From contig OZ244742.1 in the NCBI GenBank assembly GCA_965219415.1, positions 96,001 to 160,000 on the forward strand: 64,000 nucleotides of DNA, written 5' to 3'. The notes beneath the pieces were generated by a model, which was given only the letters and a program-made list of their open reading frames with translations, made no database searches and was not told the origin of the DNA. The stretch is from Candidatus Marinacidobacterales bacterium. Its GTDB lineage: Bacteria > Acidobacteriota > Vicinamibacteria > Marinacidobacterales > DATDRI01. How positions within the stretch are numbered: the first letter of the stretch is position 1; each line of letters starts with the position of its first letter. The position numbers and the translations under genes are program-made. Shown here one piece after another: positions 1 to 64,000 of this stretch.

Positions 1-1
1 C

Positions 2-160
2 CGCCCTCGGGAAAAGGATGAGGCCTTCCGGTACCTGGATACGGCCTACGAGCATCGCGTGACCTTTCTCCCTTGGCTCGAGGTCCTTCCTTTCCTCGAC
101 GACCTGCGCGATGACAGCCGCTACGAAGAGTTGCTCCGTCGGTTGAATCTCTCGCAGTGA
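2..160 (+). CDS. 3' end of a TPR-containing protein (probably Ser/Thr kinase-TPR family), truncated by the window start
   Basis: Frame 2 reads EKDEAFRYLDTAYEHRVTFLPWLEVLPFLDDLRDDSRYEELLRRLNLSQ*. This is paralogous to the C-terminus of the next gene (FRHLEDAFEFRYSMLPWV...LRDDPRLEDLLRRMN). Confidence 0.75.
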   Translation, partial: RPREKDEAFRYLDTAYEHRVTFLPWLEVLPFLDDLRDDSRYEELLRRLNLSQ

Positions 161-193
161 TATACCCGAACATGGAGAGGGGAGTCAGACCCA

Positions 194-2569
194 GTGACGC
201 TCGTTGGGCGAACTCTCTCGCATTACAAAATCCTAGCGGAAAAGGGCCGTGGCGGAATGGGGGAAGTGTACCAAGCGAGAGACGAGACGCTAGGCCGTGA
301 TGTCGCCATCAAAGTCTTGCGGTAGAAGTGGGCTTCCGACCCGGACCGGCTGAGACGCTTCGAGCAGGAAGCGCGCTCCGCATCCGCCCTCAACCATCCG
401 AACATCATTACTATTTACGAAATCGGAGAGTACGAAGGTACGCCCTTCATTGCGATGGAGCATGTGGAGGGTGAAACCTTGAGGGACATTCTGGCCGAGG
501 CTCCCCTGCCCGCCAAGAAGCTGCTACAGATCGCCACCCAGATTGCTGAAGGTTTGGCCAAGGCGCACGCCGCGGGGATCGTGCACCGAGATCTCAAGCC
601 AGAGAACCTGATGGTTACCGACGATGGGCTTGTGAAAATTCTGGACTTTGGTCTCGCCAAGCTGACCGGTCCGCCGGTGGAAATCCAATCCGAGACCGAG
701 ACGAAGGCCAAGATGGGAACGCAGATAGGCACGATTCTAGGAACCGTGCAGTACATGTCCCCGGAACAAGCGAGCGGCCGTTCCGTGGATCATCGCTCCG
801 ATCAGTTTTCGTTGGGATTGATTCTGTATGAGATGGCGACGGGTGAGGTGGCATTTAAGCGAGACACCGCCGCCGGAACACTGGCCGCTATCATCGAGGG
901 CAAAGCCGAACCGATGACGCCACTTGATCCGAGCCTCCCGGGGAGTTTCCGGCGCACGGTCGAGCGGTGCTTGGTGAAAGAGCCCGAAGGTCGTTACGCC
1001 TCGACGGGTGATTTAGCCAAGGAGCTGGAGGAAGCACGGGATGGTCTCGGCGGCCTGCTGACCGGAGTGTGGCTGCGACGGACTGCGATGATTGCGATGG
1101 TGGGCTTTGTTGCAGCACTTCCCGCCGTGGTGGGTTTGAATCTGGGCGAGATTCGAGACCGACTTCTAGGCGGACCTGGCGGAATTCAGTCGATCGCGGT
1201 TCTCCCTTTAAGGAACGTCTCGGGGGATCCGGAGCAGGAGTACTTTTCCGACGGGATGACTGAGGCACTCATCACCGACCTGGGCAAGATCGGAGCCCTA
1301 AAAGTGATTTCGCGGACTTCCGTGATGCGGTTCAAGGGAGCGGATACGCCCCTGGCGGAAATCGCCCAGCAGCTGAACGTGGAGGCGATCTTGGAAGGAT
1401 CGGCCCAGTTGGTTGGGGACCAGGCTGGGATCACGGTGAGGCTGATCGATGCGGCCAGCGGAGAGCAAGGTCTGAGGGTTGACCGCCCGTTCGGTCGAAA
1501 GGCGGGCCTCTTCTTCGGGCGTCAGGGCTATTTCTATTCTGCGAGCGATCGATCGCGCTACATCGTTTTGAGCTACGAGCAGATTGCTGAGATTGCGCTG
1601 GTAGGCTTGCGACCAGAGTTCCAGATGCCGGAACGCCTCATCCTTTTCCTCGAGGGCCGTGTAAACATGAGCTAGAGAGAAAGCATCCCCTGCGGTCGCG
1701 TCCTTCTGCATTTCCGCCAGTATCCTCCGCGCCTCGTTCCCCATACCGGCCTGCGCGTAGGCAACCCCTAGTCCGGTTCGCAGGGGAGAAAAGATCCCGG
1801 TCGCTTTTTTGTGCGCCGTGATAGCCTCTTCATACATTCCCTTTCCTGCAAGGGCCAGCCCCAGAGTGTAGTGTCCTACGGGAAAATTCGGATTCATCTC
1901 TAGCGCCTTGCGGGCTTCCGCGAGGGCCTTATCGTATCGCCCCAGCGCCACATAATATCCTCCCAACCACGCGGTGAAGAGGGGCGATAGCGGATCGATC
2001 TCTTGGGCACGTTTCATTTCGGCGAGGGCGTCATCCCGGCGTCCCATCAGGTCGAGATACCAGGCATAGTGGTAGTGAGCCTCGGCCAAGCTTGGGTTGA
2101 GCACCAGAGCACGCCGCAAGTCCCGTTCCGCGCCTGGCCAGTCCCAATCGTAATAGAGCTTGACGTCACCCTAGAGCGAGGTGGGCTTCGGCCAGTGTGT
2201 CGTCGAGCTCCAACGCTCGGAGGGCAGCCACTTTGGCACGAGGGAACGCCTCTTGGGGGATTGTCCCGGGGCCATGACCGAGAATGGCGTAACCGAGTGC
2301 CAACCCGGCGTAGGCGAACGGGTCTGCCGGGTCGTTTTCGACTGCCTCATGGAGATGACGGAGACCTTTTCGCATTCCTTCCGGTGTAGATTCGTGCAAG
2401 TAAAACATTCCTCTGAGATAAGCCTCGTAAGGATGCGTTCGAGTTCCGCTACAGTATGCTTCCCTGGGTCGGGACCGATCCTTGGTTCCGCCCGTTGCGC
2501 GACGACCCCCGTTTGGAAGATCTGCTCCGCCGGATGAACGTTCCGCTGACTCGCCTCCAAGGAAAGTAG
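194..2569 (+). pseudogene. Ser/Thr protein kinase - TM - TolB_N-like - TPR protein, disrupted
   Basis: GTG at 194; motifs [37 protein letters not shown]. In-frame TAG at 323-325. Segments 1469-1620 and 1621-2429 lie inverted on the - strand, with a +1 frameshift near 2168. The C-terminus resumes on + at ~2430 and ends at TAG 2569. Confidence 0.85.
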
Positions 2570-2591
2570 ACAGTCGTCTTCTCCCGTCCTG

Positions 2592-3410
2592 GAGTGCGCG
2601 GCTCTGCAAGAATAGAGATCGCTGAGAAAAATAGTTCATTTTTTTCTTGACAGTCTTTTCGAAGCGATATGAAAAATATGGCAGGTACGATCTGGAGTGG
2701 ACCTGTACGTGCGACCAACGAACGACAGGCACGCTCGTTTGCTTGGATAGACTTCGAAAGTGTCTCGATGCGTTTGCGTTCAACACGCGCGAACACAGAG
2801 CGTCGAAAAAATCCATGCTATAAAAAGCGTATGAACAAAAAAGACGAATTGAAATCGCTTTCCCGACTATCGGATGACCAGCTTCTTGCTCGACTGTCCA
2901 GCGTTTTGAAACAGTCGCGGCGTCTCGAGTCGGTTCTCGTTGCGCATATCGCCGAAGTCGATGCACGAAGACTGTATGCCCGTGAAGCTTCGTCATCGAT
3001 GTTTCAGTATTGTGTCGACGTGTTGCACCTGTCCGAGGCAGAAGCTTTCCTACGGATAGCCGTCGCGCGTGCGTCGCGCCGACACGTCGCCGGGGGTGCG
3101 CGGAATTCCCGCTCCGGTGAAGCGCTTCGTGTGGGCGCGGGATCAGGCTCAATGCACGTTTGAGAGCAGCGAGGGTAGACGATGTCCCGAGCGTCTAGGG
3201 CTGCAGTTTCATCACCACGATCCCTACGGCCTCGGCGGCGATCGAAGCGCCAAAAATGTCAGACTTCTATGTCGTCCGCACAATCTCTACATGGCGGAGA
3301 TGGACTACGGCAAAGGCAAGATGGAGCGGTACCGACGTTCCGCCGACTGGGTCCGTGAACCGAAGCCGTCGTTTCCACCCTTTCCGGACAGAGTTCAAGA
3401 ATCACCGCCC
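2592..3410 (+). mobile_element. HNH-endonuclease repeat element, copy 1 (internally deleted)
   Basis: Colinear and highly similar to 53866-55214, including ~240 nt upstream of the ATG, while the flanks are unrelated. Confidence 0.75.
2681..2803 (+). ncRNA. putative structured RNA upstream of the HNH gene (copy 1)
   Basis: Hairpins 2681-2686/2701-2706, 2719-2725/2735-2741 and 2772-2777/2789-2794 keep their pairing in copy 2 despite substitutions. Confidence 0.4.
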
Positions 3411-3467
3411 CTTCGTGACTTCAGACCGTCTCCTATGACTTCGAGAGCCTTTGCGGTGAGCTCGTAG
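2831..3467 (+). pseudogene. DUF222-like/HNH endonuclease with ~529-bp internal deletion
   Basis: The N-terminus LSDDQLLARL...EVDARRLY is joined out of frame to RDQAQCTF..RRC..LQFHHHDPYGLGG..N..LLCRPHN. The deletion joins two GCCGACA copies present in copy 2. Confidence 0.8.
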
Positions 3468-3834
3468 TCCGCGAGGTCGGCGGGCGAGACCAATCGCACG
3501 TCGGTGACGTCGGAGCCGGCGCAGAGCGTACCCTCTATCCGCTCACAGAAAAAGTCGGCAAGAACGTAGTGGTAGCGGATCCGAGCGTCCTCGTCTTTCT
3601 CGATGAAGTCGAAAAGGGCCAACTGCTTCCCGACGCGAACGGTCCACCCGGTCCCTTCCGAACCTCTCGCCTCAACGCGTCCTCGAGCGTTTCACCGAGC
3701 TCGACCATGCCTCCGGGTAGCGTCCATCGCCCCTCGAGCGGCGGTTGTCCGCGGCGAATGAGGAGTACTTTTCCGTCTTCGATAACGACTGCCCCCACTC
3801 CGAAGCCGGGTTGCGTCGGGTAGGAGCGGGTCAT
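3395..3834 (-). pseudogene. Nudix hydrolase (ADP-ribose pyrophosphatase-like), frameshifted
   Basis: Nudix box GGMVELGETLEDALRREVR, then a 1-nt slip near 3660 into EGTGWTVRVG...YHYVLADF. Confidence 0.8.
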
Positions 3835-3846
3835 GACTTAGCCGGT

Positions 3847-4857
3847 TTAGCCAGTTTCGAGGCCGCGAGCTTGCAGCAGTTTTTGCGCGAGCGCCAGAGA
3901 GTTGGCGGCAGAATCGACCGCCAGGGAGTCCGCGACGATCCAGAACCGAAAGGCCCCTGCTCGGGCACCGTCCGGGCGAAGGCGGGCGACGTGCACCTTG
4001 TCCGATCCCGAGACGCCTACAGGGGTGGTGTTACTGGCGGAGTGCACCAGAGCTTCGCCCACCTCGATCCCTTCCCGCTCTCCCATTCCGGCGACGATCC
4101 CTTCGGGCGTCGCGTCGTCTGATAATTCCACCCAAAGAGAAAGGGCGTAGCTGTGAAAGACGGGCGCACGCACGAGGGACACCGAAACTATGTCCCCTTC
4201 CAGTCCGGAGAGCTCCGCGGCTTCCTTCGCCACCGTGGCCTCCGGTGACTCCCCACCAGGCTGTTCGGACGGCGGGAGGAGATTGAACGCCAACTGTTCT
4301 CCCAAAACCTCTGTGGAAGGCGTTCCGAAATTAAGGATCTGCACCACCTGCTGATGGAGCTCTTGGACTCCCCGATCACCAAGCTCGGAGGCTGGCAATA
4401 GGGCGGTAGCGAATGCCCGCTGTATCTCGAACGTGCCGGCGATGCCATCCAATACTTTGCCGATAAGAATGGACGCCGTGCTTGGAACTCCCACCAACCG
4501 CGCATCGGGAGGAAGAAACTTCTCGTTCAGCCCGTGCGCCGTGAGCGGTGCGGTGAGGCCTTTATCGGCGACGAATGTAAGGACGCCCTCTCCGGCCGCC
4601 GAGGCGACAAGCGCCAGGGCGTCTTTTCCGGTTCCCTCCCCCACGAAAATGACGTCGAGGGAAGACAACAGATCGGCGTCAAGGGTCTGTGTTACCAATA
4701 CGTCATCTTGGAACTGTGTGAGCGTCGAACTTGATTCGAGTGTGGGTTCGAAGAGTTTGATCTCGATGGCCGGGAAGTCGCCGTCTTCGACTAGCCGGCG
4801 AACCTGCTGCCCGAAAGGGCTGAGCGGACCTACCACCGCGACGCGGTAGCCCTTCAT
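3847..4857 (-). CDS. aspartate-semialdehyde dehydrogenase-like protein (Asd/USG family, degenerate active site)
   Basis: MKGYRVAVVG, QLAFNLLP, VRAPVFHS, FWIVADSL. Its ATG overlaps the pssA stop. Confidence 0.75.
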   Translation of the reverse strand: MKGYRVAVVGPLSPFGQQVRRLVEDGDFPAIEIKLFEPTLESSSTLTQFQDDVLVTQTLDADLLSSLDVIFVGEGTGKDALALVASAAGEGVLTFVADKGLTAPLTAHGLNEKFLPPDARLVGVPSTASILIGKVLDGIAGTFEIQRAFATALLPASELGDRGVQELHQQVVQILNFGTPSTEVLGEQLAFNLLPPSEQPGGESPEATVAKEAAELSGLEGDIVSVSLVRAPVFHSYALSLWVELSDDATPEGIVAGMGEREGIEVGEALVHSASNTTPVGVSGSDKVHVARLRPDGARAGAFRFWIVADSLAVDSAANSLALAQKLLQARGLETG

Positions 4858-5630
4858 GCATCCGGGCCCTTGGGCCCCGAGGGAAGCGGTTCCTCGTGTG
4901 CCGGAGTCAAATTCGTGCGACGTAGGAAGGAGTAAACCTTTAGAGCGATCCCGCTCACCAAGTACGTGACCGACATGCTGAGCAGCATGACTTGAGGATG
5001 AGTCCCGATGGCCACGAAGAGAAGCGCTAGCAGAAGGATAACCAAATAAGGATGGCGCCCTTTGAGGTCGATGTCCTTGAAACTGTAGTACCGCAAGGTA
5101 CTCACCATGAGGAGTGCCAACCCCGCCACCAGGACGGTAATGGGGATCGCTTGTGCCAATGTCTCGAGGGGTCTTGGAAACATAAATACTATCGACGCCA
5201 TCACACCGGCGGCTGCCGGGATCGGCATGCCCGCGAAGAAGCGCTTGTCGTCCACTGTTCTCTGAATATTGAACCGTGCCAACCGCATCGCCCCACAGAT
5301 GAGGAACAAGAAACAAGCGAGCCATCCCACCCGTGGCCAAAGATTGAGAGCCCAAACATAAGCCAGAACCCCCGGAGCCACTCCAAAGGAAACGACATCG
5401 GCGAGGGAGTCGAACTCTTTTCCGAACTCGCTTGTGGCATTGGCGAGACGCGCCACGCGACCATCTAAAGTGTCCAACACGATCGCCCAACCGATCAGCA
5501 TCGCCGCGAGCTCGAGGTCTCCCTTCATGCTGCTCACGATCGAGAAGAACCCACAAAAGACATTGCCTACCGTGAGTAGGCTCGGTAGGAAGTAGATCCC
5601 TCGACGTGGTTTCGACTTAGAAGCGCTCAT
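4854..5630 (-). CDS. pssA: CDP-diacylglycerol--serine O-phosphatidyltransferase
   Basis: CDP-alcohol phosphotransferase motif DTLDGRVAR...FGKEFDSLADVVSFG and RLARFN; adjacent to psd. Confidence 0.92.
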   Translation of the reverse strand: MSASKSKPRRGIYFLPSLLTVGNVFCGFFSIVSSMKGDLELAAMLIGWAIVLDTLDGRVARLANATSEFGKEFDSLADVVSFGVAPGVLAYVWALNLWPRVGWLACFLFLICGAMRLARFNIQRTVDDKRFFAGMPIPAAAGVMASIVFMFPRPLETLAQAIPITVLVAGLALLMVSTLRYYSFKDIDLKGRHPYLVILLLALLFVAIGTHPQVMLLSMSVTYLVSGIALKVYSFLRRTNLTPAHEEPLPSGPKGPDA

Positions 5631-6250
5631 GGTCTCTCCGCCATTATGGTTTCGCCTCCCTTGACGTGCTGCCCTTCCTCGAACCGGACTTTGGTTCCCG
5701 CCGGCATGAGCACGTCGACGCGCGAGCCGAATTGGATCAAGCCGAATCGTTCGCCTCTCTCTAGATGGTCGCCTTTCTTCTTCGAAAACACAATTCTGCG
5801 AGCCACCAGTCCTGCGATCTGCCGGACCACGATCTTGTAAGACCCCTCGACGGTGAGCTCCATCTCGTTTTGTTCGTTCTGGGATGACGCCTGCTCCCGG
5901 TAGGCGGGCAAGAACTGACCCCGCGTATAGCGCACGTTGGTGATGACGCCGGAAAGCGGCGATCGATTGATATGGACGTTGAAGATGGACAAAAAAATAC
6001 TGACCTGCACGCGGTTCCCACTGCTTTCTTTTTCCGGCCCGACGTAAACGATTTTCCCGTCGGCGGGAGAGACCCACAAGCGAGGATCCTCGGGTGGGAT
6101 CCGGTGTGGATCACGGAAAAAGTACGTCACGAAGAGTGCTAGGACGAAAAACGGAATGGAAAGCGGGCGCGTGGGCGGGTAGAGCACCAACGCGAGGGCA
6201 ACTGCGAAAAGAATACCGATGTATGGAAGCCCTTCTTGTGCGATCCTCAT
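5627..6250 (-). CDS. psd: phosphatidylserine decarboxylase proenzyme
   Basis: FFRDP, SPADG, NVHINRSP and the cleavage motif QFGSRVD. Confidence 0.93.
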   Translation of the reverse strand: MRIAQEGLPYIGILFAVALALVLYPPTRPLSIPFFVLALFVTYFFRDPHRIPPEDPRLWVSPADGKIVYVGPEKESSGNRVQVSIFLSIFNVHINRSPLSGVITNVRYTRGQFLPAYREQASSQNEQNEMELTVEGSYKIVVRQIAGLVARRIVFSKKKGDHLERGERFGLIQFGSRVDVLMPAGTKVRFEEGQHVKGGETIMAERP

Positions 6251-6285
6251 TTTACCGGGGGTGGCTCGTGCAGTCCTCAGCGTGG

Positions 6286-6313
6286 CAAGAGAGGATCCGA
6301 CGATCCCCTCTTG
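6286..6313. other. intergenic hairpin between the DUF465 gene and psd
   Basis: CAAGAGAGGATC-CGAC-GATCCCCTCTTG; a 12-bp stem (one G-U pair on the - strand transcript) with no U-tract. Confidence 0.4.
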
Positions 6314-6350
6314 TTGGGTACGACTCTAGTTAGACTCCACGGCCGGTTGG

Positions 6351-6623
6351 CTAGGCGGGCGCGGGTGGTGCGTGCCCTGTGTCTCCATGACCAGCTGTCT
6401 CATGGCTTTGGCGTTCACGAATCAAGGAAGCCATCTTATCTTTTAGAGCGAGCTTTTTCTTCTTGAGCGTGACTTCTTCGAGTTTCTCCTCGTTGCTCAA
6501 GAAAATCTTGCCAGACAGAAATGCAATCCGTTCTTCTAGTTCCTGATGCTTCTTGGTCAGTCGCTGAAACTCCTCGTTTTCCTGTAGCAGGACTTCCTTT
6601 ACTGCATCGGAGCTCTCCGGCAT
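6351..6623 (-). CDS. DUF465/YdcH-family small coiled-coil protein
   Basis: EFQRLTKKHQELEERI...LKKKKLALKDKM; SD GGAGG upstream. Confidence 0.8.
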   Translation of the reverse strand: MPESSDAVKEVLLQENEEFQRLTKKHQELEERIAFLSGKIFLSNEEKLEEVTLKKKKLALKDKMASLIRERQSHETAGHGDTGHAPPAPA

Positions 6624-6795
6624 GAAACACCCCTCCTGTCATAGGTTAAATCGGCTAAGTTGTGGCTGGGAAGAAAGTTACGATAGCGCAAGGGCCTATG
6701 AGTAAAAATATCATAAAGCCTTCTCTGGGTGCAACCCGTTCGCGCCGCCGAGAACTCATACCTCGACATGTCTCGTCAGACCGCGTCGGGCAGGC

Positions 6796-8715
6796 TCATC
6801 GGGGCTCACCGGGTCGCACCAGGGACAGGCTCGCGACCCAGGCGCCGGCGCCCACCTCCGGCACGAGGATCAGCTCGTTGATGCCTGTGACGATCGCCTC
6901 CGCAGGCACAGAAACTTCGGCGCTCCCTCCATCGGTTCCCAGGTCCACGCTTCCCAGCGCGTGCGCCCCGAACGAGAGGGAGAGTGGTCCTTCGGAACGC
7001 CCCTCGAGCTTCAATCGATAGGGAGCCGGTTCTCGTAGGGCCAGATAGATCGAGGCCCCATGCGGCGCCACCGCACGCACGGTTCGCCCTCTTCTTCGTT
7101 GTGGCAGTGACCAGCCCCGCCCCAAATGCAACGCATCAGTGTCCCCCATCCGAATCTCGACGTTATTGGATAGGTATTTCGCGCCGGCGAGATCGTAAAC
7201 GGCTATCGGACCACCGCTTCGGTACCGTTCGAGCAGCGCAGCCGGCCAAGAAAACGGGTATCCGATCATCCGGTAAATGAGCTCGGTAGCGTCACCGGCC
7301 GCGGACCGGAACGAAACCGGACCATCCATTGGAATCGCGCCACGCGAATAAGCTCCCATCAGTGCCAGGTTCCAGATCAAGAACGGGGCAAGGGCTACAG
7401 AAACCGCAAGGAGCGCATGTTTCCGTATTCGCGGTACGAGCCATTCGAGCGACATCGCCAGCCCTAATCCGAAGCCCGCCAACGCGCCATCGAACCGCCG
7501 AGCACCGAAGGAGGCTCCGGCCCACCAATCGTGAACCGCCGCGTTCACGTAAAGCGTCAGCGCGAAGGCGGCGAGCAAGCCTCCCGCCAAGACGGGCGCC
7601 CTCCGCGTCAGACCAACCAACCCTAGCAATCCCAACCACAGCAACGGGGACCAGGAGAGTAATCCGTGGCGCGACGAGAAGAGGACAGCTTCGAGCTCGG
7701 GCGACGCCCAACTCATGTAGCCACCGCCCTGCGGGACGAGAAGAAAATGACCGTAGATCAATTTCCAGAAGATCATTTGCGGCAAGAACGCCGCGACCGC
7801 CGTTCCCACGCCAACCGCAACCTCCTGCCACTTGGGCCACCCACTCTTTCTCCAAACTTCCGTCTTTTTCCAAGCAAAGACGAGCCCGACCGGTACGAAG
7901 ACGATGTTTTGCCAGCGCACCAAAACGACTAGTCCCGCCGCCAGGCCCAGGAAGGCGTAGTCCCAACGGTTTTCGGGTATGCGATGACACAGCAACAAAA
8001 ACCCCGTGACCGAAGCCATTCCGAACGCATGAGACATCGAAGGCTCGAATACCATGTACCAAAAATGAAAAGTTCCAATCCAAATAAGTAGCGACGCGGC
8101 GAAGGCAACCGCACTCTCGAAGTGGAGGCGCACCAACCCGTAGAGCCACAGGACTCCGAGAAAACCCCCGAAGGCGGTGACCGTGGAGATGGCGGTGAAA
8201 TACGGATACCCGATTCCGGTCGGCCGGAAAAGGCCAATGTGTCCGAGGCCGTGCACCACTAGATATGTCGGACTCCACAGGAGTGCCGGGCCGACGCTAA
8301 AGTTGTTGGGTAACCGGCCGGTTTCCGTCGGGAGAAAGTACCCTTCCTGGGCGCCGAGAATGCGGTACTCGTTCTCGAAGTCGAGATCTCCGTCCACGAC
8401 AATCGACCGTAGAGTCGCGAAATAGTGAACCCCGTCGCTCGCCACACGTTGCGGTTGGATGTACAAAGAGACTAAGGTGAGTGCGAAGACGGCGCCCAGT
8501 ACTAGGGGAAAGGGATCTTTCTGACCCTCGCGTCGTCGCTCGCGAGCCTCGATCAGCCGTAGGAGCGCTGCCGTGATCCCCAACAGAACGATCGAGGCCA
8601 CCCAATTTGCCTTCAGAACGTCCGGCAGCTGCGGTCGAAAGACGCCGACAAGGATAAGCCCGGCAAGAGCGATGTCCGGCGCGACTCGTACCAGCACTCG
8701 GAGGGGACTCGCCAT
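6796..8715 (-). CDS. polytopic membrane protein, probable GT-C glycosyltransferase
   Basis: Many TM segments; SDGVHYF...DGDLDFENEY loop, LFSSRHGLLSWSP, WWAGASFGARRF. Confidence 0.7.
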   Translation of the reverse strand: MASPLRVLVRVAPDIALAGLILVGVFRPQLPDVLKANWVASIVLLGITAALLRLIEARERRREGQKDPFPLVLGAVFALTLVSLYIQPQRVASDGVHYFATLRSIVVDGDLDFENEYRILGAQEGYFLPTETGRLPNNFSVGPALLWSPTYLVVHGLGHIGLFRPTGIGYPYFTAISTVTAFGGFLGVLWLYGLVRLHFESAVAFAASLLIWIGTFHFWYMVFEPSMSHAFGMASVTGFLLLCHRIPENRWDYAFLGLAAGLVVLVRWQNIVFVPVGLVFAWKKTEVWRKSGWPKWQEVAVGVGTAVAAFLPQMIFWKLIYGHFLLVPQGGGYMSWASPELEAVLFSSRHGLLSWSPLLWLGLLGLVGLTRRAPVLAGGLLAAFALTLYVNAAVHDWWAGASFGARRFDGALAGFGLGLAMSLEWLVPRIRKHALLAVSVALAPFLIWNLALMGAYSRGAIPMDGPVSFRSAAGDATELIYRMIGYPFSWPAALLERYRSGGPIAVYDLAGAKYLSNNVEIRMGDTDALHLGRGWSLPQRRRGRTVRAVAPHGASIYLALREPAPYRLKLEGRSEGPLSLSFGAHALGSVDLGTDGGSAEVSVPAEAIVTGINELILVPEVGAGAWVASLSLVRPGEPR

Positions 8716-8723
8716 CGACTTGT

Positions 8724-9216
8724 TCAGTCGCTCTGATTGTTTATGAGAGGGGCTTCCTTTCGATACTGGATGGCATGTTGCCGCGGGCGACTGTAATACC
8801 TCTTCCGCTTACCTACCTCGCGGAATCCCATCGAGACGTAGAGTTGGCGCGCGTTGGTGTTCGACTCTCGCACCTCCAAAAACGCGCCGAGGCATCTCGC
8901 CGCTCGTCCAAGCTCGAGAGCTTCTTCGACCAGAAACCTGCCAAGCCCTCTTCCGCGATGTTGCGGATGGACGGCCACGTTCTGGACGTGGAGCTCGTTG
9001 AAGACTACCCACGTGACGCTTGTAGCCGGCGACGAAATCCGAGCCCCCCGGGCTCGAAGAAACCGGACGGGCGACCACCGGGTAACTGAAAGCGTTTTTG
9101 CCGATCTCATCTTGGAACGCCTCCTCGATCACAGTGATTTGGGGAATGTCTTCCACTCTCATCGGCTCGAGCCGGTAGAACGAGCGGGCCTCTTGGCGAG
9201 CGCGTTCGACGCTCAT
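8724..9216 (-). pseudogene. rimI: ribosomal protein alanine N-acetyltransferase, frameshifted
   Basis: ELHVQNVAVHPQHRGRGLG, FLEVRESN..A..LY...GF, RKRYY. The N-terminus is in another frame (shift ~9020). Follows tsaB. Confidence 0.8.
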
Positions 9217-9310
9217 GCCCTCACCCGGCGTCTGAGTTCATTGATAGCGGCACGACATGTTTTGACGCCCTCAGTCCCTCCGAGTGAGAGGGAGTAACGG
9301 ATGGAAGCCA

Positions 9311-10012
9311 TCATCGTTTCGGTGCCTTTTCCGCATCCGATGGACGCAGGTAGAGAGCCCGTAGTCCCCCTAGTGGAGCCGCCTCGCCCTGCTCGTGGAG
9401 ACGCTTTCCGATACGTGCCACCTCCTCACCAAGAAACAAGAAGGGCTCGGTAAGCTCAGCGCGCTCACCCAACGACTCGCGGATTCGGTCTCCATAGATT
9501 TCGAGACCGCTTCCACCGAACAAAATTGGCCGGCCATCTCCCTCGAGATCCCCCACGGGGATCCGAGCCAGGAACGTTTCTAACGATTCGCACACCGGCT
9601 TCCCGACCGCGGTGACGGAGTGCCCATCGCCCCGGAACAACGCGCCGAAGATCTCCCCTCGACGTGCGTCTATTACGGACGCGATGAGGCCCGCGTGGGA
9701 CCGGTGTCTGTACGCAGTTGCCTCTAGCGTCGAAACACCGACCACCGGACGGCCGGTCGCGAAGGCGAGCCCCTCGACGCTGGCGAGCCCGATTCGAAGG
9801 CCGGTGAACGAGCCAGGCCCCGCCGCGACCGCGAAGGCCTCGACCGCGTCGAGTGAGGAGTCGATCCGATCGAAGAGGCGGTCCAATTCCGGGAGAAGCT
9901 TCTGCGCGTGGCCTCGACGGGTCATGAAGCCGGCAAACCCGGCGAGCTCGTCGTCATCGAGCAGCGCGATGCTTCCGTTCGGCCCGGTGCTATCGACCGC
10001 CAAGAGCTTCAT
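9311..10012 (-). CDS. tsaB: tRNA threonylcarbamoyladenosine biosynthesis protein TsaB
   Basis: MKLLAVDST, GPGSFTGLRIG, IDARRGEIF, LYLRPSDAE. Confidence 0.93.
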   Translation of the reverse strand: MKLLAVDSTGPNGSIALLDDDELAGFAGFMTRRGHAQKLLPELDRLFDRIDSSLDAVEAFAVAAGPGSFTGLRIGLASVEGLAFATGRPVVGVSTLEATAYRHRSHAGLIASVIDARRGEIFGALFRGDGHSVTAVGKPVCESLETFLARIPVGDLEGDGRPILFGGSGLEIYGDRIRESLGERAELTEPFLFLGEEVARIGKRLHEQGEAAPLGGLRALYLRPSDAEKAPKR

Positions 10013-10174
10013 CCGGAACATCTTATGCAGCCAAATTGGCGGATTCAAACTGGCGTCTGGCGAGCTTGCATTTTGGCACCCTCATATTTTGACGCCCGGA
10101 AGTGGTAGTCAGACCGTCTGGCTCTGCTCAAAGCGGCAACGGCGTCGACTGACGGCCCGGCTCTGCTTTCAGTG

Positions 10175-10180
10175 TACAAT
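10175..10180 (+). promoter_or_regulatory. -10 hexamer for a probably leaderless mutS transcript
   Basis: TACAAT ends 7 nt before the mutS ATG, and no SD is present. Confidence 0.4.
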
Positions 10181-10187
10181 CCGCCCG

Positions 10188-12818
10188 ATGGCCGAGAAGA
10201 GCACCGTCACGCCCGCGATGCGGCAATTTCACGAAGCCAAGCGACAAGTTGGCGACGCCATCGTGTTCTTCCGCATGGGTGACTTCTACGAGATGTTCTA
10301 TGACGATGCCCTGACCGCATCCCGCGCTCTGGAGCTCACACTGACATCTCGGCAAAAAGACGCCTCCGGTGGAGGCATCCCCATGTGCGGTATCCCCCAC
10401 CACGCAGCCGATACCTACATCGGTCGCCTGATCCGTCGGGGTTTCAAGGTCGCGGTGTGCGAACAGGTCGAGGATCCTCGCCAAGCAAAGGGCATCGTTC
10501 GTCGCGAGGTGGTGCGCATCGTCACTCCCTCGACCTACCTCCACCAGGGCTACTTGGATGACAAGGAAGCTAGCTACTTGATGGCGGTCGCCCCAGGTAA
10601 GGACGGAGTGGGCATGTCACTCGTCGATCTCTCGACCGGAGACTTCTTCACGTCTGAGCATTCCGGTGAAGGACGTTGGCAAAAACTCAAGGACACGCTC
10701 GCCACGTATCGCCCGCGCGAGATCGTTTTCCCCGAAGATTCTACCGTCAGCAGCGAAATCCTTAACGGTGTCGGCGGCGAGGAACGCCCGGTCGAGACGC
10801 CACGAGAACCCTGGCGATTCGAGTACGAGGCGGCACGTGAGTTACTCCTTCGCCAGTTCGGTACCGTTTCGCTCGATGGTTTCGGCTGCGAGGGGCGGCT
10901 GCTCGCCGTGGCGGCGGCGGGAGCGGCGCTGCAATATCTTCAAGAGACACAGCACGCCGGGCTGACCCATATATCGAGCCTGCGCTACCGCGAAGAGGGC
11001 GAACATCTCATCCTCGACCCGGTGACACTCAGGAATCTCGAGCTCACCAACTCCCTCTCCGAAGGCGGCCGACAAGGAACACTCCTTTCGATTCTCGACA
11101 AGTCCCAAAACCCGATGGGCGCACGGATGCTGAAGCAGTGGCTACTCCGCCCTTTGGTCGATATGGAGGCCATCGGCGGGCGGCTGGACGCCGTCGAGCA
11201 GCTGGCGTTCGACACCGTCACACGAACCAAACTCGCCGGTGCGCTCAAGCCATTGGTGGACATCGAGCGCGTCCTTTCGAGGATAACGCTGGGAAATGCT
11301 AGCCCGCGTGACTTCGTCGGGCTCGGCGAGTCCTTGGCCGTCATTCCCCGTTTGTCGACCCTAATATCAGAGCTGCGCGCACCGCTCTTGAAGACGGTGA
11401 CCGAGGACATGGATCCGCTCGAAGACGTTCGGTCTGACGTCGAGACCACGGTCGTCTCGGAGCCTCCCGCCACGATACGAGACGGCGGCGTCATCCGAAA
11501 GGGTGTCTCGGCAGAGCTCGACGAGCTCCAGCGTCTTCGCTCGGAAGGCAAACAAACCCTTGCGCACATCGAGGAGCGCGAGCGCAAGCGCACCGGCATA
11601 GGGTCCCTGAAGGTTCGCTTCAACAAGGTGTTCGGTTACTACATCGAGGTCACCAAGTCCAAACTCGATGCCGTCCCCGATGACTACATTCGCAAGCAGA
11701 CATTGGTCGGCGCCGAACGGTACATCACTCCCGAGCTAAAAGAGTATGAAGAGAAGATAACGACCGCCGAAGAACGCATCTCGGTCATGGAGGCCGAGCT
11801 CTTCGAAGCTCTTCGCGGTCGCGTGGCCGACCAAGCCGCTCGCATCCGACGGACCGCGCAGGCCATCGCAACCATCGATGTGCTCGGCGCCCTCGCCGAA
11901 GTCGCCGCGTCTTCCCAGTACACCAAGCCCCGATTCCACGATGGTTTCGATCTGCAAGTCAAGCAAGCGCGCCACCCCGTCATCGAAGCCACGCTCGGGG
12001 AGCCATTCGTGCCGAATGACATCGACCTTGATCAGGAAAACCACTTGATCGTACTCACCGGACCCAACATGGGCGGCAAGTCGACCTATCTTCGTGAGGC
12101 CGCATTGGCCGTGATCATGGCGCAGATGGGCTCGTTCGTTCCTGCCCTAGAGGCCAAGCTTCCGATCGTGGATCGCATCTTTACCCGAGTGGGGGCTTCG
12201 GACAATCTCTTTCGGGGCCGGTCGACCTTCATGGTGGAAATGCAGGAAACGGCACACATTCTTCATCACGCCACGACCCGCAGTCTGGTTCTGCTCGACG
12301 AGATCGGGCGGGGCACCGCGACCTTCGACGGCCTGTCGCTGGCCTGGGCGGTAGCGGAGTACATCGCGAGCGACAAGAAACTTCGCTGCAAGACGGTTTT
12401 TGCCACGCATTACCACGAACTCACCGATCTCGCGGCCGAGCTCCCGGGTGTTGTGAACTACCACGTCGCGGCGCGTGAGTGGAAAGAAGACATCGTGTTT
12501 CTCCGCAAGGTTGTGCGCGGTGGTTCCGATCGGAGTTACGGGATCCAGGTCGCCCGTCTAGCGGGTCTCCCCCCCTCCCTCATCAGCCGAGCTCAGGAGA
12601 TTCTCGCCAACCTTGAAAAAAGCGAGTTCGATCTAGAGGGGCGACCGCGTCTCTCCGTCGGCGCCGGTGCACCGTCCGACACCTCCGAGAGGCAGCTCGC
12701 CTTGTTCGCGGAAGTCGAGGACCGAGTCGCGTCCGAGCTCCGAAAACTGGATCTGGATAAGATGACACCCCTAGAAGCGCTTCAAACGCTGAGCGATTTG
12801 AAGAAGCGCCTCGACTAA
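10188..12818 (+). CDS. mutS: DNA mismatch repair protein MutS
   Basis: TPAMRQF, FFRMGDFYEMF, Walker A GPNMGGKST, STFMVEM, DEIGRGT, FATHYHELT. Confidence 0.97.
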   Translation: MAEKSTVTPAMRQFHEAKRQVGDAIVFFRMGDFYEMFYDDALTASRALELTLTSRQKDASGGGIPMCGIPHHAADTYIGRLIRRGFKVAVCEQVEDPRQAKGIVRREVVRIVTPSTYLHQGYLDDKEASYLMAVAPGKDGVGMSLVDLSTGDFFTSEHSGEGRWQKLKDTLATYRPREIVFPEDSTVSSEILNGVGGEERPVETPREPWRFEYEAARELLLRQFGTVSLDGFGCEGRLLAVAAAGAALQYLQETQHAGLTHISSLRYREEGEHLILDPVTLRNLELTNSLSEGGRQGTLLSILDKSQNPMGARMLKQWLLRPLVDMEAIGGRLDAVEQLAFDTVTRTKLAGALKPLVDIERVLSRITLGNASPRDFVGLGESLAVIPRLSTLISELRAPLLKTVTEDMDPLEDVRSDVETTVVSEPPATIRDGGVIRKGVSAELDELQRLRSEGKQTLAHIEERERKRTGIGSLKVRFNKVFGYYIEVTKSKLDAVPDDYIRKQTLVGAERYITPELKEYEEKITTAEERISVMEAELFEALRGRVADQAARIRRTAQAIATIDVLGALAEVAASSQYTKPRFHDGFDLQVKQARHPVIEATLGEPFVPNDIDLDQENHLIVLTGPNMGGKSTYLREAALAVIMAQMGSFVPALEAKLPIVDRIFTRVGASDNLFRGRSTFMVEMQETAHILHHATTRSLVLLDEIGRGTATFDGLSLAWAVAEYIASDKKLRCKTVFATHYHELTDLAAELPGVVNYHVAAREWKEDIVFLRKVVRGGSDRSYGIQVARLAGLPPSLISRAQEILANLEKSEFDLEGRPRLSVGAGAPSDTSERQLALFAEVEDRVASELRKLDLDKMTPLEALQTLSDLKKRLD

Positions 12819-12862
12819 CACCCGGTACTTCTGCTACATTTCTCGCCCGGAGGCACAAGACC

Positions 12863-13753
12863 ATTACAGCCGGCTACCCAAGGGCGGAGCCCTTCAATTT
12901 CCTAGGAGTGGAAGGCGAGGAGCACTCTTACCGTGAGGCGGCCATCGCGATCCTCCCCATCCCCTACGAGGCCACGACGTCCTACATGGCGGGGACTCGT
13001 GACGGCCCGCGAGAGATCATCAACGCCTCGCGCCATCTCGAAAGCTATGACGAGGAGATCGAGGGTGACGTCTCGAGGTTGGGAATACACACCCTGCCGG
13101 AGATCGAGACCTTGACCACGTCGCCTGCCGACATGGTGGAGCGCATCCAGCAAGCAGCAGTGAGCGTTCTGGACGACGGAAAATTCTTGGTGGCGCTCGG
13201 GGGCGAACACACCATCACTCCCCCTCTAGTAAGAGCGGTCGTGGATAAGAATCCGAAGCTCTCTGTTTTGCAGATCGATGCGCATGGTGACCTGAGAGAC
13301 ACCTACCAAGGAAGTAAGTACAGTCACGCTTGTGCCATGAGGCGGGTGCTGGAGATGGCCAACGGAGTCCAGGTGGGGCTCCGAAGCCTATCCGAAGAAG
13401 AAGTGGAGGTATTGCCTTCGCTTCCGACCAAGGCTTTTTTTGCACACCACATTCAGCGCGCGCCGCACTGGCAGGAGGAAGTCGTTGAGGCGTTGGGCGA
13501 TCCGGTCTACGTCACCATCGATCTCGACGGGCTCGACCCCTCGATCATGCCCGCGGTAGGAACACCCGAACCCGGCGGCCTGGGCTGGTACGAGACTTGC
13601 CACTTGCTGAAACGAGTGGCCGAAAACCGCACCGTCGTCGGTTTCGATGTGAACGAGCTGGCCCCCCTGCCTGGGCAGGGCGCCCCCAACTTTCTGGCCG
13701 CGAAGCTGGTCTATAAGTTCTTGGGTTATATCTTCAAAGGCAAGTTGAAGTGA
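12863..13753 (+). CDS. speB: agmatinase (ureohydrolase family); start at ATT 12863 or GTG 12908
   Basis: GGEHTIT, DAHGDLRD, SHAC, DLDGLDPS..PAVGTPEPGG. Confidence 0.88.
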   Translation: MTAGYPRAEPFNFLGVEGEEHSYREAAIAILPIPYEATTSYMAGTRDGPREIINASRHLESYDEEIEGDVSRLGIHTLPEIETLTTSPADMVERIQQAAVSVLDDGKFLVALGGEHTITPPLVRAVVDKNPKLSVLQIDAHGDLRDTYQGSKYSHACAMRRVLEMANGVQVGLRSLSEEEVEVLPSLPTKAFFAHHIQRAPHWQEEVVEALGDPVYVTIDLDGLDPSIMPAVGTPEPGGLGWYETCHLLKRVAENRTVVGFDVNELAPLPGQGAPNFLAAKLVYKFLGYIFKGKLK

Positions 13754-13763
13754 CGCCTCTAGC

Positions 13764-15509
13764 CTAGCGAATCGTCACGTCGAAGGGCATGAGTGCCAGT
13801 CGGGGTGTCTCCGTCAGGAGGCGCAGCACGGGTGACTCAGCGAGCAACCGCTCAGAAATGAAGTGTCGGACGCCCGTCACCTCGGGAGCTCCGTAAACCA
13901 TCTTGTTGAACAACATGTCGAAGAAGGTTCCCCTCTCGGGATAGATTTCCAAACGTATTTCCGCATCTTCGGCGATGTCCGCTTTTTCCCGGGCCAGAGC
14001 CACGGCGCGATCCAAGCCACCCAACTCGTCCACCAGACCGATCTCCCACGCTTGAGCTCCGGTCCACACTCTTCCCTGCGCGATGGCGTCCACTTCTTCG
14101 GGTGTCATGTTTCGTGAAGTCGCCACTCGTTCGAGGAAACGTTGGTAGCCCGACTGGAGAATGTTCCGAAGCCGTTGACGTTCATCGGCACTAAAAGATC
14201 GAGAGCTGCTCCAAAAATCGGCGCTGGCGCCTCGCATGACGCGATCGTGGCTGAAACCAATTTTCTCGTAGAGTCCGTCCAAATTGAATTTTCCCGCGTA
14301 GATCCCGATCGACCCAGTGAGGGTCGATGGCTCGGCGACGATCGCATTCGATGCGGTGGCGATCCAATACCCGCCCGAGGCGGCCACGTCCGACATGGAC
14401 ACCACCACCGGCTTTTTCTCCATGGTGAGTGCTGCCTCGCGCCAGATCACATCGGACGCGACGTCCGAGCCACCGGGGCTTTGAATTCGGAAGACCACCG
14501 CTTCGATCGAGTCGTCCTCGCGAACCTGCTTGAAAGTAGAGGCCAGCGTGTCCGCCCCCATGATGCGACCGTCCAAAGGATCATTGTCGTTTTGACCGCT
14601 GACGATTATCCCCACGCCGTAGATCAGCGCAATTCTCGGGCGACCGTCGATCCCCAAACCATCATTGCTGTTCGCTTGATAGTCGGCGACCGTCAATGGT
14701 TCGAAATCCTCGCCGTCTTCTGCGAGGCGTGCCTCGACTTCATCCTTATGCAGAAGCTCGTCAACCAACCCAAGCTCTAGTGCTTCTGCCGCGCGGAACG
14801 GTCCCCGATCGAAAAGGGCGTACACTTCGGCGTTCGTCATGTTGCGCGAGACCGCAATGGAGCCCACCAACCGGTCGTAGAGATCTTCGACGATCGATGT
14901 GAGCACCTCCCGGTGGGGCTCGCTGAGGGATTCCCTTGTGTAAACGTCGGGTGCATTCTTGTATGCGCCGATCTGTTCGAACTCCGCCTCGACTCCCAGC
15001 TTGCCGAGCGTGGACTTCATGAAGGTGACCTCGGCGTTGAGCCCGCGAAGATCCAAAATGCTTTGAGGATGGATAAAGACCTCTTCGGCGGCGGAAGCTA
15101 CGTAATAGTCCAAAGTCCCGCCGTACTCGATGTAGGAAACTAGCTTCTTCCCCGAAGCGACGAAATCTTTGAGCGCGGATCGGAGCTCGCCCGCCTTTGC
15201 CCACCCGATGCCCGTTCCTCGGAAATGGAGCAGAAGGCTTTCGACTCGCGTGTCGCTCTCGGCTCGCCGGACGGAGTCTAAGACTTCCCTGAAGGTGACG
15301 GTGTCGACCTCAAAGAACGGCCCGCTGAGATCGAACAGTCGATCTTCCGGTAGCGGGCCCGTCATATCGAGGGTCAGGGTCGAGCCACTGACCACGTCGG
15401 GCGCCGCCAGGTTAAGCCCCTGAACCAGCATGTAGACGCTCGCTGCCGAGAGCATCACCAATGAGCCCACGATCAGGAAGAGCCAGAAAATCCAACGCTT
15501 AGATCGCAT
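13764..15509 (-). CDS. sppA: signal peptide peptidase SppA (67-kDa type)
   Basis: N-terminal TM; IGAYKNA, SPGGS, AASGGYWIA, TGSIG, GRVWTG. Confidence 0.92.
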   Translation of the reverse strand: MRSKRWIFWLFLIVGSLVMLSAASVYMLVQGLNLAAPDVVSGSTLTLDMTGPLPEDRLFDLSGPFFEVDTVTFREVLDSVRRAESDTRVESLLLHFRGTGIGWAKAGELRSALKDFVASGKKLVSYIEYGGTLDYYVASAAEEVFIHPQSILDLRGLNAEVTFMKSTLGKLGVEAEFEQIGAYKNAPDVYTRESLSEPHREVLTSIVEDLYDRLVGSIAVSRNMTNAEVYALFDRGPFRAAEALELGLVDELLHKDEVEARLAEDGEDFEPLTVADYQANSNDGLGIDGRPRIALIYGVGIIVSGQNDNDPLDGRIMGADTLASTFKQVREDDSIEAVVFRIQSPGGSDVASDVIWREAALTMEKKPVVVSMSDVAASGGYWIATASNAIVAEPSTLTGSIGIYAGKFNLDGLYEKIGFSHDRVMRGASADFWSSSRSFSADERQRLRNILQSGYQRFLERVATSRNMTPEEVDAIAQGRVWTGAQAWEIGLVDELGGLDRAVALAREKADIAEDAEIRLEIYPERGTFFDMLFNKMVYGAPEVTGVRHFISERLLAESPVLRLLTETPRLALMPFDVTIR

Positions 15510-15549
15510 TCAATCCCTCTTTACGGACAATCCTATGCAGGAGAGCCTT

Positions 15550-16281
15550 TCAAGCTTTCAGGCGGAACTCCAGAAGCTCGTTTTTCTCTTGCGCCCGGGT
15601 GCGAAGCGGTGATGTCGGGTAGTCTTCGAGAAATTGCCTGTAGGCCTGTCGCGCTTCCTGCAGTTTGCCATCCGCTTCCAGTTGCTCTGCCATCCGGAAC
15701 AAGAGCTGGTCTTTTGGAAGTGGCCCTTTCGCGTCGTCCACGAGTGCGCGATACATCTCCGCCGCTGCCGCGTGATCGCCGCGATCCCCTTTCACCGTCG
15801 CCAGAGTCTGAGATGCGAGGTAGTAAAGTAGATCTCCCCGCTTGTCGACGACACGTCCCAGCAGTGATTCGGCCTCTTCGAGCTCGCCGAGCCCCGCCTT
15901 CGATAGTGCCATGTAGTAACGCGCCGCTCGTCCTTGCTTGATGCCGCTGTATTTCTGCTCGACCTCTTCGAGGGCTTCAAGCGCCGCAACATAGCGCTCC
16001 TCCTGGCTGTTGAAAGTCGGTCCCGCGGCCGGACCCGATATGATGCTGTCCTCGCGCACCACCGCGTGGTAGATCTCCAACGCGCCGCTGAGCGCGGTAT
16101 CTGCTGCCTGATCCCGCCCGTGCCGGTAGACGTAGATGCCTCCGACGATAGTGGCGGCGACCACGACCGCGATCCCCCCGGTCATCAGAGAGTGGCGGTT
16201 CTCAGCCGTCCAACCCATGAACCGCTCCAGCGTGTGGAGTAGGGCGTTCTGCTTCAAATGATGCCGTTCCGTGCGCTTCAT
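15550..16281 (-). CDS. membrane-anchored TPR protein (YfgM-like)
   Basis: MKRTERHHLKQN, a single TM and TPR-like helices ending FLEDYPTS. Confidence 0.75.
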   Translation of the reverse strand: MKRTERHHLKQNALLHTLERFMGWTAENRHSLMTGGIAVVVAATIVGGIYVYRHGRDQAADTALSGALEIYHAVVREDSIISGPAAGPTFNSQEERYVAALEALEEVEQKYSGIKQGRAARYYMALSKAGLGELEEAESLLGRVVDKRGDLLYYLASQTLATVKGDRGDHAAAAEMYRALVDDAKGPLPKDQLLFRMAEQLEADGKLQEARQAYRQFLEDYPTSPLRTRAQEKNELLEFRLKA

Positions 16282-16731
16282 GCGTTTTTCTCCTTACCAA
16301 AAGGTTAAGAAGTAGTGTCCCCCGTGGCTGATTTTGTGTCAACACCTGCCAGCCTTGGGTTTGCAGTACCGTCACCACGCTCTCCAGACGTTGATCAAAT
16401 CTGATCACGGCGGGTTCCTGATTCAACGGGGCCCGTTTCCCTCGAAACGTTCCGACAGATTTCAATAGATCTCTATTTACCGTTAGTAACCCTAACCGGG
16501 CGAATAGGCAGTGTCATCCGGGGTGGACGCCCCGTCCTAGATCCCCGGTGAGGGACGGCTCCAGGTAGGGTATGATCGTGCGCGAAACGACAGCCTAAGT
16601 CACTCCATCAAAATCGATTACGGGTTGAGCTCCTCGCGACCCGCTGGTGCTGTTGGGTGGCCTTGAATTTGCACTTTGAGATACCATGAGGGGTGCTCCG
16701 TTGGGGCGTCCACAGTGGAGAGGTACATCTT

Positions 16732-17706
16732 ATGAACGTCACAAAGAGCGTTGAGGGGAACGTGAGACTGGCTGGCTTAGCCATTCTGCTTACCGTGGTG
16801 GTGGGATGCTCGAGTCGTTCGTCGACGCCCTCCGTACCGTCGTTGCCGACGCCACCGTCTCCGCCTTCAGTACCGTTTCTCCCCTCTCCCCCTTCGACGA
16901 CGCCACCTTCAAACCCGTCACCGAGTGAGCCTTCGACGTCCCCCTCCCGGGAAGAATCCAGCGAAGGAAAGGGAGCGGAATCTGAATCGACGCCTTCCAG
17001 TGAAGATGGTGCGAAAGGTGAAGAGAGCGGGGACGGCTCGGCCTCGGGGACCGAAACGAGTGCCGAAGCCGGAGAGCAGCCTGGTGGCGGTCAGTCCAAA
17101 AGGGGTGAGGCGACCGGGTCCACACCGAGCGCCGCCGGGGCGGGCAAACTCGGTCAGGCCGGCTCGATGGGAAAGACTTCCGCAGGAACACCCCGGGCGG
17201 ATGCTAAGTCCGGCGGTAGTTCGAAAGGCAGCGGAAGTGGACCCAAGACGACCGAAGAAAAACGCGCCGGCCTCGACAAAGACTTGGACTCCTCGCTTAG
17301 CGAGTTCGACAAACTGCTCTTGAGCGAACAAGAGCTCTTGGAGCAGCAGCGAGAAGAGGCCGCAGCAGCGAGCGCTGACAGTGGTGACGGCGGGGACGGA
17401 GGAGAATCTGGCGACGGCGGTGCCGATGCTGAACGACGCGCCACCCAGGTCGCAGGTGGCACCGGTGGATCTCCAGATGCGCCCGCGGGAGAGCCGGCCG
17501 ACTCATCTCCAGGCGCTCCCGTTGGAGGGGCCGAGGGTGACTCGGACAACGGTCGCGTCCCCCCCGACGTAGGCGACGGGAGCGGCGACGACATCGTGGC
17601 CCGGCAGTTGCGCGAAGCGGCCACACAAGAGGACGATCCGAAACTTCGTGAGAAACTATGGGAAGAGTACCGAGCCTATAAGCGAGGCACCAAGAAAGGG
17701 AGCTAA
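16732..17706 (+). CDS. low-complexity lipoprotein with a compact C-terminal domain
   Basis: SD GAGG; lipobox VVGC; Pro/Ser/Gly/Glu-rich body; C-terminal DDIVARQLREAATQEDDPKLREKLWEEY. Confidence 0.75.
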   Translation: MNVTKSVEGNVRLAGLAILLTVVVGCSSRSSTPSVPSLPTPPSPPSVPFLPSPPSTTPPSNPSPSEPSTSPSREESSEGKGAESESTPSSEDGAKGEESGDGSASGTETSAEAGEQPGGGQSKRGEATGSTPSAAGAGKLGQAGSMGKTSAGTPRADAKSGGSSKGSGSGPKTTEEKRAGLDKDLDSSLSEFDKLLLSEQELLEQQREEAAAASADSGDGGDGGESGDGGADAERRATQVAGGTGGSPDAPAGEPADSSPGAPVGGAEGDSDNGRVPPDVGDGSGDDIVARQLREAATQEDDPKLREKLWEEYRAYKRGTKKGS

Positions 17707-17709
17707 AGG

Positions 17710-18957
17710 ATGCCGAGCCAACGTTTCCTACCCCGCATGCTGATGGCGCCTGCTTTTATTGTCGTTCTTGCCGCACTGGGGTTCCTGACCGCCTCGCCCG
17801 CGCAGGCTGGAAAGAAAGATCCGGTTGTGCTCATCCAAGCGCGAACCGAGATTCCCGAGGAAGAGCTTCTCGATGTCGGCATCCGGGTGTTCGATCCCGG
17901 TCTGCCGGAAGACGATGAGGCCCTCTTTGCCCTGGAAGAAAAAGGTGTCTTTCCGGAGATTCGGGAATCCGAAGCACGATACATCCCCTTCCAGCTGATG
18001 CAAACCCTCCAGTCCACGGGTTACTGGGGCGCGGTTCGTGTGGTCCCGGCTACAAACGCCGTCGATGTCACGGTCTTCGGGACCATCCTGAAATCGAACG
18101 GGAAGAGATTAGAAATCGCGATCTCGGTCGTAGATTCACGTGGCAAGCAATGGCTCAACGAGGAATACAAACGCGAAGCTAGCGTGGGCGCCTACATAAA
18201 AAAAAGAGGGGTTGTCGAGCACCCGGATCCTTATCAGTCTCTGTACAACGAAATCGCCAACGACCTTCTCGAGAAGCGGCGAAAGCTCGATCAAGAAGAC
18301 ATCCAAGAAGTGCGCCTGCTGTCGCAGCTCAAGTTCGCGATGGACCTAGCGCCCACGCCGTTCGAGGACTACCTGAAGATTGACAAGAAAGGGCGCTACT
18401 CGATCCGGAAGCTCCCAGCGGTCGACGATCCGATGATGGTGCGCGTCAACAACATTCGCGAACGGGATTTCATGTTCATCGACACGCTCAACGAGTTCTA
18501 CGCCAACTTCTACGCGACGATGGGCGAGGACTACGACGGTTGGCGGGCCGAAAGCTACAAAGACCAGGATGCGTTGGACAAGGCGAGAAAAGAGGCGTGG
18601 ATTAAGACGCTCGCCGGTGTCGCAGGGATTGTCGGAGGCGTAGTATCCAAAGACCCAGCGATTCGGGACGTCGGTCTGATCGGTGGGTCGGTTCTGATCA
18701 AGTCCGGAATGGACAGTTTCGGCGAAGCCAAGATGTACAGTGAGGATCTCAAACAGCTCGCCGCATCTCTGGACGCTGGGATGGCACCGCTCCTCATCGA
18801 TATGGAAGGCGAGGTCACACGACTCACCGGCTCCGTCGAAACTAAATACACGACCTGGCGTAATCTGCTTCGTAAAATCTTTGCTACCGAAACCGGACTC
18901 CCCATAGATCCCAACTCCGAGATACCGCTTGCCGAGCCGGGGCCATCCAATCCCTGA
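17710..18957 (+). CDS. exported hypothetical protein
   Basis: Signal peptide ending AQA; 415 aa; glycine-zipper-like segment AGVAGIVGG...GLIGG; starts 3 nt after the previous stop. Confidence 0.75.
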   Translation: MPSQRFLPRMLMAPAFIVVLAALGFLTASPAQAGKKDPVVLIQARTEIPEEELLDVGIRVFDPGLPEDDEALFALEEKGVFPEIRESEARYIPFQLMQTLQSTGYWGAVRVVPATNAVDVTVFGTILKSNGKRLEIAISVVDSRGKQWLNEEYKREASVGAYIKKRGVVEHPDPYQSLYNEIANDLLEKRRKLDQEDIQEVRLLSQLKFAMDLAPTPFEDYLKIDKKGRYSIRKLPAVDDPMMVRVNNIRERDFMFIDTLNEFYANFYATMGEDYDGWRAESYKDQDALDKARKEAWIKTLAGVAGIVGGVVSKDPAIRDVGLIGGSVLIKSGMDSFGEAKMYSEDLKQLAASLDAGMAPLLIDMEGEVTRLTGSVETKYTTWRNLLRKIFATETGLPIDPNSEIPLAEPGPSNP

Positions 18958-18976
18958 GGCCCGCGACCGGAGCTCC

Positions 18977-21262
18977 ATGGCGCTGGCCCGTGGTCAATCA
19001 CTCGGCCGACGCTTTACTCTAATCCGTCCTCTCGGTCAGGGAGGAATGGGCGAAGTCTGGCTAGTCGAGGATCACGCGCTCGAAGAGCAAGTAGTCGTTA
19101 AAGTGCTCCCGCCAGATGATTCGCTAGGCTATTCCGAAGAACGCGTGGCGCTTCTCAAACGCGAGTGCCGGAACGCCCGTCGACTCGTTCACCCGAACAT
19201 CGTGCGCGTTTACGACACGCACGAAGAAGAAGGCGTCCGGTTCATCTCCATGGCTTACGTCGAGGGGAAAGACATCGGTCAGCTTCGAGGCCATCCATTA
19301 GAAGACATTTTGGGCGCGGCCCTGCCGATTGCGCACGCTCTCGATTACGCGCACCGGCAAGGCGTCGTGCACCGCGATCTCAAAGCCGCCAACGTGTTGT
19401 TGGATCGGCACGGCGAGCCGCAACTTCTCGACTTCGGCGTGGCGGGGTTGCTCGACTCGCCGTCCGACCCCTCGGAGATTACCGGTGGTGGATCGCCCTC
19501 CAGCATGAGCCCACAGCAACGTGCCGGCGACGAGCCGATGCGCGCCGACGACATTTATGCCTTCGGCACCCTCCTTTATGATCTCTTGAGCGATCACCGG
19601 AAGCTGCCGGAGAATCTGACCTCGCTCTTGGCATCTTTGCTCAGCGAGGACGCTGCGGACCGCCCCAACGATATGGGCGAGGTCAAAGCAACGCTTGCGT
19701 CGATCAGGAAGTCGATCGTCGGGACAGCCGCTCAAATCGTCGAACCGAAGGTGCCTCCGAAAGTGAAGGTCACCCCGCCGCCACGCGTCGAGACCATTGG
19801 ACCGGTAGCCACCTCTGCGGCTTCGCCGATTCAACCGAGAGTATCCTCGGGCGGCGGCGTCGGATGGCTGACCATCGCCACATTCGGGGTTCTCCTTCTC
19901 GCGACTATCGCGGTCTTTGTCTTCCTCCCCCGTTGGGTACCGGACCGGTCACCGCCCAGTCAAACTAAACAGGGTGAGACATCGGCGGAGCGTCAAGAGG
20001 CTCGGCCTCCGGTTGTTTCCGACTTGCGGCAGGAAGCGGAGCTCAAGACACTCGCCGAACAAGCGCGCGAGACCGCCGTCCGCTGGCGCGATGAGCTCCA
20101 ATTCAAGAGCGTCTCGATTTGGGGCGGCGATGAGTACCCCACCGCGATGGCAGCGCTCGAAACGGGTGACGAACAACTCCGCGCTCGGAAATATGAACGC
20201 GCTCTCGAGGGGTACCAAGAGGCGGCCGCGGGTTTCCAGTCCCTGTCCTCTCGAGCCGTCGAGGTTCTAAGTGAAGCCTTGGCGCAAGGACAGCGGGCAC
20301 TCGACCGAGGTGACTCGGGCGCCGCCAGGGTCGCGTTCGAACTCGCCGCGAAGGTCGAACCGAACAATCGGGCCGCACTCGACGGCCTCAGGCGAGCGGG
20401 CGTCTCCAATGAGGTCGTCTCTTTGCTCGCACAGGGTGCGGAGCACGAGAGGAATGGCGATCTGGCTCGAGCGGCCGACACTTACAAGAGAGCGCTCTCC
20501 TTAGATTCTCGGTCCGAAACGGCCCGGGACGCATTGGGACGCGTCGAGCGAACGATGGTGGAAAGTGCGTTTCGAACAGCCATGTCGGAGGGCTTCTCCG
20601 CCATCAACCGTCAAGATTACCGAGCCGCGCGCGAAGCCTTCCAAAAGGCGGGCAGCATCAAGTGGGGCGCCGCCCAGGTCGCAAAAGCCATCGGCGAGGC
20701 GGAAGAGGGCCTGCGGCTTCAAGTCATAGCCCTTCATCGCCAGAACGCTGCGGAGCTAGAGTCGAAAGAAGAGTGGCACAAGGCGGCCGAGCACTATGAG
20801 GCCGTGCTCGAGTTGGATGCCACGATTCGTTTCGCTCAAGAGGGCAAGAAAAAGACCGACCGGCGGGCGGCACTTTCGGATCAACTAGACTTTCATTTCG
20901 AGAATGCGGGCCGCCTGTCCGACATCAAGGTGCTTCAAACCGCGTCGGCCATTCTCGATACCGCCTCGCAAATCGATCCCGCCGGACCGCGACTCGAACG
21001 ACAACGAGCGGCGCTCGTCAAGATCATCGACGACGCTTCGACGGTCACTCGCGTTCAACTCCAATCGGACGATAAGACCGAAGTGGTGGTCTACAAAGTC
21101 GGCCGCCTCGGCAGGTTCGAGCAACATAGCCTCGAGCTTCGTCCGGGCACTTACACAGTAGTTGGAAGCCGGCCAGGCTATCGCGATGTTCGCTTAAAAC
21201 TGATCGTCGAAGCGGGAAAATCACCTGCCCCACTCGTCATCCGCTGTAAGGAAGAAATTTGA
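18977..21262 (+). CDS. membrane Ser/Thr protein kinase with extracytoplasmic TPR/helical region
   Basis: GQGGMGEVW, VVKVL, HRDLKAAN, DFG; TM segment WLTIATFGVLLLATIAVFVFL; TPR-like repeats; C-terminal PEGA-like LRPGTYTVVGSRPGY. Confidence 0.88.
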   Translation: MALARGQSLGRRFTLIRPLGQGGMGEVWLVEDHALEEQVVVKVLPPDDSLGYSEERVALLKRECRNARRLVHPNIVRVYDTHEEEGVRFISMAYVEGKDIGQLRGHPLEDILGAALPIAHALDYAHRQGVVHRDLKAANVLLDRHGEPQLLDFGVAGLLDSPSDPSEITGGGSPSSMSPQQRAGDEPMRADDIYAFGTLLYDLLSDHRKLPENLTSLLASLLSEDAADRPNDMGEVKATLASIRKSIVGTAAQIVEPKVPPKVKVTPPPRVETIGPVATSAASPIQPRVSSGGGVGWLTIATFGVLLLATIAVFVFLPRWVPDRSPPSQTKQGETSAERQEARPPVVSDLRQEAELKTLAEQARETAVRWRDELQFKSVSIWGGDEYPTAMAALETGDEQLRARKYERALEGYQEAAAGFQSLSSRAVEVLSEALAQGQRALDRGDSGAARVAFELAAKVEPNNRAALDGLRRAGVSNEVVSLLAQGAEHERNGDLARAADTYKRALSLDSRSETARDALGRVERTMVESAFRTAMSEGFSAINRQDYRAAREAFQKAGSIKWGAAQVAKAIGEAEEGLRLQVIALHRQNAAELESKEEWHKAAEHYEAVLELDATIRFAQEGKKKTDRRAALSDQLDFHFENAGRLSDIKVLQTASAILDTASQIDPAGPRLERQRAALVKIIDDASTVTRVQLQSDDKTEVVVYKVGRLGRFEQHSLELRPGTYTVVGSRPGYRDVRLKLIVEAGKSPAPLVIRCKEEI

Positions 21263-23667
21263 AGGTACCGGTCTACCTCGTCGATGAAAGCGGCACCCGC
21301 CGCCTGGAGCCTGACGAGTTTCCACTGGAGCTTCCCGGGAGGACCGGCGCCCAAACCGCAGCCCATATCGGATCTTCCGAGGGAGAGCTCTTCGTACAGC
21401 CGGCGAGCTCCGAGTTGCCTATCCTTTGCAACGGCACTCCACTGAAGACATCTCGGTGGCTACGGGATGGGGATGTCGTCCGGATCGGCAAGACGCAGGT
21501 CGTCGTGGAGCTCGGAAGCGAGGCAATTCACCTCCGCGTCGAGAAGTGGAAGGCGGAACAGAAAACCGATCCTCCGGTGCTCCCGCCGACCCAACGCGCC
21601 AGTCCCGGGATGTCCGATGTCTCCGGGACAGCCGTGAAGCCGATCACGTTCGAGCCAATCCTCGTTCGCCCCACGCGCCGGGAGCGAAGTCCCATCCGCA
21701 CGCGCGAGATAGTGCTATGGGTCTCTCTTGCTCTCTTGGCCGCGGTGGCTTATTTCGTCTTCACCGCGCGTTCGGTGCTGGTCGAGACCGAGCCCGCGGG
21801 AGCGCAAATCGAATTCCAAGGGACCTATTTCAAATTCGAGGTCGGCGGCCGACATCTACTCCGACAAGGTGAACACACCGTAGCCATCGAAAAGGAGGGC
21901 TATCGACGAGTCGAGACCAAGGTGACGGTCACCGATGAACGCAACCAACGCTGTCTCTTCGTCCTCGAGAAACGTCCCGGCATCCTCGTGCTATCGACGG
22001 TGCCGTCGGAAGGCGCGGTGGTGACGATAGACGGCGAAGAAATCGGCGTCACCCCGGTTGCGGAAATAGAGCTTTCCGCTGGAGAACACGAAGTGTTGGT
22101 CCGCGCCGAAAACCATAGAAATTTCTTGACGAACGTGAACATCGAAGGCGCGGGTACTACCGAGACGCTAGAGGTTGTGCTCGAGCCGCGCTGGGCCGAC
22201 GTCTCGTTCACGTCCCAGCCTCCGGGCGCAACGATTGAGGTCAGCGGCTTGAGGATCGGCAGTACGCCGTTCACGGCGAAACTCATGGAAGGCGCGCATG
22301 CCTTCACCATGAAGCTGAAAGGGCATAAGCCTTACCGGAGTCGAGTGGCAGTGGTCGCGGGTGAGGCGCAGACGCTTCCCACGGCTCGGCTCACCGTCGC
22401 GGATGGCCTGCTAATCGTCGAGAGCGACCCAACCGGCGCCACCGTGACCGTGGACGGCGTCTACGGCGGAGAGACACCGTTGACGGTCGACGTGAAGCCG
22501 GGCGTGATCCATGAGATCGAAGTGTCCCGAGTGGGCTACGAAACCGAGACGCAGCAGACCCGAGTCGAATCCGGGAGCGAGGAAACCTTGAGCATCGAGC
22601 TCGCACCTCTGCTCGGAGAATTGGCAGTGGTCAGCGACCCGCCGGATGCGGTGTTGTATGTGAATGGCGAGCAACGTGGCTCGGCCAATCAAACACTGAG
22701 CCTCGTCGCCCTGCCTCAAAAGATCGAAGTACGCAAGGAAGGCTATGAAGCCTTCGCCACCACGCTCACACCACGACCAGGCTTCCCGCAAACGATCGAG
22801 GTGATCCTGATGACGCTCGAAGAAGCAAAAGCGGCCTCGACGCCCGCCGTGATCACCACATCTGAAGGGCACCAGCTGCGTCTCATCCAGCCGGCGCGTT
22901 TCCGTATGGGAGCATCGAGACGTGAACCCGGGAGGCGGGCCAACGAGACCATCCGCGAGGTCGAGCTAACGCGGCGCTACTATCTTGCGGTGCAAGAAGT
23001 GACCAACCAACAGTTTCGTAGATTCGATTCGAAGCACCGTTCCGGACGCGTGGCGGGGTTGAACTTAGAGATCGACCACCATCCGGTGGTCCGTGTCACC
23101 TGGGTCGCCGCGGTACGGTACTGCAATTGGTTGAGCCAAAAGGAATCCTTACCTCCGGCCTACGCGACGAGTGGTGGGAAGCTCGTCGCCATGGTGCCGC
23201 CCACCGCGGGCTATCGGTTGCCGACAGAAGCCGAGTGGGTTCGCGTCGCGCGTTACCCGGAGGGTGAAGCGGGACGAAAGTACCCATGGGGCGACTCGCT
23301 GCCGGTGGCAGCCAACTCCGGCAACTATGCCGACGCCTCCGCACGCGGCTTGGTGCCGAAGACACTTCCACAGTACAACGACTCGTACCCCGCCACCGCT
23401 CCCGCAGAAGGCTTTGCGCCGAATCCGCTGGGGATTTTCAACTTGGGGGGAAACGTTGCGGAGTGGATGCACGACTTCTACACGATCGCTCCGTCCGGGG
23501 CGGGAGTAGAAAGCAACCCGCTGGGCCCCAAAGACGGCGAGCTCTATGCGATCCGTGGATCGAGCTGGATGGACGGCAGTGTTACCGAATTGCGCCTCAG
23601 CTATCGCGACTACGGCAACAAGCCTCGGCCCGATTTGGGCTTTAGAATAGCCCGGTACGCCGAATGA
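21259..23667 (+). CDS. FHA-like - TM - PEGA repeats - FGE/SUMF1-like domain protein
   Basis: N-terminal CNGTP...LRDGDVVRIG; TM; repeated S.P.GA.V.IDG...G.TP units; FRMGAS, EVTNQQF, YRLPTEAEW, GNVAEW, GFRIAR. Confidence 0.88.
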   Translation: MKVPVYLVDESGTRRLEPDEFPLELPGRTGAQTAAHIGSSEGELFVQPASSELPILCNGTPLKTSRWLRDGDVVRIGKTQVVVELGSEAIHLRVEKWKAEQKTDPPVLPPTQRASPGMSDVSGTAVKPITFEPILVRPTRRERSPIRTREIVLWVSLALLAAVAYFVFTARSVLVETEPAGAQIEFQGTYFKFEVGGRHLLRQGEHTVAIEKEGYRRVETKVTVTDERNQRCLFVLEKRPGILVLSTVPSEGAVVTIDGEEIGVTPVAEIELSAGEHEVLVRAENHRNFLTNVNIEGAGTTETLEVVLEPRWADVSFTSQPPGATIEVSGLRIGSTPFTAKLMEGAHAFTMKLKGHKPYRSRVAVVAGEAQTLPTARLTVADGLLIVESDPTGATVTVDGVYGGETPLTVDVKPGVIHEIEVSRVGYETETQQTRVESGSEETLSIELAPLLGELAVVSDPPDAVLYVNGEQRGSANQTLSLVALPQKIEVRKEGYEAFATTLTPRPGFPQTIEVILMTLEEAKAASTPAVITTSEGHQLRLIQPARFRMGASRREPGRRANETIREVELTRRYYLAVQEVTNQQFRRFDSKHRSGRVAGLNLEIDHHPVVRVTWVAAVRYCNWLSQKESLPPAYATSGGKLVAMVPPTAGYRLPTEAEWVRVARYPEGEAGRKYPWGDSLPVAANSGNYADASARGLVPKTLPQYNDSYPATAPAEGFAPNPLGIFNLGGNVAEWMHDFYTIAPSGAGVESNPLGPKDGELYAIRGSSWMDGSVTELRLSYRDYGNKPRPDLGFRIARYAE

Positions 23668-23717
23668 GACGATGGCACGTTGCAAACGTAAAGGTGCTAG
23701 GCGCGCGAACGGAGCCT

Positions 23718-23758
23718 TCGGCCGCTGCGCAGGGCGTACGCCCGAAGCGGCAGGCCGA
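23718..23758. repeat. GC-rich intra-operon hairpin
   Basis: TCGGCC-GCTGC-GCA-GGGCGTACGCCC-GAA-GCGGC-A-GGCCGA forms a nested inverted repeat. Confidence 0.5.
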
Positions 23759-23827
23759 GTCGCGAAGAGCGACGAGGCATTCAACAGAAGAGTGAGCGCG
23801 CATCAATACAGGAGAAGGGGAGCCACG

Positions 23828-24088
23828 ATGAGATACTTGCTCTACTCGATTCTGGCCACCGCGATCGCGGGTGGTGCGGTGATGGGCACCCAGGGGTCAC
23901 CCGCCTCCAGTCAGGGGTCGGAAGCCAAAGACGCAAAAGAACCGCCCGATGCCAAACAGGCAGCGGAACCCTCTTCACGAGAGAAGGAGTCTCAAACGGA
24001 AGCACAGCAAGAAAAAGAGCTGGAGCCCTTTACCCCTTCAGAGAAGGTCCCCGTCGATAGCGCTATCTCGTTCCCAGTCGATATCTGA
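23828..24088 (+). CDS. small exported protein with C-terminal ...PSEKVPVDSAISFPVDI
   Basis: SD GGAG; signal/TM MRYLLYSILATAIAGGA; disordered middle; ends 14 nt before the channel gene. Confidence 0.7.
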   Translation: MRYLLYSILATAIAGGAVMGTQGSPASSQGSEAKDAKEPPDAKQAAEPSSREKESQTEAQQEKELEPFTPSEKVPVDSAISFPVDI

Positions 24089-24102
24089 AAGGTGCTTGGC
24101 GA

Positions 24103-24900
24103 ATGAAGAAAGCATACCCAGTGGAGTTCGTGTTCCAGACGGTGTCGCTCATCGTCGCGATCATCATCGTCCATGCCATCTACGTTCTCGTCGTTCGTCC
24201 ACGAGCGGATTACATCCTGGCTGAACAACAGGCACTCATGGAGGCCGACGAAAACTATGTTCAGGAACGATCGGTCTTCGTGATCGTCCGCGACTTCGAG
24301 CAAGAATCTTGCTTTGTTTTGATGCTATGGGCGATGGCGATCATGTCGTACAAGGCGATGGACGCCGCACGCGAGAAACACCTGCTCGAGCTGGATTTGG
24401 TTCCGGTCGCGGAGGGGACCAAGATCTTGCCCGAAGATGCACGCGAGTATGCACGTCAGATCCAATCATTGCCGGATTCCCAACAACGCCTGCTGCTCCC
24501 ACGCGCCTTGCTTTCGGCGCTCGCCCGGTTCGGCGCCACGCGCAACATTCAAGACGTCTCAACCACGGCCCACGCCGTGGCCGAGGCGGAGTCGGAACGC
24601 TTGGACTCCGAGCTCTCGATGGTCCGCTACATCGCGTGGGCCATTCCGTCGATCGGATTCATAGGCACGGTCCGCGGTATCGGCGACGCCCTCGGACAGG
24701 CGCACAAGGCGGTTGAAGGTGACATCGCGGGTGTCACTCAAAGCCTGGGCGTCGCTTTCAATTCCACCTTTATCGCGCTCTTGATCAGCATCGTGCTCAT
24801 GTTTCTCCTGCACCAGCTGCAGCTCCAGCAGGAACGGCTGGTGGCCGACGCCGACACCTACCTCGACCATCACCTCATCCAACATCTTCAGGTTTCTTAG
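24103..24900 (+). CDS. MotA/TolQ/ExbB proton-channel family protein
   Basis: AIPSIGFIGTVRGIG and SLGVAFNSTFIAL match the two conserved C-terminal helices of the family. Confidence 0.9.
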   Translation: MKKAYPVEFVFQTVSLIVAIIIVHAIYVLVVRPRADYILAEQQALMEADENYVQERSVFVIVRDFEQESCFVLMLWAMAIMSYKAMDAAREKHLLELDLVPVAEGTKILPEDAREYARQIQSLPDSQQRLLLPRALLSALARFGATRNIQDVSTTAHAVAEAESERLDSELSMVRYIAWAIPSIGFIGTVRGIGDALGQAHKAVEGDIAGVTQSLGVAFNSTFIALLISIVLMFLLHQLQLQQERLVADADTYLDHHLIQHLQVS

Positions 24901-24905
24901 CCGAG

Positions 24906-26348
24906 ATGAGTGTCTTAGCTATAGAGCTCAACGACACCGGGATCGAAGCGGTGCGTGATTCCGATCCGGAAGCCGAGGTCATTGCTGCCAGTCCTGGTGT
25001 CGTCGTGTTGGATGGAGAAACCCTACTCACCGGACGCAAGGCGGCGAGCCGCGCCCGGTTGAAGCCCCGGTGGGCCTACGACCGATTTTGGGAAGAGCTG
25101 GATACCACACCGCTTCCTCGGCCGTTTCCGACAACCCTGCGTCGAGCCGATCTCGCTCACGCCCATCTAGAAGAAGTTTGGGAATCCACTCGAGAGCGAG
25201 CCGATGACGTAATGTTGGCAATTCCCGGATCCTTTTCACATGAACAGCTGGGGCTCGTCTTAGGAATCGCCCGCGCGTGCGGCATGCCGGTCGCGGGGAT
25301 GATCGATTCTTCGGTCGCTTCGTCGACACTCGTCGGTCAAGAGTCCAGCTTGGCACCGGTAGCCGTTCACCTCGATCTGCATCTGCATCGAACCGTGGCG
25401 ACTAGAGTCGAGCGCAATCATGAAGTGAAGCGGGCACGGATCGAGGTAAACGACGGTGTCGGCCTAATGGAGCTGCTCGATGCTTGGGTGAGACTCATCG
25501 CTCAGGTTTTTGTCCGCACCACTCGCTTCGACCCTCTCCATGGAGGCAAGAGCGAGCAAGCTCTCTACCTTCGTCTGCCGGTGTGGCTCGACGAGCTTCG
25601 ACAGAAAGACGAAGCCACTCTCACCATGAAGGGCGCGGGGAAGAATCACTCCATCGAGATCACGCGCGAGCAGATCATTGCCTGCGCCCAACCCTTCTAC
25701 GAAGTCTTCGCACAGCTGGCGAAGGCGTTGGAACCCGCCGGCCATTCGGCAACGCTGCTACTGCCGAAACGAATGACTGAGCTTCCCGGGCTCGAGGGCT
25801 TCCTGAGACTCGCGAACCCCGACCTGGTGGCTCTTCCAGGCGCAGCCGGCGCCAAGGGTGCCCTGAAGCTGGTAGGACATTTCCGTTCCGACAGAACTGG
25901 GGAGGAGCTACCTTTCGTCACCCAAATTGCGCTGAGCAGTGCATCTCCAGGCGGCCCAGAGTCCGAGGGCGGGACAGCGGCCCCTCCCGTCGAGGCTCCA
26001 GACGAAGAATCCAAAGTGCCAACCCACGTTCTATTTGAGGGACTCGCGCACCCCATCACGTCGGACCCTTTGGTCATCGGGTTAGCCGTGCCGGACGGAA
26101 GTCACGGCATCGACTTGGCCGAGCGAGGCGGGTCTTCCGCCGGTATTTCACGTTCCCACTGCAGTATCTATCGTGTCGAGGAACGAGTCTTGCTGGAGGA
26201 TCACAGCAGCTACGGCTCCTTTCTCAACGACAAACGGATCGAAACGAAGGCGATTCTCGCAGCGAGAGATCGGGTGAGAATCGGCACTCCCGGTGTCGAG
26301 CTGCACCTGATCGCCGTGGTGGATTCCGATGACGCGCCGCAGGATTAA
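24906..26348 (+). CDS. degenerate Hsp70/actin-like fold fused to a C-terminal FHA domain
   Basis: VLAIELND, LAIPGSFSHEQ...ARACGM...MIDSSVA and HLDLHLH parallel the DnaK NBD motifs; FHA motif ISRSHC...DHSSYGSFLN. Confidence 0.7.
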   Translation: MSVLAIELNDTGIEAVRDSDPEAEVIAASPGVVVLDGETLLTGRKAASRARLKPRWAYDRFWEELDTTPLPRPFPTTLRRADLAHAHLEEVWESTRERADDVMLAIPGSFSHEQLGLVLGIARACGMPVAGMIDSSVASSTLVGQESSLAPVAVHLDLHLHRTVATRVERNHEVKRARIEVNDGVGLMELLDAWVRLIAQVFVRTTRFDPLHGGKSEQALYLRLPVWLDELRQKDEATLTMKGAGKNHSIEITREQIIACAQPFYEVFAQLAKALEPAGHSATLLLPKRMTELPGLEGFLRLANPDLVALPGAAGAKGALKLVGHFRSDRTGEELPFVTQIALSSASPGGPESEGGTAAPPVEAPDEESKVPTHVLFEGLAHPITSDPLVIGLAVPDGSHGIDLAERGGSSAGISRSHCSIYRVEERVLLEDHSSYGSFLNDKRIETKAILAARDRVRIGTPGVELHLIAVVDSDDAPQD

Positions 26349-27420
26349 CGTACTGAGTCAGTCCTTCTTGGACGCCATGACCTGTGGCTTCGGTGCGGTG
26401 GTGCTGTTTTTCATGATCGTCAATGCCAGCTTCGGCAGGATCTCCGGGCGCATGACCGGGGAGCTCCAGGGCGAGGTCGACCGATTGGAAGAAGAAGTCC
26501 TCGAGGGCTACCAGAACCTCGTCGAGGTCAAGAACTCGCTTCGGGTGATCGAGGAGGAAACCGTCGTCACCGCCGGACTCTCTCGCCGCCTCATCGAAAC
26601 GCTCGAGGAGATCCGGGTCGAGCTTGCCACCTACCAAGACTCAACCGTCGCACAACGAGAGCACGTCAACCGTCTGAAAGCGGATTTGAAGTCTCTCGAG
26701 GAAGACGTCAAGCGACTGTCGGCGGCGGCTCCCAGCGAAGAGACTCCCGGCGATAAAATCCGGACGTTCGTCGGGGACGGAGATCGGCAATACCTCACTG
26801 GTCTCAAGGTGGGAGGCAGGCGGATTCTCTTCTTGGTGGATAGCTCCGCGAGCATGCTCGCCTCGACGATCGTCAACGTACTGCGACGCCGGAATCTGCC
26901 GGACCATGTCAAGATCCGCGCCGACAAGTGGCAACAAACGTTGGCCACCGCCGACTGGTTGACCACGCAGATTCCCCGCGAATCGAGCTTTCAGATCTAC
27001 ACTTTCAACACGCGTGTGAGCTCGGTGATCCCGGGCACGGACGGTGATTGGTTGGACGGCGGCGACCGAAAGGTACTCGACGACGCGGTGCAGCGTCTTC
27101 GCGGCGTGGTGCCGCAAGGCGGAACAAATCTGCATCAAGCACTTCAATCGATCCGGAACCTGCGGCCGGCGCCCGACAACATCATGTTGCTGCTGGACGG
27201 CCTCCCGACTCAGGGTCCAAAACCGTCCCGGCGGGGCACGATATCCGGTAAGGACCGCGTAAAGCTTTTCAACCAAGCGGTGAAAGAGATCCGATCGAAA
27301 GTACCGATGAACATCATCCTCTTCCCCATGGAGGGCGATCCGATGGCTGCTAGCGCCTACTGGAAGCTCGCTCTCGCAACCGGGGGCTCGTTCATGAGTC
27401 CTTCCCGGAACTGGCCGTAG
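26329..27420 (+). CDS. TM(Asp)-coiled-coil-vWA protein 1 (putative motor B subunit)
   Basis: Basic N-terminus, SFLDAMTCGFGAVVLFF, heptad region, MIDAS DSSAS...GGTN...LDGLP. Confidence 0.82.
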   Translation: MTRRRINVLSQSFLDAMTCGFGAVVLFFMIVNASFGRISGRMTGELQGEVDRLEEEVLEGYQNLVEVKNSLRVIEEETVVTAGLSRRLIETLEEIRVELATYQDSTVAQREHVNRLKADLKSLEEDVKRLSAAAPSEETPGDKIRTFVGDGDRQYLTGLKVGGRRILFLVDSSASMLASTIVNVLRRRNLPDHVKIRADKWQQTLATADWLTTQIPRESSFQIYTFNTRVSSVIPGTDGDWLDGGDRKVLDDAVQRLRGVVPQGGTNLHQALQSIRNLRPAPDNIMLLLDGLPTQGPKPSRRGTISGKDRVKLFNQAVKEIRSKVPMNIILFPMEGDPMAASAYWKLALATGGSFMSPSRNWP

Positions 27421-27422
27421 AG

Positions 27423-28436
27423 ATGAAGAAAAGAGCGAAGCGAGAAAGCGCCCTGACAGGGTTCAGCCTGTCGTTTCTGGATTGTATTTGCTGTGGATTC
27501 GGCGCCATCATCCTGCTGTTGGTATTAACGAAGATCGGTGAGCCACGAGCGCTCGAGGCGCTTCGGATCGATCTCGAAGGTCTGGTCGCTCGCCTTCAAG
27601 AAGAGCTCTACGAGATCCGTGGCGAGACGAACGTTCTGAATCGCGAGCTCGTCAGCAAGGAGGAGCAGATCTCCAAAGAACGGGTTCGGATCGCTCGCTT
27701 GCGAGGGGACTTCTCCAAGATTCGAGGGGAGTACGCGACGAGCAAAGAACTCTCGGAGATCAACGACATCGTCGAAGGTCGCCTGCTCGCCGCCCGGCAG
27801 GAGCTGAGCGAGGAGATGAAACGACTCCTCGGCCTCGCCCATCGACGCGACACGAAGGACGCCACGGTGGGAGGGATCCCTGTCGACAGCGAGTACGTCA
27901 TCTTCATCATCGATACATCGGGCAGCATGCACAACTACGCCTGGTCGATGGTCAATCGGAAGATGAAAGAGACGCTCGACATCTATCCCAAGGTGAAGGG
28001 TCTGCAGGTCATGAACGACATGGGCCAGCACATGTTCAGAAACTACGCCGGTAAATGGATTCCAGACACTCCGGGGAGGCGTCGCGTGATCCTCGACCGG
28101 CTCCGGACATGGTCTCCCTTTAGCAACAGCAGCCCGGTGGAAGGAATTACCCGTGCTATCAAGCGCTACGCCACCCCCGACAAGAAGATCAGCCTCTACG
28201 TCTTCGGTGACGAGTTCACCGGACGCTCCATCGACGATGTCGTCAGAACCGTCGATCGGATCAACAAAGAAGATTCGCAAGGAAATCGCTTGGTTCGAAT
28301 CCACGGCATCGGCTTCCCCGTGATGTTCTCTCAATCGGGATTTCCGGAGAACACCGGTGTGCGGTTCGCGACCTTGATGCGGGAGCTCTGTCGCCGCAAC
28401 GGAGGCGCTTTCGTCGGACTGAGCTGGCGCCGCTGA
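27423..28436 (+). CDS. TM(Asp)-coiled-coil-vWA protein 2 (putative motor B subunit)
   Basis: SFLDCICCGFGAIILLLVL, coiled coil, VIFIIDTSGSM, YVFGDEF. Confidence 0.82.
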   Translation: MKKRAKRESALTGFSLSFLDCICCGFGAIILLLVLTKIGEPRALEALRIDLEGLVARLQEELYEIRGETNVLNRELVSKEEQISKERVRIARLRGDFSKIRGEYATSKELSEINDIVEGRLLAARQELSEEMKRLLGLAHRRDTKDATVGGIPVDSEYVIFIIDTSGSMHNYAWSMVNRKMKETLDIYPKVKGLQVMNDMGQHMFRNYAGKWIPDTPGRRRVILDRLRTWSPFSNSSPVEGITRAIKRYATPDKKISLYVFGDEFTGRSIDDVVRTVDRINKEDSQGNRLVRIHGIGFPVMFSQSGFPENTGVRFATLMRELCRRNGGAFVGLSWRR

Positions 28437-28463
28437 GTAAAGCGATAGGGAGAGGACAAACCG

Positions 28464-30575
28464 ATGCGACTTCTGATAATCGCCGTGCTAGTCTTGCTCT
28501 TGGTGCAAGCGAACGACAAATCCACACCGCCCAAGGCCAAGGTAGTTCCCCACCAGCTCGAAAAGCACGGGGACATCAGAACCGACAACTACTACTGGCT
28601 GAAGGAACGCGAAGATCCAGAAGTCATCGCCTACTTGACCGCCGAGAACGCCTATCTCGACGGCGTCATGAAGCACACCGAAGGGTTGCAGGCTGCGCTA
28701 TTCGAAGAGATCAAAGGGCGGATCAAGAAGGACGACGCGTCGGCCCCCTTCCCGTACGATGGCTACTACTACTACCACCGCTATCAAGGAGACGCGGAAT
28801 ACGCCATTTACAGCCGCAAGGAAGGCTCGCTGGACGCGCCAGAACAGATCTTGGTCGACGGCAACGAGCTCGCTGAGGGACACGACTTCTTCTCGCTCGG
28901 CACCCTGTCAGTGAGCTCGGGACGGGACATTCTCGCCTTTAGCATCGATACCGTGGGGCGGCGGTTTTATACACTGCGCTTCAAGCAACTCACCAACGGC
29001 GAGATGTACGACGACGTCCTCGCGGACGTCACCGGCAACGTGGCCTGGGCCAACGACAACAAGACAATCTTCTATACCAAGCAGGACCCCGAGACACTGA
29101 GAGCTTATCGAATCTATCGGCACGTCCTTGGCACCGACCCAGCCAAGGACGTCTTGGTGTACGAAGAGCCCGACGAGGAATTCAGCTGCTTTATCTCGAA
29201 GAGCAAGTCGCGGAAGTACCTCTTGATCGGCACCTCCCAGACACTCAGCACGGAGTATCGTTACCTAGATGCCGCGAACCCCATCGGCGAGTTCAAGGTC
29301 ATCCTGCCGAGAGAACCGAAACACGAGTATTCCGTCGAGCACCTGGCAGACAAGTTCTACATCCGAACCAACTGGCAAGCACCTAATTTCCGGCTCATGG
29401 AAACACCTATTGCCAACACCGAGAAAGAAAGTTGGCGCGAAGTCATTCCCCACCGCAGCGACATATTCTTGCGGGACTACGATCTCTTCCGGGACTTCCT
29501 CGTCGTGACCGACCGAGAGGACGGACTCAATCGAATGCGCATCATTCCTTGGGCCAGCTCCGGGGGCGGTAGTGACGAGCACTATTTGGATTTCGGAGAG
29601 CCGGCCTACTTCGCCTACACCGCCACAAACCGAGAGCTCGAGACACCGATCCTGCGCTACGGCTATTCGTCGATGACCACGCCTTGGTCGACGTACGAGT
29701 ACGACATGGTGACGAAGGAGAAGACCTTGCTCAAGCAGGATGAAGTTGTTGGAGACTTCGATCCCGCCGACTATCGCACCGAACGTCTCCACGCGGTGGC
29801 GAGAGACGGCCAAAAGGTACCCATCTCCATCGTATTCCCCAAGGGGATGAAGAAAGACGGGAGTGCGCCGCTACTTCTCTACGCCTACGGCTCCTATGGC
29901 TTGTCCATGGACGCGACCTTTAGCTCGGCTCGGTTGAGCCTTCTAGAGCGCGGCTTCGGCTACGCCATCGCCCACATTCGCGGCGGCCAGGAGCTCGGCC
30001 GTCGTTGGTACGAAGACGGCAAGCTTCTCGAGAAGAGAAACACGTTCACCGACTTCATCGACTGTGGCGAGTACTTGGTCGAGGAGGGTTACACGAGTAA
30101 GGACCGGCTCTTCGCCATGGGCGGAAGCGCTGGAGGCCTATTGATGGGCGCGGTCGTGAACATGGCACCGGATCTTTTCGAAGGCGTGGTCGCGGATGTG
30201 CCTTTCGTGGACGTGGTGACAACGATGCTCGACCCCGACATTCCGCTCACCACCGGCGAGTATGACGAGTGGGGCGACCCCAATGAGAAAGAGTACTACG
30301 ACTACTTGCTCTCCTACTCACCCTACGATCACGTGGAAGCCAAGAAATACCCGCACATGCTGGTTACGGCCGGGCTTCACGACTCCCAGGTGCAGTACTG
30401 GGAGCCGGCCAAGTGGGTGGCAAAGCTGCGAGCCCTGAAGGCGGATGACAACGTTCTAATATTGAAGACGAATATGGCCGCCGGTCACGGCGGCCCGTCG
30501 GGGCGATTCAAGCGCCACCAAGAAACCGCGCTCGCCTACGCGTTTCTGCTGGATCTGGTTGGGATCGGAGAGTAA
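28464..30575 (+). CDS. ptrB: oligopeptidase B (peptidase S9A)
   Basis: DNYYWL, GGSAGG nucleophile motif, DSQVQYWEPAKW, AGHGG. Confidence 0.93.
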   Translation: MRLLIIAVLVLLLVQANDKSTPPKAKVVPHQLEKHGDIRTDNYYWLKEREDPEVIAYLTAENAYLDGVMKHTEGLQAALFEEIKGRIKKDDASAPFPYDGYYYYHRYQGDAEYAIYSRKEGSLDAPEQILVDGNELAEGHDFFSLGTLSVSSGRDILAFSIDTVGRRFYTLRFKQLTNGEMYDDVLADVTGNVAWANDNKTIFYTKQDPETLRAYRIYRHVLGTDPAKDVLVYEEPDEEFSCFISKSKSRKYLLIGTSQTLSTEYRYLDAANPIGEFKVILPREPKHEYSVEHLADKFYIRTNWQAPNFRLMETPIANTEKESWREVIPHRSDIFLRDYDLFRDFLVVTDREDGLNRMRIIPWASSGGGSDEHYLDFGEPAYFAYTATNRELETPILRYGYSSMTTPWSTYEYDMVTKEKTLLKQDEVVGDFDPADYRTERLHAVARDGQKVPISIVFPKGMKKDGSAPLLLYAYGSYGLSMDATFSSARLSLLERGFGYAIAHIRGGQELGRRWYEDGKLLEKRNTFTDFIDCGEYLVEEGYTSKDRLFAMGGSAGGLLMGAVVNMAPDLFEGVVADVPFVDVVTTMLDPDIPLTTGEYDEWGDPNEKEYYDYLLSYSPYDHVEAKKYPHMLVTAGLHDSQVQYWEPAKWVAKLRALKADDNVLILKTNMAAGHGGPSGRFKRHQETALAYAFLLDLVGIGE

Positions 30576-30593
30576 AGAACGTTTCCGACTCCG

Positions 30594-33304
30594 CTAGGGA
30601 CTGGGAGATTCTTGGCGCGCGTTGGCGAAGTCTCCCGCCTGGATGATCGACATCTTGTCCAGATCAATGTGACGCCGCATCGCCTCCAAGATCTCCTCGG
30701 CCGCCAAGGCCTGGACTCGGGCCTCGAGATCGGCCTCCCACTCGAGCGTACGCCCCCGGTGCTGCAGTCCCGTTAAACGGCCCGCCAGTTCATCTTCTTT
30801 CGCTCTCGAGATCTGCCTGGCCTCGAGCCAACCCTTCTTGGCGGACCGGAGCTCTTCTTCGGTGAAGCCGCTCTCCAGGATCTTGGCGATCTCCTCTTTG
30901 AACGCGGCTTCGACGCGGGATGCGTTTTGCGGCGCACAGATCGCATAGGCGCCGAACCCTGCGTCTTTTTCCCAAGCGCTGGCGAAAAGAAGGATCCCAC
31001 CCCGTAGCTCAGGCCATCCACGTTACGGATTCGATTCCCGAGACGGGAACTGAGGAAGCCGCCGCCGGTCATGAAGTTTCCTAGCACCAACGCCGGGTAG
31101 TCCGGATCGTCATCCCGCAGGGCGATGGGATGGCCGGCCACGAAGGCCGCACTTTCCTTGTCGGGCGTCTCGAATTTTCGCACGAGGGGAGCCGTCTCTC
31201 GATAGGGAGGGCCGAGTCGCTCATAGAGCTTGGGGCTTTCCCAGTTCCCGAAAAGCCCGGCCACTTGCGCCTCGAGCTCCTTTTGATCGAAGTCGCCGAC
31301 CGCAGTGAGCTCCGCGACCGAGGCCCCGGAGAGGTCGGCATGGAACCGACGGATTTCATCGAGAGAGGTCTCTCGGGTGCGCTCGATGGCCTCCTCCGGT
31401 GTTTCCACGTAGCGGGGATCATCTTCGGGCCATTCATTGACATGTCGGTCGAAGGCAGTAGAGGCGATTTGAAAAGGATCTCGCTTGGCGTCCTCGAGCC
31501 CGGCCAACTCCTCTTCTTTCAATAGCTCTAGCTCGGAAGCGGGAAACGACGGCTCCCACAGCACCTCGGCCAGGAGTCGGAGGGCGGCGGAAAGCCCCTC
31601 GCGCGGAACCTCGAGGCTCGCTCGGACACCGCTGGCGCCGCCGCCGACGCTAAGCTGGGCCTTCAGGCGATCGAGCTCATCTTGGATCTCCTGCCGACTC
31701 TCGTTCGCCGTTCCCCTTATCAACATCGCCGCCGTCAGTTCACAAATACGCGAGCGCCCGCGCAGACTCTCCAGATCACCGAAATGGAGCGAAAGCGACA
31801 ACTGGACGATGTCGCCTCGCGTCTTCTTGGGAACCATCACCAGATGCAGGCAGAAGGAAGCTCGGCCCGTTTGATCTGGGCTTCGATGGCTAGGGAGATA
31901 CGGCGAGCGCTTCCCCACCCTCGTAGTCCTTGACCAGTTCGGTCGCATCGGGAGCTTCCGGAATCGCCGCACGCATCGGGTCCTCGGTTGGAATGTACAG
32001 CCCGAGCGTACGATTGATCGGTATGAGATAGGTGGCCGCGACGCGTTGCACGTCCTCCGGCGTGACCTCCCCGATCCAGTCTCGCTGAAGGAATAGCATC
32101 CGCCAATCACCCAAGGCCGCCCACTCGGGAGAGCTGGATGGCGGCCTCCTCGGAGTTTCGCATCGTGGCTTCCCAGTTTTTTAGACGACTCGCCTGCGCC
32201 CGTTGAACCTCTTGCTCAGTCGGGGGCGTCTCGGCAAGTAGCTCGATCTCGTCTACTAGGGTGGCGCGCGCATCGTCGATGGACTTCTCCTTTCGGACTT
32301 CGGCGAAAAACATGAGCATCCCAGGCTCGGCGAGCTGCTCGGCGAACTCGCCAACGCTGGCTGCCTTCTTCGTTTCCACCAAAGCCTTGTGAAGCCGCCC
32401 CGACGGCGTATCGCCAAGGATGAAAGACGTCAAGTCCAGCGCGGCGAAGTCGGGATGCGTTCCGGCCGGGATGTGATACGCGGCAGCCACCATTTGTACG
32501 TCTCTCACTCGGCGCAGGGTCACCGAGCGCTCGCCGTCTTGTGGCGGCTCGACCGTATAGAGTCGCCGCAGCTCCCGTTCTGGCTTAGGGATGCGACCGA
32601 ATTTCTCTTCGATGAGCTCGAGCACTTTTCCCTCATCGAAATTGCCGGCAACTACCAAGATGGCATTGTCGGGTTGATACCACTTTCGGTAGAAGGCCTG
32701 CAGACGATCGATGGGGACGTTCTCAATATCGGAGCGCGCACCGATGGTGGACTTCCCGTAGTTGTGCCATAGGTAGGCGGTCGCGAAAACGCGCTCCATC
32801 AAGACGCTCTGGGGGTAGTTCTCACCCATCTCGAACTCGTTGCGCACCACCGTCGTCTCCGAGTCGAGGTCCTTCTGAGCGATGAAGCTGTTGACCATAC
32901 GATCGGACTCCAGATCGAGCGCCCACGCCAGGTTCTCATCGGCGGCCCGGAAGGTCTCGTAATAGTTGGTCCGTTCGTACCAAGTCGTGCCGTTGGCCCG
33001 CGCGCCGTGCTCGGTCAGCTCCTTGTCGATGTCCGGATGCTTGGAGCTACCTTTGAAGACGAGGTGCTCCAGCAGATGAGCCATCACTGTCTCGCCGTAG
33101 TTCTCGTGCTTCGAACCGACGAGGTAGGTCACGTTTACAGTGATGATTTGTTGAGATGGATCGGGGAATACGGAGAACTCGGAGTCCGTTATCCAGCACG
33201 TACTCCGTGATGCCTTCGACCGAGGTACCCTTCTCGATGCCCTCTGGCGCCCCCACACCCAGCAGGGCAAGCGCGATAACTGCGAGGACCATTCGCGTGC
33301 TCAT
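30594..33304 (-). pseudogene. M16 zinc protease (PqqL-like), several frameshifts and small deletions
   Basis: Signal peptide, EYVLDNGL, HLLEH, NGTTWYERTNYYE and IRNVDGLSYGVGS are spread over at least five reading-frame fragments. Confidence 0.85.
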
Positions 33305-33346
33305 CTTTGTTCCTCCTGGTCCTGGAAGATAACACGAACCCGGCCG

Positions 33347-33787
33347 CTAGCTCAGCAAGCCGAGTCGCATGGCCACCGCGGTTTCCGGGCAAGCACCTTG
33401 CAGCTCTTTGGAAGCCTTGAGCGCAGGGTCGAGCTCTTCGCGAGGCATCCTCTCGAAACCGAAACGAGGGAAGAAGGCCTCCGCCGTTTCGGTCAGCAGA
33501 TAGATCGTAGTGACGCCGCTCTCCTTCGCGCGGTCGAGTAGTTCCTTTACCAACCTTCCGCCCAACCCCCGGTCCCGCCCGCTCGCCGCCACCGCCAGGG
33601 AGCGGAGGAGCCCTGCATGACCATAACATTCGAGCCCGATGGTTCCGATCAGTGTTTCATTCTCTCGGGCAACCAGAAAACCCTCTACGTTCTCCTCGAC
33701 GCCGTCGACGGGAAGCTCGCAAGTCGTTAGCAGAGCGAGCATAGCCGTGAGCTCGGTCCGCTCCGCCTCCCGAATCAAAGTGCTCAC
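33347..33787 (-). CDS. arsN2: arsenic-resistance GNAT N-acetyltransferase, ArsN2 type
   Basis: LLRSLAV...RDRGLG, YLLTETAEAFF.RFGF, ACPETAVAM. Its GTG overlaps the arsM stop. Confidence 0.75.
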   Translation of the reverse strand: MSTLIREAERTELTAMLALLTTCELPVDGVEENVEGFLVARENETLIGTIGLECYGHAGLLRSLAVAASGRDRGLGGRLVKELLDRAKESGVTTIYLLTETAEAFFPRFGFERMPREELDPALKASKELQGACPETAVAMRLGLLS

Positions 33788-34688
33788 GCTGCCGCTTGCT
33801 CTTTGGTGGGTTTCACCGCCGAGACCTGAATGCTGGCCACTCTTCCCAACAGACGATTGGCGAGCGGTCTCAGAACGAAGGAACGTGGGCTCGCTGCACG
33901 GCGCAAGAAAGCTCCGACCCACCCGTGCTCGCCGAAAAGCGCAGAGAGCTGCTCGGTGTCGTAGACGTGCCTAGCGACGACTTCGACACCGGTGAAGCCG
34001 GCCTTCTTGATGGCGTCCAAGTAATCCTTTTCCGGTAGGGCGCCGCTCAAGCAAGAAGCATAGAGCGCCGGGGTTCGAAAGGGACGCGGAATGCGGGCCA
34101 CGATATCGCTGACCGAAACTCGTCCCCCGGGTCTCAGCACGCGATAGGCCTCGCGAAAGACCTTCTCCTTGTCGGGTGCGAGATTGATGACACAGTTCGA
34201 AACGATCCAGTCCGCGTCGTCGTCGTCGATGGGCATGGTCTCCGCATCTCCTTTTAAGCGGAACTCGACGTTGTCCGCCCGCGCTTTGCGGGCGTTGGCG
34301 CGGGCCCTTTCGATCATGACCGGCGTCATATCGAGACCGATGACACGACCTTCTGAGCCCACTCGCTCCGCCGCGAGAAGACAGTCGATCCCCGCCCCGG
34401 AGCCGATATCCACGACGGTCTGCCCTTCTTGGACGCCCACGAAGGCAACGGGGTTCCCACAACCGAACGAGCTCTGGACGGCATCCTCCGGCAAGCTCGC
34501 AAGCTCATCCTTTTTGTACCCGGACAGCTCGACCAATTCGGTTCCGCCGCCGCAACAGCCACTCTTCGTCGAAGCCGGTTCCTGCTTCACCTCGCTCGAT
34601 GCCGGGCTGCAACATCCGGGCCCCGTCCCTCGACGGCCCGTGTGTAATGCTCTCTTACCCGTTCCTTGATCTTGACCGCATCCGTCAT
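33784..34688 (-). pseudogene. arsM: arsenite S-adenosylmethionine methyltransferase with a 5' frameshift
   Basis: IKERVREHY start (SD AAGGAG) is out of frame by 1 nt near 34620 with GCC, SFGCGNP, VDIGSGAGID, SNCVINL, CLSGAL. Confidence 0.82.
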
Positions 34689-34701
34689 TCTCTTCTCCTT
34701 T

Positions 34702-34720
34702 TATTTGTATACTGCAAATA
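34702..34720. promoter_or_regulatory. putative MarR operator upstream of arsM
   Basis: Palindrome TATTTG-N7-CAAATA; a similar site lies at 35220-35238. Confidence 0.55.
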
Positions 34721-34739
34721 TCATCCCAAAAAAGGGGGT

Positions 34740-35228
34740 TCAAACACAGCACTCCCCGCTCCCCGGACTCACTTTCCGGACGAGAGTGCAGATGGCCCGA
34801 ACGACTTCCTCCCGGACATTTTCCGGCATCGAGAGAAGAATCTGCTCTTGGGTGGCCAGGAGATCGTCGGTGATCTTTTCGTGGGTCCTCTGGCCCGCCT
34901 CGGTGAGCTCGACGCGCACGATGCGACGATCGTCGCTGTCCTTTTGCCGCCGCACAAGCTTCTTCTTCACCAGGCCATCGACGAGCCTCGTCACCGTGCT
35001 GATCTGGAGGCGTAGGTGGCTCGCCAGCTCCTGCATGGAAAGCGGGCCTCGGGTGGCCAGCGCGTCTAGCAAATAACACTGAGACACGGTGATGCCGTAG
35101 CAGCAGATCTCGTTCTTGTTCCGAAACTGGTATTGGCGTACGAACTCGGTAAGGGCGCGGTGAAGCGTCATCGCCGAGCGCTTGAGCTCGAGGGTGGCCT
35201 CCCGGATGGCCGCGTCCGTTACTTGCAT
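34740..35228 (-). CDS. Cys-rich MarR-family regulator of the ars operon
   Basis: ICCYGITVSQC, wHTH STVTRLVDGL, DRRIVRVELT, C-terminal ECCV. Confidence 0.88.
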   Translation of the reverse strand: MQVTDAAIREATLELKRSAMTLHRALTEFVRQYQFRNKNEICCYGITVSQCYLLDALATRGPLSMQELASHLRLQISTVTRLVDGLVKKKLVRRQKDSDDRRIVRVELTEAGQRTHEKITDDLLATQEQILLSMPENVREEVVRAICTLVRKVSPGSGECCV

Positions 35229-35263
35229 GACACAAATATATGCTCAGAGGTTCGTCTTGTCAA
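35220..35263 (-). promoter_or_regulatory. sigma70 promoter and overlapping operator for leaderless marR
   Basis: TTGACA-17 nt-TATATT-6 nt-ATG on the - strand; operator TACTTGCATGACACAAATA spans the start codon. Confidence 0.7.
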
Positions 35264-35277
35264 GCCAAAAAACGGAG

Positions 35278-36573
35278 CTAGAAACGCCAGCCGCGGAACT
35301 GCAGCCCAGAGAGTTTCCCCTGGAGCCCTCTTCCCAGCCCCAGAACGAGTGGAAAAGCTAGGTAGATGAAGACTAGCAGCCCGTAGCCGAGTAGCACCAT
35401 TTCCTTTCCTTCCGGTCGGTCCGCCACCACGAAGGGCCGCCAGAGGACGCTAAACTCGGGTACGTACCAGCAAAGGAACTCGTACTCCGCCGCACGGCAA
35501 TCCTCAAGATGGTCGAGACCGTAAACGGCCCCACTCGCTCCCACCAAGAAGGAAACCGCGAGGAGTCCCAAAAGTAGGAGGTTCCTCCCCACGGCTGGCT
35601 TCGGCCGAAACAAGCTCACCGCAAGCACGAAAGACGCGGGAATCGATGCAAAGAGGAGAAACCTCGGCCCCCACACCCAGCCCCCGTACCAAGCCCACCA
35701 TCTCGAGTAAACGAGCACCAAGCCAACGAGGAACCAAATCCATAGATGGTAGCTACGTCTGAGCCCTTCTTCTAGAGTGCGCATGGCGGCGGTAAAGGAG
35801 AGCAATAGCCCCGGTGCAAAGAACACCAGACCCTTGCCGAAAGAAAAAAGGAGTGACAGGACGCCAAAAAAGATCGGGTAACTGAATCCCGGCTGCCCCG
35901 AGTACGTCAGTATGGTTTCCGCCCCTGCGTTTCCTTCGTACCCTGTGAGCCACGGTGAGCCGCGCCTTACCCAAGACTCGAAGAGGACCAGTCCGGCTGC
36001 CGCGACCGGCACGAGAAGATACCGAAAGCGTTTTTTGTGGAGTGCCTCCGACCCCGTTACACCTCCCAATCCCACCATCGATGCCGGCGTGTTGACGGCA
36101 CCGATGATCATCGCGCTCCATCCCCATCCGGCCCATCGAGGATGACCAACTTGCGTTGCGAGAACGGCAGCGCCTACCACCATCGTCGTAAACACTTCGC
36201 CGTAGAAATCCTTTAGATGGTTCGGGAACATGGATCCGATCAAGAGAATTAGCAGAAATGTGCGGACGACACTTGGATCGAGCTTGTCTTTGAGGAGGCG
36301 GTAGAAAACGAACAGTCCTCCGGCAAAAACGAAGAAATTGAACCTCGCAATCCACCACTCAGCCGACTGGTACAGCTTGCCCAGCGGCCATAGAACGAGG
36401 GCAAACAGAGGACCCACCATGGAGTATCCGGTGGAAACAATCTTGTCGGCGTTCATCAAGCGCCGGAGCGACCGGAAACGAACGTATCCATCGCCGGAAA
36501 CATCATGGGGCAAGCAGAAGAAGAGAAGAACCAGACCCGTCAGGATGAGAGCTAACTCAATTCTTCTGGACAT
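35278..36573 (-). CDS. polytopic membrane protein, GT-C-like
   Basis: About 10 TM segments; SGDGYVR, LFSFGKGLVFFAP and WYGGWVWGPRFL resemble motifs in 6796-8715. Confidence 0.65.
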   Translation of the reverse strand: MSRRIELALILTGLVLLFFCLPHDVSGDGYVRFRSLRRLMNADKIVSTGYSMVGPLFALVLWPLGKLYQSAEWWIARFNFFVFAGGLFVFYRLLKDKLDPSVVRTFLLILLIGSMFPNHLKDFYGEVFTTMVVGAAVLATQVGHPRWAGWGWSAMIIGAVNTPASMVGLGGVTGSEALHKKRFRYLLVPVAAAGLVLFESWVRRGSPWLTGYEGNAGAETILTYSGQPGFSYPIFFGVLSLLFSFGKGLVFFAPGLLLSFTAAMRTLEEGLRRSYHLWIWFLVGLVLVYSRWWAWYGGWVWGPRFLLFASIPASFVLAVSLFRPKPAVGRNLLLLGLLAVSFLVGASGAVYGLDHLEDCRAAEYEFLCWYVPEFSVLWRPFVVADRPEGKEMVLLGYGLLVFIYLAFPLVLGLGRGLQGKLSGLQFRGWRF

Positions 36574-36667
36574 GGAGCTTCTCGTCTTGCGCCAAATAGA
36601 CCTCTCCCATCTCGCCCTCGCCGATCTTCTCGAGGACTTTGCAACAAGAGACTGTCTTTCCGATCAA
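36557..36667 (-). pseudogene. N-terminal remnant of a Ser/Thr kinase
   Basis: Reads LIGKTVSCCKVLEKIGEGEMGEVYLAQDEKL, i.e. kinase subdomain I only. Confidence 0.65.
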
Positions 36668-36815
36668 GTTCCCTTCCTGGCGTCACCGGCCTAGTTGCCA
36701 CTATCGAACTAGTCAGACGCCGGGAGAATAGTCGGTTTTGTATTGTCAATCTACTTCCACCCGGAGAATCCACGGCTTGGCTATGATAGGGGCGGGTTTT
36801 TGGAGGCCTAACCAA

Positions 36816-38573
36816 ATGAAGAAACTCTTTGTTGTAATGCTGGTGTTTATTGGACTTCTCACTATTCTCGGCGTCGCGGTAGGCCTCGGAGTTGGTTTCG
36901 TTCAGCGCATGGTCAAGGGCAGCGTTCCAGAAAGGACGATCCTCCAGGCGAACTTCGAGAGGCCGCTCATTGAGTACATCCCCGACGATCCGGTGGGGGC
37001 CCTCGTTAAGCAGGAGTCCCCCACCGTACTCGGCGTGGTCGAAACCCTCGACAAAGCCGCCGCCGACGACCGGGTCATGGCATTAGTGGCGCGCGTCGGG
37101 GCTTCGAGTCTTGGCTTGGCGCAGATTCAAGAGATCCGGGACGCCGTCCTACGCTTCCGTCAGAGCGGCAAGCCCGCCATCGCGTACGCGGAGACCTTCG
37201 GCGAGTTCAGACCGGGAAACGGAGTCTACTACCTGGCCACTGCATTCGATGAGATCTATATGCAGCCCTCCGGCGATCTCGGGCTCACTGGACTCATGGC
37301 CGAGAGCCCGTTCCTTCGAGGGCTGCTCGACAAACTCGGGCTCGTGCCTCGCGGGGACCACCGCTACGAGTACAAGAACGCCCTCAATGTTTTCACCGAA
37401 CGCGCGTACACCGATCCCCACCGCGAAGCCACCCAGGCATTGCTCGATTCCATGTTCGAGCAAATCGTGAACGGCATCGCCGAAGCGCGATCTCTCTCGC
37501 AAGATCAGGTGCGTGCCATCGTCGACCGAGGCCCATTGTTTGGGCAAGAAACCGTGGATGCCAAGCTCGTGGACGGCCTCGCTTACCGTGACGAGGTTCG
37601 TGAGCGGGTCAAGGAGAGTGCGGGCGAAGACGCCGAGTTTCTTGATCTGTCGAAGTACCTTGACCTTGCCGGCCGTTTGTACGGCGACGGTGAGTCCATC
37701 GCTCTCATATATGGCGTGGGAAGCGCCACGCGAGGGAAGAGCAAGTACGATCCCTTCTCCGAGTCCGTCAACATGGGCTCCGAAACCGTTGCACGGGGGA
37801 TACGCGATGCCATCGACGATGACGACGTCAAGGCAATCCTCTTCCGGGTAGATAGCCCCGGAGGATCGTACGTGGCATCCGACACCATCTGGCGGGAGAC
37901 CATCCGCGCCCGGGAAGCGGGAAAACCCGTCATCGTGAGCATGGGTGAGCTTGCGGCGTCGGGAGGCTATTTCGTGAGCATGGCCGCCGACAAGATCGTG
38001 GCTCAGCCGGGCACGATCACCGGTTCGATCGGCGTTCTTGCCGTGAAGTTGTTGACACCGGGGTTTTGGGAAAAGACCGGTATCTCTTGGGACGAAGTCC
38101 ATACTAGCGAGAACGCGAGCTACTGGTCCAGCCTGCAAGACTACACGCCCGAAGAATGGTCTCGGTTTCAGGCCTGGCTCGACCGCATCTACGAAGACTT
38201 CACCGCCAAGGTCGCGGATGGACGGAACATTCCGAAGGAGAGGGTTTTGGAGATCGCGAAGGGTCGTGTCTGGAGTGGAGAGGATGCCAAAGGGCTCGGT
38301 CTCGTCGACGAGCTAGGAGGATTCTCTGAGGCGATCGCACTCGCCCGTGAAGCAGCCGGCATCGACGCCGACGCCGCGATCCATCTGAAACGTTTTCCTC
38401 CGAGGAAGTCCCCTTGGGAACTTTTCTTGGAACAGAGATCAGGAAACCAGGAGACCAGAGCGATGATCGCCGTCGCGGCCCGCGCCGGTGAGTTGGTCGA
38501 GCCTTTGACGCGGCTCGGGCTCACGAAGGCGCGTGGCGTTTTAGAGATAGAGGAGCTGGAGCAAAACTGGTAG
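36816..38573 (+). CDS. sppA: signal peptide peptidase SppA, second paralog
   Basis: YEYKNA, VDSPGGS, AASGGY, TGSIG, GRVWSG. Confidence 0.9.
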   Translation: MKKLFVVMLVFIGLLTILGVAVGLGVGFVQRMVKGSVPERTILQANFERPLIEYIPDDPVGALVKQESPTVLGVVETLDKAAADDRVMALVARVGASSLGLAQIQEIRDAVLRFRQSGKPAIAYAETFGEFRPGNGVYYLATAFDEIYMQPSGDLGLTGLMAESPFLRGLLDKLGLVPRGDHRYEYKNALNVFTERAYTDPHREATQALLDSMFEQIVNGIAEARSLSQDQVRAIVDRGPLFGQETVDAKLVDGLAYRDEVRERVKESAGEDAEFLDLSKYLDLAGRLYGDGESIALIYGVGSATRGKSKYDPFSESVNMGSETVARGIRDAIDDDDVKAILFRVDSPGGSYVASDTIWRETIRAREAGKPVIVSMGELAASGGYFVSMAADKIVAQPGTITGSIGVLAVKLLTPGFWEKTGISWDEVHTSENASYWSSLQDYTPEEWSRFQAWLDRIYEDFTAKVADGRNIPKERVLEIAKGRVWSGEDAKGLGLVDELGGFSEAIALAREAAGIDADAAIHLKRFPPRKSPWELFLEQRSGNQETRAMIAVAARAGELVEPLTRLGLTKARGVLEIEELEQNW

Positions 38574-38578
38574 GGCTG

Positions 38579-39157
38579 CTAACCGTCTTGCTCGTAAGCA
38601 GCCTTCAACCACTTCTTGACCTCGGCATTGAAGTCGCCGACCTCGGTAAGGGCGATGCAGTGAGTGACGCGCCCGCCTCCAACGCGATCGGTCTGCTCGA
38701 GTCGCCCCTTCGCCTTGACCCCGGGAAGCACCAACCCCAGGTCCACCCGCGTGCGCGTGCTCGGCTGGATGGCCGCAAATTGACGTTTGCGCGTGAAGGT
38801 TACGTACGTCTTGCGAGGTGAAACGACGACGTCTCTTCCAAGTGCTTGAGCGGTTTTCACCGCGGCTTCGTATATTGGTTTGAGCTCCGTCTTCGCTCCC
38901 GAAAACATGGCCTCGACGAGCTCGTCTCCTGCCTCATAGGGCGCGGCAAGATCCTGTCCCTCCGCCTTGGCAACGATGACCGCTGCGGTGGGACCACCCA
39001 GACTGTGGTGCATCCGCAGCCAGGCAACGCGCTCCCTTGTGGTCTTGGGGCCTTTCGTTTTGACCATGCGGGCCCATTGCTCGAGAGTCTTGCCGGTTCG
39101 GTTGGGGAGGTTCCGGGCCAGTGCTTCCAACATTTCCCGCGGAGACGTAGGGGCCAT
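38579..39157 (-). CDS. DUF4287/DUF5655-type protein
   Basis: NLPNRTGKTLEQW, PRKTYV..RKRQFA, WLKAAY. Confidence 0.7.
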   Translation of the reverse strand: MAPTSPREMLEALARNLPNRTGKTLEQWARMVKTKGPKTTRERVAWLRMHHSLGGPTAAVIVAKAEGQDLAAPYEAGDELVEAMFSGAKTELKPIYEAAVKTAQALGRDVVVSPRKTYVTFTRKRQFAAIQPSTRTRVDLGLVLPGVKAKGRLEQTDRVGGGRVTHCIALTEVGDFNAEVKKWLKAAYEQDG

Positions 39158-39246
39158 GAGTCAGCTCCTTCCGGCGAAGCGTCGCCTGATTGACTATAGT
39201 CGAGGAAACCTGGAGACTCTACTACGAGGCGGAGAGATACCGAAGC

Positions 39247-39279
39247 CCCAGGTCAATCCCAGATCAATCCCAGCTCAAT
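39247..39279 (+). repeat. three tandem 11-bp direct repeats
   Basis: CCCAGGTCAAT CCCAGATCAAT CCCAGCTCAAT. Confidence 0.85.
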
Positions 39280-39296
39280 CATGGACACTTTCTAAG

Positions 39297-39494
39297 ATGG
39301 CCAAACGCAAGAAGAAACCCCGTTCGAAGAAACGTAAGAAACAGAGAAAAGTGTCTACGCGAAAGAGGACGGTGAAATCCGTCAAGGGGCTCTCCCGTCG
39401 CACCAAGGCGCCGCCGACAAGAGCCCACGGTCCAAGGCGCCCGCCTAAGAAAAGGTCCAAGACGAAAGAGCTCTTGGAAGAGGAAGGTTGGTAG
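39297..39494 (+). CDS. small Lys/Arg-rich basic protein
   Basis: 65 aa, about 45% K+R, with an acidic tail ELLEEEGW; no clear SD. Confidence 0.45.
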   Translation: MAKRKKKPRSKKRKKQRKVSTRKRTVKSVKGLSRRTKAPPTRAHGPRRPPKKRSKTKELLEEEGW

Positions 39495-39977
39495 TCGGGG
39501 GCGTTTTCTCTATATCTCGCGGGGGAGGACATCAGCCGGCTGGGGCCGACCACAAAGATAACCCTGGATCGCGTCACAGCCTTCTCGGTAGAGAAAGGCT
39601 AGTTGCTCCTCGGTTTCAACACCCTCGGCGATCACGTCTAGCCTGAGTTTGTGCCCGAGTCCGATGATTCCTGCCGCGATCGATGCGTCGTTCCGCTCCG
39701 TGGTGATGTCCCTAACAAAGGTCTTGTCGATCTTGAGGGAATCGATGGGGAATCGCCTCAGATAAGCGAGGGAAGAGTAACCGGTGCCGAAGTCGTCCAC
39801 GGCAATTCGAACCCCGAGGGACTTGATACTGGCAAGCGTCGCCTTGGTCCGCTCGGTGTCCTGCATGAGGTGGCTCTCGGTGATCTCGAGCTCCAGGCAC
39901 TGCGGAGCGAGCTGGTAATCCTGAAGCGCGCGGCTAACAATCTGCACCAGATTCTTGTCTTCGAACTGTCTCGGAGA

Positions 39978-41349
39978 GAGCTCTTGTCAATAGGTGTGTA
40001 AAAAAGTTCAGGCAGCAGCAACCTTCGACGACTCCGTTACCCTGTCTCCATCTTCAAATCGAACGCCCAGGTGAACCTCTCGCATCAGCTCCGGTGCGTT
40101 GAGCCGGCGAAAATTCTTCTCCGCAACCAGAAGCAGTTTGAAGATTGTCGCAGTGGCGGACTCGACTTTCTTGAACCTTTTGGCCGCATCCGTTCTCAAT
40201 CTCAGTGCAGCGAACGGTGATTCCACGACGTTGCTCGTGCGAAGGTGTTGCCAGTGAGGCTTGGGAAAGGAATAGAAGCTGACCATCCGCTCCCAGTCCT
40301 CGTCGAGCACGTGCGCGGCCCCCGGAAGACCCTTGCGCAAGCACCAATCCTGGAACTTGGCCTTCTTCGTCTCGCACTCCTGCAGGCTGGTGGGGTAGGG
40401 GGTCGCCGTCAACAGCGGCTTGGCCTGCGCCTGGTCCCTTTTCGGAATCCGGTCCAGTACGTTGAGGATTCGGTGGTTCCAGCACCGCTGCTCCTCAGCT
40501 TCTGGAAATACGTTTCGGGTCGCGGCCCAGATGCCGAGATGACCGTCACCGATCACCAAACGGGGACATCTCAGACCGCGCTTCTTCAGTCTCCGTAGCA
40601 GCGACGACCATGACGCTTCGGATTCTCGATGCCCGGCCTCCAGCGTCAGGACGATTTTCGTCCCGTCGGACAGGCCACCAACCGCAACTAGCACCGCCGC
40701 CTTGTCCTTCTCAAGGCCGGCCTTCACGTACACGCCATCTACCCACAGGGACACGAGCTCGAGTTCGTCCAGTGGGCGAGCTAGCCACTGCTCGTACTCT
40801 CCCTGCCATTTCTGTTTCAGCCGCGACACCGTGCTGGGAGAAAGTGGAGCGTCCTCCCCTAGAAGCCCGCGGAGCGCCAGATCGAAATCTCCGTGAGCTA
40901 GTCCATGCAGGTACAGCTCCGGAATCAACTCGCTCACCGTTTCGCTCCGACGCTTGAACAGCGGAAGCACTCGACTTTCGAACCTCTCCTCCACGTCCCC
41001 TACTCTCGGCCGGCGAACCGTCACCGTGCCCACGCTCATCGTCAGCTTCCGAGGCTTACCGTATCCATTTCGATAGCCCGCCGTTGTGTCCACGGGCTTC
41101 CGTCTCTCCGATTTCTCACGCCCGAGAAGCTCCGTGACTTCGGCTACCATCAGCTCCTGCACCCAATCCTGGATCTCGAGCCTCGCCTACTTCTCCAGCG
41201 ACTCCCAAGCCACCCTTGACGAGCTCCGTCGTCTTGTGGTCTTTTCCTTCATGGCGGTGTCTCCTTCCGTTGGCCCCTTCAGGCCGTGTTTCGTGACGCG
41301 GAAGGTTACTTCGCCTTTACTTTATTTCCACACCTTCTGAGGGTAGCTC
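39978..41349 (-). mobile_element. IS256-family insertion sequence, copy 1
   Basis: Imperfect IRs GAGCTCTTGTCAATAGGTGTG / GAGCTACCCTCAGAAGGTGTG; 8-bp TSD CTCGGAGA at 39970-39977 and 41350-41357. Confidence 0.93.
40008..41252 (-). pseudogene. IS256 (Mutator-type DDE) transposase with an early in-frame TAG
   Basis: YRNGY, WVDGVY, IGDG, QRCWNH, TSNVVES; TAG at 41187-41189. Confidence 0.88.
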
Positions 41350-43168
41350 CTCGGAGACAGGTTGACCGCCACCCGCAAGTTGTTGAACCCGGCCGTTTGT
41401 CATTGTCGCACCTGTTCACAAGCATTTCGAAGGATCCACTCCCCCGCCGTGATAATCAGCCCGGTATCCTCGAGGAGATAGATGAAGTCCATCGGCGCGA
41501 TCAAGCCGCGCTCGGCGTGCTCCCATCGCACCAACGCCTCGACCGCCAAGAGCTCGCTGTCCTCCAGGGATAGCTGCGGTTGGTAGTGGAGGCGAAACTC
41601 GTTCCGCTCCAATGCGTGGCGCAAGTCCCTTTCCAGGCTCATCCGAGTCAGGACTTCAGAGTGCATTTCCTTGCTGAAGATTTGGTAACTGTTTCTTCCG
41701 CGCTCTTTCGACCGATACATGGCCGAGTTGGCACATTTGAGCAGCTGATCGATGGTGTCTCCGTTATCTGGATAGAACGCGATACCCACGCTTCCGGTGA
41801 CGACGACCTCTTGATCGTTCACGCGAAACGGAGATGCAGCGCGTCGAGAATCCTTTGGGCAACCACCGTAGCCTCTTGCTGATGCTCGAGGTCGTCCAAG
41901 ATGATGGCAAACTCATCGCCACCCAGGCGCGCCAGGGTCTCGAACTCCCGGACGCACTCACCGAGCCGGCTACTCACTTCCCTGAGGAGCGCGTCCCCCG
42001 CCTCATACCCGAAGCTCTCGTTGATGCCCTTGAATCGATCCAGGTTGAGAACCAACACCGTCACGTGAGTTTCCCGGCGCTTCGCTCGAGCCAAGGCGAG
42101 GGAAAGTCTCTCCTGAAATAGCCGCCGGTTGGCCAGCGCGGTGAGCTGGTCGTAGTACGCCAAGCGGGTTAGCTTCTCCTCGGACTCTTTCCGTTCGATC
42201 GCGTAGCGAAGCGCTCGATTGAGAAGACCGGCATCAAATAGCCCTTTCAGAATGTAGTCCTGCGCTCCCACTTGAAGTGCCTGGACCGCCACGCTTTCAT
42301 CGTCCATGCCTGCGAGCACGATGATGGGCAGGGATGGCGCGGTTGCGCGCAGCCGGGCAACCGACTCCAGCCCACGCGCGTCGGGAAGCGCGATGTCGAC
42401 TAAGGCGGCCTTGAAGGAAATGCCGTCGAGCAATCGCAGCGCCTCGCTCAAGCGATTGACTTGTATGGCGCGGTGACTCGCTCCCGCAAAATTGGTTAGC
42501 AGCTCGGAGATCACCCGCCTATCGCCGGGCTTATCTTCGATCAATAGAATGGCACTCGCGGGGTCCCCGATGGCCTGAGGACTCCAGGCTTCCGCCCCCG
42601 CTCGCGCGGCATGCAGTTGAACACCGTCTCGAATGGCTGCGCCCAGGCTCTCTCGGCTCCATGGCTTGGCAAGGACCCCATCGACGATGCTGGAATCGAT
42701 CGGAGCCCCGAGGTTAGCCGCCGCCGTGACCAAGAGATAGGTCGCCCACGGACATTTCACGCGGAGGCGCTCGATGAGACTCAGGCCGTCCGCGCCGACG
42801 AGACGGAGATCGGATGCGATAACGGTATATTGATGGCGGCTCGCCAGAGAGAGCGCCTCTTCGGCACCACTCGCGAGATCGATGAGGAAGCCGAGCCGCT
42901 GCAGGGAAGAAGCGAACGCTTCCCGGGTGGATTTTTCGTCGTCTACAAAGAGAATGCGCTCGTCCTGCCGCATCACGCTCCCTTGGGGAAGAAGACTTCG
43001 CTGCGAGCAAGCCCGCAGAGCGCCGTAACCTAGGCGCCCTGTACTTATGTTTTCTGGATTTCACAACTATACAACATGACAATCCGCCCTGTCTACTGAA
43101 GACGGGTGTCAGGCGCGAGTGCTAGTTGGGGATCAGACGTTAGTCCTGACCCGGGAAGGCGTTCCTAT

Positions 43169-43860
43169 TCAGTGAGGAGCCAGAATTGGGACTGGTAACT
43201 GAAGACCGTAAAGACGATACGGTCCCCTTTGGGGGAGTAGGATGGTTGGGTCTTGTCCGTGGGGTCGAAGGTGATCTGCTCCGGCTTGCCACCGGTCTCG
43301 GGCACGCGAAAGATCTGGAAGTAACCCTTTGGGCCTGGTCCCACGAAGGCGACCCCACCTGCCGTCCGGCGAGAGGCCGATGCCCGAGTAGTGCTGTTCA
43401 CTGTCCCACCGGTGGATCAATCTCGGCGTTCCACCGGTGCGAGGCACCGTGTAAATCGCCTTCTTACCCGGAGGTCCAGCGCTTTCGAAAACCAGCGTTT
43501 CGCTATCGGGCATCCACTCTGTCTGCATCGCGTGCTGCGTGAAACCTTCCAGCGGCACTTCTTCCTGAGGTTGAGTGACCGTGCCGGTCTCTTGATCCAT
43601 CCCCACGACGTAGATCCGCGCTTTCGGCCGGTCATTGACGTGGCTTGGGTAGACCAGCCACTTCCCGTCTGGCGACCAACGCGGCCAACCGGTCTCGTGT
43701 CCGTCTCGGGTGATCTGACGCGACGGTTGTGAACCGTCGGCGGGCTCGATCCACAGATCGTCCGAAGGCCCAAAATGAGAATGAAAGGTGACCCACTTCC
43801 CATTCGGAGACCAGCACATGCCTTGCTCTTCGGAAGTCGACGACTGAACCGTATGCTCTA
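43169..43860 (-). pseudogene. TolB-like (PD40) beta-propeller C-terminal fragment
   Basis: WSPNGKW, WSPDGKW, SPDGRW, YSPKGDR repeats; frameshift ~43355; no proper 5' end. Confidence 0.75.
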
Positions 43861-43970
43861 CAGCCTGGGACTTTGAGCTCAAACGAGCTTCGACGTCAGC
43901 CATCGCACTTCGCGTACCTGCGGACGCCAGAGCCGGGATGGTAGCCGCACGCCGGGTCAAATAGAAAAAA

Positions 43971-44434
43971 TTACGCGTGACGAGTGTTCCCCCCCAGCTC
44001 CTTCGTCACGTCCCGCAAACGCCAGCGCCCTCGGTTATCTTCGAGCCAGTCGACAAAGTAATGAAGGCGCGATGCATAACTCGCCATATCCCACTCCGGT
44101 AACGAAGCCCCAGCAATTCCCACACGAAACAGCCTTCGGTAGGTTGTTCGCGCCAGGCACAGCGAGCCACACTGAGACTGCTCTCGATGAACGACACGCA
44201 CTCGAAACGCCACAGCTCGGCCCGAAAGGTTTCCTGGACCGTCATTTCAGCAGAATGGTCGTAGGGTGTGTCGACTCGGGCTCGGGCGGCTCTGCCGAGA
44301 AACTCGCCGAAGTCTTCCTCGAGCCTTGGGGCACCGACCGATTGATACCAGCGGGATAGCAGAGAATTCTGATGGGGCGACCGATCGCCGCCGGCAACAA
44401 GCGCCATCAGCGCCAATGAGGCTAAAACGTGCAC
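43971..44434 (-). pseudogene. DUF1460/AmiA-like amidase fragment
   Basis: Signal peptide, FECVSFIE, then YASRLHYFVDW in another frame; 3' truncated. Confidence 0.65.
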
Positions 44435-44582
44435 CGGGACTTTATTCTACACCCAACTGGCCGACGTCGAATGCCCACCCCCTGACGCGCTAACGTTGAG
44501 AAGCCGCCTCACTTGGGGTTAGAGTAGGGCCGCATTTGAGCCTGCCGCGGAAATTCGGCGGCTCACAAAGGGAGAAGGCGAC

Positions 44583-45026
44583 ATGGCACGCAAGTACGAG
44601 CTCAGCGGATCCCTCCGATTCATCAACTCGCTCATGAGCCCGCTCGCCAAGTGGGGTTTCGGCCCGGATGTTCTGCATGTCCTGACCACCACCGGGCGAA
44701 AATCGGGACAACCCCGCAGCACGCCGGTCAACGTCATAGCCATGAACAACGAGCGGTGGATCGTCTCGCCCTACGGAGAGCGGGGATGGGTCAAGAACGT
44801 TCGCGCCGGAGGAGAAGTCCGCATTCGGCGTGGGTCGAAAGACGAAGCCATTCACCTAGAGGAGGCTGACGCCCAGACCGCCGCCCCTGTTCTGCAGGAG
44901 TACGTGAGGACGACCCCGATTACACAGCCTTACTTCGACATCACTCCCGATTCGTCACAAGTTGCCTTCGTCGCCGAGGCCGTGAAGCATCCGGTCTTTC
45001 GAGTCGTCGCGAAGGGTCCGGCGTAA
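44583..45026 (+). CDS. deazaflavin(F420)-dependent nitroreductase-family protein
   Basis: LTTTGRKSGQPRSTP, WVKNVRA, HPVFRV. Confidence 0.8.
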   Translation: MARKYELSGSLRFINSLMSPLAKWGFGPDVLHVLTTTGRKSGQPRSTPVNVIAMNNERWIVSPYGERGWVKNVRAGGEVRIRRGSKDEAIHLEEADAQTAAPVLQEYVRTTPITQPYFDITPDSSQVAFVAEAVKHPVFRVVAKGPA

Positions 45027-45042
45027 AAGGAGGATTCCATTC

Positions 45043-46030
45043 ATGAAACCCGACCGACTGCTCAGCTTGATCGCCCTTGGCTTGTTGCTCACAGCATCCA
45101 CCCTCTCGGCGGAAGAGGATGTCGTCGCGACGTTCTCAATTGTTGCGATAGATCCGGATACCGGTGCGATGGGTTGCGCGGTGCAATCCCGCTACTTCGC
45201 GGTGGGAGCCGTCGTGCCGTGGGGCGAAGCCGATATCGGAGTCATCGCTACCCAGGCGAACGTGAACGTCGGTTACGGGCCGCAGGGCATGGCCTTGCTG
45301 CGACAGGGGCTCAGTGCGGATGAAGTGCTGGAACGGCTACTGGCGGAGGACACGTTTCCCGGTAAGGATGGTCGACAGGTCCGCGATCGTCGACCCGAAA
45401 GGCAACCTCGCGGTGTTCACCGGCCCCGAGGCTGCCGATTGGGCGGGACACAAAAAAGGTAAGAACTATTCCGCGCAAGGCAACATATTGGCCGGCCCGC
45501 AAGTCGTCGATCAAATGGCGGAGGCGTTCGAAAAATCCACGGGCGGTCTCGCCGAGCGATTGCTCGCCGCACTCGAAGGTGGCCAGGCCGGCGGAGGCGA
45601 CCGGCGCGGCCGGCAGTCGGCGGCGCTTCTCGTTGTCGAAGAAGGTGGCGGCCGCAATACCAACAATGATGTCACGGTTCGACTCCACGTCGAGGATCAT
45701 CCGATGCCGATCCTGGAACTGCGTCGGCTGCTAAAAATCCAGTTTTCCATGAACGCCATGTCGAAGAGTCGCGGTTTGGCTCGCGAAAAAGACGCAGAAG
45801 GTGCTCTCGCCGAGGCGCGACGCGCGGTGGAGCTCTGGCCGGACGGACCCAATACGCATCTCAACTTGGGCCTCCTCGCCTACTCCGCGGGCGACAAGGA
45901 AACCGCCCTATCCGAGCTCATGAGAGGCGCCGCACTCAACCCGTATTTCTGCACCCAGCTCAAGGCCACCATAATGTGGACCGAGCACGAGGGCCTCGAA
46001 GAGGGCTTCATGAAGAAGTTCTGCCATTGA
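45043..46030 (+). pseudogene. DUF1028 (Ntn-hydrolase-like) plus TPR protein, frameshifted
   Basis: ATFSIVA, ATQA, frameshift ~45380, AQGNILAG, GGDRRGRQSAAL. Confidence 0.8.
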
Positions 46031-46052
46031 CGATGACGTCAGGAGGTCTAAT

Positions 46053-47381
46053 TTGTTGAGACCAACCACTATTTTGTTCTTCCTAGGCGCGCCACTGTTG
46101 CTGGCGAGGCCCGCCCTCGCCCAGAACAAGCCCCAAGCTTTCGTCGGCGCCCGGATCATTCCGGTAAGTCCGGACGGAAGTGTAGAAATCGACGACGGCG
46201 TTCTTGTCATCGAAGGGGGCGAAATCGTCGCGGTGGGTCCCGCCGGCTCGGTCGACATTCCGTCGAACGCCGAGCGGCACGATGTGTCCGGTTCGCTCAT
46301 CATGCCCGGGCTCATTGATACGCATAGCCACATCGCTGGACCACGGGGAGCCGATGGCAGCGCGCCCATCCAGCCCGATGCCCGTGTGATCGATTCCCTC
46401 AACATGCGCGACGCGCGCGTTCAAAAGGCGCAGGCGGGTGGCATCACCACTGCCAACATCATGCCGGGGTCCGGGCACCTGATGAGCGGTCAAACCCTCT
46501 ACCTCAAGTTGCGAGAGGGACGCATCGTCGACGATTTCCTCATCCGTAGAGAGGACGGGACGATCGCGTCGGGCATGAAGATGGCGAACGGCACGAACTC
46601 GCGAAGGGATCCCCCGTTTCCGGGCACACGAGCGAAGTCGGCGGCACTCGTAAGGGAGCAGTACGTCAAGGCTCAAGAGTACCGCGACAAGATTCGTCGC
46701 GCCGACGGCGACCCGGATAAGATGCCGCCGCGCGACCTACGCATGGAGGCGTTGGTCGAGATCCTTGACGGCAAGCGCATGGTGCACCATCACACGCACC
46801 GCTACGATGACATCCTCACTGTTTTGAGACTTGCCGAGGAGTTCGGATTCCGGGTCGTTCTGCAACACGCAAGCGACTCACACAAAGTGGCCGCTGAAAT
46901 CGCCGCGGCCGGTGCGCCGGTATCGATCATTGCGATCGACAGCCCGGGAGGAAAGATCGAGACCAAGGACGGACAATTCTCGCAGGGGAACGGCGCCGCG
47001 CTCGAGCAAGCTGGGGCCCTCGTGGGTTTTCATACCGATGACGGCATCTCCGACTCTCGACTGTTTCTGCGTTGCGCTGCTCTTGCGGTGCGGGCGGGGA
47101 TGACGCGCGCCGGAGCGATTTACGGACTCACCATGGCGGGAGCCAGGATGCTAGAGCTCGAGGAGCGTATCGGATCCCTCAAGCCAGGTAAAGACGCAGA
47201 TTTCGTCGTCCTTTCTGGAGATCCGCTTAGCGTGTACACGAAGGTCTTGCAAACATGGGTGGAGGGCGACAAGGTTTTCGATCGGGACAATGCCCAGGAT
47301 CGCTTGTACGCGGTGGGTGGCTACGGGGCCGGCCACGATCAGCCGCTGGTGTTCCAAGAGCTCTTGGACGAGGGACGCTAA
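46053..47381 (+). CDS. exported amidohydrolase
   Basis: MPGLIDTHSH, KMANGTN, HTDD, GSLKPGKDAD. Confidence 0.88.
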   Translation: MLRPTTILFFLGAPLLLARPALAQNKPQAFVGARIIPVSPDGSVEIDDGVLVIEGGEIVAVGPAGSVDIPSNAERHDVSGSLIMPGLIDTHSHIAGPRGADGSAPIQPDARVIDSLNMRDARVQKAQAGGITTANIMPGSGHLMSGQTLYLKLREGRIVDDFLIRREDGTIASGMKMANGTNSRRDPPFPGTRAKSAALVREQYVKAQEYRDKIRRADGDPDKMPPRDLRMEALVEILDGKRMVHHHTHRYDDILTVLRLAEEFGFRVVLQHASDSHKVAAEIAAAGAPVSIIAIDSPGGKIETKDGQFSQGNGAALEQAGALVGFHTDDGISDSRLFLRCAALAVRAGMTRAGAIYGLTMAGARMLELEERIGSLKPGKDADFVVLSGDPLSVYTKVLQTWVEGDKVFDRDNAQDRLYAVGGYGAGHDQPLVFQELLDEGR

Positions 47382-48601
47382 TGCGAAGCCATGGAGGAGT
47401 TTTGTTGTATGCGTTGGCGACCCTCTTTTTGTCCTGGCCTCTTCAGGCCCAAGTCGCCGTCCGGGGGGAGACGGTCTATACGATGGCCGGCCCTCCCATC
47501 TCGGATGGTGTCGTCCTGATCCGCGACGGCAAGATCGAGCGCGTGGGTCCTGCCTCTACTGTCACGATACCAAACGGATTCCGGGTTCTGACCGCCCAGG
47601 TCGCCACACCGGGGCTGATCGATGCGCACACCGTGGTAGGCATCGCCGGTTACCTCAACCAACCGACCGATCAGGAGCAACTGGAACCCTCTGCACCGAT
47701 GCAGCCCGAACTGAGAGCGATGGACGCCTACGACGCGCGGGAGCGGCTCGTGGAGTGGCTTCGGGAGTTCGGCATCACCACGATCCATACCGGCCATTCC
47801 CCCGGCGCTCTCATATCTGGACGGACGATGATCGTGAAGACGCGGGGCAACAACGTGGACGAAGCCGTTCTCGTTCCCGAAGCCATGGTCGCTGCGACAC
47901 TCGGTGACAGCGCCCGAGGGGAAGACAGGAAGCCGCCCGGAACGCGGGCGAAGATGGTGGCGATGCTGCGAACGGAATTCATCAAGGCGCAAGACTATCT
48001 CGACAAGCAGGCAAGTGATGACGAAGAGAAAAAGCCCGATCGCGATCTCAGACTCGAAGTCTTCGGCAAGATGCTCAATCGCGAGCTTCCGCTCCTCGTG
48101 ACCGCCCAGCGCTCTCAGGATATTTTGACCGCCATTCGCCTTGCCAAGGAGTTCGAAATTCGACTCGTCCTGGACGGCGCTGCGGAGGGCTACTTGGTCA
48201 CCGAACAGATCAAGGCGTCGGGATATCCCGTCATCTTGCACCCCACCATGTATCGCTCGGGCGCCGAGACCGAGAATCTCACCATGGAGGCCGCATCCCG
48301 CCTGAAGGCGGCAAACATCCCATTCGCCCTCCAAAGCGGCTATGAGTCCTATGTACCGAAGACTCGCGTCGTTCTCTTCGAAGCGGCCCTCGCCGCAGCC
48401 AATGGGTTATCCTTCGAGGAAGCGCTCTCCTCCATTACCATCGACGCCGCTCGTCTGCTTGGGGTCGACGATCGCGTGGGGTCGCTCGAATCAGGCAAGG
48501 ACGGTGACGTCGCGCTCTACGATGGAGACCCCTTCGAGTACACGAGCCACTGCGTGGGCACCGTGATCGATGGAGAAGTAGTCAGCGAGGTGGTTCGGTA
48601 G
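47381..48601 (+). CDS. exported amidohydrolase paralog with degenerate metal ligands
   Basis: PGLIDAHTV (HxH incomplete), GSLESGKDGD; TAATG overlap with the upstream gene. Confidence 0.85.
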   Translation: MRSHGGVLLYALATLFLSWPLQAQVAVRGETVYTMAGPPISDGVVLIRDGKIERVGPASTVTIPNGFRVLTAQVATPGLIDAHTVVGIAGYLNQPTDQEQLEPSAPMQPELRAMDAYDARERLVEWLREFGITTIHTGHSPGALISGRTMIVKTRGNNVDEAVLVPEAMVAATLGDSARGEDRKPPGTRAKMVAMLRTEFIKAQDYLDKQASDDEEKKPDRDLRLEVFGKMLNRELPLLVTAQRSQDILTAIRLAKEFEIRLVLDGAAEGYLVTEQIKASGYPVILHPTMYRSGAETENLTMEAASRLKAANIPFALQSGYESYVPKTRVVLFEAALAAANGLSFEEALSSITIDAARLLGVDDRVGSLESGKDGDVALYDGDPFEYTSHCVGTVIDGEVVSEVVR

Positions 48602-50249
48602 GAGCGGCTTGCGAGGTCCTTACAAACCGGAAGTTCCTGGCTCGCCCCATGCTGGGCCGAAATCCGGACACGTTTCCCTGGGCGTCTCTATCGAAGACAA
48701 TACTTCCCCACTCCCAGCGGAAACCATCGCGAAACATCGGCTCGAGCGCTGGGTCATCCAAGTCAAGACCGACCACTGTCAGTTCGCCGTCTCCTGATAG
48801 TTGAATCTGGTAGGTCGCGTCGACGTCCTCGCAATAATAGGAACCCCGGTATACGCCTAAGTCCGTCTCGGGCGGAGGAAGGTCACGCAGAGACTCGAAC
48901 TGGAAGGGCCGCTGGCCTCGGCTCTGCAACTTCAGTCGATTGTTCCCGTCGAAAACGACGTCCACTTCGTCCATGCCCCGAACCGCACGGAATCGGTTCT
49001 CATCCTGCCCCAGCAGACGGTAAGGGTATCCGTCGATTTTCAGTACATGGACTCCCTCTTCCACCGCGAGCTCCACAAACTCTCCCGTCCGCTCGCCCCA
49101 GTACTCGCCGACCCTGCCTTCCAGAAACGCTTCCTCAACCGCAACTCCAACCGACGAGGGTTCCGGCGTCATGTGCTCGCCCAAGTAAATGTCCGCGATC
49201 TTGCGCGCCAACGCCGTCGGCTGCGCATCGCGCCGGTTGCAAAGGCAAATGACAGAAAACTTCTGCTTCGGAAACTGCAGGATGCCGGCACGGTAACCGA
49301 CCCAGGAGCCTCCATGCCCGACGGTGTCGAGCCCGCGGTACGAGCTCACGCCCAAACCGAGAGCATAGTCCTGAGAGACGCCGTCGTTCAGTACACCCGG
49401 CGTCAGCATCTCTTTCATGACGGCGTCCCCACCCAGTTTGTTGTCGTAAAAGTTCTGATCCCAGATGAGCAGATCCTCCACCTTGGTAAAGACGCCGCCA
49501 TCACCGACCAGGTCGATCTTCGAGACATCGACTTCGAAGCCACCGCCCTTGGTGCGCCGATATCCGGTCGCGCGGTTCGGGACAATCATCCGCAGATCGT
49601 CGAGGAAGAAGGTGTTCGTCATTCCCAAAGGCTGAAATATCCTTTCGTCCGCCCACTCCCTTAGGCTTTTCTCGGTTGCCCGAGGAATGATCTGTGAAAT
49701 GAGAAAGTATCCGGAGTTGCTGTACAGGTATTCGTCACCGGGCGGGAAGTTGAGGTGCTTCTGCCGGGCAATGATCGCCAGAGCGTCTTCGACCGTAAAG
49801 TAGTCATTCTCCGAAGGATTACCTGCGATGTCCATTAGCTCCAAATAGTCCCGGATCCCGCTCGAGTGGTAGAGCATCTGGCGAATCGTTACCTGGGCGG
49901 GAAGATTTCTAAGCTCGGGGAGATGTTTTCGAACGTCGTCGTCGAGAGAAAGCTTTCCCTCGGCAGCCGCGAGAGCGATCGCGATGGCGGTAAACTGCTT
50001 CGAGACCGATCCGATGCGAAACACCGTCTCGGGAAGATTCGGAATGCCGTAGTCCAAATTCGCCATCCCGTAGCCGCGTTGGTAGATGAAGTGGCCGTCC
50101 TGGATGATGCCCAGTCCGCAGCCGGGAACGTCGGCGCGATCGAAATCCTTGAAGAGGGCGTTGACCCGATCAGTGCGTGAATCCGGCGGCGCGGCAGAGA
50201 CTAGGCTCGCCAGAAAAAGAGGGGCGAGAATTGCTGGGCTACCCTTCAT
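48582..50249 (-). CDS. serine hydrolase, beta-lactamase class C/AmpC-like
   Basis: GSVSKQF (SxxK), YSNSGY, HGG. Confidence 0.88.
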   Translation of the reverse strand: MKGSPAILAPLFLASLVSAAPPDSRTDRVNALFKDFDRADVPGCGLGIIQDGHFIYQRGYGMANLDYGIPNLPETVFRIGSVSKQFTAIAIALAAAEGKLSLDDDVRKHLPELRNLPAQVTIRQMLYHSSGIRDYLELMDIAGNPSENDYFTVEDALAIIARQKHLNFPPGDEYLYSNSGYFLISQIIPRATEKSLREWADERIFQPLGMTNTFFLDDLRMIVPNRATGYRRTKGGGFEVDVSKIDLVGDGGVFTKVEDLLIWDQNFYDNKLGGDAVMKEMLTPGVLNDGVSQDYALGLGVSSYRGLDTVGHGGSWVGYRAGILQFPKQKFSVICLCNRRDAQPTALARKIADIYLGEHMTPEPSSVGVAVEEAFLEGRVGEYWGERTGEFVELAVEEGVHVLKIDGYPYRLLGQDENRFRAVRGMDEVDVVFDGNNRLKLQSRGQRPFQFESLRDLPPPETDLGVYRGSYYCEDVDATYQIQLSGDGELTVVGLDLDDPALEPMFRDGFRWEWGSIVFDRDAQGNVSGFRPSMGRARNFRFVRTSQAAPTEPPR

Positions 50250-50252
50250 TTG

Positions 50253-51686
50253 CTACTGAAGCCCAACCTGCCCGTTCACGGACTCGATGAGCTTCTGCGA
50301 ATCGTAACCCACGCCATCTTTGAAAACGGTTACTACCTGCCGAATATCAGTCGGCACCTGCACCGGATCTCCCTTGATCACCACCAAATCGGCCAGCTTG
50401 CCGGGCTCGACGCTTCCGATTTGGTCTTCGAGACCGAGCACCTTGGCGCCGTTGAGGGTCATGATTTGGAGGGTCTCCACCGGTGTGAACTCCGCCTCCA
50501 AGAGCAATTCGTAGTTTCTCTGATCCCCGAAGCCTGGGAGCGCACCACCGTTTCCGGTGGGATCCACACCCGCCGCCAGAAGCCCGCCCGCTTGCACGAA
50601 AGCGTACTCGAATGCCTGGGCACGCGGGAACAGCTGTTTCATGTTCGACTCTTCTGCCTCGGCTGCGATCTCTGCCCGCGCCGCGAGGTACTCCTCTCTC
50701 GCGCCCGGGGAGAGTGCCTGGAGGTTTCGATCCTCGAGCGGCGGACGGCCCGGTACGTAGAGCTCGTAGACCGCGAGCGTAGACGTCATCGCCACGCCGT
50801 TGTCCACCATGTGTCGGATCGTCGCTTGGACCTCGTCGCTGGATATGTCTAGATCTCGCAAGCTTTCTTCGAGATCGGTCGGGCACTCGTCGGCTTTCTT
50901 GGTGGCATGCCAATCACTGTTCGTGAAGAAGCCATGCTCCAGGTTGTCGATCCCGAGATCCACCGCCTCGGTAAAGGAGACCGAGCAAATGTGTCCTGTA
51001 AACTTGAGCCCGCGCTGGTGCGCTTCGTCGATAGCGGCGGCCAGCTCGGCGCGAGAGATGCGGGTATAGGCCTTGAACCATGTGGCGCCCTCTTCTGCCC
51101 AGTACGCAACCACGCGCCGGGCATCGTCGGGAGTAGAAACTTGCGCCATGGTGGCACCCGCCCGACCCGGCGCCGGTCCCGAGATGTAAGGGCCGGTGAT
51201 GTGCATGCGTGGTCCTACCGACTCGCCATCTTCGATGGAACGCTTCATGTTGATCTCACTGTAGGGAGAGAAGCTTCCGGTTGTTCGGATCGTCGTGACA
51301 CCACTGGCCAAGTAGAGCCGCGGAGAGCTCGTGTTCATCTGGGCCTCACGGCGGTTGGTCGTATAGAACGTATGGTCATGGAGCCCGACGATACCTGGAA
51401 TCACGGTGTGGCCCTTGAGATCCAAAACATCCGCGTCCTCAGGAATGCTGACTTGGGAGGATTGCCCTACTGCCGCGATCTCACCATCTTTGATGACGAT
51501 GGTCTGATCTTTTTTCGGGGCCGCCCCCGTTCCGTCGACCAGTTGCACATGAGTGAGCGCGATCGTTTTAGCATCGAAGCTAACGAACTCCTTCGCGTCC
51601 TCAGACAAAGAAGAAGCCGGTTGGGCAAACAAAGACCCCGACGACAACGAGGTAACCGTCGCGGCAATCAAGATTTGGCGTCGCAT
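50253..51686 (-). CDS. exported amidohydrolase
   Basis: PGIVGLHDH, LASGVTTIR, LEHG, GSVEPGKLADL. Confidence 0.88.
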   Translation of the reverse strand: MRRQILIAATVTSLSSGSLFAQPASSLSEDAKEFVSFDAKTIALTHVQLVDGTGAAPKKDQTIVIKDGEIAAVGQSSQVSIPEDADVLDLKGHTVIPGIVGLHDHTFYTTNRREAQMNTSSPRLYLASGVTTIRTTGSFSPYSEINMKRSIEDGESVGPRMHITGPYISGPAPGRAGATMAQVSTPDDARRVVAYWAEEGATWFKAYTRISRAELAAAIDEAHQRGLKFTGHICSVSFTEAVDLGIDNLEHGFFTNSDWHATKKADECPTDLEESLRDLDISSDEVQATIRHMVDNGVAMTSTLAVYELYVPGRPPLEDRNLQALSPGAREEYLAARAEIAAEAEESNMKQLFPRAQAFEYAFVQAGGLLAAGVDPTGNGGALPGFGDQRNYELLLEAEFTPVETLQIMTLNGAKVLGLEDQIGSVEPGKLADLVVIKGDPVQVPTDIRQVVTVFKDGVGYDSQKLIESVNGQVGLQ

Positions 51687-51696
51687 GAACTCCTCC

Positions 51697-53763
51697 TCAA
51701 TCCACTGTGAAAACGAGCTTCATACCCGCTTCCAAGTGCTCGGCGATGTGGCAATGGGCCATCCAACGCCCGGGATTCGAAAGCTCCAGAAGGATATCGA
51801 TCGTGGTGCCGACTGGCAAGAGCACGGTGTCTTTCCATACCCGGTTCTGGTTGGGCACTCCGTTTTGGGACAAGACGATAAACCGCTGGCCATGGATATG
51901 AAAGGGATGCTGCATGGCGTGGAAGGCGTCCCGATCGTTGGTCAGGCGTATCTTGACCACGTCTCCCACCTTGAATCGCCAATCAATGTCCATGTTCTCG
52001 AGGCTTGTTTTCGGATCCTGCAGAATCCAGTGCACTTCGGAGCTGGTGCTGACCCAGTTCATCATCGGCATCGTCCCGCCCCACTCCACCGGATTGAAAT
52101 AAACGCGGTCGACCCGCATCCGCTGCATCACGGCGGGAGGAAGGTCCTCGAGCGCCAGGGTGAGGACAAGTTCGTGATCCACCCCCCGCCCGAAATGCGC
52201 TTCGTATTGAGCAATGTCCGCAGCGACGTCAGCGTTCTCTCGAAGGGCTGAAAAGTTCGTCTCATGACCAATGGCCACCCCCTCGGTAGCCACGTGCACC
52301 TTTCCCAGCTCCTCGGTTTCAGCGAAGAAGTTGCCGAATGTATGGTTTAGTACTTGGACGCGGTTGTTCAGAAGATGTTGCCCAGCCTCTGCGAATCGTA
52401 CTTCCACGATATAGCGTTCAGCGGGCGCAATCACCACGGAGTCTGCCCACGTCTCCCGCTCGAACTTACCGAGATCCGAGCCCACGACCTTGATCGGCAA
52501 GTCACCGAAAGACAGGTTGAAGGTGCGTGTATTGGACACGTTGGTCAAGAAGAAGCGCACCACCTCTCCGCGTTTCACCGACAGCTGATAATCGGGCTCT
52601 CCATTGATAAGGAAGACGTTCCCGAATCTCCCCATCAGAGTGTGAGTGGCGTTTTCCTTGCCAAACGGAAAGAGACCGTCCTCGGTAACGAGAAGGTCGT
52701 CCAACATGAGGACCTCTTCTCGGTTGACCGGATTGAAGTAGGTAGGGCTCGGGGGCCGGACCAACAGGTTGCCGTAGAGTCCGAGGTCTTGCTGGATGTC
52801 CTCCCGGTGGTGTGGGTGGTACCAGTAGATTCCGGCATCTCGAAAGAAAATCCGATACTGGAATGTATCCCCGGGCTCTACCGGGTCCTGCGTCACCCCG
52901 GGCACACCATCGAACGGATTATCGAGACGCACGCCGTGCCAGTGGACGGTCGTTGAGCGCTCGGTGAGATTCGTGAAGTTGACGAAGATCGTGGAGTTCT
53001 GGGACACTTGGATCAATGGTCCCGGATACTGGCCATTGAACCCATACATGATGTACGTGTGCCCGTGGATACTCCGTCTCACGGGAGCGGCCACCAGGTC
53101 GAGCGTTTGCCCGTCCGCGAGCTTCACGAGCTCCCGAGGTCTTGCATCCGGCACCGCGTCGAGGTCGTCGACCCGAGGTAGATAAGGCTCCGAGCGCGGA
53201 CGAAGACCTTCCATTCCTGGAATCATCCTCACCATCGGATGCATCGGCGGATGGGTCCAGCCGTCACCACCATGGTGGGCCGCTCGGCTGGTAGGTTTGG
53301 CGGGGAGCATCAAGTGGCTATCCGGCATCATGTGGCTGCTCGGAGACATTCCTCTTAGAACGAGTCGTCCCTCGCGGTCTGCAACATCGGCAGAAGCTTC
53401 CGCCGAGACCATGATGGTGAACTTGTTGAACGCGACCTGCCCAACGCTCTCGTTCCAGCCGTTTTCGATCTCTCCGAGCTTCACCATCGGACTCAGCAGG
53501 GGCGTCGTGACCCATGCTACGTAGGCGGTGTAATCACCGAGCGTCGACGGCTCAGGGAGACCCTCGATTCTCAGGCTGACGTCGTAAACATGATGTCCTT
53601 CCCGCGTCACCGCCATTCCGAATGGAGACTGAACCCAGCCGAGCTCGACCACACCGCCCGCCCCGTGCATAGCGGGTGTCGGCAGAAGCTCGATGCTGTA
53701 CATCGAGGGATCGCCCGTCGCCTGTGCGGCCGCGACCGCCAGGGAGAGGAAGAAAAGGAGCAC
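51697..53763 (-). CDS. multicopper oxidase with an N-terminal extension
   Basis: HWHG, WYHPH, HPFHIHG, HCHIAEHLEAGM; Met/His-rich linker. Confidence 0.92.
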   Translation of the reverse strand: MLLFFLSLAVAAAQATGDPSMYSIELLPTPAMHGAGGVVELGWVQSPFGMAVTREGHHVYDVSLRIEGLPEPSTLGDYTAYVAWVTTPLLSPMVKLGEIENGWNESVGQVAFNKFTIMVSAEASADVADREGRLVLRGMSPSSHMMPDSHLMLPAKPTSRAAHHGGDGWTHPPMHPMVRMIPGMEGLRPRSEPYLPRVDDLDAVPDARPRELVKLADGQTLDLVAAPVRRSIHGHTYIMYGFNGQYPGPLIQVSQNSTIFVNFTNLTERSTTVHWHGVRLDNPFDGVPGVTQDPVEPGDTFQYRIFFRDAGIYWYHPHHREDIQQDLGLYGNLLVRPPSPTYFNPVNREEVLMLDDLLVTEDGLFPFGKENATHTLMGRFGNVFLINGEPDYQLSVKRGEVVRFFLTNVSNTRTFNLSFGDLPIKVVGSDLGKFERETWADSVVIAPAERYIVEVRFAEAGQHLLNNRVQVLNHTFGNFFAETEELGKVHVATEGVAIGHETNFSALRENADVAADIAQYEAHFGRGVDHELVLTLALEDLPPAVMQRMRVDRVYFNPVEWGGTMPMMNWVSTSSEVHWILQDPKTSLENMDIDWRFKVGDVVKIRLTNDRDAFHAMQHPFHIHGQRFIVLSQNGVPNQNRVWKDTVLLPVGTTIDILLELSNPGRWMAHCHIAEHLEAGMKLVFTVD

Positions 53764-53954
53764 GGCGGATTATTGTTTGGCCGATGTCTGGAGTCAAAGG
53801 TGGCCGTGCCGGAGCGCTGCGTAGCGGGAGGAGAGGTTGTTACCTTTAGTTACTCGGTCCGGGCCGAGTGCCGGCTCCGCAAGAACCGAGATCGCTGAGA
53901 AAAATAATTCACTTTTTTGCTTGACAGCTTATTCGCGGCGATATGAAAAATATG

Positions 53955-54077
53955 GCGGGTACGATCTGGAGTGGGCCTGTACGTGCGACAAACAAACGAT
54001 AGTCACGCTCGTTTGCTCAGATAGACTTCGAAAATGCCTCGATGCGTGCGCCTTCAACACGAGCGCGCACAGAGCGT
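53955..54077 (+). ncRNA. putative structured RNA upstream of the HNH gene (copy 2)
   Basis: Same three hairpins as copy 1; GTGCGC(54046-51)/GCGCGC(54063-68) replaces GTTTGC/GCGAAC. Confidence 0.4.
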
Positions 54078-54104
54078 CAAAAAAGTCCGTGCTATAAATG
54101 GCGG

Positions 54105-55309
54105 ATGAACCAAAAAAAAGAATTGAAATCGCTTTCCCGACTATCGGATGACGAGCTTCTTGTTCGACTGTCGAACGTTTTGAAACAGTCGCGGCGTGTC
54201 GAGTCGGTTCTCGTTGCGCATATCGCCGAAGTCGATGCACGCCGACTGTATGCCCGTGAAGCATCGTCATCGATGTTTCAGTATTGCGTCGATGTGTTGC
54301 ACTTGTCCGAGGCAGAAGCCTACCTACGCATAGCCGCCGCACGTGGGTCGCGCCGACATCCGGTGCTGCTGACGATGCTCGACGATGGGCGTCTTCACTT
54401 GAGCGGCATCGCGGTGCTGGCGCCGTATCTTACCACGTCAATTGCGAGGAGCTCTTGGCTCGAGCAACCCACAAGACCAAGCGCGAGCTCCTGGTGCTGG
54501 TGGCGGAGATTGCGCCGAAACCGGACGTCTCGCCCTCCATCCGGAAGCTTCCGAAGCGGCGACAGAAGCCGGAAAGCGAACAACGTACGTCCTGTGCCGA
54601 AAGTACTCCGTCCGGAAAGAGTCCAGCCCCTGAACCTGAGCCCGCCCCGGCTCCCGAAGCGGCTGACAAGCCTCCGGTCGTCGAGCCGCTGGCACCTGCG
54701 CGCTACAAAGTGCAGTTCACCGCGAGCGCCGAGCTTCACGACAAGCTCCAACGGCTCGCGGCGCTCATGCCGGGTGCCGACCTCGCTTCCATGCTAGAAG
54801 CGTCGGTGACGGAGAAACTCGAACGGCTCGAGGCCAGGCGCCTCGGCAAAGTCAAAAATCCGAGAAAGAGCCTCGAAGATGCCGACACCGTGCCGAGAGT
54901 GCGCGGAATTCCCGCTCCGGTGAGGCGTTTCGTGTCGGAGCGGGATCAGGCTCAATGCACGTTCGAGAGCAGCGAGGGTAGACGATGTCCCGGGCGCCTA
55001 GGGCTGCAATTCCATCACGACGACCCCTACGGGCTCGGCGGCGATCGAAGTGCCAACAACGTCAGACTTTTGTGTCGTCCGCACAATCTCTACATGGCGG
55101 AGATGGACTACGGCAAAGACAAGATGGAGCGGTACCGCCGTTCCGCCGACCGGGTCGGTGAACCGAAGCCGTCGTTTCTACTCTTTCCGGACAGAGTTCA
55201 AGAATCGCCGCCCCGGCAGTCGTTCGCGCGAGCCGGCGTCTGGCCTAGCTCAGATTTGGCACCCACGTTGAGGGGCCTCCAAAATCGAGCGCGGGCAAAC
55301 GCGCGCTGA
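54105..55309 (+). pseudogene. DUF222-like/HNH endonuclease (~400 aa) with one frameshift
   Basis: Helical N-domain, Pro-rich linker, RYKVQFTA, C-terminal C..C..FHH..P...GG...N..LLC..HN; 1-nt shift near 54435. Confidence 0.82.
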
Positions 55310-55429
55310 CAAGTTTGCTATTGCGGGGAGTTGCACTAGTAATCCGCCAGAATTAGGCCAACCGCTTGCCTCCGTCTTTCCTCTGGGGGTACCATCCTCG
55401 ACCTTAGCGATTTTCCGCGGAGGATCTCG

Positions 55430-56992
55430 ATGGCGCGCTCTGGTACTCTTCTTTCAATTATTCTCTCGTTGGGAGCGGCAGCCGCGGCGCAGGACGTGCG
55501 GTCCATACCCGACGTCCACGAGGCACGGCTCGACAATGGCCTGCGTATCCTGGTGCTCGAAGATCACTCGCAACCGCGGATCGCGTGCAAGATCCTCTAC
55601 CATTTCGGTGCGGTCGTGGAAGAGCCCGGGCGGCTGGGAAGTGCTCACTTTCTAGAGCACCTGCTGTTCAAGGGCACCGCTACGATCGGCACGGAAGATT
55701 GGAACGCGGAGCAGCCTCTGCTCAAGAAGATCTTCCGTCTCGAGGAGGAGCTACTTCAAGAGCGAAATCGATCCCGGCGTGAGCTCCGGCAACGCGGCGT
55801 CTTTCTCGACTATCAGCATCAAACGACGACTCCTCGGATCGAGGAGATCGAAGCGGAGCTCCGGCGGACCATCGACCAGCACGCTCCCCTGGTCGATACC
55901 TCCGAGATCGAGAGCTACTACCAGCGGGTGGGAGGGACGAGACTGACCGCGACCACCGAGCAAGAGTACATGAAGTTCGACATCAATTTGCCCACCGAGA
56001 AGCTCGAGATCTTCTTCCGTGTCGAAGCCGATCGCATGGTGAACAGCCAGTGGCGCCAGTTCGAGCCCGAGGCAATGATCCTTTGGGAGCAGCGACTCGG
56101 CGATTTGAACGGCCCGTCGACACCGTTCCGCGAAGCACTCGCCTCGGTGAGCGGCTTCATTTCTCCGATCTACTGGAACGAAGGCTATCCCTCCGACTTT
56201 CCGTTGCTCGATCGTCACTACACGCGCCATCTCTACGAGAAGTGGTTCGTTCCCAATAACACCATCTTGGTCTTCGTGGGGGACACGACCCTCGCGGAGG
56301 TTGAGCCGCTCACGGAGCGCTATTTCGGATCGATGCCGCGCGCCACCGAGACTCATGACACGCTCGCGGTCGAACCGGCCCACGAAGAGACCATCCGTGT
56401 CGAGATGACGACGCCTCACTACGGGCCAGTCATTGATCTGCGACACCGGATACCCGGAGTCGGGCATCCCGATCGCCCCGCGGTGGAGCTTCTGCGTGAA
56501 ATCGTGGGAGCACGGGACGGGCCGGTAGGAGAAGCGACCGTTGAGGCAGGGCTCGCCACGTCGATCTCGGCGAATACTGTCGTCACCCACACCGATCGCT
56601 TCAGTTTTCCGGGAACGTTGAACATCGTGGTCCAAGCGAAGAGGAACGAAGAGCTACCAGCGCTCGAAAAGACTCTTCTTGCATCTGTCGAGGAGATTTC
56701 GAAGACGCTCATAGATGCCCGGACCATCGAGTTGGCCAAGAAGCAACGCCGAGTCTACTGGGAGCGGCGCCGACTCAACTGGGACGACGTGGCCTTTGAC
56801 CTCGGCCACTACGAGATCATGGACTCCTGGAAGACACTCTACCGAGAAATGGATGGAGTTCAACAGGTCACCGCGGAAGACCTCCGACGCGTCGCGCAGA
56901 AGTACTTCATCGACTCGAATCGCATCATCGGTGTGGCACGTCGTGGTCGCGCGGAGACGGTGTCGACCACTGAGTCTGGAGGCCGGCGATGA
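55430..56992 (+). CDS. M16 family zinc peptidase, catalytic subunit
   Basis: Signal peptide, LDNGLRIL, AHFLEHLLFKGT. Confidence 0.88.
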   Translation: MARSGTLLSIILSLGAAAAAQDVRSIPDVHEARLDNGLRILVLEDHSQPRIACKILYHFGAVVEEPGRLGSAHFLEHLLFKGTATIGTEDWNAEQPLLKKIFRLEEELLQERNRSRRELRQRGVFLDYQHQTTTPRIEEIEAELRRTIDQHAPLVDTSEIESYYQRVGGTRLTATTEQEYMKFDINLPTEKLEIFFRVEADRMVNSQWRQFEPEAMILWEQRLGDLNGPSTPFREALASVSGFISPIYWNEGYPSDFPLLDRHYTRHLYEKWFVPNNTILVFVGDTTLAEVEPLTERYFGSMPRATETHDTLAVEPAHEETIRVEMTTPHYGPVIDLRHRIPGVGHPDRPAVELLREIVGARDGPVGEATVEAGLATSISANTVVTHTDRFSFPGTLNIVVQAKRNEELPALEKTLLASVEEISKTLIDARTIELAKKQRRVYWERRRLNWDDVAFDLGHYEIMDSWKTLYREMDGVQQVTAEDLRRVAQKYFIDSNRIIGVARRGRAETVSTTESGGRR

Positions 56993-57717
56993 GCGCGCGG
57001 AGCATTTTAGTTGCGGTGGCCCTCTGGGCTTCCATGGCAGAGGCGCAGGTCGAGCGTCTCGCCTTCGAGGATCCCGACGTCGTGGTCTTTGGACCCTCAC
57101 GCTTCAGCTTGCCCGATCCGGGCGATCACCGCGACGAGTTGGGCGAGGGACTCGTGGCCTACGTGGCAGAAGATCCGACCACGGCCACGGTCGAGCTGAC
57201 GGCGCTCATTGGAGCCTCCCAGTTGGACGACCCGGCGGGTAAGGAAGGATTAACGGAAGCCATCGTGTACGCGATGACGAACGCCGGTTCGAAAGGGCTG
57301 GCAAGCGGTGTACTCGCCGAGAAGCTCTACGCGATGGCGGCCGAGCTCGATGCAAGTGTGGACAACGAGCATACACGGCTCCGTCTGTCGCTCCTGACGG
57401 AGGATCTCGATGACGGCCTTGCGCTCTTCGCCGCACTTCTCCGGGAACCACGCCTGGATGCAGAGACCTTGGAAGTCTACCGTCGCCCCAGACCGACGCA
57501 CGGTTGGAACGAGGACGATCCCCGACAACGGGCGGCGGCGGAGTTTCCTGCGATCCTTTACGGCGATCACCCGCGGGAAGACGCGCTACGGAGGCAAGTC
57601 TCAAGGCATTGACGGTCCGGGACCTCTAGGCGTTCCATCGCGATCCGAAACGCCGAGCATCCGCAGTACAAGGCGAAGCTCGAAGATTTTGGTGAGGTCA
57701 TCGTCCACGCCCAATGA
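56989..57717 (+). pseudogene. M16 peptidase partner subunit, frameshifted and internally deleted
   Basis: DPAGKEGL, LYGDHP, then a shift to ATEASLKALTVRDL*AFH and an abrupt C-terminus LEDFGEVIVHAQ*. Confidence 0.7.
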
Positions 57718-57780
57718 GGGGAATCGGAGCGGCGAACCTCCCAGGGAAGGTCTTGTCCGGACAAGTTTCTTTGCAGTCCA

Positions 57781-58510
57781 CTATTTGTCTGTCGGGACGA
57801 GGCGCTTCAGTTCCTCGAACCAGTTGAGGACGACACGGAGCTGGGTCACCCGTTCACTTGGCTGCTCGGTCACCTCGAGCATTAGAAACCGCCCGTCGGC
57901 AGCGACATCGTAACTTCTGAGGGGGAAGGTCCATTCGTATCGGTCCTCCTCGAAAAGCATGCGGGGCTTTCCAGCAATAAATGCCGGGTCCTCGCCCCGG
58001 GACCGGGATACGGCTGGACGTAGACCTCGGGCCGGTCAGACTCATCGGAAGTGTACGCCAGCCAACGACCGTCAGGTGAAAACGTCGCGTATTGTTCCCC
58101 GAACCGCGTTTGGACGAAGGGCCTCGGTTCATGCTCGGCGTCGTCGAACGGCAGCACCCAGATATCCGCACCGGTTGTAGGAGAGTCCTCTAAGAAGGCA
58201 AGCGCCTTGCCGTCCGGGGACCACGAGGCGGCGGTTTGGTAGTTCTCGCTGGTCGTGAGCCGTTCGAGGCCGCTACCGTCCGGCTGCGCCCAAAAGAGGT
58301 TCGCCGGTCCACCCGTCGTCGACGCGAAAGTGATCTGCTTACCATCCGGCGACCAAACGGCACTCTGGTTCGCTCCTTCAAACGTCATCCGGGTACGTGT
58401 GCCACGAGAGATATCGTAGACAAAAATGTTGTGCTGCTCGCCTTCGTGAATGGGCACGGCCACTCGCCGGCCATCGGGCGAGAGCCGGGGGTCAGAGGCA
58501 TCGCCGACAA
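57781..58510 (-). pseudogene. PD40 beta-propeller C-terminus typical of kinase-propeller proteins; 5' part missing
   Basis: SPDGRR, WSPDGK, FSPDGRWLAYTSDES and terminal VVLNWFEELKRL; internal deletion ~57990. Confidence 0.8.
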
Positions 58511-58582
58511 ATCTACGACCTGATGAACTGAAAAGCAAGAATTGCCTTTCCGATGGAAGTTTTTGTGACAGGCTACTTATCT

Positions 58583-59966
58583 GGGTCTACGCGGATTCGT
58601 GTGGGTTGAAAACTGCATTTCTGGGTAATGGCGGAAGGAAAGTCGCCACGATCTTCAGCTTGAGATATTCCTCGTCGCGATAGCCGTAGGCGCGTCGTTG
58701 CAGAACACGGATTTTGTTGTTGACCCCTTCAACTAGGCCGAGACTGACTTTGTTCTCCGGATGACAGTAGGAGGCGATACCATCCCAATGGGGCTCAATC
58801 ATACCGGCGAACTTCTGGTACGGATGCAGGCGTTGCCATTTGAGGCTGTCTTTCCAACGAGTGAAAAAGGCGCGAGCGCCGCGTTCGGTGCGGTAATCCC
58901 AGAGTTGCCCGAAGACCTCCTTCAAAATATAGGCGGTGTTCAGGCGCCGGTTGGCCTGGAGCAACTTTTTGAGTGCGCGGCGACCGTCTAGGCTCAGGTT
59001 CTCCCGCCGGGAAAGCAAAGTGTAACGCTGCCCCTTGATGTACGACCGGTCCTTGCCGCTGAGGCGTTTGTACTCACCGCGCCGGACCTCATCGAAGGCC
59101 TTTGACAGATGACGCATGATATGAAACTTGTCGAAGATGATCCGCGCATTAGGCGCGTTGTGAATCACCGAGTTCCGGAAGGGCTTCCACGTATCCATGG
59201 CGGCCAGCTTGATACGGGCGCTTTTCTTTCCGCCCGGCGCCTTGAAGAACAAATCGATGTCGGTTTCTTTGCGACCCTCACCGCCCACCCAGATGGGACG
59301 CGCCCGCTCCAGGTCGCTGACAATGACGCGATAGTTATGTCCCTTGCGGATGGAGATCTCATCGACACCGATGGCCCGAGGCGCCGGTAGCCCCGCCCGG
59401 TCGACCTGCTCTTGCATGTAGAGCGTATCCAGAGCCTTCACCGTACCGTGGTGCAGACGTTCCATCTCGGCCACCGCCTTGTTCGGCATATCCCGGCACA
59501 GCTTGCCCACATGCGTCGCAAAACGCTGGGTGTAGCGCGAGTTGTTCGCCAGCCAGTCTAGGTGTTCTACATGCACACCGCCGCACCCAGAACAGTTGAC
59601 GCGCCAACGCTCGTATTCCAGATAGATCCGCCAGCCTGCCAACGACAGGTCGCGGACCCGGCACACTTGCTTGTCATAGCGCCCCCGGCACCGTTGCCCA
59701 CAGTAAGAGCACACAGCTGTTTTTTTCGCCTCTTGAGCTGGATGACGCGGGCGTATCGGTCACCGAATAGACCCTTCAATCCGGCACCAACCACGAAACC
59801 TGGCAGCGCAAACAGCGAGCGGATCGACTGGGAATTTTTCACTCGGCTAGCCTATCCTAAAAATGGACCACTTTTCAGCACCTGATGAAGTACTCGATAC
59901 CTTTTCCACACAATGAGTTACACTGTTTTTCCGTCAGAACTTACCCACACGAATCCGCGTAAACCC
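58583..59966 (-). mobile_element. ISL3-family insertion sequence
   Basis: 24-bp IRs GGGT(C/T)TACGCGGATTCGTGTGGGT; 8-bp TSD ACTTATCT at 58575-58582 and 59967-59974. Confidence 0.93.
58587..59842 (-). CDS. ISL3 transposase in two overlapping frames
   Basis: Zn finger CSYC...CSGC, GVDE, AMD, DKFH, EGVNNKI..QRRAYGY; the frame changes at an A-run (T-run ~59720-59727 on +). Confidence 0.88.
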
Positions 59967-60126
59967 ACTTATCTCAACGGTTTTGTTACGAACCGAAACA
60001 ATCAAGTAACCTATCCCCGAAATACGGTCATCGGAAACGAGCCATGGCAATGTAGTTTGGCTATAATGCCGATTGATCGGGCATCAAAGAAATCAAAAAC
60101 TTGAATTAAGGTTTGGGAGAAAACGA

Positions 60127-61236
60127 ATGCAAATCAGACCCTTTCTCTTGGATCAGTGGCTCGAGGAGTACGAACACGTTCCTTACAACCTAGCCGTGAG
60201 TACGGGACCGGCGTGGACGGTAAGAGGACTTCTGGAGCTCATGACACCCGGCGAGAAGGAGCATTTCCTGAATGGCCGGGTGTCCTACACGACTGCCGAT
60301 GGCACCGAAACGCTGAGGGAGGCGCTAGCGGAGATGGAGGGTGTCCAACCGGAAGACATCCAGATCGTTACCGGTGCCTCCGAAGCTCTCCACGTCCTTT
60401 TCTTCATGACCGCATCACCCAACGCCAATATCGTCGTGCCGAGTCCGTGTTTTCCGACCTTCACCGAGCTGCCGGATGCACTGGGCGTCGAGCCCCGCAC
60501 GTACGAGCTACGACCCGAGAACGACTTTCGAATCGATGTCGATGAAGTGAAGCGGCTAGTGGACGATAATACGAAGCTCGTTCTCGTTAACTCCCCGCAC
60601 AATCCAACGGGTGCGATCGTAAGCCCGGACACGCTGCGCGAGCTCCACGACTTCGTCGTCGGTCGCGAAATCCAATTTGTCGTCGACCAGGTCTACCACC
60701 CCATCTACTACGATGCCGACTTCCCTTCCGCCACGGTGCTCCCCCATGCCACGATCCTTGGCGACTTCTCCAAGGCCTTTAGCCTCAGCGGTCTCCGCGT
60801 CGGTTGGTTCGTCGAGCGGGACAAGGCGCGCCGAGAACGGTACTGGAACACGCGCGCCTACTTCACGATCAGCAACAGCTCGGTGAGTGAAGCACTCGCT
60901 GAAACCGCAGTTCGAAACCGCGAGAGGCTTTTCACCCAAGCCAAAGCGATCGCCACCACGAATCTGGCACTCCTCGACAGGTTTTTCGAAGAGCAAAAGG
61001 ATGTACTCGGTTGGGTGCGCCCGGGGGGCGGCTTCACTGCGTTTCCGAACCTGGTCAACGGCGAAGATGCCCGGCCCATGTGCAAGGCGGCGGCCGAGCG
61101 CGGTGTCTTGTTGGCCCCGGGAGACTGCTTCGGCTACCCGCCCCACTTTCGATTGGGCTTCGGAGCCTGTGACGACGGGTTTCCGCAAGCGCTCGAGGTG
61201 CTCACGGATGTCTTGACCGAGGTGAAATCGCATTGA
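60127..61236 (+). CDS. PLP-dependent aminotransferase class I/II
   Basis: NSPHNPTG, DQVY, SKAFSLSGLRVGW, FRLGF; TATAAT at 60062-60067. Confidence 0.9.
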   Translation: MQIRPFLLDQWLEEYEHVPYNLAVSTGPAWTVRGLLELMTPGEKEHFLNGRVSYTTADGTETLREALAEMEGVQPEDIQIVTGASEALHVLFFMTASPNANIVVPSPCFPTFTELPDALGVEPRTYELRPENDFRIDVDEVKRLVDDNTKLVLVNSPHNPTGAIVSPDTLRELHDFVVGREIQFVVDQVYHPIYYDADFPSATVLPHATILGDFSKAFSLSGLRVGWFVERDKARRERYWNTRAYFTISNSSVSEALAETAVRNRERLFTQAKAIATTNLALLDRFFEEQKDVLGWVRPGGGFTAFPNLVNGEDARPMCKAAAERGVLLAPGDCFGYPPHFRLGFGACDDGFPQALEVLTDVLTEVKSH

Positions 61237-62372
61237 TCCTCCCGAATCAGCGGACACTCTTCGACATACCGGACGACGTGGCGTACTTGAACTGCGCCTA
61301 CATGTCCCCTCTGATGAAGTCGGTTACCGAAGCCGGGAAAAAAGGCGTCATGAGGAAGGCCAGTCCCTGGAAGATCGGCGCTCCCGATTTTTTCACCGAT
61401 TCCGACTCCTTGAGAGAGGTCTTCGCGCGACTCATCCGCTGCACAGCAGAGGATGTCGCTATTACCCCGGCCGTCAGCTACGGGATCTCGACCGCGGCTC
61501 GCAACCTGCCGCTCGAGAAGGGCCAGTCGATTGTCGTCGCCGAGGACCAGTTTCCCTCGAATTATTATCCCTGGCACGAAAGAGCTAAGGAAATAGACGC
61601 CAAGGTCAAAAGAGTACCCAGACCCGGCGACGGTGACTGGACGTCGGCCGTGCTCGAGGCACTCGATGACGAAACCGCCACTGTGGCACTGCCCAACTGT
61701 CACTGGGCAGACGGCGGTCTCTTCGACCTACGCATGATCGGAGAGCAGTGCCGTAAGCGCGGAACGCACCTCGTCGTGGACGCGAGTCAGTCTCTCGGTG
61801 TCCTGCCATTTTCAGTCGAGGAGATCCAGCCCGATTTTCTGGCCGTTCCCACATACAAATGGCTCCTAGGACCTTATTCGCTGGGATTTCTCTACGTATC
61901 CAAGCGTTGGCAGGACAGCCTCCCCATCGAGCACAGCTGGTACCACCGCCGCAACGCCGAGAACTTCTCGCGGTTAGTTGACTACGAGGAACGCTTCGCC
62001 GCCGGCGCCCGCCGCTTCGATGTGGGTGAGCGATCGAACTTCGCACTCCTCCCCATGGCTGATGCCGCGATTCGGCAGATTCTTGATTGGGGGGTGGAGA
62101 ACATCCGTGACAGCGTCGCGGCCATTGCCAAGCAATTGGCCGACGAGACCAGTTCCTTGGGGCTCGACTCCCTCCCTGCCTCGCTGCGCGCCAGTCACTA
62201 TCTCTGCCTCAACCTTCCCGAGAAGGCACCGGCCGATCTCCCCACGCGTCTTGCCAAGGATGACGTCCATGTCAGCATCCGCGGCTCGTCGCTACGCGTG
62301 ACACCGCATCTCTACAATACGGACCAAGACCTCGACCGCTTCATATCCTGCCTTAAGAAAGCTCTCTCCTAG
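61233..62372 (+). CDS. PLP-dependent class V aminotransferase/lyase
   Basis: YLNCAYMSP, VDASQS, TYKWLLGP, LRVTPHLYN. Confidence 0.88.
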   Translation: MILPNQRTLFDIPDDVAYLNCAYMSPLMKSVTEAGKKGVMRKASPWKIGAPDFFTDSDSLREVFARLIRCTAEDVAITPAVSYGISTAARNLPLEKGQSIVVAEDQFPSNYYPWHERAKEIDAKVKRVPRPGDGDWTSAVLEALDDETATVALPNCHWADGGLFDLRMIGEQCRKRGTHLVVDASQSLGVLPFSVEEIQPDFLAVPTYKWLLGPYSLGFLYVSKRWQDSLPIEHSWYHRRNAENFSRLVDYEERFAAGARRFDVGERSNFALLPMADAAIRQILDWGVENIRDSVAAIAKQLADETSSLGLDSLPASLRASHYLCLNLPEKAPADLPTRLAKDDVHVSIRGSSLRVTPHLYNTDQDLDRFISCLKKALS

Positions 62373-62413
62373 TAGATTCGCCGGAAGCGGCAATATAGAC
62401 TGCATCAAGCTCT

Positions 62414-62845
62414 ATGTTCGCCTCCAAAACCGGTGCAACATTAACGTTAACCTTGTGGTTACTCACTCTCGCTGTGGTGCCGGAAACTGCCGCGCAGGAC
62501 GAAGCGTCACTTTGGGGCAGGCTTCTGAAAAGAATAGAAATCAGCGGGTTACGTCACACGAAAAGAGAGCTCGTCATTCGGGAGCTGGCGTCCAAGGAAG
62601 GCCAGCCCTACCTGGCGGAGAATGCCAACCGAGATCCGGAGCGTTTGGATCGTCTGGGCGTTTTCAGCTCGGTGAAATTCAACGCCGTCGCCGAGGGCGA
62701 AGGTGTCGTCCTGCAGGTCGACGTCCAAGAGACGTTCCCGTATCTACCCACCCTGAGCATTGAAATCACGGAAGAAAACGGGACGGCGGTTGGTCCGGGC
62801 TTCAAGTCCGTCAACCTCCTGGGCAAAGCCATCAGCAATCGGAGA
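62414..62845 (+). pseudogene. BamA/TamA-family POTRA protein interrupted by IS256
   Basis: Signal peptide, IEISGLRHTKRELVIREL, LGVFSSV, NLLGKA, then IS sequence. Confidence 0.75.
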
Positions 62846-64000
62846 GAGCTCTTGTCAATAGGTGTGTAAAAAAGTTCAGGCAGCAGCAACCTTCGACGAC
62901 TCCGTTACCCTGTCTCCATCTTCAAATCGAACGCCCAGGTGAACCTCTCGCATCAGCTCCGGTGCGTTGAGCCGGCGAAAATTCTTCTCCGCAACCAGAA
63001 GCAGTTTGAAGATTGTCGCAGTGGCGGACTCGATTTTCTTGAACCTTTTGGCCGCATCCGTTCTCAATCTCAGTGCAGCGAACGGTGACTCCACGACGTT
63101 GCTCGTGCGAAGGTGTTGCCAGTGAGGCTTGGGAAAGGAATAGAAGCTGACCATCCGCTCCCAGTCCTCGTCGAGCACGTGCGCGGCCCCCGGAAGACCC
63201 TTGCGCAAGCACCAATCCTGGAACTTGGCCTTCTTCGTCTCGCACTCCTGCAGGCTGGTGGGGTAGGGGGTCGCCGTCAACAGCGGCTTGGCCTGCGCCT
63301 GGTCCCTTTTCGGAATCCGGTCCAGTACGTTGAGGATTCGGTGGTTCCAGCACCGCTGCTCCTCAGCTTCTGGAAATACGTTTCGGGTCGCGGCCCAGAT
63401 GCCGAGATGACCGTCACCGATCACCAAACGGGGACATCTCAGACCGCGCTTCTTCAGTCTCCGTAGCAGCGACGACCATGACGCTTCGGATTCTCGATGC
63501 CCGGCCTCCAGCGTCAGGACGATTTTCGTCCCGTCGGACAGGCCACCAACCGCAACTAGCACCGCCGCCTTGTCCTTCTCAAGGCCGGCCTTCACGTACA
63601 CGCCATCTATCCACAGGGACACGAGCTTGAGTTCGTCCAGTGGGCGAGCTAGCCACTGCTCGTACTCTCCCTGCCATTTTCTGTTTCAGCCGCGACACCG
63701 TGCTGGGAGAAAGTGGAGCGTCCTCCCCTAGAAGCCCGCGGAGCGCCAAATCGAAATCTCCGTGAGCTAATCCATGCAGGTACAGCTCCGGAATCAACTC
63801 GCTCACCGTTTCGCTCCGACGCTTGAACAGCGGAAGCACTCGACTTTCGAACCTCTCCTCCACGTCCCGTACTCTCGGCCGGCGAACCGTCACTGTGCCC
63901 ACGCTCATCGTCAGCTTCCGAGGCTTACCGTATCCATTTCGATAGCCCGCCGTTGTGTCCACGGGCTTCCGTCTCTCCGATTTCTCACGCCCGAGAAGCT
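62846..64000 (-). mobile_element. IS256-family insertion sequence, copy 2 (runs off the window; transposase frameshifted ~63680)
   Basis: Near-identical to copy 1 from its left IR onward; one extra T in CCATTTTCTG. Confidence 0.93.

Follow-up and report, generated by a model that had tools for sequence, protein, structure and literature searches.

A multi-copy, transposase-free cassette of probable DUF222-HNH type with 18-nt palindromes and a fixed-length leader in an Acidobacteriota genome

How a cassette of about 1.4 kb, with one ORF and no transposase, comes to be dispersed in many copies over a bacterial genome, and what the non-coding leader and the palindromes that accompany it contribute, are the questions raised by the locus described here. 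Genes of the DUF222-HNH (13E12) type count among the commonest repeats of bacterial genomes that lack an explanation, and the family comprises 16,461 clusters at 50% identity (E<=1e-3). The window, i.e. the whole stretch of 64,000 nucleotides of Acidobacteriota DNA that was analysed, had been described in an earlier note, made from the sequence alone, as holding two copies of such an element.

Comparison with the host's own genome and alignment of the element ends bore this out, and the two copies, W2 and W1, are listed with their features in Table 1. Aligned with each other, they reach an identity of 89% across 494 nt and of 91% across 334 nt. Homology among copies begins ~235-250 nt upstream of the start codon (ATG at 54105), where ~240 nt had been proposed, extends through the HNH domain with the HNH motif included, and in W2 stops at 55214; the hairpin noted at the left edge is indeed present (ACTCGGTCCGGGCCGAGT, hp1 in Table 1). 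Both junctions of W2 were found in contigs of the runs X1 and X2. Relative to other copies W2 lacks 1 nt after 54434, and its ORF overruns the element end into the flank as far as a stop codon at 55307-55309. W1 carries an internal deletion of 522 nt, matching 54359-54880 of W2, with its junction at 3078-3084, and its counterpart in the congener G001 (L042) is almost full length. Of the ~1.4-kb cassette the window contains one dead copy with a frameshift (W2) and one copy with a deletion (W1). Taken by itself, the window's W2 is just a pseudogene.

Table 1. Positions in the window of the two cassette copies and of the features of W2
Feature	Positions	Strand	Remarks
W2, frameshifted family-A HNH cassette	53852..55214	+	span 53852/53866-55214; blastn against own genome, end alignments
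W1, second copy	2581..3411	+	span 2581/2592-3411
GTTACCTTTAGTT extension	53839..53851	+	with hp1 makes a REP-like 31-mer
hp1, left-end palindrome, halves ACTCGGTCC and GGGCCGAGT	53852..53869	+	
Left-end block GC.CGGCTC.GCAAGAA.. GATCGCTGAGAAAAATAATTCAC T-run	53870..53920	+	kept among family-A copies
TTGACA box, invariant, -35-hexamer-like	53921..53926	+	TTGAC in 50/50 aligned leaders
Non-coding leader, fixed length	53927..54089	+	family-A conserved block GAGACTTCGAAAG
TGCTATAAA box, extended -10-like	54090..54098	+	columns T170 G171 T173 A174 T175 A176 invariant
CDS part 1, N-terminal ParB/KorB-like (DUF222-like) domain until frameshift	54105..54434	+	AF2 model, fold matches
CDS part 2, +1-shifted frame: remaining N-domain, linker, HNH domain, tail	54435..55309	+	
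hp2, mid-gene palindrome, halves ACTCCGTCC and GGAAAGAGT	54605..54622	+	in disordered linker, codes TPSGKS
Zinc (C-C-C-H) and HNH catalytic core	54953..55087	+	motif QC..RRC..LQFHHDDP..GGD..NNV..LLCRPHN
hp3, 3' palindrome, halves ACTCTTTCC and GGACAGAGT	55180..55197	+	in disordered C-terminal tail

The multi-copy nature claimed in the earlier note held, but not its limitation to a pair, since blastn against the host's own genome (G000, 8.05 Mb) revealed 14 loci at 85-94% identity and seven at 66-77%, and tblastn added more distant paralogues at 28-36% amino-acid identity. An example of an intact copy is found at C3:4110742-4111908 of G000. A phage origin was set aside, no relatives being detected among viral contigs with the patterns used, and a defence-system reading was dropped with 0 PADLOC matches.

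Intact copies encode a protein of 389 amino acids, for which the AF2 model (pLDDT 79 overall, below 50 at residues 159-206) and fold searches predict an N-terminal ParB/KorB-like helix-turn-helix, followed by a disordered linker and then by a nuclease domain of the zinc-HNH kind. The N-domain (residues 6-138) matched the ParB-parS complex 6s6h (Z 8.8), Spo0J 1vz0 (Z 8.3, rmsd 3.6, 108 residues aligned), KorB-operator 1r71 (Z 7.6), 8qa8 (Z 7.0) and SopB-DNA 3mky (Z 4.7), where the ParB-like values of 7.6-8.8 are middling for a helical domain and the tool itself cautions that a Z under 8-13 can be generic; Foldseek matched 4umk with a TM of 0.48. The C-domain matched 5h0o (Z 7.2), McrA 6ghc (Z 7.1), the HNH of IscB 9nvu (Z 6.7) and 4h9d (Z 6.0), and C285, C295, H305, C324, H327 and N328 are invariant in the alignment. 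The C-terminal HNH nuclease motif with its zinc ligands, by which membership of the family is judged, is hence present.

By sequence the family is harder to recognize. Pfam gave nothing for the intact protein at E<=0.1 (HNH at E 0.24), and a search of the PDB gave 0 matches at E<=1. Pfam HNH matched 25 of 30 homologues, mostly weakly (best 7.7e-6), PHROG HNH families matched at E 4.5e-4 and 5e-4, and PF02720 (DUF222) matched four of the 30 aligned homologues (best 6.2e-5) and is precomputed on six of 120 homologues among those listed. In the ESM Atlas 22 of 30 named matches belong to one set, and the cluster shown there has DUF222 on 21% of its members, which is taken as a lead only. The protein is probably a divergent member of the DUF222-HNH (13E12-type) family. 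The copy searches and the Pfam matches of homologues thus support the earlier characterization of a transposase-less, multi-copy, DUF222/REP13E12-like and apparently selfish element. The homodimer model scored 0.82 against 0.00 for the best control; the mark applied (contact agreement between runs of at least 55%, partner pLDDT of at least 66) is reached by 20 of 30 solved homodimers and by one of 23 monomers. Judged from this model, the protein of live copies probably acts as a symmetric dimer.

Upstream of the gene, the TGCTATAAA box follows TTGACA at a distance of 169 nt and precedes the ATG by 6 nt, and the spacing between these two invariant boxes is 167-170 nt in 49 of 80 loci. A lack of leader conservation among more distant homologues, which would have told against the earlier note, was not encountered, because the leader is kept even in homologues at ~50-60% protein identity. 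Going by their sequence, both boxes are referred to as promoter-like only. A sigma-70 promoter at TTGACA was considered and set aside after a consensus scan of the + strand yielded no such promoter in either W2 or the intact copy; nor was a canonical -10 partner for this box called. A small ORF in the leader was likewise rejected, any one frame being open in at most 18 of 50 leaders and none throughout. Contigs from an RNA library (X18) cover the coding parts at 90-95% likeness and the leader barely, and are uninformative on transcription.

The earlier note proposed that the nuclease may function together with an RNA of the element; in this reading the leader would be transcribed as a structured RNA for homing or cleavage, as IscB is accompanied by omega/HEARO RNA. 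The length of the leader and the two invariant boxes, kept in those 49 loci and in divergent homologues, are in favour of such a role, as is the non-coding nature of a leader that has no explained function. The proposal is nevertheless not supported. Rfam gave no match on the leader at E<=1, RNAalifold predicted no consensus pairs, either in 50 leaders or in 21, and the folding energy was not lower than that of dinucleotide shuffles (mean z -0.38, with three of 50 leaders below -2). Fold searches revealed no RuvC-like or RNA-binding part, and the model consists of the ParB/KorB-like helix-turn-helix and the HNH domain only. An RNA-guided or RNA-assisted nuclease is therefore regarded as highly improbable, and the ~170-nt leader is best read as conserved non-coding DNA that serves control and forms the left end, and not as a guide RNA.

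The observation in the earlier note that terminal repeats are lacking requires qualification, in that one 18-nt palindrome type, ACTnnnnCC-GGnnnnAGT (the hyphen marking its centre), occurs upstream of the gene at the left end, in mid-gene and at the 3' end (hp1, hp2 and hp3). L031, L032, L033, L035, L041, L044 and L046 carry the equivalent of hp1 at -235 to -254 relative to the ATG; in W1 it is degenerate (CTCCCGTCCTGGAG at 2581-2595), and hp3 of W1 lies at 3377-3394. G000 holds 36 ACT..AGT palindromes of 18 nt with at most one mismatch, and 18 of these are located within 400 nt of HNH-family matches, which cover 0.68% of that genome; for the 11 commonest other outer triplets, 0-1 palindromes were near HNH. 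The association of the palindrome with the HNH family exceeds chance. Among 80 homologous loci a palindrome was found at +400 to +650 in 50, upstream in 14 and at +800 to +1300 in 14, compared with eight elsewhere in 454 kb. Groups B and D have no upstream palindrome and their cassettes end without one, and in the distant paralogues (28-36% identity) neither palindromes nor hairpins (loops of 0-4 nt) with a perfect 8-bp stem were found.

The palindrome varies while its symmetry is kept. The mid-gene palindrome displays compensatory changes across loci, with seven complementary inner-triplet types (CGG/CCG 14, GCG/CGC 5, CCG/CGG 5, GTG/CAC 4, CGT/ACG 3, TGG/CCA 3 and CTG/CAG 2), and it is translated as LxPDxV in most loci and as TPSGKS in family A, i.e. 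in at least two reading frames. Covariation of this kind would be expected equally for a DNA or an RNA hairpin. One may speculate that the palindromes act in the mRNA, as hairpins between the domain-coding parts that cause ribosome pausing, processing or attenuation. The covarying stem positions are compatible with this, and so is the placement of hp2 and hp3 within the ORF at domain boundaries, the gene-internal palindromes falling in unstructured protein segments with a pLDDT below 50. However, the same palindrome type also occurs upstream of the gene and solitary in intergenic DNA, mismatches are by eye not preferentially G-U on the sense strand, and the centre TCCGGA is kept in 33 of 54 cases as expected for protein contact. 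Furthermore, palindromes of one locus have the half-site variant in common in 16 of 26 pairs versus 739 of 3802 (19%) between loci, although this count takes in related family-A loci that are non-independent. A role in the mRNA is considered very unlikely.

A crossover at the palindrome centre was also entertained. It is not a general rule, since hp1 of W2 is unlike the hp1 of other copies in both halves; outer halves agree only in L036 and L105, plus L034 for hp2/hp3, and the histogram of HSP ends used on this idea is confounded by the hypervariable linker.

The REP-like 31-mer formed by hp1 and its extension also stands alone in the genome, roughly 15-20 times (39 fuzzy matches, of which ~15-20 have the palindrome). 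The palindromes might thus be DNA hairpins acted on by a recombinase in trans, of the Y1 type of IS200/IS605 or REP/RAYT or another host recombinase, with the HNH gene as cargo or helper. Such solitary 31/44-mers built on the 18-mer point in this direction, together with the family-A palindromes at or close to both ends, the TIR-like ends CTAGTGTC...GACACTAG on two copies in one MAG, and weak Y1_Tnp matches in the genome at C1:1342907 (26.3 bits) and C3:700612 (21.9 bits). Yet the best-kept palindrome is the mid-gene and not a terminal one (50 of 80 loci), group B and D copies have no terminal palindromes, right ends are ragged instead of precise, the palindromes track the HNH family (18 of 36 in 0.68% of the genome), and the variants within a locus are concordant. 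A hairpin-ended passenger of this kind appears rather improbable.

The ends of the cassette are asymmetric, the left being fixed and the right ragged across copies. Homology stops at hp3 in four copies (C3:3288681, L033, L065 and C1:878601) and elsewhere in others, and in group B five of ten copies diverge directly after GTCTACTC with the ORF continuing into the flank. At L051 of G001 ~1.45 kb are present, whereas the interval between the same flanking genes measures 38 nt in G000 and 117 nt in G002. This comparison shows a discrete ~1.45-kb unit, as a presence/absence without polarity of gain or loss; no ACT..AGT palindrome occurs at the filled site or its empty counterparts. For W2 an empty site was not found, the neighbouring M16 peptidase gene being without a syntenic orthologue in the congeners; G002 has the left flank of W2 only as far as window position 53804, and four public runs yielded no contigs joining across W2, where contigs cannot prove absence. 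L031 versus C3:254893-254955 of G000 was discarded as a filled/empty pair, as the difference is a complex, multi-gene one.

These features must be weighed against the possibility that nothing is mobile now, and that old, expanded cellular nuclease genes, possibly DNA-damage-inducible, have spread by duplication and homologous recombination, with the palindromes and leader as operators only. The family-A copies are old: several counterparts are common to G001, with a flank identity of ~89-92% that is close to the identity between copies, and the ragged ends may for this reason reflect decay. Many copies are pseudogenes, and the 10-nt palindrome core GGTCCGGACC adjoins the promoter-like box, ~8-12 nt upstream of TTGACA, in six loci (L038, L040, L041, L060, L088 and L090). 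The 13E12 (DUF222) genes of M. tuberculosis are reported to be bound by LexA and damage-induced (PMC3381160) and to coincide with inversion breakpoints (PMC13157036). Against this stand the clean presence/absence between congeners at one intergenic site, the unrelated contexts of the copies, and the many internally deleted derivatives that retain both ends, such as the 317-bp mini-copy C1:1834886-1835202. The distribution is also uneven: of 55 genomes in the order 26 have a match, with at most 36 per genome, yet none of the 28 genomes of one of its families has any. Canonical LexA boxes (GTTC-N7-GTTC, GAAC-N4-GTTC, CTGT-N8-ACAG), which are known types and may not be those of the host, were found in 0-3 of 49 leaders, and the regions upstream of two lexA genes and recA had no shared motif by eye. 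An immobile gene family is accordingly judged unlikely.

The most plausible hypothesis explaining these observations, to which we assign a probability of about one half, is a homing-endonuclease-like selfish cassette whose palindromes are the binding or cutting sites of its own protein. The 18-bp palindromes would most likely be recognized by this protein, those near the promoter-like box could provide self-control, and binding combined with nicking or cutting by the HNH domain may be followed by recombination-dependent copying through which the cassette spreads. Three features fit this proposal, i.e. the fixed left end, the ragged right end and the ORFs that run into host DNA.

A more far-reaching alternative, which we put forward tentatively and consider unlikely, is a transposase-free mobile element of an undescribed kind, in which a dimeric ParB-like/HNH protein cuts the 18-bp palindromes and copying proceeds from the fixed left end. 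The palindromes would be recognized, perhaps as cruciforms, and nicked or cut; copying would start at the left end, traverse the gene and stop at variable points, often where the following palindrome lies, carrying host DNA with it, and the gene-internal palindromes would let N-domain and HNH modules swap between families. If true, this would explain the spread of the DUF222-HNH/REP13E12 superfamily. Irrespective of mechanism, the locus and its 80 relatives offer an anatomy for such repeats, consisting of a probable DNA-binding domain, an 18-bp site with natural variants of specificity, a fixed-length leader with two invariant boxes, and ends of which the left is fixed and the right ragged. 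Should the palindromes prove to be bound or cut by the protein, the family would constitute a collection of naturally occurring site-specific nucleases whose targets co-vary, and would provide a mechanism for repeat-driven genome rearrangement.

Among known systems, IscB with its omega/HEARO RNA (IS200/IS605 superfamily) resembles the cassette in its HNH domain, its link to mobile DNA and a conserved non-coding stretch beside the gene. An HNH-split RuvC and a structured omega RNA, which define IscB, were not found here; RuvC and PLMP/bridge-helix parts are missing, the leader lies 5' of the gene without detectable structure, and the protein has a sequence-specific-looking DNA-binding domain of its own. 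With REP/BIME-RAYT and IS200/IS605 the cassette has in common short palindromic repeats (31/44-mers) across intergenic DNA and palindromes at element ends. Unlike in these systems, a palindrome is kept in mid-gene, the ends are ragged where precise hairpin ends would be required, and a Y1 HUH transposase gene is absent from the cassette, the two weak Y1_Tnp matches being elsewhere.

The predicted N-domain fold resembles the helix-turn-helix domain of ParB/Spo0J and KorB, whose parS and operator sites are palindromes of 13-18 bp. In B. subtilis a parS site is located inside spo0J and provides a known case of a gene that contains a site for the protein it encodes. The cassette departs from these systems in that no N-terminal CTPase domain of ParB and no ParA partner were seen, in its fusion to an HNH nuclease, and in its multi-copy, decaying setting as opposed to a single housekeeping locus.

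Free-standing homing endonucleases of the I-TevI and I-HmuI types consist of a DNA-binding domain, a flexible linker and a nuclease. The likeness lies in the modular layout with a long linker and in a selfish gene that is without a transposase and spreads via host recombination. I-TevI acts as a repressor at its own promoter via an operator that resembles its target, and by analogy the palindromes near the promoter-like box could serve a parallel purpose. Differences are the ParB/KorB-like DNA-binding part, predicted to be dimeric on a symmetric site, the putative sites inside the element's own coding DNA, the lack of an intron, intein or phage context, and the dispersal of copies in one chromosome instead of at a single homing site.

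The closest likeness is to REP13E12 of M. tuberculosis and other Actinomycetota, which is a multi-copy repeat of ~1.4 kb with one ORF, a DUF222-type N-domain and a C-terminal HNH, has no transposase and spreads in an unexplained manner; its copies are described as recombination substrates (PMC13157036; DIVE paper, PMC10589994). In the literature covered, neither palindromes of this kind nor a ParB-like DUF222 fold were found to be described. Unlike REP13E12, the present cassette encodes a protein without a Pfam match at E<=0.1, has no recurrent LexA box of the known types, belongs to an Acidobacteriota branch, and carries 18-bp palindromes inside and beside its gene together with a leader of fixed length.

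Two related stretches in the window, W2 and W1, are decayed copies of an HNH cassette of about 1.4 kb, and both are broken. The source genome (G000) comprises 8.05 Mb in three contigs at 59% G+C, and the window corresponds to C1:96001-160000. W2 and W1 align at 89% identity over 494 nt and at 91% over 334 nt; the homology begins about 240 nt 5′ of the ATG (54105 in W2) and runs through the HNH motif, as the earlier note had proposed, and the hairpin it placed at the left edge is present as ACTCGGTCCGGGCCGAGT. Relative to the other copies W2 lacks one base after 54434, which splits its ORF into 54105..54797 and 54284..55309, and in W1 the counterpart of 54359-54880 is deleted. The right end of W1 adjoins a NUDIX hydrolase gene (3395-3834, minus strand) that apparently consists of two overlapping ORFs (3395-3622 and 3535-3834), possibly through a frameshift.

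Features of the HNH cassette, its relatives and neighbouring elements (plain positions refer to the window, C1-C3 to contigs of the source genome)
Feature	Position	Detail
W2	53852/53866-55214	related stretch
W1	2581/2592-3411	related stretch
hp1	53852-53869	palindrome, left edge of W2
W2 leader, TTGAC box	53921	
W2 leader, TGnTAnA box	54090	
hp2	54605-54622	palindrome, linker-coding DNA of W2
hp3	55180-55197	palindrome, tail-coding DNA of W2
Intact ORF, copy 1	C3:4110742-4111911	389 aa
Intact ORF, copy 2	C1:2042942-2044108	389 aa
Helical N-domain	residues 1-136	AF2 model
Disordered linker	residues about 140-206	AF2 model
HNH domain	residues 209-349	AF2 model
Disordered tail	after HNH domain	AF2 model
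Family-B HNH + kinase	C3:200442-202330	
Family-B HNH + kinase	C2:125782-127730	
Family-B HNH + kinase	C3:4207170-4209069	
ISL3-family insertion sequence	58577-59968	transposase ORF 58587-59714, minus; DDE_Tnp_ISL3 1.2e-65
IS256/Mutator-family element	39971-41108 and 62839-63977	two copies, 99% identical
IS256/Mutator transposase ORF	40008-41162	minus; Transposase_mut 7.6e-58

A blastn search of the source genome with W2 gave 14 loci at 85-94% identity and seven at 66-77%, and further loci were reached by tblastn at 28-36% amino-acid identity. Many of the close copies (family A) keep both ends despite internal deletion, as in a 317-bp derivative at C1:1834886-1835202. Besides the two copies with an intact ORF, a third has its C-terminal tail replaced. 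At least two copies have same-place counterparts in the congener G001 with a flank identity of about 89-92%, and since this resembles the identity from copy to copy, family A is old. Across the order, matches at E≤1e-20 were found in 26 of 55 genomes, by family in 7/7, 18/19 and 0/28, where the tallies take in an unpublished genome (G007), used nowhere else, as one of the seven; the per-genome maximum was 36, and many matches have internal stops. Ten pattern matches on viral contigs were checked and none encoded a relative.

The intact 389-aa protein had no Pfam or NCBIfam match at E≤0.1 and matched PHROG HNH families at 4.5e-4. The family is very large, with more than 2,848 scored homologues in one collection and 16,461 clusters (50% identity, E≤1e-3) in another. 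Among 30 aligned homologues Pfam HNH was found in 25, mostly weakly (best 7.7e-6), and DUF222 in four; residues C285, C295, H305, C324, H327 and N328 are invariant. In the AF2 model (mean pLDDT 79) the N-domain matched the folds of ParB-parS 6s6h (Z 8.8), Spo0J 1vz0 (Z 8.3, rmsd 3.6 over 108 residues), KorB-operator 1r71 (Z 7.6), KorB 8qa8 (Z 7.0) and SopB-DNA 3mky (Z 4.7), and the C-domain those of the HNH enzymes 5h0o (Z 7.2) and McrA 6ghc (Z 7.1) and of the Gme nickase 4h9d (Z 6.0), with which Foldseek was in weak agreement (ParB-like N-domain, HNH C-domain). For a helical domain such Z values are intermediate, so the resemblance to ParB counts as a supported lead that falls short of proof. 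A model of the homodimer reached a score of 0.82, compared with 0.00 for the best control, its runs showing at least 55% contact agreement and a partner pLDDT of at least 66, a mark attained by one of 23 monomers and by 20 of the 30 homodimers of solved structure; the modelled interface involves mainly residues 2-101 and 198-246.

The leader, the non-coding stretch before the ATG, is real and conserved, contrary to the condition under which the earlier note would have been refuted: its TTGAC and TGnTAnA boxes are spaced by 167-170 nt in 49 of 80 homologous loci, and in family A the latter lies 6 nt before the ATG. The idea that the nuclease has an RNA partner fared less well, as the leader shows no sign of a structured or guide RNA, with no match in Rfam, no RNAalifold consensus pair in 50 leaders or in 21, and folding energies equal to those of shuffles (mean z −0.38; 3/50 below −2). 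Among 50 leaders no reading frame was open in more than 18, a consensus-based search predicted no sigma-70 promoter at the boxes, and known LexA boxes were present in 0-3 of 49 leaders.

The 18-nt palindrome ACTnnnnCC/GGnnnnAGT occurs at three sites in W2 (hp1, hp2 and hp3). The source genome has 36 palindromes of this kind, and 18 of them are no more than 400 nt away from HNH-family matches, which cover 0.68% of the genome; the 11 commonest other outer triplets give 0-1 palindromes near HNH. When up to two mismatches were allowed in the 80 homologous loci from other Acidobacteriota assemblies (454 kb), a palindrome was found at +400 to +650 in 50, upstream in 14 and at +800 to +1300 in 14, and only eight lay outside these zones. 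The centre is TCCGGA in 33 of 54, and the inner triplets vary as complementary pairs (CGG/CCG 14, GCG/CGC 5, CCG/CGG 5, GTG/CAC 4, CGT/ACG 3, TGG/CCA 3, CTG/CAG 2). In most families the palindrome encodes LxPDxV, in family A TPSGKS, and the x residues follow the palindrome variant (G/R, R/A, C/T, G/Q), so that it is the nucleic acid, not the peptide, that is under selection. Palindromes of the same locus have a half-site variant in common in 16 of 26 pairs, a count that includes non-independent family-A loci, versus 19% between loci. In six loci, which belong to two subfamilies, a 10-nt core, GGTCCGGACC, precedes the TTGACA box by about 8-12 nt.

The half-sites of family A form a chain, hp1 (x/CCGT), hp2 (CCGT or CTGT/CTTT) and hp3 (CTTT/y), in W2 and loci L034, L035 and L036, so that in this family the HNH-coding segment always lies between identical inverted CTTT half-sites. 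At L036, hp1 and hp3 are exact mutual reverse complements with CGTT outer halves. Together, the chain and this match suggest breakage and rejoining at palindrome centres.

Left ends coincide at hp1 in family A; in groups B and D they coincide at a run of A residues about 28 nt 5′ of TTGACA. Right ends are ragged. In family A, four copies lose homology at hp3 and others extend a further 17, 23, 30 or 57 nt, and in a long form the homology takes in the stop codon, a hairpin resembling a terminator and a fourth site resembling the palindrome. Five of ten group B copies diverge directly after GTCTACTC, their ORF extending into host DNA, and the W2 ORF likewise runs on into host DNA, to 55309. The copy at C3:499160-500266 is without the equivalent of 54787-55003, and a matching 218-nt piece of it lies inverted 3 kb off (C3:495975-496192), which suggests that DNA in or beside the element was rearranged locally.

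The single filled/empty case is locus L051 of G001, with about 1.45 kb between two convergent genes versus 38 nt in G000 and 117 nt in the congener G002, a difference not polarised as gain or loss. The insert extends about 80-100 nt past the shared right end, no ACT..AGT palindrome was seen at these two empty sites, and a search for an empty site for W2 found none. In another subfamily only two copies (L080 and L073, MAG contigs CAWGBY01...) show inverted ends, CTAGTGTC...GACACTAG, which lie about 110 nt 5′ of TTGACA and about 130 nt past the stop; they may represent terminal inverted repeats targeting CTAG, in which case the HNH cassette would sit inside a TIR element or move as one.

A REP-like 31/44-mer, GTTACCTTTGGTT followed by the 18-mer ACTCGGTCCGGACCGAGT, has roughly 15-20 solitary intergenic copies in the source genome (C3:12188, C1:30749, C3:955077 and C3:3753195 are examples) and is sometimes a 44-nt perfect palindrome, completed by AACCAAAGGTAAC. 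The repeat and the HNH family have the 18-mer core in common, and hp1 of W2 is of this type, the repeat there spanning 53839-53869. A sequence of about 44 nt at 57792-57835 recurs in G001 and G003; its G001 occurrences are no more than about 50 nt from HNH copy ends, as at G001:C1:4463433 beside the copy 4462032-4463385.

The segment 48600-60062 has the same flanking genes as locus L053 of G001 and different contents: the intervening 3.4 kb in G001 carry a family-B-like HNH paralogue, and the 11.4 kb in G000 carry W2 and the ISL3 element together with a multicopper oxidase gene and two genes for M16 peptidases. The whole segment is replaced or remodelled. Dozens of sites in G002 and other genomes match the ISL3 element at 96-99% identity, and most of these sites hold an internally deleted, MITE-like derivative of about 670 bp; the element looks recently active and shared among genomes. 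Family-B HNH paralogues lie directly 5′ of Ser/Thr protein kinase genes of an expanded family, and W1 likewise has a kinase gene nearby (455-1675); this adjacency may mean that the element prefers such targets or that the two genes were duplicated together.

Most economically, the cassette is read as a selfish, homing-endonuclease-like element of the DUF222-HNH kind. We infer that the HNH protein binds and cleaves the palindromes: a dimeric ParB/KorB-like domain would recognise the embedded sites, promoter-proximal palindromes would permit self-regulation, and HNH cleavage with host recombination would bring about dispersal. HNH action and host recombination could also account for the ragged right ends and for rearrangements such as the inverted 218-nt piece. 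Possible rivals to this reading are palindromes that act as mRNA hairpins, a regulated family of paralogues that is not mobile, and a hairpin element mobilised in trans. Literature searches over listings and text passages gave no account of palindromes embedded in such genes or of DUF222 having a fold like that of ParB. The M. tuberculosis 13E12 (DUF222) genes are bound by LexA and induced by damage (PMC3381160), their positions coincide with inversion breakpoints (PMC13157036), and 13E12 genes are among the repeat elements listed by DIVE (PMC10589994).
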